Shown piece by piece: positions 1-64,000 of a DNA stretch of 64,000 nucleotides. Within the stretch, counting starts at the first letter, position 1. Every line of letters starts with the position of its first letter. The position numbers and the translations under genes are program-made. Origin of the DNA: Candidatus Poribacteria bacterium. GTDB taxonomy: Bacteria > Poribacteria > WGA-4E > WGA-3G. The notes under the pieces were generated by a model. It worked only from the letters and a program-made list of their open reading frames with translations, was not told the origin of the DNA and did not search any database. The DNA is taken from positions 160,001-224,000 of the forward strand of contig CAXXUA010000004.1 in assembly GCA_963663765.2 (NCBI GenBank), given 5' to 3'.

Positions 1-880
1 TCTCAAGTGCAGCACCTACTAATCGCAGCACCTGTTCGGTTGGTTCGGTAAAAACTACGTCTTCAAATCTACCCTGAACCTTTGTCCATTCTTCCCGTTG
101 CGATTGATCTGTACGTAGTGCGTAAGCCTCAAATGCTTGATGTAGAATAGTCATCAAAAACAACGGAGTCTGTTGGCTTCGGTCTGCTAATTCAGCAAGA
201 CTTTGAAGGATAAACATATCACCTTGTGACGGATTTTGTGCTGCAAACTCAAGAAATTTACCGAGTTCATCTATTATGAGTAACAGACCGGATCCACCTG
301 AGTCACATATTTGGTTGGTTGCAGATTCATATAAGTGTGTTACATCAGAAGCAGTAGGTAGGGAATCATTATTTGCAGTTTCCAAGAGTGCTTTAAGTTC
401 CTGCTGTAGTGAAATAGATATATTTGTTCCGTTAGAATTTGTAAGACCTCGATCTAAACTGCGTAATAATGCAAGCGAGAGCGGTGCACGTTCACCCGTT
501 ATGAGAACGGGACAGAATCCAGAACATGACTGATTTCCATTACCGTTTGTGTTTTTGAATCGTTCATATAGCGAAGTATCACCACGTTCTAATAGTTCTA
601 AAGCCTGTTGTGCTGTAGTAGAATTTGAATTTCCTAATAATTTGGCAGCAAATAGTGCAAAGGCTGATTTACCTGACCCGTAGGGACCAGTGAGTGACCA
701 TGCTTTAGATGTTGACCCATTTTCAAGCGTTGAAATTACACGCGATAACATCTCACGTGCTGTAGCGGTCAGGACATAACCATCTATAGCATTGTCTTTA
801 TAAAAGTCGCGTTCAAGATGGACAGAACGACGAAAACGTCCCTTTACATGAAAAAGATCAGACAATGGTACGTTAGCCAT
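1..880 (-). CDS. P-loop ATPase, SspC/BrxC-like, 5' part (runs off the window start)
   Basis: Translated by hand from ATG at 880: MANVPLSDLFHVKGRFRRSVHLERDFY..., Walker A WSLTGPYGSGKS, Walker B LLIIDELGKFLE. Overlaps the DUF4007 stop by 8 nt. Confidence 0.8.
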   Translation of the reverse strand, partial: MANVPLSDLFHVKGRFRRSVHLERDFYKDNAIDGYVLTATAREMLSRVISTLENGSTSKAWSLTGPYGSGKSAFALFAAKLLGNSNSTTAQQALELLERGDTSLYERFKNTNGNGNQSCSGFCPVLITGERAPLSLALLRSLDRGLTNSNGTNISISLQQELKALLETANNDSLPTASDVTHLYESATNQICDSGGSGLLLIIDELGKFLEFAAQNPSQGDMFILQSLAELADRSQQTPLFLMTILHQAFEAYALRTDQSQREEWTKVQGRFEDVVFTEPTEQVLRLVGAALE

Positions 881-1811
881 AATACCCCTCTAATAAATGT
901 ACTGGATTTACATCTCTGTATCTGTACACCTGTTTAAGGTCAGCAGTTTCATCGTATCGCAGTGCACCGTCTGTCAATAGTTCAAGTTGTTCTAAATATA
1001 GTGTCATTGAATCTTCATCTAATCTGTAAATACTGCCGGGACTCAATGGAGCAGACATAATACTCGAAAATGTTAGTGAGTCCCTTTCGGAGAAACCATT
1101 ATCCCAAAATGCCATCAATGTTGCTGTGAAAACTTCAAGTGGTAATGTTCCTTTTTCTCCTCGTTGAAATTCATATCCCTCACCATCAGGTTGTTCAGTA
1201 ATTAGATTTAGTTCAACCAGAGGACAATCAAAGGAATCTTCCACAACAGCAGTGACATTCCGCGATTGGCAATAGGTTCGGGTAAAGCAATTGACATCCC
1301 GTTGCAGAGTGTTTTTAGAGGGTGTACGCAAAGATGGTTTTTGCAATTTAGCCCAATCGTACATTACGTCTATGAATGTATCGTGAACAAATTGATTTTT
1401 CTTTAAGATGTTAAATGCCCAATACCATGTAGTCGCTTGATTGACATTGGTGGCAATTTTCCAGTGTATCAACCACAAGGTAGCAGGATCATCAAGGTAT
1501 GGATCATATCCCTCTTCATCATCAAAAATAGCTTTACCAAGTTCTGTAGGGATACAACGATCACGTGCTGCTTGATTAGTGTAGATTAGTCCTGCAACAC
1601 GACACCAGTGCCGAATAGACTGAACCATGTTTTTCCCAACACCTAATACTATTGTTGCGTTATCGGATGAAAAGATATTTGGATCTTCTGCCACAGCATC
1701 AACGCCCTTTTTCAGCCATGTATACCGAAATGGAAAGGTTTGGTGTCCTGAAAAGGACGGATTAATTTGATATTGTGAAGATGGATTTTCAGCGAGTAGT
1801 AGGTTTTCCAT
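873..1811 (-). CDS. DUF4007 family protein (SspB/BrxP-N-like)
   Basis: Motifs FSGHQTFPFRYTWLKKG, LGVGKNMVQSIRHW, DPYLDDPATLWLIHW and EDSFDCPLVELNLI are characteristic of DUF4007. Confidence 0.9.
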   Translation of the reverse strand: MENLLLAENPSSQYQINPSFSGHQTFPFRYTWLKKGVDAVAEDPNIFSSDNATIVLGVGKNMVQSIRHWCRVAGLIYTNQAARDRCIPTELGKAIFDDEEGYDPYLDDPATLWLIHWKIATNVNQATTWYWAFNILKKNQFVHDTFIDVMYDWAKLQKPSLRTPSKNTLQRDVNCFTRTYCQSRNVTAVVEDSFDCPLVELNLITEQPDGEGYEFQRGEKGTLPLEVFTATLMAFWDNGFSERDSLTFSSIMSAPLSPGSIYRLDEDSMTLYLEQLELLTDGALRYDETADLKQVYRYRDVNPVHLLEGYYG

Positions 1812-1818
1812 ACGAATT

Positions 1819-1848
1819 ATTATACCATAAGCGGAACAAAAATGGCAA
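1819..1848 (-). promoter_or_regulatory. Sigma70-type promoter, probably leaderless, for the DUF4007 gene
   Basis: Minus strand TTGCCA-18-TATAAT with extended -10 TG. The ATG is 7 nt after the -10 box and there is no SD. Confidence 0.55.
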
Positions 1849-1865
1849 TGTAACTTAACACAATG

Positions 1866-2259
1866 CAGGGTTAGTCAGTTTTAGGTATTTTTGATGATTA
1901 TTTGCTATGACGTTAATTTTATGTGTTGCCATCTTGTCCGTGTCTTTAGTCCCGTAGGGACGATATGTTTATAGAAAAATGTTATCTAACTCTCTTGAGT
2001 TCCGTAGGAACGGCATAGAAGAATAAACATATCGTCCCTACGGGACTAAAGAGCTGGGGAGGGTATTCGTTTTCTATAAACATATCGTCCCTACCAAATC
2101 AACGTCAAATGCGCGTATGGCATTTGTCGGGACTAAAGAGCGATGTTCATGTTTCAATAATCTAAAACTGATGCAGAAAGTTCGGTTAGGAAATCGAACC
2201 TGGGTATTAACTTTTAGTAAATCTCAATAACAGAAAACTCTTAAAACTAAATAACCCTG
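1866..2259. mobile_element. MITE family A (CAGGGTTA terminal inverted repeats) carrying GTCCCGTAGGGAC hairpin repeats
   Basis: Ends cagggttagtcagtttt / aaaactaaataaccctg. Homologous copies at 9860, 37852, 48653 and 57755. No target duplication on this copy. Confidence 0.85.
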
Positions 2260-2493
2260 ACAAAAAGTGCAAAGGTTTTCAATTTTCGAAATGACCTTTT
2301 GCGGTAGGGGTTTGCAATCTCTATTTTCTCTATATCTGGAGGCGGGGAATACTTCAGGTTGTGTACCTTAGTACTGATAGCGGAAAGTTTTTAGTTGTTT
2401 GTTTTTCGGTTTTTTTCATTTTGTGTTCTCGATCGTGTTGTGGTATGCGTTTATGTCGGTTTTGTAAATTTACGGAATTTTGAAAAAATCAAC

Positions 2494-2757
2494 TATGGTG
2501 AAATATGAAAATAATTGGACACTAACAGGTAGGTGCGCCCTCCTTGTCGTGACTGTTTTTATACATGGTCTATATACGGTCGCGACCGGGAGGTCGCTCC
2601 TACCAAAGCGAGGAACGGTCACGACCGCGAGGTCGCTCCTACCAAAGCGAGGAACGGTCGCGACCGGGAGGTCGCTCCTACCAAAGCGAGGAACGGTCGC
2701 GACCGGGAGGTCGCTCCTACCTGTAGAAATGTGTAATTAATTCCATAATTTACCATA
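2494..2757. mobile_element. MITE family B (TA-flanked) containing four 39-bp GTAG-type REP units
   Basis: Imperfect TIRs tatggtgaaatatgaaaataatt / aattaattccataatttaccata. Unit cggtcgcgaccgggaggtcgctcctaccaaagcgaggaa at 2577, 2616, 2655 and 2694. Relative at 44943-45135. Confidence 0.75.
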
Positions 2758-2821
2758 TATCTAATATATGTCCAATACAATTGGTTAGATTTCTATGGTT
2801 GAAAATGTTGTTACAATCAAA

Positions 2822-3838
2822 TTATTTTTCTGTATCAATTGGCATTGCGTGATCAGGGATTTCCACGCCTTGATCCTTCCAAAACTTATATGCCCCCCGA
2901 TGTAGCGGAATAAGAAATGCTTTTGATGCATTTTCAATTGTCATATCGGATGCAGCTAGATTTGTTTGGAGCATAATTTTATGTCCTTCCTCTGTATAAA
3001 CGTGCTTGAGGATATTATAGATAATCTCCTCTGATACAGCCTTGTTTGCAACGAGGACGGTTGGCATGACGATAGTCTTTACGGGTTCAACTTTACCCTC
3101 ATAAGAACCATCAGGTAATTTACCAGAAAAATAATATGGGTATTTGTCATAGAGACCGTACTTTCTCGCTGGCGTGTCAAGATCAAGCATACGTATAGAC
3201 TTTATGGTCGTCAATTCAATAATGGCATTGTTCGGCACACTGACAAGCCAGAAAAACCCTTTTGCATTTCCATCTTGGAGTTCTTTTCCGCCGTTAGTGC
3301 CACCCCTATATATCGGAGTGAACTTCTTCCAGATACCCGCGGACACAGCCAGTCGTTCTAAAGTCTTTGCAGTGCCAGAACCGGACGCACCACAAGCGAT
3401 CTTTTTACCGACGATATCTTCAAATGTGTGGATATCGCTGTTCTTAAGTGTTGAGAATTGACCGTAGGCATAATAAAGTAGCGTCACCATACGGATGTTC
3501 GTTTTTGGTTCTTCATCAGCAAACGCCTCTTGACCGTGATAACCGAGAGAACTTTCAGAAGCGAAGACCACAGCAAGTGCATTTTCCTTTTGGTTAACAC
3601 GACGCGTATTTTCAATTGAACCTGCAGAAGGCACAACAGAAATCTTTACATCTGGCACATGATGTTTCGCAACTTGTTTTATACCACCGGCAAATTGCGA
3701 GAAACTTCCACCGATAGCACCGCCATATATTGTTAGCCACTCTTTGTTCTTACTATCACTGCAGCCAATATAGACTGTCGAGAAAATGAGAATAAGACTA
3801 CAAAAAACCGCAAAATATTGATTTAACTTTTTCATCAT
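2822..3838 (-). CDS. TAXI family TRAP transporter solute-binding lipoprotein
   Basis: GGAIGGSF, PSAGSIEN, GKKIACGASGSGT and IPLHRGAYKFW motifs, plus an N-terminal signal with Cys. Confidence 0.9.
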   Translation of the reverse strand: MMKKLNQYFAVFCSLILIFSTVYIGCSDSKNKEWLTIYGGAIGGSFSQFAGGIKQVAKHHVPDVKISVVPSAGSIENTRRVNQKENALAVVFASESSLGYHGQEAFADEEPKTNIRMVTLLYYAYGQFSTLKNSDIHTFEDIVGKKIACGASGSGTAKTLERLAVSAGIWKKFTPIYRGGTNGGKELQDGNAKGFFWLVSVPNNAIIELTTIKSIRMLDLDTPARKYGLYDKYPYYFSGKLPDGSYEGKVEPVKTIVMPTVLVANKAVSEEIIYNILKHVYTEEGHKIMLQTNLAASDMTIENASKAFLIPLHRGAYKFWKDQGVEIPDHAMPIDTEK

Positions 3839-3874
3839 AAGTCCACCTTTTTATTTCCAATGAAATAAAGAATT

Positions 3875-4255
3875 TCACTGATTCCTTTTTTTGTAATAGA
3901 GATAAACCCCTACAACACCTGCGATTGCCCCGACTACATCCGCAACCCAATCTGCTATTGTAGCAAACCTACCGGGAACATACATCTGATGGAACTCATC
4001 ACTTGCTCCATATAGAATTGAGATGAGTGCAGCAGTAATCCATATCCATTTTGTGGGGAAACCCTTTGGAGGTGCTTTGACAAGTGCTATTGATAGCAAC
4101 ACGCTGAGGATGCTATATTCTATGAAATGATAGAGTTTGTCAATTGTCAACCACTCAAACTTTGGCATCGGCAAGGGTGGTTGTTGCATTGACGAGATGA
4201 CAAAAATGAGAACCATGTAGAGAATGGGTGGGACCCAATATTTAAGAAAGTGCAT
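3875..4255 (-). CDS. VanZ family membrane protein
   Basis: [24 protein letters not shown] and DWVAD motifs. Start taken at MHFLKYW. Confidence 0.85.
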
Positions 4256-6209
4256 TGAGTATTGCATCTACGTCGTAGACACATCCTCCCCAGGTTCCGC
4301 CCCCGATAGCTTGCAATGCAGCCCAAAGTCGTGTGTCGTCAGGTATCTGTTCATCTGGAGATAGGTCGGGACGTTGTTTCCTTTGTGTCAATATACTTTC
4401 GCCCGTAGCAGTACCGAACAGGTCATCACCATGTCCTACCAAGTCAATACTACCGATCAACGTACGAGTATCAATCTCTATTTGGATAATATCTCCGTCA
4501 AGGACTTTTCCGATTGGACCTCCAGCAAGTGCCTCTGGACCAACATGACCGATACACGCACCTGTAGATACACCTGAAAAACGTGCATCTGTAATTAATG
4601 CGATACGTTTCCCAAATGAGAGATGTTTGAGTGCCGCAGTGAGTTGATATACTTCTTCCATACCTGTACCTTGTGGACCACGACAACACAGCACCATGAT
4701 GTCCCCTGGTTTGATATTGCTTTCTCCTTGTCCTTTGAGTGATTGGATCGCGTCAACTTCCCGAACAAACACACGCGCTGGACCTGTCATCCGATACACG
4801 CCATCGGAGTCAACGACACTCGGATCGATTGCAGTGCTTTTGATAACAGAACCCTCTGGTGCAAGGTTTCCTCGTGGGAATGTAACAGTGCTTGTTAATC
4901 CTGCATTCTGCGCTGCATCTGGATTCAAAATCACTTCATCAGGGGCAATATTGTCAAGGCTACTAAGCAGTTCTCGGACGCGTTGCCGTCTTTCAGATTT
5001 CTCCCACCAATCAAGATTTTTACCGAGTGGTTCACCAGTTACTGTCAACACATCTTCGTTTAGCAACCCATCCATCTCGCGTAAATGTAACATCACCTCT
5101 GGCACTCCACCTGCAAGAAACACACGTACTGTTGGATGTCCTACTGGTCCATTCGGAAGCACATCTACGAGACGCGGCACCTGTTGATTCACTTCTGTCC
5201 AATCATCTACGGAGGGGCGTTCGAGTCCTGCAGCGTGTGCGATCGCGGGGATATGTAAAAGCAAGTTTGTTGATCCGCCGAATGCCGCATGCACTACCAT
5301 TGCGTTCCGAATTGCTTTGGGTGTGACAATATCCTTCATTGTTATCCCTTTCGCTGCCAAATTGACGACTGCTCTTGCAGATCGCAAACCCATATCTGAC
5401 CATATATTTTGCCCAGATGGAGATAACGCAGTGTGGGTTAAACTCATACCTAACGCTTCTCCGACAACTTGTGACGTTGCAGCAGTTCCCAAGAATTGAC
5501 ATCCGCCACCGGGTGTAGCACATGCACGACATCCCATGTCTGCGGCATCTTGTAGACTAATCTCTCCGTGTGCGAACCGTGCCCCGATTGTCTGTATCTT
5601 TCCTGCGTCTTCACCTGTGGTCGGGGGTAAAGTTACACCTCCCGGGACGAGTACGGTTGGCAGTTCTCGCATGGATGCAAGTGCCATCATCATTGCGGGT
5701 AATCCTTTATCGCAGGTTGCTACACCGACAACACCTTTTCGTGTGGGTAGTGAACGGATAAGTCTGCGGAATATCTGAGCTGCATCGTTGCGATAGGCGA
5801 GACTATCCATCATACCGACAGTGCCTTGCGTTCGTCCATCACAGGGATCGGAACAGTAGCCAGCAAACGGAATTGCTGCAAGTTCTTTGATTTCACGTGC
5901 AACTGCTTGCATCAGTAGACCTACTTCCCAATGTCCTGTATGGTATCCGAGTGCAATTGGACTACCATCGGGTGCGCGAATTCCGCCTTGTGTGCTGAGT
6001 ATCAGAAACTCCTCACGTCGTAGTTCTGCTGGTGCCCATCCCATTGCTGTGTTGTGACTCAAGCCAAAAATATCACCACTTGGACGGTTGAGTAGCATCT
6101 CTTCTGTGAGTGGAAGACTACCTTCTGGTCCCTTAGCGTGTGTCTGAATGTCGTAAATGTCGGTGTCGCCAGTTTCTAAGATTTCAGTGTAGTTTATTGG
6201 TTTTTGCAT
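4242..6209 (-). CDS. yagF: YjhG/YagF family D-xylonate dehydratase (IlvD/Edd superfamily)
   Basis: [43 protein letters not shown] and [11 protein letters not shown]; 655 aa. Confidence 0.9.
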
Positions 6210-6330
6210 TTATGAGTTTTCTCTCCTATTTGCATTGAAGACAACTTCATTTTTTTTTGGAATAGGCATAAATTTATTTTTTGAGACATCCACGGTAATC
6301 CCCATTTCCGCTTCATGGCATGAAATAGAC

Positions 6331-7312
6331 TAGTGCTTAGTCACGTGCTTATTGATGGGTCTAAAAAGAAGTCGGGAATCGGAGTTCCCTCCTACAATAC
6401 ACACAATACACAAGACTTCTGTAGGACCAATCTCCTAATCTCAACCTACAATAGTATGTTGACTCAACACTAGTGCTTAGTCAACTGTTTATTGATGGGT
6501 CTAAAAAGAAGTCGGGAATCGGAGTTCCCTCCTACAATACACACATTACACAAGACTTCTGTAGGAGCGATCTCCTAATCTCAACCTACAATAGTATGTT
6601 GACTCAACACTAGTGCTTAGTCACGTGCTTATTGACGGATTTAAAAAGAAGTCGGGAATCGGAGTTCCCTCCTACAATACACACAATACACAAGACTTCT
6701 GTAGGACCGATCTCCGAATCGCGACCTACAATAGAATGTTGACTCAACACTAGTGCTTAGTCAACTGTTTATTGATAGGTGTAAAAAGAAGTCGGGAATC
6801 GGAGTTCCCTCCTACAACACACACAATACACAAGACTTCTGTAGGACCGATCTCCGAATCGCGACCTACAATAGAATGTTGACTCAACACTAGTGCTTAG
6901 TCAAGTGTTTATTGATAGGTGTAAAAAGAAGTCGGGAATCGGAGTTCCCTCCTACAACACACACAATACACAAGACTTCTGTAGGACCAATCTCCTAATC
7001 TCAACCTACAATAGTAGGTTGACTCAACACTAGTGCTTAGTCAACTGTTTATTGATGGGTCTAAAAAGAAGTCGGGAATCGGAGTTCCCTCCTACAATAC
7101 ACACAATACACAAGACTTCTGTAGGACCAATCTCCTAATCTCAACCTACAATAGTAGGTTGACTCAACACTAGTGCTTAGTCAACTGTTTATTGATGGGT
7201 CTAAAAAGAAGTCGGGAATCGGAGTTCCCTCCTACAATACACACAATACACAAGACTTCTGTAGGACCAATCTCCTAATCTCAACCTACAATAGTATGTT
7301 GACTCAACACTA
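6331..7312. repeat. Seven head-to-tail copies of a 140-bp MITE-like unit (family C)
   Basis: Units start at 6331, 6471, 6611, 6751, 6891, 7031 and 7171. Each has ends TAGTGCTTAGTCA / TGACTCAACACTA sharing a TA, plus an internal pair of GTAG REP hairpins. Confidence 0.95.
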
Positions 7313-7373
7313 TAACTCCAAACCACTCTAAATATGTGAGGACAGATCTGTATCTGCTTTTTTTGGTATTCCT

Positions 7374-7814
7374 CTAAATTTCTTGTGGTTCTATTTTTAC
7401 AGTTGAAAGTAAAACAAGGGAACGTCGTAACGTGCTAAATGCTTGCTTTCGTTTGGATTTAGAGAGATCGTTTTTGGACGAAACTGTAATCAGTGAATGT
7501 GATAAATTCTTCGGAAAATCTAAAATAGGTGCATAGATTACATCCACAGTGTGATTATCTATTGTTATTCCTCGGACTTCACCAGCAATAAGACTAACGA
7601 TACCATCAGTGTCATGCAACTTTGACGTTTTAGGGTCATAATTTTTCAGTTTAGCGCGATCAACGGAGGGTTGCTGATCTCTGTCAAAAAAAGCCTTGGA
7701 ATTGATTTCGACTTTTCCTTCGTTATTATGGGAATAACGTTGTATGTGGTCATTTATTGGCAAGCGTCGATAAAGTTCTTCATCATCCTCAACAAAATCG
7801 TTCTTATTCATCAA
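7374..7814 (-). CDS. Hypothetical protein, putative ADP-ribosyltransferase/RES-like toxin
   Basis: DDEELYRR...AF.D...PSVDRA...GIV...N..HS pattern. Paralogue at 10808-11305. The fold call is inference from R/S/H spacing. Confidence 0.55.
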   Translation of the reverse strand: MMNKNDFVEDDEELYRRLPINDHIQRYSHNNEGKVEINSKAFFDRDQQPSVDRAKLKNYDPKTSKLHDTDGIVSLIAGEVRGITIDNHTVDVIYAPILDFPKNLSHSLITVSSKNDLSKSKRKQAFSTLRRSLVLLSTVKIEPQEI

Positions 7815-8400
7815 GAAACCATTCCCAAAGCGTTAGATGATTTTCCCTGTTAAGTGAGTCCGTTTGTGTCATCGTATTGTCACTTGTCCTCCATATCTTG
7901 GTATACCTCGTCTCATTTTCTTGTATATCAAAACATAAAGACCGTTTGTCATTATAGCATTCAAAGGTTATATAACCATCTTCATCGCTACAGATGAAGG
8001 GTTCAAGTTGTAGGAGTCTGGCAGAAATGAAATCATTGTCCAGCAATTCTTCTATAAAATGCTTTGCTCTGTTTATAGTTGGCTCGGTTGGTTTTTTTGA
8101 GTCGTATCCATCCCAGTCATCTTCCCGTTGTGCTATCACTGCTAATCGCTCTACTATTTTACGTTTTTGCCAAGATAAAAGAATTGTCTTATAAAAGTCA
8201 TTTCTTACTATATTTGCGGATGTGGATCCCTCTTGTTCTAAAGTAGTGGTGTCAGTGTTGAATGAATCCATTACGCTTGATAGAAAATGGTATTCATCAG
8301 ATTCTGTAGTTGTATTGATGAGTTCAAAAGACTTCGGTTTTACAAGTAGAATATTGGTATCCTCATGCTCCAGACTCTGCCAATGTTTCGCGTAAGACAT
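7804..8400 (-). CDS. Hypothetical 'WDGY' protein, putative antitoxin/partner
   Basis: C-terminal QREDDWDGYDSKKP...PFICSDEDGYITFE...LWEWF matches 11298-11729. Start uncertain (8400 or 8469). Confidence 0.7.
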   Translation of the reverse strand: MSYAKHWQSLEHEDTNILLVKPKSFELINTTTESDEYHFLSSVMDSFNTDTTTLEQEGSTSANIVRNDFYKTILLSWQKRKIVERLAVIAQREDDWDGYDSKKPTEPTINRAKHFIEELLDNDFISARLLQLEPFICSDEDGYITFECYNDKRSLCFDIQENETRYTKIWRTSDNTMTQTDSLNRENHLTLWEWFLDE

Positions 8401-9148
8401 CAGTAATACTCCACTGGTAGATATTCCAACAAAGTTTTTTGAAGATATCACACCTTGAAAGTATGTCATTCATTTCTCCTTTTCTATTGTCAGAATAACA
8501 GTCTATGTCAATTACATACGATTTCTCATTAGTAAATTGTGTTTTCTTAAACTTTCCAGATACATTTGATAAAACATGAACCACATTGGATTTCATCTCA
8601 CCGTCGTTGAATTGTGATATTTTTCGTAATGTCTCAATGTCTGCTGCTATAGGGGTGTTTAATTCAGGGAAGATATACTTCGGGATATAAGTTTCAACTC
8701 CCTGTTTCGCGTGCGGGAGAGAGACCTTATTTGCTACATTTTTATGCCTGAGACCAATCCGAGGAAAATAAGAAGGTTCATAGATATTACTGAATATTTG
8801 CAAAACCGTTTCTAATTTTTCTCTAAAGTTTTCGTAATTTTTGTAGTTTCCGTGGCAAGTAAGAGCGAGAAAATTTTGAGCTAAAGATACTTCCCAGTCT
8901 TTTTCTTTAGAAAAGAAGCGAAATACTTTAGCTGTAGATACTTTCTTTTTTATTTCCTTAGGTATATCCGATGGTAAGAGAGGTATATCCGAAACAAGTT
9001 CGGGGTACCCCTCTTTCCTTACAATCTCCTGAAACTCAGAAGGTTCCTCTTGTGAAATTCTCATAATTTCAGGAAAACGTGCCTGAAATAGCACCTCAAA
9101 TAAGATATTATGTTTATATTCTACTCTTTCAAATTCTTCAAAATGCAT
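8363..9148 (-). CDS. TIGR04255 family protein
   Basis: YKHNILFEVLFQARFP, YKNYENF, RIGLRHKN, YVIDIDC and IYQWSITD fit the family. Probable start MHFEEF at 9148. Confidence 0.8.
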   Translation of the reverse strand: MHFEEFERVEYKHNILFEVLFQARFPEIMRISQEEPSEFQEIVRKEGYPELVSDIPLLPSDIPKEIKKKVSTAKVFRFFSKEKDWEVSLAQNFLALTCHGNYKNYENFREKLETVLQIFSNIYEPSYFPRIGLRHKNVANKVSLPHAKQGVETYIPKYIFPELNTPIAADIETLRKISQFNDGEMKSNVVHVLSNVSGKFKKTQFTNEKSYVIDIDCYSDNRKGEMNDILSRCDIFKKLCWNIYQWSITDVLRETLAESGA

Positions 9149-9369
9149 AAGTTGAGAACCTTGGCTGATTGTATGTCGGTAAAAAAAATCTTGCGAAATA
9201 TTTGCAGGTATAATTAAAAATGCCAATAATGATATTTTAGGACAGAACTTTAATGTTTGTACGCAAACTTGCTTGATTAATTTTGAAAAGAATTTTAGCA
9301 TACCACAGAAAAATTAACAACATAATTTTGAATGTCTGTCGTAATTCATTTCGTGTTTCTTCAGAAAAC

Positions 9370-9780
9370 TTATTCAAAGATTTGTGTCACAGGACACGAA
9401 AATCCTTCAACGACATCCTCACCGGTCAACGTGTCTTCGTAGTTTAGCAGCGTGATTTCTGTCTCTGAACGATAGACTGTTACCGTTTTTGCAATTGGTT
9501 CAATAACCCAAACAAGACGTGTCCCTGCCTTCAGATATGCAGACGTTTTCTCAATCACATCATAATGCTTGTCTGTTGGTGAAACGATCTCTATTGCAAG
9601 ATCAGGTGCATCGGAGAACCCTTTCAGTTTTTCTTCTGATAACCGATCTGTTGAAACGAACGCCACATCAGGCTTTACTACCCGGTCAATTAAATGAAAG
9701 GTTGTTTCTAATATATACAATCGTACAATACCTTCGCCATTTTTGAGTGCTTCAGTTGAATGAGTATATAGTGTTGATCT
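9370..9780 (-). pseudogene. Uma2 family endonuclease, 5'-decayed
   Basis: C-terminal ~110 aa nearly identical to 12325-12891 (KPDVAFVS, APDLAIEIVSPTD). The N-terminal part is not in an open frame. Confidence 0.8.
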
Positions 9781-9859
9781 ACCATTGCTCTGTGATATTG
9801 TTAGGATTATATAAATAAAAATAACTTCAGGTTTTCGTTGAAGTATTTTTTTATCATAG

Positions 9860-10219
9860 CAGGATTATTTAGTTTTAAGAGTTTTCTGTTATTGAGATTT
9901 ACTGAAAGTTAATACCCAGGTTTGGTTTCCTATCCGAACTTTCTGTATCAGTTTTAGATTATTGAAAAATGAATATCACTCTTTAGTCCCGTAGGGACGA
10001 TATGTTTATAGAAAACGAATACCCTCCCCAGTTCTTTAGTCCCGTAGGGACGATATGTTTATTTTTCTATGTCGTTCCTACGGAACTCAAGAGGGATAGA
10101 TAACATGTTTCTATAAACATATCGTCCCTACGGGACTAAAGACATGGACAAGATGGCAACACATAAAATTAACGACATAGCAAAATATTATCAAAAATAT
10201 TGAAAACTGAATAACCCTA
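9860..10219. mobile_element. MITE family A, inverted relative to 1866
   Basis: Same TIRs and body. Exact 9-bp duplication ttatcatag at 9851-9859 and 10220-10228. Confidence 0.9.
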
Positions 10220-10284
10220 TTATCATAGTCTCTAATTTGACAATAGAAATGACTATCTCAGCAATCTGACAGAATAATTTATAT

Positions 10285-10655
10285 GCACAATCTGGCAGAA
10301 TGTGCTACAACTACCCGCATAATCTGGAAGAATGTGCTACAACTGCCCGCACAATCTGGAAGAATGTGCTACAACTGCCCGCACAATCTGGAAGAATGTG
10401 CTACAACTGCCCGCACAATCTGGAAGAATGTGCTACAACTACCCGCACAATCTGGAAGAATGTGCTACAACTGCCCGCACAATCTGGAAGAATGTGCTAC
10501 AACTACCCGCACAATCTGGAAGAATGTGCTACAACTGCCCGCACAATCTGGAAGAATGTGCTACAACTACCCGCACAATCTGGAAGAATGTGCTACAACT
10601 GCCCGCACAATCTGGAAGAATGTGCTACAACTACCCGCACAATCTGGAAGAATGT
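10285..10655. repeat. Tandem array of a 32-bp REP-like unit (11 full copies plus a partial)
   Basis: Unit gcacaatctggaagaatgtgctacaact(a/g)ccc with no unique spacers. The reverse complement is a GTAG-initiated hairpin. An extra detached copy lies at ~10746-10770. Confidence 0.95.
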
Positions 10656-30960: not shown

Positions 30961-31979
30961 TTTGCTTCGTCTCCTACACGGATGCGTGGGTCAAAGTATG
31001 CATACAATAGGTCAACAACGAGATTAACGAACATAAACAGAGCGGAAACAAATAGGACTCCACCTTGTACGGCGCGTACATCACGTGCTTCAACTGATGC
31101 GCGTAGCCATGAACCGAGACCGGGCCAAGAAAAGATGTGTTCGGTTAAGATGGCACCTCCCATCAGATACCCAAATTCAAGACCGATGATTGTCAAGACA
31201 GGCACCATGCTATTCTTCAATGCATGTTTGATAATCACCACCCATTTTGATAATCCTTTAGCATAAGCGGTTGTAATAAATGGTTGATTTAGGACTTCAA
31301 GCAAACTTGACCGGGTCATTCTTGCTATTATTGCCAATGGAATTGTTCCTAATGTAATAGCGGGAAGTATTAGGTGTGCAATTGCATTTTTAAAAGCTTT
31401 TGCGTTTCCAGCAATTAGCGTATCTATTAGATAGAAACCAGTATGTGATTCAATATCTAAGCTTAACACTGTATCTAAACGTCCGGTGGCTGGTAGAATA
31501 TCCCACAGATGTGAAAAGAGTAAAATAAGCATCAAACCAAGCCAGAAGATCGGGATTGATATTCCTGCGAGAGATATTGACATGGACAAATAATCAAATA
31601 ATCTCCCTCTAAATACAGCTGCGATAATACCAAAGAAAATACCGAATATGATTGAGAATATCATCGCTGCAAGCGTTAATTCGGCAGTTGCAGGAAAATA
31701 CTGTTTGATTTCTGCAACAACAGGTTGGTTGGTTTTGAAGGAGTGTCCTAAATCAAGGTGTGCAAGATCCCAAAGAAATATTCCGTATTGGTATACTAAG
31801 GGTTTATCAAGTCCTAAATCTTCACGGATTTGTGTTAGAACTTCTTGGGTTGCACGTTCTCCAGCAATAATAAGAGCAGGATCTCCAGGTATCAGGTGAA
31901 CCATCAAGAATACAAGGATTGACACACCAAGAAGTGATAAACCGATAGATAGGAATCGTTGAATTAAAAAGGAGAGCAA
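30957..31979 (-). CDS. dppB: Dipeptide/oligopeptide ABC transporter permease (DppB-like)
   Basis: IPGDPA, GLDKPL, FPATAEL, ARMTRSSLLEVL and VDLLYAYFDPRI. Confidence 0.85.
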   Translation of the reverse strand: MLSFLIQRFLSIGLSLLGVSILVFLMVHLIPGDPALIIAGERATQEVLTQIREDLGLDKPLVYQYGIFLWDLAHLDLGHSFKTNQPVVAEIKQYFPATAELTLAAMIFSIIFGIFFGIIAAVFRGRLFDYLSMSISLAGISIPIFWLGLMLILLFSHLWDILPATGRLDTVLSLDIESHTGFYLIDTLIAGNAKAFKNAIAHLILPAITLGTIPLAIIARMTRSSLLEVLNQPFITTAYAKGLSKWVVIIKHALKNSMVPVLTIIGLEFGYLMGGAILTEHIFSWPGLGSWLRASVEARDVRAVQGGVLFVSALFMFVNLVVDLLYAYFDPRIRVGDEAK

Positions 31980-32044
31980 TAGTCAAGCCTCATACGGCAT
32001 ATATATTGAACGACATACCAACAATAGCAGTGAAGTAATTTAGA

Positions 32045-32229
32045 CAGGACTTACGCAGTTTTCGTGATCCAATCAAGAATTAAGACGAAAACGATGTAAT
32101 TTTCAGCATTTTTTAGGTTTCCGGCGCGCTTACAAAGCACCAAATCAACGGTATGAATGCCAAAAGGCATTCCCCGGGTATGAATGCCGTTTAGGCATTC
32201 CCCGCCTACCGTTGGGTGCGTAAGTCCTG
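32045..32229. mobile_element. MITE family F
   Basis: caggacttacgca / tgcgtaagtcctg. Contains a 63-bp hairpin insertion at 32141-32203. Confidence 0.85.
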
Positions 32230-33057
32230 TTAAAAAAAAGGATTGTGTGACTTTTCTTCACCCACAGTTGTAGGCGGTCCATGACCAGGGAAAAGTCTCA
32301 CTTCATCAGGTAGTGAAAGCAAATTATCCCGAACGCTATCAATTTCATCCTGATATGAGATGTTTGGACCTCCCACTGAACCGGCGAATATTGCATCTCC
32401 GACGAAAGCTGCTGTCTGTGTGAAATAACTACATCCACCGGGTGTATGTCCTGGCGTATCAAGAACAGTAACCTTGAGTTTGCCGACTTCCACAACATCA
32501 GAATGAACAAGTTCTTGTAATGGATTTACACTACGCGGTTTGGGTTCATTCTCATGTATGTAAGTTGAGCAATCGGTAGCGTCTTGGAGTTGTGTTAACC
32601 CATCAGTGTGGTCTCTATGTGAATGTGTCAACAAGATAGCAGTCGGAGTGACTTTTTGGGTATCAATCTCTTGCAAGATTAGTTCAGGATGGGCAGCAGT
32701 ATCAATAATAGCGGCATCTTTTGTATCCTTACAAATTAACAGGTATGCGTTGACAGGCCAGCCACGGACTGGTGCGCTGACGGTAATGACATCAAGCTTT
32801 GAGTCGTCAGACTGTTTGATCGGTTCAGGTTCCCACTGTTCTGTTGCTATGGCGAGTAACTTTTCACCATCTAAATTGAGTGATTCTGCGATTTTATATA
32901 CTTGCGCTTCTGTAGGTATTAAAGTATACTGTTCCATACGCGCAATATCTGCTTCAGTAATTCCAACTGCATTTGCAATTTGACCTTGGGACATGTCTTG
33001 TCCACGTCGAGCCTTACCGATGATGTCTCCAAATTCATCTTCAAGTGCATAAACCAT
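32230..33057 (-). CDS. XRE-type HTH fused to an MBL-fold metallo-hydrolase
   Basis: N-terminal MSQGQIANAVGITEADIARME, then THSHRDH, TPGHTPG, GDAIFAG and PGHG. Confidence 0.85.
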   Translation of the reverse strand: MVYALEDEFGDIIGKARRGQDMSQGQIANAVGITEADIARMEQYTLIPTEAQVYKIAESLNLDGEKLLAIATEQWEPEPIKQSDDSKLDVITVSAPVRGWPVNAYLLICKDTKDAAIIDTAAHPELILQEIDTQKVTPTAILLTHSHRDHTDGLTQLQDATDCSTYIHENEPKPRSVNPLQELVHSDVVEVGKLKVTVLDTPGHTPGGCSYFTQTAAFVGDAIFAGSVGGPNISYQDEIDSVRDNLLSLPDEVRLFPGHGPPTTVGEEKSHNPFF

Positions 33058-33247
33058 ACGATTATTCTCCTTATAGTTGAGTTAGAAAAATTATAGCAAA
33101 AAAGATGGTATAAAGCAATTCAAAAAGGTATATCCAAAATTAATAAGGTCTGGTCATTTTATCTATTTTAATTCAAAATGATTTATTAGAAAATCAACGG
33201 AGATGCACTATTAGTAGATACTACAGACTGAGTTATATTTCAATTAT

Positions 33248-33967
33248 ATGCATATCAAAGTCATCAATTATACTTTAGTAGAAATACCTGCGGGTCCATT
33301 TACCATGGGGACTTATCCTATGGGTTTGCGGAAAACTGATCCCGAAGAACCGCAACGTAGTGTTACTTTGGACGGTTTTGGCATCGGCATTTATCATGTT
33401 ACAAATTCCCAGTACGCGAAATTTGTTGATGATACAGGTTATCAACAGTCTATATATTGGCAGGATGAACGTTTCAATAGTGAAGATTGCCCTGTTGTTG
33501 GTGTGAGTTGGTATGATGTTCAAAATTTCTTTCTCTGGTTGAATAACATTACTGGTAAGGAATATCGCTTACCGACAGAAGCCGAATGGGAAAAAGCAGC
33601 CCGTGGTACTGATGGAAGAGAGTATCCTTGGGGGAATATTTGGGATGCAACAAAGGCAAACACAGCGGAAGCACAGTTGAAAAAGACAGGACCTGTAGGT
33701 GAATATCCAGATGGAAAAAGTCCATTCGGTTGTTATGATATGGCAGGTAACGCTTATGATTGGTGCAGCGACTGGTTTCATATTGATACATACAAGTACT
33801 CTCCACCGGAGAATCCAATGGGGGCAGTTGAGGGGAGACGAAAGGTGATTCGGGGTGGTTCGTGGCAGCCGGTTGGTGAGTTCGCAGCACGGTGTGCAAA
33901 CCGGGCTGCAAGTGAACCGATACGTGCATCACATAATATTGGGTTTCGGATTGCTATTGACTTATGA
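33248..33967 (+). CDS. Formylglycine-generating enzyme / SUMF1 domain protein
   Basis: PVVGVSW, RLPTEAEWEKAARG, YDMAGN, RGGSW and IGFR. Confidence 0.9.
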   Translation: MHIKVINYTLVEIPAGPFTMGTYPMGLRKTDPEEPQRSVTLDGFGIGIYHVTNSQYAKFVDDTGYQQSIYWQDERFNSEDCPVVGVSWYDVQNFFLWLNNITGKEYRLPTEAEWEKAARGTDGREYPWGNIWDATKANTAEAQLKKTGPVGEYPDGKSPFGCYDMAGNAYDWCSDWFHIDTYKYSPPENPMGAVEGRRKVIRGGSWQPVGEFAARCANRAASEPIRASHNIGFRIAIDL

Positions 33968-33992
33968 AATTAAATGCTTGAAAAAAGAGAAA

Positions 33993-35075
33993 ATGCAAAA
34001 ACTGAATCTATCAGAGAATCCTAAAGAATTTCGTAAGGTACTGTTGACATGGTTCAATATACATCAACGCGAAATGCCGTGGCGTGGGATTGATGATCCT
34101 TATAAGATCTGGGTTTCTGAGGTTATGCTTCAGCAGACACAAGTAAAAAAGGTCGTTGATTATTATCTAAGATTTATCACGCGATTTCCTGATATAAAAC
34201 AACTTGCATCCGCATCACTTCAAGATGTGCTGAAAGTATGGGAAGGATTAGGATATTACGCAAGAGCACGAAACCTTCACAAAGCAGCAAAGATTGTTGT
34301 TGATATGTATAATGGAGAGATCCCTAGTGAATACACAGAGTTTCGCAAATTGCCGGGTGTTGGTGATTACAGTGCTGCTGCTGTGCTAAGTATTGCTTTT
34401 GATGCACCTTATGCTGCTGTTGATGGGAACATCAAACGGGTGTTAGCACGTCTCTTTCTCATGGAAGCACTGATCAATGATAGTTCATCACAAAAACTAT
34501 TTCAAGAACAAGCTGATGAACTTCTGGATCATGAGAAACCAAGTCAGTACAATCAAGCAATGATGGAATTGGGGGCAACTGTGTGTCGTCCCCAATCCCC
34601 GACATGTCTTGTCTGTCCTGTGAGTATGTATTGTTGTGCATTTCAAACAGCGAGTCAAGACGAATTTCCACGTAGCAACAAGAGAAGTGCAATTCCTGAA
34701 CATCACATGGTTGCTTGCGTGATCAGTAAAGGCACAAAGGTACTGCTTATACAACGACCCCTTGACGGATTACTTGGTGGTCTCTGGGAATTTCCCAACG
34801 GTAGACCCAACGAAGATGAAGATGTGGAAGCAGCTTGTGTGCGTCATATCACTGATGCTGTCAACCTCAATGTCAATAATCTAACATACCTTACCCGTGT
34901 GCGACATGCATTTACTCATTTTAAAATCGTTGTTGATGTCATGCAATGTGACTATCACTCGGGTGAAATCGTCTTGAAAGGACCAATAGATGCAAAGTGG
35001 GTTGAACTCACTTCACTCAAGGAGTATCCACTTCCGCGAACTACCCACAAAATCCTTGTTAAATTAGTTATTTGA
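33993..35075 (+). CDS. mutY: A/G-specific adenine glycosylase
   Basis: SEVMLQQTQV, WEGLGYYARARNLH, LPGVG, VDGNIKRV, a 4Fe-4S Cys motif and GGLWEFP. Confidence 0.95.
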   Translation: MQKLNLSENPKEFRKVLLTWFNIHQREMPWRGIDDPYKIWVSEVMLQQTQVKKVVDYYLRFITRFPDIKQLASASLQDVLKVWEGLGYYARARNLHKAAKIVVDMYNGEIPSEYTEFRKLPGVGDYSAAAVLSIAFDAPYAAVDGNIKRVLARLFLMEALINDSSSQKLFQEQADELLDHEKPSQYNQAMMELGATVCRPQSPTCLVCPVSMYCCAFQTASQDEFPRSNKRSAIPEHHMVACVISKGTKVLLIQRPLDGLLGGLWEFPNGRPNEDEDVEAACVRHITDAVNLNVNNLTYLTRVRHAFTHFKIVVDVMQCDYHSGEIVLKGPIDAKWVELTSLKEYPLPRTTHKILVKLVI

Positions 35076-36014
35076 TCCGAACTTTGCTTCGTATTTTTCC
35101 CATACTTCATCTGGAATTGGGGTGCTTGCTGCTCGAACATTTGCTTCTAATTGTTCAACATTGAGACTTCCAATGTTATTTCCGTGTATGCGTTCCTCTT
35201 TCAGACAGAACTGAATTGCAAGTTGTAGCAAACTGACACCTTCTTCGACGCACCATTGCCATATTGGATATGCTGCAGCGACATCTCCTTCTTTCCGCCA
35301 ACGTCCCCGTTCAATTTCTGCATCAATATTAACATCTGTGAGGATACCACGTAGTATTGACCAACCATTCATTACACCGATGTCTGCTTCAGCTGCAGCA
35401 GGTAGGATGGTATCTGTAACAGTCTGCCGGACAAGGTTGTAATCGTTGAAGCATAATAACAAATCGACATCACCTGTTGCGATGGCTTTTAGATGAAAAT
35501 CGTGTTGACGCATGCCGTAACCAACGAAACGGACGAGTCCGCGTTCTTTACATTTGAGCAACCCTTCAAGTGTACCACCTTTTTCGAGGGTTGGGTCAAT
35601 TTCACCTGGGTCGTGTATGAGCATTCCCTCCAGATAATCGACATTTAAGATTTCCAGTTGATTTTCCAAGTCTTTAATTGCACGGTCAGCGGAATAATCG
35701 GGTCTACCTTGTCCGTATCCTCCCCAATCTGCTGCGGAATGGCAGCACAGACGGGCAGTAATAATGACATCTTCGCGTGGAATCTCCTTCATTGCTAGAC
35801 CAAGTTTGCGCAGAGAATCACCATAACAACGTGCACAGTCAAAATGATTGACACCGATAGATACTGAATGTTTTATCAATGCAATAGCATCTTCATCCGA
35901 TACAAACCCAAAATTGTTTCCGAATCCTTGTGTACCATAAGGTACAACAGGGATACTTAATTCTGTCCTACCTAATCTTCGTCGAGGTACTGTTGGTAAG
36001 GATTGATTTGCCAT
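35064..36014 (-). CDS. Aldo/keto reductase
   Basis: RRLGRTEL, GVNHFDCARCYG and LLQLAIQF. True start MANQSL has an SD AGGAG; the longer ORF runs through a MITE. Confidence 0.85.
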   Translation of the reverse strand: MANQSLPTVPRRRLGRTELSIPVVPYGTQGFGNNFGFVSDEDAIALIKHSVSIGVNHFDCARCYGDSLRKLGLAMKEIPREDVIITARLCCHSAADWGGYGQGRPDYSADRAIKDLENQLEILNVDYLEGMLIHDPGEIDPTLEKGGTLEGLLKCKERGLVRFVGYGMRQHDFHLKAIATGDVDLLLCFNDYNLVRQTVTDTILPAAAEADIGVMNGWSILRGILTDVNIDAEIERGRWRKEGDVAAAYPIWQWCVEEGVSLLQLAIQFCLKEERIHGNNIGSLNVEQLEANVRAASTPIPDEVWEKYEAKFGSNN

Positions 36015-36046
36015 AAAGTTTCTCCTGATATGGTATATTGTGTAAT

Positions 36047-36172
36047 CAGGACTTACGCATTTTCTCATGAAGTCCCACTGATAAAGGGGATATAGTGAGT
36101 TAGGATCGCTGAAATAGCACCTTTTCCCTAACCCCTTATATAAATATATCAAGGGGGAATGCGTCCATCCTG
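36047..36172. mobile_element. Degenerate family F-type MITE with different cargo
   Basis: caggacttacgcatt / aatgcgtccatcctg. A partial relative lies at ~62085-62148. Confidence 0.6.
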
Positions 36173-36195
36173 TTCCATAGTAATTATTGGACCAT

Positions 36196-36432
36196 TTAAC
36201 GTTCTGTCTTATCAAGTGGATATGTCTCATCTTCTTTTGATAACGGGTACGGATCTTCCTTCGTCAATTCACCGTTCGGGAGTTCGTAGTAGCGATGTCC
36301 GTTAATATCATACACATTTGGGATCCCTTTTTTGCGGTTCTCCTCTTGTGCCCTTTTCGCAGCTCTATTGCCAATTTCCAGAAACTTACGTGCTTGTTTG
36401 TAGGTTTCAAGGCTCAATTCATCTTGACGCAT
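36196..36432 (-). CDS. Small hypothetical protein, putative antitoxin
   Basis: 78 aa, IGNRAAKRAQEENRKKGIPNVY, translationally coupled (TAATG) to the upstream ATPase. Confidence 0.7.
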   Translation of the reverse strand: MRQDELSLETYKQARKFLEIGNRAAKRAQEENRKKGIPNVYDINGHRYYELPNGELTKEDPYPLSKEDETYPLDKTER

Positions 36433-37019
36433 TATGCACCTCCATTGCGAATGTCTCGCATAAATATTTCAAAGATATCATTGTTTATTACCGTAAACTG
36501 GTTCCCTTCACCAGAAGCGATTTCCTGAGGATGTTCACCAGAATTGTAGAACAGATGCCACTCATCCGCCATATCCTTGTAAGTATACCAAAAGTTGTGC
36601 TTGCTCCGATAAAACCGACGGATGACATCTTCCGTTGGCACATGGTGTCCGCCCCCCTGTACACGATTCCGTACACGAGCAACACTGGTCTCAGCCGATT
36701 TGAGAAAAATAAAAACAATGGTAACCGTGTAGCCAGCACTTTTTAATTGAGAGATAGTTCTCGCAAATCCTTTACCGGCAAGCGTCACCTCTACAATAAA
36801 ATCTGTCCCCGCTTGGATAAGCCCCTGGATTTCTTGGATAAATAGTCTTCCAGCTTGAATCTTAACGCTTCCCATCTCCTCCGGTCTAGATACCAATCTT
36901 TCTGCGATCGCATCGGCACCGATATATACAGAGATCTCAGAATCCCGGAGATATTCGGACACAAAAGTCGTTTTTCCGGACCCGTTTGGACCGGCTATGA
37001 TTATTACATTTTTCGACAA
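36432..37019 (-). CDS. Zeta toxin-like P-loop ATPase
   Basis: IIAGPNGSGKTT, ADAIA and RVRNRVQGGGHHVP. Confidence 0.85.
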   Translation of the reverse strand: MSKNVIIIAGPNGSGKTTFVSEYLRDSEISVYIGADAIAERLVSRPEEMGSVKIQAGRLFIQEIQGLIQAGTDFIVEVTLAGKGFARTISQLKSAGYTVTIVFIFLKSAETSVARVRNRVQGGGHHVPTEDVIRRFYRSKHNFWYTYKDMADEWHLFYNSGEHPQEIASGEGNQFTVINNDIFEIFMRDIRNGGA

Positions 37020-37115
37020 GGTATTACCTTCAAACTTTTAATGTCCATTGTAGGCGAGTTTTGAAATCTCGCCTACTGAAACATAGCAAACCACAGTTTG
37101 GAATTTGGCAAAGAG

Positions 37116-37742
37116 CTAATATTTATCAGAACCTTCAAGCGGCAGCGGCACTGCCCAGATATTCCGATATCGGACATGATTGCCGTGGTCTTGTAAACGT
37201 AGGGGTCCTGGTTTTGCCAATTCTGAACCAGCACCACCAGCTGTAGCTCCTGGAAGCTGAACGTTATTGAGGATAACTAAACCGTTCTGAAGTGCTGTTA
37301 CTCTGACGTTTTCGGTCATTTCACCATTATCATTGAATCTTGGCGCACGGAAGATAACATCATAAGTTTGCCAATGAAGTGGAGGTAAACAAGCATTTAC
37401 AAGTGTAGCAAATTGATTGTAAATTGCCCCGCAATCTCCTTTACCAGGGACTTCAATGCCGAAAGAATCCAACACTTGTATTTCATATCTTCCTTGTAGA
37501 AATACGCCACTATTTCCTTTTCCTTGTCCACTTGCTTCGGGCATATCAGGACACATGAATTCAACGTGTAGGAAATGATCCGTGAAGGTTTCTTTGCTTG
37601 AAATGTCACCTGTGCGAGGCTCTACAATCATAGCGTCATCTTCAACTTTCCATTTCGGTTCGCCGCCATCCCGTCCCACCCAATTGCTTAAATCAGTTCC
37701 ATCAAAAAGAATCACTGCTGATTCTGGAGGTGTTTGTAACAT
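37116..37742 (-). CDS. DUF1080 / 3-keto-disaccharide hydrolase domain protein
   Basis: LFDGTDL, GNSGVFL, YEIQVLD and LQDHGNHVRYRNIW. Confidence 0.9.
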   Translation of the reverse strand: MLQTPPESAVILFDGTDLSNWVGRDGGEPKWKVEDDAMIVEPRTGDISSKETFTDHFLHVEFMCPDMPEASGQGKGNSGVFLQGRYEIQVLDSFGIEVPGKGDCGAIYNQFATLVNACLPPLHWQTYDVIFRAPRFNDNGEMTENVRVTALQNGLVILNNVQLPGATAGGAGSELAKPGPLRLQDHGNHVRYRNIWAVPLPLEGSDKY

Positions 37743-37851
37743 AAATTAGTTTTCCTTTCTAATACTTTACATTTATAATTTACCCTTTGTATTAGGGTTT
37801 GAGGATTTTCCGTAATTTTAACTGGATTCGTCTTTTTTGTCAACGGTTTAG

Positions 37852-38210
37852 CAGAGTTATTTAGTTTTCAATATTTTTGATAATATTTTGCTATGTCGTT
37901 AATTTTATGTGATACCATCTTGTCCAGTTCTTTAGTCCCGTAGGGACGATATGTTTATAGAAAATGTTTTCCACTCCAATTGAGTTCCGTAGGAACGACA
38001 TAGAAGAATAAACATATCGTCCCTACGGGACTAAAGAACTGAGGAGGGTATTTGTTTGCTATAAACATATCGTCCCTACGGGACTAAAGAGCGATGTTCA
38101 TGTTTCAATAATCTAAAATTGATGCATAAAGTTCGGTTAGGAAACCGAACGCGTGTATTAACTTTCAGTAAATCTAAATAAAAGAAAACTCTTAAAACTG
38201 AATAACCCTG
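37852..38210. mobile_element. MITE family A
   Basis: Exact 9-bp duplication acggtttag at 37843-37851 and 38211-38219. Confidence 0.9.
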
Positions 38211-38261
38211 ACGGTTTAGGGATACAAGCACAGAAGTTACTGTTTGCAGTATTTTCCAGAC

Positions 38262-39902
38262 TCAAACTTGCTTAGACACCTTCTCAGCCAATCTTATTAG
38301 TGCAGGGGACATGTCAGATTTTTCAAGTTCTGCTTCAATCATGACAAAATGTTTCGTTTCTGCAAGTGCAGTTTTCATTGCCCTTTCAAATTCACCTTCG
38401 GTACGGACAGCAAACGCTTGTCCTGCTCCTAACATTTCCGGTAGATGCGTATAACGCCAATTTATTATATCATTATAAGGACCTTCAACGAGTGGACGCA
38501 TAGTACCGTAACCGTGATTGTTGAGAACAAGAATAATCGGGTTAAGTCCGTAGCGGATAGTCGTTGAGAGTTCAGTTCCAGTCATTTGGAAGGCTCCATC
38601 TCCGACAATAACGAGTGGTCTGGTGTCAGGTTTACCCAGTTGTGCACCAACAGCAGCTGGAATTGCAAACCCCATTGAGGTATAGTATGCCTGAGAAATA
38701 AATTCCGTGTGTTCCGGTAGCCGTAAATCCGATGCACCCCAAAGGCAGTCTCCCACATCGGGAATAACTGTCAGGTCATCGCTTAGAAATTGATTGAGAT
38801 GTTGGAATAAGCGTTTGACAGTAAGTGTTTGGTCGGGGACCATCACAAAGGGTTCAGCCACTTCCAGTACCCATTCCAAGTTTACATCGGGACGTATGTT
38901 GAGTTGCGGAGAACATAAACCATCTAAAAAATCTTCAAATGTAACATCTTCATAAGTAGAGTAACAGACTGTGATTTTATCCGAGGAAGCATAGACACAA
39001 CGACTTCGCGCGAGGTTTGCGGTGTAAATCCCAAGGTTGACATCGGTCATAAATGCGCCAAGAATAATAAGACAATCAGATGTTTCAACAAGCGTTGTGA
39101 TCTCTGTTCTACCCATTGCACCACCATAAATACCTAAGTAAAATGGATGTGCTTCTGGCATCACCGATTTCCCCAACAACGTTGTAACTACTGGGATCTG
39201 TTTTTCTTCTGCAAGCCGAAGTAATTTGTCTTGAAATCTGTATCTATGGAGTTCTGCCCCTGCTAAAATAACAGGATTTTCGGATTGATTTATGAACGCA
39301 ATTGCATTTGATAAAGCAGCATCTAACGTTTCGGGGTCACTGTGTATTCCATCTGTTGAAGGAATATGGTGACCTGATCCTTGTATGTTTACCATATCGC
39401 GTGGTAGTTCAATGTAGCCCGGACGCTTATGCCAATAGACTGCTTCCAACACTCTATCTATCTCGTTAAAAGCTGTATAAGGTTCATCAAGTAGTGCTGT
39501 TGCGACGGTTATCTCTTCATAGATACGTTGTTGTGTAAAAAAGTTTTTACCTTTATGGTGTAAAAGTGCGCCCTCAGTGCGCTCCTTTATTCCTGGGCTG
39601 CCGCTAATGACAACAAGAGGTGATTTTTCAGCATAAGCAGCGGTGACGGCGTTAATCATAGATAAACCCCCGACACCGTACGTCACACACGCAGCCCCCA
39701 TGCCGTTTGTTCGGGCATAAGCATCTGCAGCGAATCCCGCGGTTTCTTCACGCGTTGTACCGATGTGTTGAATAGGACTCTGCTCAATCATATCAAAGAA
39801 CTGCACTACATAATCGCCAGGTATGCCAAAAATATGATTGATTTCGTAACTCATTAGTTTTTTCAGCAGGTACTCACCAATTGTTAGTTGATTATTTGAC
39901 AT
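38262..39902 (-). CDS. ThDP-dependent alpha-keto acid (indolepyruvate/pyruvate) decarboxylase
   Basis: IFGIPGDY, AADAYAR, TYGVGGLS, LLHH and GDGAFQMTG...NNHGYG. Confidence 0.9.
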   Translation of the reverse strand: MSNNQLTIGEYLLKKLMSYEINHIFGIPGDYVVQFFDMIEQSPIQHIGTTREETAGFAADAYARTNGMGAACVTYGVGGLSMINAVTAAYAEKSPLVVISGSPGIKERTEGALLHHKGKNFFTQQRIYEEITVATALLDEPYTAFNEIDRVLEAVYWHKRPGYIELPRDMVNIQGSGHHIPSTDGIHSDPETLDAALSNAIAFINQSENPVILAGAELHRYRFQDKLLRLAEEKQIPVVTTLLGKSVMPEAHPFYLGIYGGAMGRTEITTLVETSDCLIILGAFMTDVNLGIYTANLARSRCVYASSDKITVCYSTYEDVTFEDFLDGLCSPQLNIRPDVNLEWVLEVAEPFVMVPDQTLTVKRLFQHLNQFLSDDLTVIPDVGDCLWGASDLRLPEHTEFISQAYYTSMGFAIPAAVGAQLGKPDTRPLVIVGDGAFQMTGTELSTTIRYGLNPIILVLNNHGYGTMRPLVEGPYNDIINWRYTHLPEMLGAGQAFAVRTEGEFERAMKTALAETKHFVMIEAELEKSDMSPALIRLAEKVSKQV

Positions 39903-40013
39903 AATAACACCTTTAACTACGCTTGACCGCAGCATTTAAAAGACTGGTATTGTGATCACCTATAAATATAGTCTGTTCATTCGTTAGGCAATATCGTCCT
40001 ATTAATTTAGCTG

Positions 40014-40769
40014 CTATTCGTTGATATAATCTGAACGCAACAGAAACGTGTGTGATTCCCAACCACCTGTGCGTACATCAAGTTCAGCTTCATTTGCCAT
40101 AATATCCTCCAACTCACCGTAGGTAGTTGCATCTTCCTCGTTTGCAAATTCAAATTCAACCAGCCGGTGTGGAGTTTCACCATAGTAGTTGTCGTAAGAG
40201 GCTATTGTTTTTAACTGGGACGGTCCAACTGTAGTAGCAGAAACGGAGTCAACCCAATCCAGGTATGCTTGTTTTCCACCAAGAGGATAATTAATCAACA
40301 AAACGCCTTTAACTGGCCAATTGCCTTCCGCTCCTTTCGCGTAATCAGAACGCAGGATAAATGTGTGCACGGTCACATCGCTTGCATGGTTTGGGAGGTC
40401 ATTGTTAATATCGGCTATCTCAGGTCGATTTAGATATGTTGCCATATCAAGAAAACTATCAAATTCATACTCAACAAGTCGATTTGGACTCTTCGTTGGG
40501 TCTTGATTATCATAGGAACGTATCCTACGGACCTCTTCAGGGGCATACAGAGTTGGAACAAGGGATTGAACCCATTCAATATAAGCATCTTTACCACCCT
40601 CTGGATAGTCAATTAGCAGGACATACTTCACTGGGATTTGAGGAGTCAAGTCCTCTTCAGATTGTATTGTGTCATCCACAACATCTTGTACGGTCTGACA
40701 TCCGGTCAATGCTAAGAGTGTAATAGTTATCAAAATTAAAAACGCGTTACCTATTTTTAATTGCATCAA
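40014..40769 (-). CDS. Lipoprotein with two tandem homologous domains
   Basis: LTGC lipobox. The motif LLI.YP.GGK.AY..WV.S...SYDN...P.RLVE.EF occurs twice. Confidence 0.75.
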   Translation of the reverse strand: MMQLKIGNAFLILITITLLALTGCQTVQDVVDDTIQSEEDLTPQIPVKYVLLIDYPEGGKDAYIEWVQSLVPTLYAPEEVRRIRSYDNQDPTKSPNRLVEYEFDSFLDMATYLNRPEIADINNDLPNHASDVTVHTFILRSDYAKGAEGNWPVKGVLLINYPLGGKQAYLDWVDSVSATTVGPSQLKTIASYDNYYGETPHRLVEFEFANEEDATTYGELEDIMANEAELDVRTGGWESHTFLLRSDYINE

Positions 40770-41462
40770 TTTTCCTCCTATGACAACAGTGGTTGTCTTA
40801 TAAATAATTAAAAGTATTGGTGTATATAGAACACAAAGAGTATTTTATTTGATTTGAATATATAATTCAAGATAAAATGATAAAATGATAGAATAACAGA
40901 GGTATTCAAATGGTCAGATAGTTTAATATTTATACCATTGCTAATTGATAATGTACCGTTCTCGGTGGAGATTCTGTAGGCAACAAGTGCTATATACAGG
41001 AAAATCATGGTGAATATCAAACGCGCATTCGTCAAAAGGTATTGGTCCCGTTGATTTGGTGCCTCACAATGTTGACTCTATCAAAAAAATAATAATCACG
41101 TTGATTTGGTATTATACCGAATTAACGTGAGTCGTCTTGCTAAGTGTGCGGTTAGGAAACCGCACCTACCGTTGGAAAAAGATAAATTACGTTGATTTGG
41201 TATTATGTCACCTAAAAGTCACCAATAAAAAATACGTGTCACGGGATTCAGAGTCAGTTTGTAAGAATCGCTATTCAACTTGTTGGGTTCGAAATTTTCC
41301 TACTTTACATGTGATGTGAACGCAACGTGAACAGTAAAAAATATCTATTATGTTATTGGTGCATGAAAAATGGTAAGCTTGAAGATTCAGAGCTTTTATG
41401 GTAAGGTAAAATTGCCCGGAAATGATGAGGCAAATATTCAAATTATGAAGGAGAAGCGTAAT

Positions 41463-41858
41463 ATGGCAAAAGTTAAGGTTTTTCTAAGTTTTGAGTTTGA
41501 CAGAGATGAGGAACTTCATCAAAATTTCTACGGGCAAGCTGCTGAATACTCCAGTCATAAAATTGAAGATTATTCACTAAACGAACCTTATCCACCACAT
41601 AATAACAGGAGTTGGTTGAAGATAGCGAGGGATCTAATTTCTTGCTCGGACATTGTGATTGCCGTTATAGGAGAAGACACTCATAATGCACCTGGTGTTG
41701 AAAAAGAGGTGACAGTTGCTAATCAGCAGAATAAACCTATCTTCCAGATTCGTCCGCAGAGCAGGACAAGTGGTCGGGTCGACGGGGCAGGTGAGGTAAT
41801 TCCATGGAAGTGGAAGAAAATCGATGCGAAAATTTCTGAGTGTTTAAAGAAAAAATAA
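41463..41858 (+). CDS. TIR-like domain protein (DUF1863/ThsB-like)
   Basis: KVFLSFEFDRD, DYSLNEP and IAVIGEDTHNAPGVEKEV with the catalytic-position Glu. SD AAGGAG. Confidence 0.8.
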   Translation: MAKVKVFLSFEFDRDEELHQNFYGQAAEYSSHKIEDYSLNEPYPPHNNRSWLKIARDLISCSDIVIAVIGEDTHNAPGVEKEVTVANQQNKPIFQIRPQSRTSGRVDGAGEVIPWKWKKIDAKISECLKKK

Positions 41859-41923
41859 AACGCGGACTTGCAAATGTGTACTGTCAGTCTACTATATTAT
41901 TGTGTGATGATTTTAATATCGGA

Positions 41924-42422
41924 TCAATAGTTATTCCGAATTGAAATCGCATCTTCTACCCAAGTGGCGAGGTGTTTTTTGATATGGTTATAGACGTATT
42001 TGCTGCATGCGTATGGCGGATCATAGGACTTGACGATGGTAAAGAGTTTCTTTTTATCACGTCCCACAGTAAAGTCAGCGAATGGATTTTTCCCTTTTGT
42101 AGACTTGTTGCCATCACGGTCAAGTAGATTGTGGATGTAAATGCCTAAAACACCCTTTCCATCATTCCATGACTTTTTTATTTCATACTTAATCCACTTT
42201 CTTCCTGCAGTCTTCGCGCCAATGTAGGACGATCGTACAAGATTTACCTTTTAGTTGTCCATCAATCCAATTCTGAATTGCTTTACTTTCACCTTTTTTG
42301 ATTTGTTCCCAATCGTTATCTGAAACTGGGCGGTTGCCTTCTATCACTCCCATTTTTCTAACTTGGGCAGCACGCCAATTGTCCGGTTTGTAGTGAAAAC
42401 TGTAAAAAGATCTACGCGCCAT
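41924..42422 (-). pseudogene. ThsB-like TIR protein with a +1 frameshift near 42225
   Basis: MARRSFYSFHY..DNWRAAQVR...SCTIVL, then in the other frame IGAKTAGRKWIKYEIKKSWNDGKGVLGIYIH...GKNPF...IRNNY*. Span is 499 nt (3n+1). Confidence 0.85.
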
Positions 42423-42423
42423 A

Positions 42424-42840
42424 TTACGCTCCCTGATTATGTCCAATCAACTGCCAAAGCAAAACTATGCCAATAACGATTAGGATTGTGACGTAAAAAG
42501 GTAGAAGTGTTTTAGAAAAAATGGATTTTAACCAATCCCATTTCTTCTTAAATGGAGTAGTGTTCATAGAGAAATCTATTTGATCTTCCTCGATTTCTCT
42601 AACGGTATCGTATAATCGCCGAAAGAGTCGTTCTTGGTTTAGATAGAAACCATCTAACGCCCAAAAAGAAAGGGTCGGAATCGCTGCTAACCAAACATAC
42701 ATCGGTTTGGAATCTTTTGTAGCAAATCCTAAAACGGCTGCAACGAAAATCACCGTCCATCCTTTTAAAAAAAAGGAACTATTCGCAAGTCGGTTGATGA
42801 CATTCTGAATCAGTTCTAAATGCTTTAGTTTTTTTACCAT
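42424..42840 (-). CDS. Small three-TM membrane protein, TIR-associated putative effector
   Basis: KHLELIQNVINRLANSSFFLKGW...FWALDGFYLNQERLFRRLYD. The stop lies 1 nt before the TIR start. Confidence 0.75.
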   Translation of the reverse strand: MVKKLKHLELIQNVINRLANSSFFLKGWTVIFVAAVLGFATKDSKPMYVWLAAIPTLSFWALDGFYLNQERLFRRLYDTVREIEEDQIDFSMNTTPFKKKWDWLKSIFSKTLLPFYVTILIVIGIVLLWQLIGHNQGA

Positions 42841-43081
42841 CAGGACATTTCACTCGCTCAGCAAGTGCCTCCCTTATGAATTTTTGTGAATTCTCACGAT
42901 GCATATTTGATATTAGGGTACTACATCAGAACGTAAGTGTCAAGAAAAATGAGGGATGGTTGTGTAAATATTTGTTAATTATCTGAATCACGGGTTACGC
43001 GGATTTTTGACATTGATTTACAAATTGTTTTCGTAGGATTAGCATACGGAGTGTGAGCGTTAGAGCCAAAACCCTCTTAAG

Positions 43082-44298
43082 CTACCTAAAAACTTCGTCA
43101 AGTCGCCAAACAAGTTTAAGTGCATCTGACCAACCTGTTTTGGCAAAAATATCTAATAGATTTAGCAAGCTGTTCAAACAATCTTCGTCGTCTCTAACCA
43201 CATCACGATGGTCAGCGAGGACAATCTCAACCAATTTCACAACATCCTGAACTGCCAGTGATTCAAGATTATAACCGAAACGTTCACTTGATTTTGCAAC
43301 ATCATCAGCTAAAATTATAACTCTCTTAGGATCGCAATTGAGAAAATTGGTTAATAGTTGCATGAAATCGTGTGCTGTCGGTGCAAACATAAGTCCGTTT
43401 TCGCTATCATTTGCGAAATCCACTATCTGTTGCATCAATGGATAGACTTCATTGAAAATAAGACAATGTATGTCTTTATCTTCATTTTCTTGAGGAGGTC
43501 TGCTAACATTATTATTATTATGTGGGAATGTAAAGTAAAGACTTGAAATAATTTGGTCGAGAACTGCGTAAGTATTTCGTAATTCTTGTTCAACTTTTTC
43601 TGTTCTCTGTTCCTTAAACGTAGAACCTAACTCATTCATTGCAGGAATAGTTGCTGTAGCTATTTTCTTGAGTAGGATAATTGCACGTTTTAGATTCTCT
43701 TGAAAATCTGTATCTTGAGCACGTCTTGGATCAATATAACCCTTTATAATCTTTGTTACAAAACGAGTAAGGAGATTGGCATATCTAATAGGATCTCTCA
43801 AGAATTCTTCATCAATTGTGTTTAATGCCCATTGATTTTGACGTACAATTGCTAAACCCATTATAAGAAAACTAAACGGATCAACTGTACCCATTTTTTG
43901 TTCTGGTAGAGTAGTTTTCTCTAGAATTTTAGTCATAACCTGCACTGTATTTTCGTCATTCTCCTTTGTTGGTCGTAATACATAGGATAATGCAGAATAA
44001 AGACATTCTTGAACAATGAGATTACTTTCATTTTCGGCTCTCTCATTAATAATTTGCCAGAATCTATCAGGTTTTTTATTATAGATATTTGGTAGATGCA
44101 TTGCAGTAATCATTCGAACAGATGGAACTTTATCGGCAGCTAGCTTTTCAATTATAGATAGTATTTCCAGATCAGGTTTGTAGATACATATTTTTAGTAA
44201 TCCTTCAGCAGCATAGTGTCGTGGTTGTGAAGAATATCCTGGAAATTCGAAATTTTCATTGTTTTCTTGATCAGGATCAGGTAGATTATGAGTTGCCC
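43082..44298 (-). pseudogene. C-terminal fragment of a large helical protein (STAND/AVAST-like), 5'-truncated at a MITE
   Basis: The frame stays open upstream of 44113 (ATHNLPDPD...PRHYAAEGL...ADKVPSVRM) up to the MITE at 44299. It ends LDIFAKTGWSDALKLVWRLDEVFR. The family call is from recall and no P-loop remains. Confidence 0.6.
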
Positions 44299-44440
44299 CA
44301 TAAGCGTCAATTTAAGGATTTTCACCTCTTGTGGGAGGGGTTTTCAACCCCGAATTTATGCGCTTTTCCTCTCAAATCAAGGTTGAAAAACCCTCCCACA
44401 AGAAAAATGACAACAATATTTTCTTAAATTGACGCCTATG
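44299..44440. mobile_element. MITE family D
   Basis: Closely similar to 29827-29968. No target duplication: the right flank is a cut REP and the left flank is coding sequence. Confidence 0.85.
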
Positions 44441-44942
44441 GGGCTGGGTTATCCAGCCCCTACGTGCCCCGCCGCACGTGCAAATAATTACGGATTTTAC
44501 TATAATATCAACCATACTCTTCAGTCCCGTAGAGACGATATGTTTATTCTTCTATGTCGTTCCTACGGAACTCAAGAGAGGGTGATTACGCCTTTCTATA
44601 AACATATCGTCCCTACGGGACTAAAGAGAACAAAAGTTTGTACCTCTGTGCAAAAACTTTACACACCCTTGTATTCTACTACATGTAGTAAAGTAAATTA
44701 TTACACGAATTCATAGTAAATAAGCGGTGGCACGTGGACGTGACAATCCATGTGTGCTTTTTTTTTCGGTGGCATGCATGGTAAAATCCATGCATGCCAT
44801 TTTTTTTAAGGAGAACGAACAATGAAGTAAAAACGCCCACGTATCACAGAAGAATTAGAACTGCTTTGCGTCACACTTGTCGCATAATTAGGCGATACAC
44901 AACAAGCAATAGCAGAAGTCAATAGACAGATGCTAATTCATC

Positions 44943-45135
44943 TATTGTAAATTATGGAATTAATTACACACTTGTACAGGTAGGAACGACCTCCTGGTCG
45001 CGACCGTATGGAGACCATGTATCAAAACAGTCGTGACCAGGAGGTCGCTCCTACCAAAGAAAAGAATTGGATACTTACATGACAGCTAATATGGTAAATT
45101 GTAGAAATGTAAACTTATTTTCAAATTTCACCATA
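44943..45135. mobile_element. MITE family B copy with a REP doublet
   Basis: Inverted relative of 2494-2757 (shared ends and the accatgtat/aaaacagtc core). Confidence 0.7.
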
Positions 45136-45431
45136 AAATAAAAAATATGATACCTACGGTCTATCACCTGATGATCTAAAAGACAGAGATTGGTGTAAAA
45201 GAGCATTCAGAGATGCAAACCCGAACTATCCAAAATACTGTCCACCAGATTCTAAATATTTCAATACATTGAAGAGCAGAAGACGTTTTTAGCAGGATGT
45301 GTATAGAAAAACGTTGAATACCCTATCTTTAGTTCAATAGGGACGAGATGTGTATAGAACAATCTCAAAATGTGAAAAAATAATGCAAACAAGTAGTTAA
45401 CTTACACAACTCGTTATTGTGTAAATACTGA

Positions 45432-45746
45432 CTATTCCAAATCGGTTTGAATTTTTATCTCTTCATCTTCAACGATAACGGGATAGGTTCTAATTCGCAA
45501 CCGAGGATCCGTCAGACATTCACCAGTCTCTGTATTGTAGATATATCCATGCACCGGACAAACAACCGTTCCATTCCGTATCCGTCCACGTCCGAGTGAA
45601 CCCATTGCATGCGGACATGTGTTGTCTACCGCACAGAACTTGCCGTTTTCATTCAGAACTGCAATTCGTCTTCCATTGACTGTAAATGATTTTCCGCGTC
45701 CCTCTTTAATAGAAGATGTTTTTGTCACTGGTGTCCATTCAGACAT
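45432..45746 (-). CDS. Rieske [2Fe-2S] ferredoxin
   Basis: CPH...CPVH ligands. Confidence 0.9.
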   Translation of the reverse strand: MSEWTPVTKTSSIKEGRGKSFTVNGRRIAVLNENGKFCAVDNTCPHAMGSLGRGRIRNGTVVCPVHGYIYNTETGECLTDPRLRIRTYPVIVEDEEIKIQTDLE

Positions 45747-45751
45747 AGTTA

Positions 45752-47455
45752 TTACTCCTTTACACTTCCAAGTGTAATTCCTTGAACAAACTCGCGTTGC
45801 ATTGCTAAAAACAGAATGACAATAGGTAATAAAGATAGCAATGTACCTGCCATCAACATTCCGTATTCTTGTCGATATATGCCGACAAGATTTGCTAATC
45901 CGATAGGTAATGTGTATTTTGCTTCATCTCTTAGGATGATGAGGGGCCAGAGATACCCGTTCCACGAACTCAAAAAAGAATAAATAGTTAACGCGCCCAG
46001 TGCTGGCTTGATGATAGGTAGCACAATTCGGTAATAGATTCCGAATTCAGAACACCCGTCAATTCGTGCTGCGTCAAGTAACTCTGATGGTATCGTCACA
46101 ATGAATTGTCGCATCAGAAATACGCCAAACGCGCCAACAGCAAAGGGGATAATGATCGCTTTGTAGCTATTTAGCCAACCGATGTCATACATCAATCCGA
46201 ACAGAGGCACAAGCAAGACCTGAAATGGTACCATCATAGACGCAAGCAGGATACTGAAAAGAACAGTTTTACCGCGAAACTGATATTTTGCAAATCCATA
46301 TCCAGCGAGTGAACAGAAAAACAGCGTGAGAAGCGTTGAGGCAGTTGCTATGAAAACGCTATTTATAAAATAACGGTTATACGGAACTGCATTCCATAAA
46401 TTTCTATAGTTTGATGTAAGTTTGTACCAAACTATAGAAAGATAAGATGGACGGTGAATTGTTAGTTGTAGATTTATGTTGTGTTCACTACCGGGGGGTG
46501 GAGCAACGCTTTTTATCAAGTCTTGCTTTTCAACATATTGCTGCATCGGAATGTGTTCTGCCTCTAATTCACTTGGATCACCCTTTAGTCGCCAAATAAT
46601 ATCTTTCTTCAAATCAGTACCAAGAATAAAAGGATGCTCTGGTTGATATGTTGTTCCGATAGTTGATACAGATAGTGAGAGATGATGGTATGACGCATCA
46701 CCACGCACTGGTAATACAATACTTCTGATGTTATATATTGGAATGGATGACTGGACCTTTGCTGTCAGGTTGATTTGATTACTGTCTTGAAAAGTGTAAG
46801 TTAGACCAGTAATCGTAGAAGCATCGGTGTTATGCTGAATTGGTGTAATTGTTGCTGAATCAGATTCCCAATCTACGGATTCTACTTTGGTTTTTTTGAA
46901 ATCTGTGTCTTCAATTTCTATTGTACCAACTGTGACCTGTTTATATATGTTTTTCCAAATAGTTTCAATTGTTTCAGTGATTATAGCATTTTCAACTGTG
47001 TTTAGGATACTCTCATTATTAGCATTCCAAACTTCTGTTGGTAATGTTGCGATGTGTTGTTGCCAAATGCCTTGAACCGTTTCTGTTTGTAAGTCCTCTG
47101 ACAGATTGGTGGATGCAAGTTGTGGGTTTGCTGCGATATGTTCACGTGCTTTTTTCCATATTACATTTTCTAATTCAGGTTTAATCGTTTCCCATGCATC
47201 TTTATTAACTGATGCTGGTTTTGTAATATCTGGGTAAAGGTCGGTGACGACATAAGGCGATGATGTTATGCGTGACGGTAATTTAGGAAGCCATTTAATT
47301 GGTACTGCAAAAACCTCATTTGCGGTTTTGAATGAGGAACTTATTAGCCATAGCAGTGGTACCATTGTACAAAACGCGGCAGCAAGAAGTAGAGGATAAC
47401 CAATACCGATAGCGATTTTTCTTTGAACATTCTTGTGTTTATTATTACGGTTCAT
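45752..47455 (-). CDS. Carbohydrate ABC transporter permease (MalG-like) with a large insertion
   Basis: PLLWLISSSFKT N-terminus, NSVFIA, ELLDAARIDG and QREFVQGITLGSVK, with ~270 extra residues after TM1. Confidence 0.85.
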   Translation of the reverse strand: MNRNNKHKNVQRKIAIGIGYPLLLAAAFCTMVPLLWLISSSFKTANEVFAVPIKWLPKLPSRITSSPYVVTDLYPDITKPASVNKDAWETIKPELENVIWKKAREHIAANPQLASTNLSEDLQTETVQGIWQQHIATLPTEVWNANNESILNTVENAIITETIETIWKNIYKQVTVGTIEIEDTDFKKTKVESVDWESDSATITPIQHNTDASTITGLTYTFQDSNQINLTAKVQSSIPIYNIRSIVLPVRGDASYHHLSLSVSTIGTTYQPEHPFILGTDLKKDIIWRLKGDPSELEAEHIPMQQYVEKQDLIKSVAPPPGSEHNINLQLTIHRPSYLSIVWYKLTSNYRNLWNAVPYNRYFINSVFIATASTLLTLFFCSLAGYGFAKYQFRGKTVLFSILLASMMVPFQVLLVPLFGLMYDIGWLNSYKAIIIPFAVGAFGVFLMRQFIVTIPSELLDAARIDGCSEFGIYYRIVLPIIKPALGALTIYSFLSSWNGYLWPLIILRDEAKYTLPIGLANLVGIYRQEYGMLMAGTLLSLLPIVILFLAMQREFVQGITLGSVKE

Positions 47456-47459
47456 CTGT

Positions 47460-48332
47460 TTACTTTTCTAAATCGTAAAACTCTATGGTATTTGCACGTT
47501 GCATATCATCTTGATATTTGAAGACACAACCCAGAGTTTCAGCAATGGTATCTGCATCCAAATGTGCTTTCCCAAGTGCTAAAATAGCTAAACCCCAATC
47601 TAATGTTTCAGCAATTCCGGGTTTCTTATAGAAATCACCTTCTCGCCATAGCTGCATCATCTGACACAATTGCCGTGCAAGATTTTCGTTGATCTGAGGT
47701 AACTTTGTTTGAATAATTGCTAATTCCTTTTCTACAGTTGGATAATCAATCCATTGATAGAGACAACGTCTTTTGAGTGCTTCATGAACATCACGTGTTC
47801 GGTTTGATGTAAGCACAACATACGGGATTTGCTTTGCTCGTATCGTGCCAATTTCGGGTATAGTAATCTGGAAATCAGATAGTATCTCAAGTAAAAATGC
47901 TTCAAATTCACTATCGCTCCGATCAATTTCATCTATAAGTAGTACGGGTGGAACATTTCCGTCCTCTTGTATTGCTTCAAGGAGTGGTCGCTTGAGTAGG
48001 AATTTCTCACTAAATAGGTCTGATCCTATTTTTTCTTTATCGCGTCCTTGAGCTTCGTCAATCCGCAGTTGCAGTATTTGTCGAGAGTAATTCCATTCAT
48101 ATAATGCACTATGGACATCTAATCCTTCATAACACTGTAGCCGAATCAGTCTTGCACTTGTTGCATCAGCAAGAACTTTTGCAACCTCAGTTTTTCCAAC
48201 ACCTGGTTCACCTTCTAAAAAGATGGGTTTTTTGAGATGATGTGCAAGATACAAGGTTGTTGCTAATCCTTTATCTGCAATGTATCCTTGTTTTTCACAG
48301 GTTAATTGGACATTTTCTATTGATTCAAACAT
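47460..48332 (-). CDS. MoxR/CoxD-like AAA+ ATPase
   Basis: LEGEPGVGKT, RLQCYEGLD, LLIDEIDR and EALKRRC. Confidence 0.9.
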   Translation of the reverse strand: MFESIENVQLTCEKQGYIADKGLATTLYLAHHLKKPIFLEGEPGVGKTEVAKVLADATSARLIRLQCYEGLDVHSALYEWNYSRQILQLRIDEAQGRDKEKIGSDLFSEKFLLKRPLLEAIQEDGNVPPVLLIDEIDRSDSEFEAFLLEILSDFQITIPEIGTIRAKQIPYVVLTSNRTRDVHEALKRRCLYQWIDYPTVEKELAIIQTKLPQINENLARQLCQMMQLWREGDFYKKPGIAETLDWGLAILALGKAHLDADTIAETLGCVFKYQDDMQRANTIEFYDLEK

Positions 48333-48652
48333 ATTGTTAGTGTGTGATTAATCGACAATTGAATGCGTGCGATTGGGTATCCTGTCCTTATCGTGGAATA
48401 TTTTAGTTATTTTTTTGTTGTGTATTTTTGTATTTGATTTGTTAACTATTTTTTTGTTCTTTTTGCTCTGTCTGTGATTTTTTTGCTCATTGTTTGCATC
48501 AGACTAAAAGTTTGGATTTTATTTGTGTTTATGGGTAATATTATACCTTATGGCAGTGTAGGTTTGTTATGCTTATTGTTATGAGAACAATAGAAATCAT
48601 GTATAATCTATTGTGATTCTATTGTTGAATTGAATGTCTGTGGATATTTCCT

Positions 48653-48874
48653 CAGGGTTATGCAGTTTTCAATATTTTTGATAATATTTTGCTATGTCGT
48701 TAATTTTATCTGATACCATCTTGTCCAGTTCTTTAGTCCCTACGGAACTAAAGAGCGATGTTCATGTTTCAATAATCTAAAATTGATGTATAAAGTTCGG
48801 TTCGGAAACCGAACCTGGGTATTAACGTTCAGTAAATCTCAATAACAGAAAACTCTTAAAACTGAATATCCCTG
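48653..48874. mobile_element. MITE family A, internally deleted
   Basis: Both ends present and the hairpin block collapsed. Degenerate 9-bp duplication atatttcct / atatctctt. Confidence 0.8.
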
Positions 48875-48887
48875 ATATCTCTTGTTT

Positions 48888-49520
48888 TTATTTGAATTCT
48901 TTGATGGCTTTTTTATAATCTTCCATGTAATCAATGTCGCGGAGGACGTCGTCAGTGTCTACATTTACATAGTAAATATCATCACTGTAGGAAGCATACA
49001 AATCTCGGACTCCACCACTATTAGCATCTAATGCTAATATCTTCCCTACGTAGTTGCTGTTGAAGATGACAGGATGTCCGCGACGATTGTTATAACTTGG
49101 TAGAACAATACCTTTATTTGTTCTTGTATAAGCATCAATCACGCCGTTTATGAGTCTATGTGTGATAAAGGGTTGGTCAACTAACATAAGTGAAAATGCG
49201 TCTCTATTAGATTCATTCTTTGCGTTCACAAGGTCTAAAAATCTGATCCCCTCCTGTGCTGAGGTTAACATACCATCCCGGTAATCTGGATTGAAAACGG
49301 TCTTGACTGATCGTTCACCTAATACCTGCTTGATTTGGTCGGCACAATGCCCAACAACTACAATAACCTTACTGAATTTAGCTTTGAGCATATTGTCAAC
49401 CACTGTCTCAACGATTGTGCTTTTACCGAAAGGGAGTAACTGTTTCGGTTGTCCCATCCGAGTTGAAAGTCCTGCAGCGAGTAGTATGCCATGAATATGG
49501 GGTGCGGATGTATCAGTCAT
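48888..49520 (-). CDS. MocA-like molybdenum cofactor nucleotidyltransferase
   Basis: LLAAGLSTRMGQPKQLLP, NPDYRDGM, LVDQPF, GHPVIF and DID. Confidence 0.85.
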   Translation of the reverse strand: MTDTSAPHIHGILLAAGLSTRMGQPKQLLPFGKSTIVETVVDNMLKAKFSKVIVVVGHCADQIKQVLGERSVKTVFNPDYRDGMLTSAQEGIRFLDLVNAKNESNRDAFSLMLVDQPFITHRLINGVIDAYTRTNKGIVLPSYNNRRGHPVIFNSNYVGKILALDANSGGVRDLYASYSDDIYYVNVDTDDVLRDIDYMEDYKKAIKEFK

Positions 49521-49521
49521 C

Positions 49522-50487
49522 TCAAAACCGGACATCAAAAGACTTATAATCACCAGTCAACTCGCGTTCTTCTATATCAACATCATCAACTCTTGAAGCG
49601 CGGGGACCCTGTTCAAGTTTTTCTATCAATAGGTCTAAATGTAATAAATCACCTTCAGCCACAACTTCTACTTTTCCATTTGCTAAATTCTTTGCGTAGC
49701 CATTAACACCAAGTTGTTTTGCGTTAATTCGTGTAAAATTGCGAAATCCTACACCTTGTACCTTACCACTTATTAATATATAGAGCTGCATTTTTCGGTT
49801 TTCCTCGATCACGAATGTGACGGGTGTACCCAATTCTGGTAGCAAATCGTCATTCTTTTTATATAAGTTTTCTTCAACAGACTCTGGGAGCGGGTTTTGA
49901 AATAGTGCTGATCCATCGGTCTGCTTCAACGCAACAATATGGTTTGACATAAAGGCATACGGGATCACTGCATTCTCATCATCACTATCTAAATCGGGGA
50001 TGACTCGTGACCCTGAATATATCCACGCAACGGGTGGCATAGGTTTTTTAGTTTTGACATTATATATCAATTCTTCTGCTCGTATCTTCTTCGTTTTTCC
50101 ATTCTCTTTCCATTCAATTGAAAGCAGAAATGTTGTACCTGTAGGTGGGATATGTTTTTCATTTTCATCATCATAACCAGGTGGGGTGCCAGTCTTTATA
50201 GCGAGTAATTCAATTGCTTCATAAACATCTTTAGCAGACGCTTCAGTCTCCAGGATACTTTCGTATAGCTTACCTGTTGGTCCACAAGCGAGATATTCAA
50301 TTGCACCTTTTAAGGTGTCTTCGAATTCTCCCAATGCCTTAGAGATAGTGCCTTTTAATACTATTGCTTTTTCTTCTTCTATAATCTTTAGATGACCATC
50401 TGTCAATGCTATCGGTGTGATTGAGATGATAAACAGACCGGTACATATAATTATTGCTAATGCGACACAGAGATATTTCATAAACAA
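49522..50487 (-). CDS. Secreted YdjY-like domain fused to an acylphosphatase domain
   Basis: Signal peptide; IEYLAC...K.YESIL; C-terminal ISGKVQGVGFR, GYAKNLANGKVEVVAEG and GPRASRV. Confidence 0.75.
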   Translation of the reverse strand: MFMKYLCVALAIIICTGLFIISITPIALTDGHLKIIEEEKAIVLKGTISKALGEFEDTLKGAIEYLACGPTGKLYESILETEASAKDVYEAIELLAIKTGTPPGYDDENEKHIPPTGTTFLLSIEWKENGKTKKIRAEELIYNVKTKKPMPPVAWIYSGSRVIPDLDSDDENAVIPYAFMSNHIVALKQTDGSALFQNPLPESVEENLYKKNDDLLPELGTPVTFVIEENRKMQLYILISGKVQGVGFRNFTRINAKQLGVNGYAKNLANGKVEVVAEGDLLHLDLLIEKLEQGPRASRVDDVDIEERELTGDYKSFDVRF

Positions 50488-50512
50488 ACTCCTTGATATT
50501 GATAACTTGTTA

Positions 50513-51290
50513 TCAGAAAGTATAACTTAACCCGTTAAATATTTCCAGATCATGTTTCTGAATTCCTGTTGGTGGTTCGTTATCATAACGAAAATTTACA
50601 CTTAGCGGCACCCCCAACTTCGGTGTGATATTAAATTTAATGTTACCTTCAAACAGAATACGATAATCATGAATATTTCTCAAATGTGTCTGATAATATG
50701 CTGTTGCGCTGGTGGTAATACGATTTTCAATCTGAGCAGACCAATTGATATAATTTGTTGATCTCACTAATTGCGTTATTATTTCACCTACTGTATTGTC
50801 ATCTATTCGTTCGTGTTCATACATTACACCCGTTCCCATGTAGATAAAGATCTGCGATTTGGGTATTGGTACAGCATAACGGAGACCTACACCAACCAAA
50901 TTTCTGTCATTCAGTGAAATAGATTCATTGAACTGCTTTTGTGCGAATGTTTCTACCATAATATCATTTGCAAGAACTCGGATAAAACGTCCGTGTGTCA
51001 TTGCTTTGTTTGTATAGAACTCACCATCTTTTCGTCCTTGCTGAAGACTACCAAAAATAAAAGTATGGTATGCTTCAGTGATGTAATCGGAACGAAATCG
51101 TGTTCTTAGGGTGAGAATGTCTGTGTTGCCAGTTCGATATGTTATATCAAGATTTATTCTATTGTACATACCGGGATCCGTCTGCAGTTTTTTCATAGTG
51201 TCACCAGTAAAAATATTGACTTGTGCTTTTAGGGGCAAACATACACTAAAGAAAAGGGAAATGAAGAAAACGGGTCTTAGTGTATAGATA
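50513..51290 (-). CDS. DUF481 family outer-membrane beta-barrel protein
   Basis: AQVN after a hydrophobic segment, alternating beta strands and a terminal GLSYTF. Start uncertain; the called extension to 51514 overlaps the opposite gene. Confidence 0.7.
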
Positions 51291-51362
51291 ATTGGACAAA
51301 AATGTCGTTTATAGGTAGAATTGTGTTGTATTTTCAGCATAAAAGGAAACGGATTATTTGAC

Positions 51363-52328
51363 ATGCAGCGAATTCTAATTGACACAGACCCAGGAGTAGA
51401 CGATGCACTTGCGCTTCTGCTTGCGCTGAAATCACCAGAATTGCATGTAGAAGCGATAACAACCGTTAGCGGTAACGTGCATGTTGAGCAAGCGACGCAG
51501 AATCTACTTACCATTTTAGGTTTGCTGGCTATACCTGATTATCCCATTATTGCTAAAGGAGAGGCAGAACCGCTTGTTAAACCTCTCGTGAAAGCAGAAC
51601 ATGTTCATGGCGAAGATGGTTTAGGTAATATCAGTAAACTCCAAAATCCAGACGGTAGTCCGTTATATACTCCCGCAAATTGTGAGATTTCAAGCATGTC
51701 GGGTGTTGCCCTCATACTTGAGACTGTAGAACGTTTTCCCAATGAGTTGGTGGTAGTGGCACTGGGTCCCTTAACAAACATATCAAAAGCAATCCAAAAA
51801 GATGCGAATCTGATGCAGAAACTGCATAGCATTGTTTTGATGGGTGGGGTCTTTAGCGAATACGGCAACGTTACGACAACAGCGGAATTCAACGTCTATG
51901 TTGATCCGCACGCAGCCCATGAAGTTTTCAATTCAGGTGTACCAATTCACATTGCACCGTTGGATGTTACACATCAAGTGAAGTTAACTGGTGAAAGACT
52001 TGAAACGGAAATTGAAGCACGAAACGATAAAATATCCAGTTTTCTTAAGGACTCGACGCAAACTTGCATGGAGTTTTATCGTGAAAATGTAGGTTTTTAC
52101 GGTTTGCATATCCACGATGCTTTACCTATCGGAATGTTGACGCATCCACATTTTTTTCATAGTGTGCCAGCTTTTGTGCAAGTTGAAACCGAAGGACATC
52201 TAACGAGTGGCATGACAGTTGCTGACTTGCGACAAACTCCTCATGCTTCTATACCAAATGCAAGCATTTATACTGAAGTAGATGCAGAAGCATTTCTAAA
52301 CCACTTTTTTCAACGAATATTTTCATAA
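51363..52328 (+). CDS. Nucleoside hydrolase (IUNH family)
   Basis: IDTDPGVDDA, HVHGEDGLG, LGPLTN, AEFNVYVDP and IHD. Confidence 0.9.
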   Translation: MQRILIDTDPGVDDALALLLALKSPELHVEAITTVSGNVHVEQATQNLLTILGLLAIPDYPIIAKGEAEPLVKPLVKAEHVHGEDGLGNISKLQNPDGSPLYTPANCEISSMSGVALILETVERFPNELVVVALGPLTNISKAIQKDANLMQKLHSIVLMGGVFSEYGNVTTTAEFNVYVDPHAAHEVFNSGVPIHIAPLDVTHQVKLTGERLETEIEARNDKISSFLKDSTQTCMEFYRENVGFYGLHIHDALPIGMLTHPHFFHSVPAFVQVETEGHLTSGMTVADLRQTPHASIPNASIYTEVDAEAFLNHFFQRIFS

Positions 52329-52718
52329 CAGGACTTACGCAGTTTTCATGATCCAATCAAGAATTAAGACGAAAACGATGTAATTTTCACGACTTGTGCC
52401 AGTTAACCAATTGTTTTTATAGTTATCACATATATTAGGTTTATAATGCACACATATCGTCCCTACGGGACTAAAGAGGTTGTACTATGACGTTTTTCTA
52501 TAAACATATCGTCCCTACGGGACTGAAGATCGTTTCAAACTATGAAGGACACCTGTAAAACGTCATGTTTATGTGAAACAATGATTAACATATAGTTATT
52601 TAGCACAACTCGTAATTTTCAGCATTTTTTAGGTTTTCGGCGCGCTTACAAAGCACCAAATCAACGGTATGAATGCCGTTTAGGCATTCCCCGCCTACCG
52701 TTGGGTGCGTAAGTTTTG
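52329..52718. mobile_element. MITE family F with a nested family G element (52390-52612)
   Basis: The outer element has a 5-bp duplication cataa. The inner element has an exact 9-bp duplication taattttca. Confidence 0.9.
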
Positions 52719-52727
52719 CATAAACAA

Positions 52728-53240
52728 CTATTGCACACCTATTAGATGGCTTGGAATACGGCGCAGATCTGCATGTGGATCGCGCCGTAGAGATGGTGGT
52801 ATCGCTAATTCTGGCATTTTAAGCTCAGCAAATAGTTCCTGTTGTTCTGATGAGAGTTCGGCATGAATTTCTCTGAGTAGTTTTTCAATTTCCTTCAGAT
52901 ACGTATTGCGTTGGGCAAGGAATTTTCGAACTTTGATACGTATCTGATTGAGACTTCGTTGGCGTTGCGCTGTACTTAATCCACCGTCTGGACGATATAG
53001 CTGCCTATCATCTGCTACAAGTCGATAGTCGCGTATATCTTTCTCCATCTGGTGTTTCTCAAAGTCGTAATCATCCACAATATCGCGTATATACTGTATT
53101 TTTGGTTGGATAATCTGTGTCTGTGCATCTGTAAGTTGAAGTTCAGTGCTACTTTCCTGTATATCAATGAGTTTGGTAGGTCCACACCCTATAAAGATAG
53201 AAATAATGATGATGGGAATAGCAATTTGCTGAGAAACCAT
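52728..53240 (-). CDS. Hypothetical lipoprotein
   Basis: Hydrophobic leader ending FIGC, then a helical body. Confidence 0.7.
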   Translation of the reverse strand: MVSQQIAIPIIIISIFIGCGPTKLIDIQESSTELQLTDAQTQIIQPKIQYIRDIVDDYDFEKHQMEKDIRDYRLVADDRQLYRPDGGLSTAQRQRSLNQIRIKVRKFLAQRNTYLKEIEKLLREIHAELSSEQQELFAELKMPELAIPPSLRRDPHADLRRIPSHLIGVQ

Positions 53241-53255
53241 TTCTTAAGTCCTGCT

Positions 53256-54764
53256 TTAGTTTAGGGTATACAGTTCACCATATTTTGTGTGTAGATAGTC
53301 AATATACGGTTCAATAGTCATCGGTTTTCCTGTTGCGCGTTCAATGATTTCTGGTGCAGTAAATTTAGAACCGTGTTGATAAATATTGTTCTTCAACCAA
53401 GTATGTAATGTACTGAATTCACCTTTCTCAATGCTGTTAGGTATCTCAGGATGTGCTTCAAGAGCTTTCTCATAGAACTGTGCACCTAATATGTTTCCTA
53501 AAGTATATCCTTGAAAAGAACCCCCAATGAGTCCAAAATACCAATGTACATCCTGCATTACGCCATCTTTGTTGTCAGGAGGTGCAATACCAAAATCTGC
53601 TTCAAATCTATCACGCCATGCATTAGGCAGGTCCTTGATCTCCATTTCACCCTCTAAGAGTGCTAACTCAAAATCAAAACGCAACATAACATGCAGGTTA
53701 TATGTAACCTCGTCTGCTTCAGTGCGAATGAGCGATTTTTCAACCTTGTTTATTGCGCGGTGGAAAGTATCAAGTGCAACTGAACCGAGTTGTTCAGGAA
53801 ATGTATCTTGCAGATGTGGATAGAAACTTTTCCAGAAACCCTTACTACGTCCTACGATATTTTCCCAGAGACGCGATTGACTTTCATGAACACCCGCAGA
53901 CGTTCCTCGTGCAAGTGGTGTGCCTTCAAACTCCAATTTTATGCCTTGTTCGTAGAGAGCATGTCCAGTTTCGTGCATAGTACAGAACAAAGCTTCCCCA
54001 AGACTATCCTCTTTAGTACGGGTTGTAATCCGAACATCACCGAGTGAGAATTTTGTCATAAATGGATGATGTGTTTTGTCTTGTCGTCCACGCGTAAGGT
54101 CATAGCCAAACTGTTTAGCAACTTCCATTCCAAATTTCAGTTGTTTCTCTTCTGGATAATGCTTATGTAAACAGGTATCATCTGCGGGGGATTGCGATGT
54201 GATTGCAGAGGCGATGGGAACAAGTTCTTTGCGGAGTTCAGCAAAGATACGACTGACATCTGCTGCTTTCATACCGTAATCTCTCGGTTCAATAAGGGGG
54301 TCTGCAATGTGGTCGTATCCAGGGAAAAAATTTGCACATTCACGACTATATTCAAGTGTTTTTTCAAGATAGGGACGTACCCGTTCAAAGTCATTTGCGG
54401 GTCGTGCTTCTGTCCAAACCTGATATGATTCTGATGTGTGTGTTGAGACTTTTTGCATGAATGCTGCGGGGATTTTTATTGCACGCTCATACTTACGACG
54501 TGTGACTCGGATGAGACTTGCTTCATTGGAATCGTATTCCAAGCTTTTTTCGTAGGGTGTAAGGGCATCAAGTAGTTTTCCGATAGCGGGGTCTGTGAAT
54601 TTCTCATGTGCTATCCGATTCAGTGTGGCAGTTTGGCGTGCACGTGCTGCAGCACCTCCTGCAGGCATATAGGTAGATTGATCCCAGTGAAGTAAACCCG
54701 CAGCGGAGCTAATATCATTTACTACAAGTAGTCGTGCTTTTAGTTCTTTGAATTTAGATTGCAA
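53256..54764 (-). CDS. Carboxypeptidase M32 (Taq family)
   Basis: LHWDQST, HPF, HETGHALYEQ, HESQS, IRTEAD and QDVHW. Confidence 0.95.
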   Translation of the reverse strand: MQSKFKELKARLLVVNDISSAAGLLHWDQSTYMPAGGAAARARQTATLNRIAHEKFTDPAIGKLLDALTPYEKSLEYDSNEASLIRVTRRKYERAIKIPAAFMQKVSTHTSESYQVWTEARPANDFERVRPYLEKTLEYSRECANFFPGYDHIADPLIEPRDYGMKAADVSRIFAELRKELVPIASAITSQSPADDTCLHKHYPEEKQLKFGMEVAKQFGYDLTRGRQDKTHHPFMTKFSLGDVRITTRTKEDSLGEALFCTMHETGHALYEQGIKLEFEGTPLARGTSAGVHESQSRLWENIVGRSKGFWKSFYPHLQDTFPEQLGSVALDTFHRAINKVEKSLIRTEADEVTYNLHVMLRFDFELALLEGEMEIKDLPNAWRDRFEADFGIAPPDNKDGVMQDVHWYFGLIGGSFQGYTLGNILGAQFYEKALEAHPEIPNSIEKGEFSTLHTWLKNNIYQHGSKFTAPEIIERATGKPMTIEPYIDYLHTKYGELYTLN

Positions 54765-54879
54765 TTATTTTCACCTTCAATTCAAGGATATGTATTTTGT
54801 TTCTTATTACCAAATAGTTTAGCATATTTTGATTACATATACAACCAATTTTGGAATTGAAGGGCATCCCGTTTTTTGG

Positions 54880-55658
54880 TCCTACTGCGTTTGTGAATCA
54901 AAGAGGCGGAAGATACCACCGTTCTCGTTGTTGGCTGTTTCTGTATGGTTATGTTCCGTATTATGGTCATGGTCGTCGTGTTCAGTATGGACTGATTTTA
55001 TGCTACTGTCATATTTGATGTAGGGTAGGTTGACAGTTTTACCGCTATTGAGGCTTGCAGTGACTATGGCAGGATCATGATGGAAGTCTATCTCAACGAA
55101 GGTTAGTTAATAGGTGTGTTTTTATGTACTGTAGCCAGGTGGTAGTGTGCACTACCTACAGATGTCCGCGGCACAAGCGGCACCATATAAAGTGGATGTT
55201 CGGGGTGTTCGTTAATGTGTGTATGTTGCGATATAGTGTGAAATATATCTTCTTCACTCAGTAGCAAATGCATTACGCGGAGTGTTTTGAGGAATTCAAG
55301 TGCTTCATGTTCAGATGTGGCAGCAGCAACGTGTTGCTCATACAGGTCTATCTAATTCCAGCATGCGCGCAAGGTACTTGTCCTTTGGATAAACTTCACC
55401 TGCTTTGCCTATTGCCTGCTTGAATCTTTCAGTACCGTCATACTTAGCAATCAATTTATCATCCCACTTGTCTATCATTTCTGCAACGGTGTAGGGTTGG
55501 TAAACCTTTTTGATATGTGCAAGGTCAAGTTGCTCCCAATGCCTTACCCATAGGGATTTATCCACACTGCGAATTTTAGGATTGCTACGACCAAAAAAGG
55601 ATGCCAGCACAGCAATAACAGAAAAACTAACGATAATCAGGATTATCTGTTTTTTCAT
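54880..55658 (-). pseudogene. Decayed distant paralogue of the tandem membrane-anchored family
   Basis: ORF 55338-55658 has a TM leader and PYTVAEMIDKWD...EVYPKDKYLARML, similar to PQTVEAIMAEYD...ETYPRADFLQRVL. Broken fragments follow, including a His-rich stretch near 54900-55040. Confidence 0.55.
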
Positions 55659-57266
55659 TACGGTGCTACAGATGCAGGCGGTGCAGCTTCTGGTTTTGGT
55701 GGTGCAGGTGTCTCAGGTCTTTTCGGGACTTTAGGTGGCGGTTGCTTCCCTGTGCCGAAGTAACTTTCTAACATGTCTGCAAGTACTTCGTTGTCATGCC
55801 GTATCCTCTGTATCCCTTTTTCAAACCCGTGTTGAAACAGTGTACCTAAGGCTCTTTCAAGTCGCTCAGGGGTGATTAGTTCTAACTTTTCGACGGGATG
55901 TGCGGGTAGAAACTGTTTTCGGAATTGTCTTTCAAGGGATTTTTCAATTTCCGCATCCGACATCGTTGAGAATTCTTCTATTTGTCGCATGCGGTTCTCA
56001 AACTTCTCGTATTCAGCTTTTGCGGCGGCTTGGACTGCCAGCGCTGCTTTACGTGCTGCCTCACGGCGCGCTGCGTCTGGGTCATGTGTGGTCTCTTGCG
56101 TTTCGCGGGTTTGCCTTGCCTCATATTCTTCAAGCCAATCGATAGATGCCGGATGGCCGATTACCGATTCATAGTTATCAGGGGTTAACTTGACACCATC
56201 AACTTCAACATGGTGATGTGTGGGAACTCGCGTAGATTATTTAGCAAGTGGCGGAGGCACCGGAAGGACATTATAATCGTCATCAATGTAGATGATCTCA
56301 ATATCCTCTGGTTCAATACCTTTGAACCAAAGATCATTTGTCTGTTTTTGAGACAAACTACTACCAAAACCATACATGCTTTCGCGATTTTCTCCGAAAC
56401 GAACGTACCGCATCTTATCGATCACCGGTAGATATTTGTCCGGTTTCTGGATTCTCTTCGGAAACCTGTTGAATGATACTATTCTCCCATACCTTCCTAT
56501 CAAGAAATCCCTCTTCGTATTCTGCAAAATCTGTAGTGATCGGGATCCCATGGTTGCCGGAATGCCAGTCTTCTGGTCTGTCCTTTCTATAGAGCAATTC
56601 CCCGCGCAATTTCATATAATACTCGTAATCTGAAACCTTTTTAACTACCGCGCCTTTATCAAGGAGACGTTGGAGAAACACCGCACGCGGATATATTTCT
56701 TCCATCTCTGCGGCGCGGGGAAAACTATTATCATACCTATCGTCAAATTCTGTCATGATCGCCTCTGTGGTTTGAGGTCCCTCATAATACACTGGTTTAT
56801 CAAGGTGAGGCATTTCGGTTACAGGTGTAGGGATAGGGTATTTTTTCTTCTCGTAACGCTTTGCCTGATCCAATAAATAACTATAATCTCCTGGACGCTG
56901 CAAATCTATTTCCTTGGAGGTAGACAAAAAACCATTTTCTACTGACCAACCAAGGCGTATCTCTGTAAGGGCTTTTGCCCATTCCTTCCAGCTGGAGGGT
57001 GTCTGTGCTGCGTAAGCAGCGCGTTTTTCGGGGTCCGCAAGTGGGTGCAGCAACGTGCGATCTTCACCTGGCTTTGCCTTTGTCGCAATACGCGTGGGAT
57101 GCATGGGCAATGTCCGTTGTTTGGAAACCACATCTGGTGGAGACGCTACCTGATCACCCGAATGATCCTCACGGTGCATGAGTAATGCCCCTAAAGCACC
57201 TATACCTAATAAAATAGAAACAATAAAAATAGTCTTTTTGAGTGTCATCTGTCTTGTCCCTTTCAT
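55658..57266 (-). pseudogene. Tandem family paralogue 1 (32-bp deletion and in-frame TAA)
   Basis: ORFs 56415-57326, 56237-56551 and 55658-55990 join into one gene when aligned to 60153-61763. Confidence 0.85.
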
Positions 57267-57325
57267 TTGTAAAGATTCTCGACAATGCAAAGTACACCAC
57301 CGGGAAAGTATTAACAGCAAGATCA

Positions 57326-57679
57326 ATCACTACGGAAAGTAATAGTAACTGCCAGATGTAGACGAGGAAGGATTACTAGGATGGTAATCGTACGAGACAG
57401 AATTATTACTAAAGGTGTCTTCAAAATAGAAATTTATCTCTGCATGACTATTTGCTGGATCATACCTGTCTTGAACGTTTGAGGTCATACCGTTAAGAGT
57501 GGTTGATCTTCACGGCCTTCTTAGTCTTCGTACAGCGAATTTGTGTATTAACTCTTATGACTTTCGTCACCGGAACATTCACATATCCCATTGGTAACTG
57601 GCAAGATGACGAGCCCCGCCAGCGCAACAATAGACAAACATGTAGGAGTTAAAGTAATCGTCAAATTCTTAAAACGCAT
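57326..57679 (-). pseudogene. Small secreted partner gene, decayed
   Basis: ATG 57679 MRFKNLTITLTPTCLSIVALAGLVILP (signal peptide). The 3' end VQDRYDPANSHAEINFYF...SGSYYYFP* is shared with 61826-61980. Confidence 0.6.
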
Positions 57680-57754
57680 TTTCAATCTACTTTATAATCA
57701 AACTGTAAAGTATTTTCACAGTCTATTTTGATGCCGACAATAACAGGAGACATG

Positions 57755-58060
57755 CAGGGTTATTTAGTTTTAGGTTTTTTTGATGATTATTTGCTATAAC
57801 GTTAATTTATGTATTGCCATCTTGTCCAGTTCTTTAGTCCCGTAGGGACGATATGTTTATAGAAAAATGTTATCTACTCCTCTTGAGTTCCGTAGGAACG
57901 GCATATAAGAATAAACATATCGTCCCTACGGGACTAAAGAGCGATGTTCATGTTTCAATAATCTAAAACTGATGCAGAAAGTTCAGTTAGGAAACCGAAC
58001 CTGGGTATTAACTTTCAGTAAATCTCAATAACAGAAAACTCTTAAAACTAAATAACCCTG
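57755..58060. mobile_element. MITE family A
   Basis: Perfect TIR cagggttatttagtttt / aaaactaaataaccctg. The flanks do not match each other. Confidence 0.9.
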
Positions 58061-58118
58061 CTAATAAAATTCCGCCTATACACTTTTTTTCTTTTTCAGG
58101 TGGTGCAGGTCTCTCAGG

Positions 58119-59687
58119 TCACTTTGGGACTTTAGGTGGCGGTTGCTTCCCTGTGCTGAAGTAACTTTCTAACATGTCTGCAAGTACTTCGTTGTCATGC
58201 CGTATCCTCTGTATCCCTTTTTCAAACCCGTGTTGAAAGAGTGTACCTAATGCCCTTTCAAGTCGCTCAGGGGTGATTAGTTCTAACTTTTCGACGGGAT
58301 GTTCGGGTAGAAACTGTTTTCGGAATTGTCTTTCAAGTGATTTCTCAATTTCCGCATCCGACATCGTTGAGAATTCTTCTATTTGCCGCATGCGGTTCTC
58401 AAACTTCTCATATTCCGTTTTGGCTGCGGCTTGTGCTGCCAGCGCTGCTTTACGTGCTGCCTCACGGCGCGCGGCATTTGGATCATGTGTGGTATCTTGC
58501 GTTTCGCGGGTTTGCCTTGCCTCATATTCTTCAAGCCATTCGATAGGTGCCGGATGGCCGACTACCGATTCATAGTTATTAGATGTAAGCGGTATACCTT
58601 TAAATTCTACAGCATGTTTCTGTGAACGTATGATTAGATCCCGTAGAGTAACAATCGGTGGGGGTTCTGAAAGCACATTGTAATCTTCGTCTATGTAGAC
58701 AATCTCTATACCATCCGGTTCAATCCCTTTTTGAAAGAGATTACTCTGTTGATTTTCTGTCAACGCTGTCCCAAATATGTCTAAACCACCATATTTATCC
58801 CGGTGAGCATACGTCATTTTCCCTATCACAGGGAGATACACATCAGGATGGCTAGCGGGAAAATAAACGTCAAAACTTTCACCTGGGTTCGCTTCAGAGA
58901 CTTGCCGTCTAACCTTATTTTCCCAGACCTTTCGCTGTAGAAAACCTTCTTCATATTCAGTGAAGTCTGTTGTAATCGGTATGCCGTAACTACCAGAACG
59001 CCAATCGTCAGGATGATCCCTCCGATACAAGAGCATTTGCCGCGTTACTTTTATCCAATATGCGTAATCGGTCCCGTTTTTGATCACCGCTCCTTTGTCA
59101 AGCACACGCTGCAGAAAATCCGCACGCGGATATGTTTCTTCTAACTCTTCAGCACGAGGGTCATAGTACGTTGGCGGCGCGTCATATTCCGCCATAATCG
59201 CCTCTACTGTCTGAGGTCCCTCATAATGCTTCGATTCATCCAGATAGGGTAACTCAATAGCAGTAGCAGGCACTGGGTGATTTTTCTTTTTATAACGATG
59301 GGATTGCCACGTAAAATGTTGAAAGAAAATCTTACGTTTACTAACAAGCTCGTCGGGTGTTAAAATTAAACCTTCTTCTACATAAGAACCCAGACGTGTC
59401 TCTGTAAGTGCTTTTACCCATTCATCCCAACTTGTGATCGGTTGATTTTTATACGCTTCGCGCTTTTCGGGGTCCGCAAGCCTGTGCAGCAACGTGCGAT
59501 CCTCGCCTGGCTTTGCTTTTGACCCAACACGCGTGTTAGGATGATGAGGAAACCGATCTTCAGTACCTCCAGGCGCAGCCATTTCTGTATCCGCAGTTTT
59601 TTTACCATGGTGGAATAGGAAGATTCCTATAGTAGTACTAAGACCTAACACAATAAAAAAAATGAAAATAATCTTTTTAAGTGTCAT
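58119..59687 (-). CDS. Tandem family paralogue 2, essentially full length; N-terminal TM anchor, unknown function
   Basis: 522-aa ORF spanning the variable body and the conserved MRQIEEFSTMSDAEIEKSLERQFRKQF C-terminal domain. Confidence 0.85.
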   Translation of the reverse strand: MTLKKIIFIFFIVLGLSTTIGIFLFHHGKKTADTEMAAPGGTEDRFPHHPNTRVGSKAKPGEDRTLLHRLADPEKREAYKNQPITSWDEWVKALTETRLGSYVEEGLILTPDELVSKRKIFFQHFTWQSHRYKKKNHPVPATAIELPYLDESKHYEGPQTVEAIMAEYDAPPTYYDPRAEELEETYPRADFLQRVLDKGAVIKNGTDYAYWIKVTRQMLLYRRDHPDDWRSGSYGIPITTDFTEYEEGFLQRKVWENKVRRQVSEANPGESFDVYFPASHPDVYLPVIGKMTYAHRDKYGGLDIFGTALTENQQSNLFQKGIEPDGIEIVYIDEDYNVLSEPPPIVTLRDLIIRSQKHAVEFKGIPLTSNNYESVVGHPAPIEWLEEYEARQTRETQDTTHDPNAARREAARKAALAAQAAAKTEYEKFENRMRQIEEFSTMSDAEIEKSLERQFRKQFLPEHPVEKLELITPERLERALGTLFQHGFEKGIQRIRHDNEVLADMLESYFSTGKQPPPKVPK

Positions 59688-59760
59688 CCGTTTTTACTCC
59701 TCTAATGATTGAAAACCGGTGGAACAATACACACCACCGGGTAAATAGGTCTACAGAAAA

Positions 59761-60045
59761 TCAATCACCTCCAGAACCTCCGCCTGAATCATAATCAGCG
59801 GGTTTCCAAGATACAGAATTACAACCACTGTGCCCTGAAAATTGAAAATCTAATGATACTTTGTTTTCAAGTCCGTACGTGGATAAATCTTTATTCTGAG
59901 TCTTACTAGGACCTTCTACTACAATTCGTCTTTCAACTTTTGTTTCATCGTTTGCCGTATATTTGTTTCCATTTGTGTGCGTAAAGGTGTAATGACCACG
60001 CAATGTTACCTCCCCTTCATAGACACTAGCCTTCACTAATGTCAA
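59761..60045 (-). pseudogene. 3' fragment of a partner gene (beta-rich, ends SGGGSGGD)
   Basis: Open frame with no convincing start, in the same position as the other partner genes and followed by a hairpin at ~59715-59741. Confidence 0.5.
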
Positions 60046-60152
60046 ATTTATTTTAGAAAATTTACGAAATTTCTAAAGTTTTTCACTATTTTTGAAATAA
60101 TAAACGCGAATTTTATTTTTGTCAAATTAAATTCTAATAAATATCCGCCTAT

Positions 60153-61763
60153 TCACTTTTTTTCTTTTTTAGGTGGTGCAGGTCTCTTTGGGACTTTAGG
60201 TGGCGGTTGCTTCCTCGTGCCGAAGTAACTTTCTAACATGTCAGCGAGCACAGCGTTATCCTGCCGTATCCTCTGTATCCCCTTTTCAAACCCGTGCTGA
60301 AAGAGTGTCCCTAATGCCCTTTCAAGTCGCTCAGGGGTGATCAGTTCTAACTTTTCGACTGGATGTTCGGATAGAAACTGTTTTCGGAATTGTCTTTCAA
60401 GGGATTTTTCAATTTCCGCATCCGACATCGTTGAGAATTCTTCTATTTGCCGCATGCGGTTCTCAAACTTTTCGTATTCTGCTTTAGCGGCGGCTTGTGC
60501 TGCCAGAGCTGCTTCACGGGCTGCCTCACGGCGTGCTGCGTCTGTGTCATGTGTAGTCTCTTGCGTTTATCGGGTTTGCATTGCCTTATATTCTTCAAGC
60601 CATTCGATAGATGCCGGATGGCCGACTACCGATTCATAGTTTTCAGGGGTTAACTTGACACCATCAACTTCAACATGGTGATGTGTGGGAACTTGCGTAG
60701 ATTTTTTAGCAAGTGGCGGAGGCCCCGGAAGGACATTATAATCGTCATCAATGTAGATGATCTCGGTATCCTCTGGTTCAATACCTTTGAACCAGAGATC
60801 ACTTGTCTGTTTTTGAGACAAACTACTACCAAAACCATATATGCTTTCTCGATTTTCCCCGAAGCGAACGTACCGCATTTTTCCGATCACCGGTAGATAT
60901 TTGTCTGGAGTACTTCCAGCAAAGTAGACTGTCACACTTCTTTCTGGATTCTCTTCGGAAACCTGTTGAATGATACTATTTTCCCATACCTTCCTATCAA
61001 GAAAACCCTCTTCATATTCTGCAAAATCTGTAGTGATCGGGATCCATTGGTTGCCGGAATGCCAGTCTTCTGGTCTGTCCTTCCTATAGAGCAATTCCCC
61101 GCGCAATTTCATATAATACTTGTAATCCGATACCTTTTTGACCACCGCGCCTTTATCAAGGAGACGTTGGAGAAACACCGCACGCGGATATATTTCTTCC
61201 ATCTCTGCGGCGCGGGGAAAACTATTATCATACCTATCGTCAAATTCCGTCATGATCGCCTCTGTGGTTTGAGGTCCCTCATAATACTTCGTCTCATCAA
61301 GATATGGCAACTCAATAGCAGTGGTAGGTACCGGATGATTTTTCTTCTTATAACGCCTCGCTTGTGTCATCCAATGTTGAGAATAATGATTACGCCGCAA
61401 CGCAACTTCCTTAAGTGTTAAAATAAACCCATCTTCTACTCTGGAACCGAGGTCTATCTCTACCATTGCTTTTGCCCATTCATCCCAGCTGGAGGGTGTC
61501 TGTGCTGCGTAAGCAGCGCGTTTTTCGGGGTCCGCAAGCGGGTGCAGCAACGTGCGATCCTCACCTGGCTTTGCCTTTGTCGCAATACGTGTAGAGTGCA
61601 TGGGCAACGTCTGTTGTTCGGAAACCACATCTGGTGGAGACGCTACCTGATCACCCGAATGATCCTCACGGTGCATGAGTAATGCCCCTAAAGCACCTAT
61701 ACCTAATAAAATAGAAACAATAAAAATAGTCTTTTTGAGTGTCATCTGTTTTGTCCTTTTCAT
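60153..61763 (-). pseudogene. Tandem family paralogue 3 (single in-frame TAA at 60567)
   Basis: ORFs 60567-61826 and 60153-60455 are in the same frame. CAA ACC CGA TAA ACG replaces CAA ACC CGC GAA ACG. Confidence 0.85.
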
Positions 61764-61825
61764 TGTAAGGATTCCCGATAGTGCAAAGTACACCATCGGG
61801 AAAGTATTAACAGTAAGATCAATCA

Positions 61826-62014
61826 CTACGGAAAGTAATAGTAACTGCCAGATGTAGACGAGGAAGGATCCCTAGGATGGTAATCGTACGAGACAGAATT
61901 ATTACTAAAGGTGTCTTCAAAATAGAAATTTATCTCTGCATGACTATTTGCTGGATCATACCTGTCTTGAACGTTTGGGATCCTACCGTGTTGTTGCACA
62001 TGAGCTGCTCCCAA
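61826..62014 (-). pseudogene. 3' fragment of a partner gene
   Basis: Near-identical to 57326-57480 over ~155 bp. Confidence 0.55.
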
Positions 62015-62177
62015 ATTACTTATGCTCGCATATTGATCTTGAGAATCGCCCTTTACTCTCTTATAAAAACTTTCTCGCCTATCTTCCGAGAAATAGCACC
62101 TTTTAACCCCCTAACCCCCCTTATCAAGTGGGGAATACGTTCATCATGAATTATCTATTTTTTCATTACGGTGCTTC

Positions 62178-63749
62178 TTATGATTTTGGTGGTGCGGGTC
62201 TCTCTGGTCTTTTCGGGACTTTAGGTGGCGGTTGCTTCCCTGTGCCGAAGTAGCTTTCTAACATGTCTGCAAGCACTTCGTTATCTTGTCGTATCCTGCG
62301 GATCCTCTTTTCAAATCCGTGTTGAAACAGTGTACCTAATGCCCTTTCAAGTCGCTCAGGGGTGATCAGTTCTAACTTTTCGACGGCATGTTCGGGTAGA
62401 AACTGTTTTCGGAATTGTCTTTCAAGCGTCTTTTCAATTTCCGCATCCGACACCGTTGAGAATTCTTCTATTTGCCGCATGCGGTTCTCAAACTTCTCGT
62501 ATTCCGTTTTGGCTGTGGCTTGTGCTGCCTCGGCAGCAGCGCTGGCTGCCTCACGGCGTGCTGCTTACCGATCAACAGTTGGTTCTGTCTCAACGTATTC
62601 ATCATATTTTTGTCTTATCTTGTAAGACATCGGTTTACCAGTGATTTCTTCATAACGTTCCGGTGTAAGTATTGTACCATCCGGCGCGCGGAGCCCTTCA
62701 GGTACAATATCGTAAGAGTTCTCCTCTCTCCATTTATCCCGATCAAAAGGTTTAGGCTTTTCGGAAAGGACGTTATAATCCTCATCAATGAAGACTACTT
62801 CTATACCCTCTGGTTCAATGCCTTTGTAAAGGAGGTTACGCCTTTGTTCATCGGTTAACATTGTCCCCCATGTCACCATAGTACCACTCGGTTTTTGACG
62901 AACGTACGTCATTTTACCCAAAGCTGGCAGGAATTTATCAGGATGACTTGGTGGAAAAAAAACACTTACCACCGAAGCGTCTGGGTTCTCAGTTGAAACT
63001 TTTTTAATAGTCTCAAATTCCCATATCTTTCTATCAATGAATCCATCAACATATTCTTTGAAGTTTGTAGTTATAGGGATATTGAGTTCACCAGAGTGCC
63101 ATGCTGCTGGCGCGTCTTTGAATTGCATGAGTTGTTCTCGTAAATTGAGAATATCTGCATAGTCAACGTACTCATTAAATCTATAACCTTTATCTAAAAA
63201 CTTTTGGAGAAAAGCTTCTTTCGGAAAATGTTCAGTCAATTCGGTTGATTCGGGATGTTTTTCAAGATATTTAGCATCAAATTCCTCAATAAGTGCTTCA
63301 GGTATCTGTAACCCAGTATAAGATAGACCAATGATCAACGCCCGTGGAAAATCGTCAATAAGATTTTTTGGAGGCGGATATTTTTTTCTATATTCTGCCA
63401 ATTCCCCTGCGAATGTTTCCCAAAGTTCTTTGCGTACTATCTCCACGTCTGCAAGGGTCTTAATAAGGTCACCACCTTCAGTAATTGAGCCGAGATTATA
63501 TTCTGTCCATGCATAAATCCATTCATCCCAAGTTGAAATAACTGATTGTTCACGATAAGCATCCCGTTTATCAGCATCAGCGAGGGGATGTAAGACTTCC
63601 ATTTCTTTAGGAGACAAACTTTCTTGTTGATATACACCGTTAGAGGAATTAGTTTGATTGTTGGCGGTATCAGTGGAACGAAGTATAATGAAAACAGCAC
63701 CAAGGCTTAATACGATAGAAATTATAATATAAATATTTCTGTGTTTCAC
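62178..63749 (-). pseudogene. Tandem family paralogue 4 (in-frame TAA at 62565)
   Basis: Probable GTG start after SD AGGAG. It reads PTVDR*AARREAASAAAEAAQ in frame with 62178-62480. Confidence 0.8.
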
Positions 63750-64000
63750 GATATTTTCTCCTGTGTGTTTAGGCGGTGCAATCACACAGAAAGATATGGC
63801 AAAAGACACGAGTATTAGGTTCACGGTTGGCCAGTGTATGTGACTTCTTTATGGCCGCTGGAAGCTGCTGAATTGAAACTTACACTTCGTGTTGCAGAAG
63901 AGTCCTCTTTTTTTTCAAACTCTACAGATACTGAGTGTCCAGATGTTCTGCCTCGTTAACCACTCTCTCTTGTGGATATTCTCTACTAAGTTTAGTTACT

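What the first reader, a model, noticed from the sequence alone, without database searches (positions are those of the whole stretch)
7374..9148. Uncharacterised three-gene module: TIGR04255 protein, 'WDGY' protein and ART-like toxin
Seen: three overlapping co-oriented genes. The last has LYRR, SVDR and N..HS motifs spaced like the R-S catalytic strands of ADP-ribosyltransferase/RES folds. The middle gene has an acidic Ser/Thr-rich N-terminal extension. Established: toxin-antitoxin-chaperone systems such as CmdTAC use an ART toxin, an antitoxin with a disordered chaperone-addiction tail and a sensor chaperone. Inference: this is an analogous anti-phage triad with TIGR04255 as chaperone or sensor. 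It lies in a defence-rich stretch between the Ssp-like and Zorya loci.
Basis: partly seen in the sequence, partly recalled or inferred. Interest (0 to 1): 0.8.

Follow-up and report, generated by a model that had tools for sequence, protein, structure and literature searches.

The report
TIGR04255-led three-gene toxin-antitoxin-like module
Three overlapping genes encode an uncharacterised TIGR04255 protein, a likely antitoxin with a long variable N-terminal tail, and a small protein with the fold of NAD-using ADP-ribosyltransferases, and the same layout recurs in many bacteria, pointing to an undescribed three-part toxin-antitoxin or defence system.

Summary
Three co-oriented, overlapping minus-strand genes lie at 7374-9148.

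- **A** is a TIGR04255 protein (114.8 bits against a cut-off of 30).
- **B** is the 'WDGY' protein. It has a conserved C-terminal domain of about 130 aa and an acidic, Ser/Thr-rich N-terminal extension.
- **C** is a 145-aa protein. Its confident model (pLDDT 92) matches the NAD-binding lobe of Tpt1/KptA and Tse2 (Z about 7, next unrelated row 3.6).

Linkage is conserved. A B domain lies directly upstream of C in 57 of 58 loci. Within the phylum, 21 of 21 A-subfamily genes are followed by B.

The new result concerns B's N-terminal extension. It is present when a TIGR04255 gene is upstream (84 aa or more in 24 of 25) and absent when it is not (31 aa or less in 29 of 32). The window's own genome shows the same split.

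A is not SecB-like. Its best fold matches are TBP-like saddles, and none is clear.

Other TIGR04255 genes also head three-gene cassettes. Their second genes often carry weak HTH matches. Their third genes are PIN, HNH or unknown.

Best reading (0.5): a toxin-antitoxin pair made dependent on a TIGR04255 accessory through the antitoxin's tail. Toxicity, binding and any anti-phage role are untested.

The parts
8363..9148 (-). Gene A: TIGR04255 family protein, 261 aa, first gene of the cassette
   Evidence: NCBIfam TIGR04255 at 114.8 bits against a cut-off of 30. Homologues are about 261 aa. The model has pLDDT 95.4 with a TBP-like double alpha/beta saddle.
7804..8400 (-). Gene B: 'WDGY' protein, 198 aa (alternative in-frame ATG at 8469); putative antitoxin or adaptor
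   Evidence: ORF. 37 homologues. Alignment A2 has invariant R85, R92, W96, D97, S101, K102, P104, D139-G142. Weak PADLOC PDC-M32A match to the domain. No Pfam, NCBIfam or PDB sequence match.
8203..8400 (-). B N-terminal extension (residues 1-66): acidic, Ser/Thr-rich, hypervariable
   Evidence: Composition. Absent from the paralogues B' and B''. Its presence tracks an upstream TIGR04255 gene across loci.
7804..8202 (-). B conserved C-terminal domain (about 130 aa; AQREDxWDGYDSKKP ... SDEDGYIT)
   Evidence: Alignment A2. 41% identical to B'. HMM hit directly upstream of C in 57 of 58 loci.
7374..7811 (-). Gene C: 145-aa ART-superfamily-fold protein; putative toxin
   Evidence: 80 homologues. 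Invariant E12, L14, Y15, A41, F42, P49-A54, P61, P96, H106. Model pLDDT 92.2. Fold matches: Tpt1/KptA C-lobe Z 5.7-7.2 and Tse2 Z 7.1-7.2, next unrelated row 3.6.
11298..11729 (-). B': paralogue of B without the N-terminal extension (143 aa)
   Evidence: 41% identity over the domain, E 1e-34. PADLOC PDC-M32A at E 1.3e-7.
10808..11305 (-). C': paralogue of C, frameshifted near codon 127
   Evidence: 42% identity. The HMM match is split over two frames. The family's C-terminal helix and last strand read in another frame.

Best explanation
A three-part toxin-antitoxin-like module.

- **C** is a small NAD-dependent enzyme of the ADP-ribosyltransferase superfamily. It is closest in fold to the NAD-binding lobe of Tpt1/KptA and to Tse2. 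It is the growth-arresting effector, perhaps acting on nucleic acid.
- **B** binds and neutralises C through its conserved C-terminal domain.
- **B's N-terminal extension** makes B depend on, or be controlled by, the TIGR04255 protein A. A is a TBP-like saddle that would hold the tail. Loss or diversion of A, for instance by a phage product, would free C.

Two-gene B-C pairs without the tail work without A.

Shown here: gene order, overlaps, fold classes, conserved linkage, and the tail-TIGR04255 association.

Inferred: toxicity, B-C binding, A-tail binding, the trigger and the target.
For: **Linkage of B and C.** A B domain lies directly upstream of C (or of a C fragment) in 57 of 58 genome-contig loci, usually with a 4-nt overlap.

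**Linkage of A with B-C.** In the phylum survey, 21 of 29 TIGR04255 loci carry the A subfamily. All 21 are followed by B. 20 are followed by C, and the 21st locus ends before C would begin.

**Tail and TIGR04255, across 60 B genes.**
- 25 have a full TIGR04255 gene upstream. The extension, measured from the first ATG, is 84 aa or more in 24 of them.
- The distance from A's stop to the B domain is 167-713 nt.
- 32 have no TIGR04255 upstream. The extension is 31 aa or less in 29 of them.
- L044 keeps only a remnant of A and has a 31-aa extension.

**Same split in the window's own genome.** It has one TIGR04255 gene. It has three further B-C pairs with short B, 142-143 aa where read. One is frameshifted and one carries an in-frame stop.

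**Fold of C.** pLDDT 92. The top eight rows of the second look are Tpt1/KptA (Z 5.7-7.2, rmsd 2.8-3.6 Å, 87-93 residues) and Tse2 (Z 7.1). The next row is 3.6. By their titles and my knowledge, at least 18 of the top 20 rows of the wide search are ART-superfamily proteins.

**Candidate active site of C.** Y15-R16 on the first strand, S50 on the next core strand and H106 at the start of the strand at 106-113 are invariant or nearly so.

**Other TIGR04255 cassettes.**
- 35 of 35 located genes have an abutting same-strand ORF of 100 aa or more downstream. Controls: 13 of 35 upstream, 10 of 35 on the opposite strand.
- 32 of 35 have a third ORF.
- Second genes show weak HTH matches in 9 of 33, at residues of roughly 70-160.
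- Third genes include PIN (1) and HNH (2) of 23.
- Three plasmids show the same layout.

**Published precedent.** Tails that make antitoxins depend on a chaperone are documented for TAC systems (abstracts of PMC5105189 and PMC6377645). CmdTAC uses an ART toxin (abstract of PMC11618068).
Against: - No toxicity, binding or phage data exist.
- Fold Z scores are under 8, a range the tool calls common.
- The third catalytic position of classical ARTs (Glu) is not evident. H106 is placed there only by strand order, not by superposition.
- C lacks the N-terminal lobe of Tpt1.
- No Pfam ART or RES model matches any of the 42 family members, even at E 10.
- B's fold is unknown.
- A's fold gives no function, and its TBP-like saddle could equally bind DNA.
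- Three B genes have extensions of 51-106 aa without TIGR04255: L008, L059, L060. Two of these have a different upstream ORF.
- L063 has a TIGR04255 gene but only a 32-aa extension.
- L069 is a TIGR04255 gene with no cassette.
- In many related genomes the module sits at one conserved chromosomal site next to ilvD. That is less typical of mobile defence genes.
- Many loci come from one phylum and are not independent.
Confidence: 0.5

Rival explanations
1. B-C is an ordinary two-gene type II toxin-antitoxin pair. A is its transcriptional regulator: a TBP-like DNA-binding subunit recruited to the operator by B's tail. It is not a stabiliser or sensor.
For: - A's best fold matches include TBP itself and rolling-circle Rep proteins.
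- B has no HTH, whereas second genes of other TIGR04255 cassettes show weak HTH matches.
- Pairs without A exist.
Against: - TBP rows score only Z 5.0-5.2. They lie below the enzyme saddles McsB and AdoMetDC.
- Cassettes whose second gene already has an HTH still keep A.
- A is far more conserved (up to 78% identity) than B or C. That fits a protein facing a conserved partner better than one facing a local operator.
Confidence: 0.15
2. It is not a toxin system. C is a Tpt1/KptA-like NAD-dependent enzyme that repairs or marks RNA or DNA ends. A and B are specificity or regulatory subunits of a resident housekeeping function.
For: - The closest folds are the NAD lobes of Tpt1/KptA.
- The module has a conserved syntenic position, CotH-ankyrin/Uma2 - module - ilvD/VanZ, in several related genomes.
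Against: - Distribution is sporadic: TIGR04255 is found in 83 of 176 genomes of the phylum.
- One genome holds several paralogous copies.
- Broken copies are frequent: C' here, and L004, L017, L024, L039, L057, L061, L064.
- Other loci have RM, TIR-Mrr, HEPN-NT and transposase neighbours.
- C lacks the Tpt1 N-lobe.
Confidence: 0.12
3. C is a secreted or contact-delivered polymorphic toxin like Tse2, and B is its immunity protein. A is a delivery adaptor or chaperone.
For: Tse2, a type VI effector with its immunity partner Tsi2, is a top structural match (passage in the review PMC6099711).
Against: - C is a free-standing 145-aa protein with no N-terminal trafficking domain.
- The candidate immunity gene lies upstream of the toxin and overlaps it, which is the toxin-antitoxin order.
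- No secretion-system genes adjoin the module in the window or in the flanks scanned.
Confidence: 0.05

Closest known systems
Toxin-antitoxin-chaperone (TAC) systems, including CmdTAC
   Same: - Three genes.
- Interchangeable toxin-antitoxin pairs joined to one conserved accessory protein.
- An extension on the antitoxin that exists only when the accessory is present.
- In CmdTAC the toxin is an ADP-ribosyltransferase.

Sources: abstracts of PMC5105189, PMC6377645, PMC11618068.
   Different: - The accessory is TIGR04255 with TBP-like fold matches, not SecB.
- It is the first gene of the operon.
- The extension is N-terminal, long (56-238 codons between A's stop and the B domain) and hypervariable.
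- No sequence similarity to any PADLOC model.
Tpt1/KptA RNA 2'-phosphotransferase (NAD-binding C-terminal lobe)
   Same: Best structural match to C: Z 5.7-7.2, rmsd 2.8-3.6 Å over 87-93 residues.
   Different: - C has no N-terminal RNA-binding lobe.
- About 10-13% identity.
- No sequence-profile match.
- C sits in a toxin-antitoxin-like operon.
Tse2-Tsi2 (Pseudomonas aeruginosa type VI effector and immunity pair)
   Same: - C and Tse2 are of similar size and fold: Z 7.1-7.2 over 104-107 residues.
- The toxin is neutralised by a small acidic partner (passage in the review PMC6099711).
   Different: - Tse2 is secreted and its immunity gene follows it.
- Tse2-Tsi2 has no third gene.
- No similarity of B to Tsi2 was tested.
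DarTG, and RES-Xre (ParST, MbcTA) toxin-antitoxin systems with ART-fold toxins
   Same: An ART-superfamily toxin in a small toxin-antitoxin operon. DarT and Xre-RES structures appear among the weaker fold matches, Z 3.2-3.9.
   Different: - No Pfam RES or DarT match.
- B is neither a macrodomain nor an Xre protein by sequence.
- These are two-gene systems.

Membership tests
TIGR04255 family (gene A) | Score above NCBIfam's curated cut-off over the full model | tested here: met
   114.8 bits against a cut-off of 30, profile positions 2-251 of 252.
ADP-ribosyltransferase (ART) superfamily (gene C) | ART-type split beta-sheet NAD-binding fold | tested here: met
   The model has pLDDT 92. Tpt1/KptA C-lobe and Tse2 score Z 5.7-7.2 and the next unrelated row 3.6. 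By their titles and my knowledge, at least 18 of the top 20 rows of the wide search are ART-superfamily proteins. All Z scores are under 8, so this is fold-level only.
ADP-ribosyltransferase (ART) superfamily (gene C) | Catalytic triad [R/H] - [S/Y] - [E/Q/D] on strands 1, 2 and 5 (triad recalled, from no call) | tested here: inconclusive
   R16 (nearly invariant) and S50 (invariant) sit on the first two core strands. No conserved Glu is on the strand at 106-113; invariant H106 is there. The mapping is by strand order only. No residue-level superposition was available.
ADP-ribosyltransferase (ART) superfamily (gene C) | Match to a curated ART, RES, DarT or Tpt1 sequence model | tested here: not met
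   0 Pfam families at E 1 or lower for C. None of the 42 family members matches such a model at E 10 or lower. No PDB sequence match with the profile.
ADP-ribosyltransferase (ART) superfamily (gene C) | NAD binding and ADP-ribosyl transfer | not testable with these tools
   Needs an enzyme assay.
Toxin-antitoxin-chaperone (TAC / CmdTAC) | SecB-family chaperone as third component | tested here: not met
   By sequence, A has no Pfam family at E 1 or lower, so no SecB, and it is a TIGR04255 member. By fold the test is only inconclusive: the best matches are TBP-like, AdoMetDC and McsB saddles.
Toxin-antitoxin-chaperone (TAC / CmdTAC) | Short C-terminal chaperone-addiction sequence on the antitoxin (abstract of PMC5105189) | tested here: not met
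   B's family ends with the conserved domain (...WEWFLDE). The variable extension is N-terminal.
Toxin-antitoxin-chaperone (TAC / CmdTAC) | Sequence relation of any component to known defence-system models | tested here: not met
   PADLOC gives no match for A or C at E 1 or lower. B and B' match only the candidate PDC-M32A. I did not verify that PADLOC 2.0.0 holds CmdTAC models.
Type II toxin-antitoxin system | Two small adjacent co-transcribed genes, antitoxin first, conserved as a pair | tested here: met
   B-C overlap of 8 nt here. B lies directly upstream of C in 57 of 58 loci.
Type II toxin-antitoxin system | Toxin arrests growth and antitoxin neutralises it by binding | not testable with these tools
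   Needs expression and rescue assays. B-C binding was not put to the complex predictor.

The most novel reading that the evidence does not exclude
TIGR04255 proteins define a widespread, undescribed class of three-gene toxin-antitoxin or defence cassettes. The family has 1,716 clusters at 50% identity and no mention in the searchable literature.

In this class a TBP-like-fold protein controls antitoxins through an N-terminal tail, and the toxin-antitoxin pair behind it is interchangeable: ART-like as here, PIN, HNH, or many unknown folds. It would be a second, independent invention of the 'addiction' principle known from SecB-type TAC systems.
Probability: 0.4. Interest if true: 0.8.

Novelty: new variant of a known kind. 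Interest (0 to 1): 0.7.

Why it matters
All three proteins belong to families with no described function. One of them, TIGR04255, is large and has a curated model.

If the reading is right:
- It assigns a role to TIGR04255.
- It adds a new ART-fold toxin family whose closest folds are nucleic-acid-modifying enzymes.
- It shows that making an antitoxin depend on a third protein through a tail has evolved at least twice, with unrelated folds.

The natural pairs with and without tail and TIGR04255, present in one genome, give a ready-made experiment.

Tried and rejected
- **Complex prediction of A with full-length B.** Verdict 'no answer', score 0.01 against a mark of 0.32, and the controls were not run. 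This is no evidence either way. B-C was not submitted because there was only one job.
- **SecB-like fold for A.** No SecB appears in the rows shown by Foldseek or VIA.
- **Sequence searches of PDB** with A, B and C profiles. The only result was a short Sp100 match to A (E 3e-4 over 54 residues), which I take as chance.
- **ESM Atlas** for A and B'. It returned only unnamed or TIGR04255 clusters.
- **PHROGs.** Only weak matches. The best was A to phrog_5464 at E 6e-4.
- **Viral contigs scan with the C family.** No relative found with those patterns.
- **RNA evidence.** No RNA holder was listed.
- **Long A/B overlap as dual coding.** The upstream 'MSLQN...GTSSSGAS' reading looks conserved. However, synonymous variation in A's last 35 codons is not reduced: 0.37-0.52 against about 0.42 overall, across 26 genes. 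I take it as a by-product of A's conserved FRWCIT motif. B then starts near A's stop.
- **Distant homology of the second and third genes of another TIGR04255 cassette (L066) to B and C.** Not significant by hhalign at E 0.07 and 0.34. Only three close homologues were found to build a profile.
- **The 217-aa ORF upstream of B in L059.** Not TIGR04255 by hhalign.
- **Promoter and terminator scan.** Not above shuffles in a useful way.
- **Literature.** 'TIGR04255' occurs in 0 papers of the library. Supplements and subscription journals were not covered.
- **Earlier notes of this scan.** Nothing for this place, this sequence or that word.
Full report
**1. What is there**

Three minus-strand ORFs fill 7374-9148.

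- **Gene A** (8363-9148, 261 aa from MHFEEF) matches NCBIfam TIGR04255 at 114.8 bits against a cut-off of 30. It matches nothing in Pfam or PADLOC. The 119 homologues listed besides the window's own protein are nearly all about 261 aa and 52-78% identical, which fixes the start at 9148.
- **Gene B** (7804-8400, 198 aa as called; another in-frame ATG at 8469) overlaps A's end.
- **Gene C** (7374-7811) overlaps B's end by 8 nt.

B and C have no Pfam, NCBIfam or PDB sequence match. B's domain matches weakly the C-terminal part of the PADLOC candidate PDC-M32A: E 0.019 for B, and 1.3e-7 for its paralogue.

They fall on invariant or nearly invariant columns of C's family: Y15, R16, P49-A54, H106. 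B's first 66 residues are 17% acidic and 27% Ser/Thr.

**2. Paralogues**

A second pair lies at 10808-11729. It is 41-42% identical, has no TIGR04255 gene, and its B is only 143 aa. Its C is frameshifted near codon 127. The family's C-terminal helix and last strand read in another frame.

The genome holds a third, intact pair on contig C13, with B of 142 aa. It holds a degraded fourth pair on C5. It has only one TIGR04255 gene.

**3. Folds**

*C.* The model is confident (pLDDT 92.2, pTM 0.86). Foldseek gave no significant match. Its most probable row was KptA.

The wide VIA search put these on top:

| Match | Z | rmsd, residues |
|---|---|---|
| Tse2 | 7.2 | 3.4 Å, 107 |
| KptA | 6.8 | |
| AvrPphF | 5.5 | |
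| mouse Tpt1 | 5.5 | |
| diphtheria toxin | 5.0 | |

Below these came TreX, Scabin, TreTu, DarT, pertussis toxin, CopC and NarE. By their names, at least 18 of the first 20 rows are ART-superfamily proteins. That judgement rests on my knowledge of these entries.

In the second look, eight rows of Tpt1/KptA and Tse2 score Z 5.7-7.2 and the next row scores 3.6. All Z scores are under 8, so this is fold-level evidence only. No curated ART, RES or Tpt1 sequence model matches any of the 42 family members.

By strand order, R16, S50 and H106 would occupy the three classical ART positions (the triad is recalled). I could not superpose residues.

*A.* The model is very confident (pLDDT 95.4). Its best matches are all double alpha/beta saddles:
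- McsB and arginine kinase catalytic domains (Z 7.4, 182 residues)
- AdoMetDC (Z 7.0)
- Med18/20
- RepDE
- TBP (Z 5.0-5.2)
- TBP-like proteins of giant viruses (best E 1.9e-7)

No match is clear, and none of the rows shown is SecB.

**4. Linkage**

A pattern scan of one genome per species gave 58 loci encoding C relatives. Most are Candidatus Poribacteria MAGs. Others are Nitrospirales, Methylococcales, Nitrospinota, Chthonomonadales, Fimbriimonadaceae, Myxococcota and Desulfobacteraceae.

With my own HMMs, a B domain lies directly upstream of C or of a C fragment in 57 of the 58. L033 is the miss.

In the window's phylum, TIGR04255 matches 83 of 176 genomes. Of the 29 loci returned besides the window's own:
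- 21 carry the A subfamily. All 21 are followed by B. 20 are followed by C, and L084 ends too early to show it.
- The other 8 carry other TIGR04255 subfamilies and have no B or C.

These sets overlap in genomes, and kin are not independent.

**5. The tail goes with TIGR04255**

The 58 loci hold 60 B genes. I measured the extension from the first in-frame ATG to the start of the B domain. I then re-checked the upstream genes with a broad profile, with NCBIfam and with a genome search.

| Upstream gene | B genes | Extension |
|---|---|---|
| Full-length TIGR04255 | 25 (21 of the subfamily, plus L023, L050, L052, L063) | 84 aa or more in 24; L063 has 32 |
| Cut or decayed TIGR04255 | 3 (L041, L044, L061) | L044, with a 37-position remnant of A, has 31 aa |
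| No TIGR04255 | 32 | 31 aa or less in 29 |

The exceptions without TIGR04255 are L059 (106 aa), L008 (70 aa) and L060 (51 aa). L059 and L008 have a different ORF (217 and 155 aa) overlapping B's start.

The first-ATG measure overstates the extension in triads, because B's frame stays open into A. The conservative measure, from A's stop to the B domain, is still 167-713 nt.

Synonymous variation in A's last 35 codons is not reduced. So B probably starts near A's stop, as called here at 8400.

The extensions are hypervariable. Some carry internal repeats of about 60 aa.

**6. TIGR04255 in general**

The family has 1,716 clusters at 50% identity with E 0.001 or lower.

I examined 42 TIGR04255 loci: 8 from the phylum and 34 from Gammaproteobacteria and other genomes. 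Two loci of unpublished genomes were left out. My profile located A in 35 of the 42.
- All 35 have an abutting same-strand ORF downstream (111-271 aa, start -157 to +219 nt from A's stop).
- 32 have a third ORF.
- Control with ORFs of 100 aa or more: 35 of 35 downstream, 13 of 35 upstream, 10 of 35 on the opposite strand on either side.

Pfam found the following:
- Weak HTH matches in 9 of 33 second genes, at residues of roughly 70-160. Only one is above Pfam's cut-off.
- PIN in one second gene and one third gene.
- HNH in 2 of 23 third genes.
- Nothing in the other 20 third genes.

Three plasmids (Rhizobium, Chroococcidiopsis, Sinorhizobium) show the same three-gene layout, two of them with weak HTH second genes.

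Of the seven loci the script could not place:
- L073, read by hand, has the cassette.
- L069 does not. Its TIGR04255 protein is 309 aa and is followed by an ABC ATPase-like ORF.

**7. Context**

The window has SspB (873-1811), then housekeeping genes, then the module. After the module come:
- a truncated Uma2
- a 32-bp repeat array
- the second pair
- Uma2
- a CotH-ankyrin protein
- Zorya II
- an AriAB-like fusion
- an FRG-TPR protein
- an AAA_15 ATPase

In several related genomes the module, as triad or as pair, sits at the same place between CotH-ankyrin/Uma2 and ilvD/VanZ. Elsewhere it adjoins type I RM, TIR-Mrr, HEPN-NT, AAA_15 and transposase genes. In Nitrospirales it lies among housekeeping genes.

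**8. Reading**

The simplest account of points 4-6 has three parts:
- B-C is a toxin-antitoxin pair.
- The TIGR04255 protein acts on it through B's N-terminal tail.
- TIGR04255 plays this part for many different pairs.

This mirrors the logic shown for SecB-type TAC systems. There, a short C-terminal sequence makes the antitoxin depend on the chaperone, and that sequence is absent from chaperone-independent antitoxins (abstract of PMC5105189). It also mirrors CmdTAC, whose chaperone senses capsid protein and whose toxin is an mRNA ADP-ribosyltransferase (abstract of PMC11618068).

Here the accessory has another fold, is encoded first, and the tail is N-terminal.

Because C's nearest folds are Tpt1/KptA, which act on nucleic-acid phosphates (entry titles), a nucleic-acid target is my guess. 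Nothing tests it.

The one complex prediction (A with B) gave no answer.

**9. Not in print, as far as searched**

'TIGR04255' occurs in no paper of the library. Supplementary tables of toxin-antitoxin and defence-system surveys could name it, and I did not see them.

I read:
- the abstracts of PMC11618068 and PMC5105189
- the listing abstracts of PMC6377645 and of the TAC preprint 10.1101/2024.02.24.581848
- one passage of the review PMC6099711

Noticed in passing
window 10285-10655: Tandem array of a 32-bp unit, 11.6 copies, 96% matches, between the two modules. It creates three overlapping repeat ORFs on the plus strand.
   Followed up: no
window 9370-9720 and 12325-12891: A truncated Uma2 copy (116 aa, profile positions 59-171) sits next to the triad. 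A full Uma2 (188 aa) sits next to the second pair. This suggests a segmental duplication of a 'Uma2 + B-C' unit.
   Followed up: partly
window 10808-11305: The paralogue C' is frameshifted near codon 127. The family's C-terminal helix and last strand (…FKLLQLALAELAEKNGWAVEP) read in another frame. It is either a pseudogene or an assembly error.
   Followed up: yes
window 12948-19438: An 891-aa CotH-kinase plus ankyrin-repeat protein directly abuts a type II Zorya operon (ZorE, ZorB, ZorA). The CotH-ankyrin/Uma2 pair is syntenic with the module in related genomes.
   Followed up: partly
window 20126-28378: Further defence-like genes: a fused AriA/AriB-like protein (20126-21664), an FRG+TPR protein (23130-24488), and an AAA_15/AAA_21 ATPase (26380-27900) overlapping a 172-aa ORF.
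   Followed up: no
L078, L086, L087 (B extensions): The longest B extensions (about 295 aa) contain two to three internal repeats of about 60 aa (…TGTNYW..FQ..IEN.SH…).
   Followed up: no
L044:3944-5456: Only the first 37 profile positions of TIGR04255 remain upstream of a B with a 31-aa extension. This looks like a triad that decayed into a pair.
   Followed up: partly
L105 and L066: Divergent TIGR04255 genes are followed by second genes with faint B-like motifs (weak B-domain hit at E 1.7e-4 in L105; '…DLEDGSLLIEW…' in L066). Their third genes are not C by HMM. This hints that the B domain also serves other effectors.
   Followed up: partly
L057 and L064: C is split by an insertion of about 1 kb after its first 37 or so codons. 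These are further broken copies.
   Followed up: no
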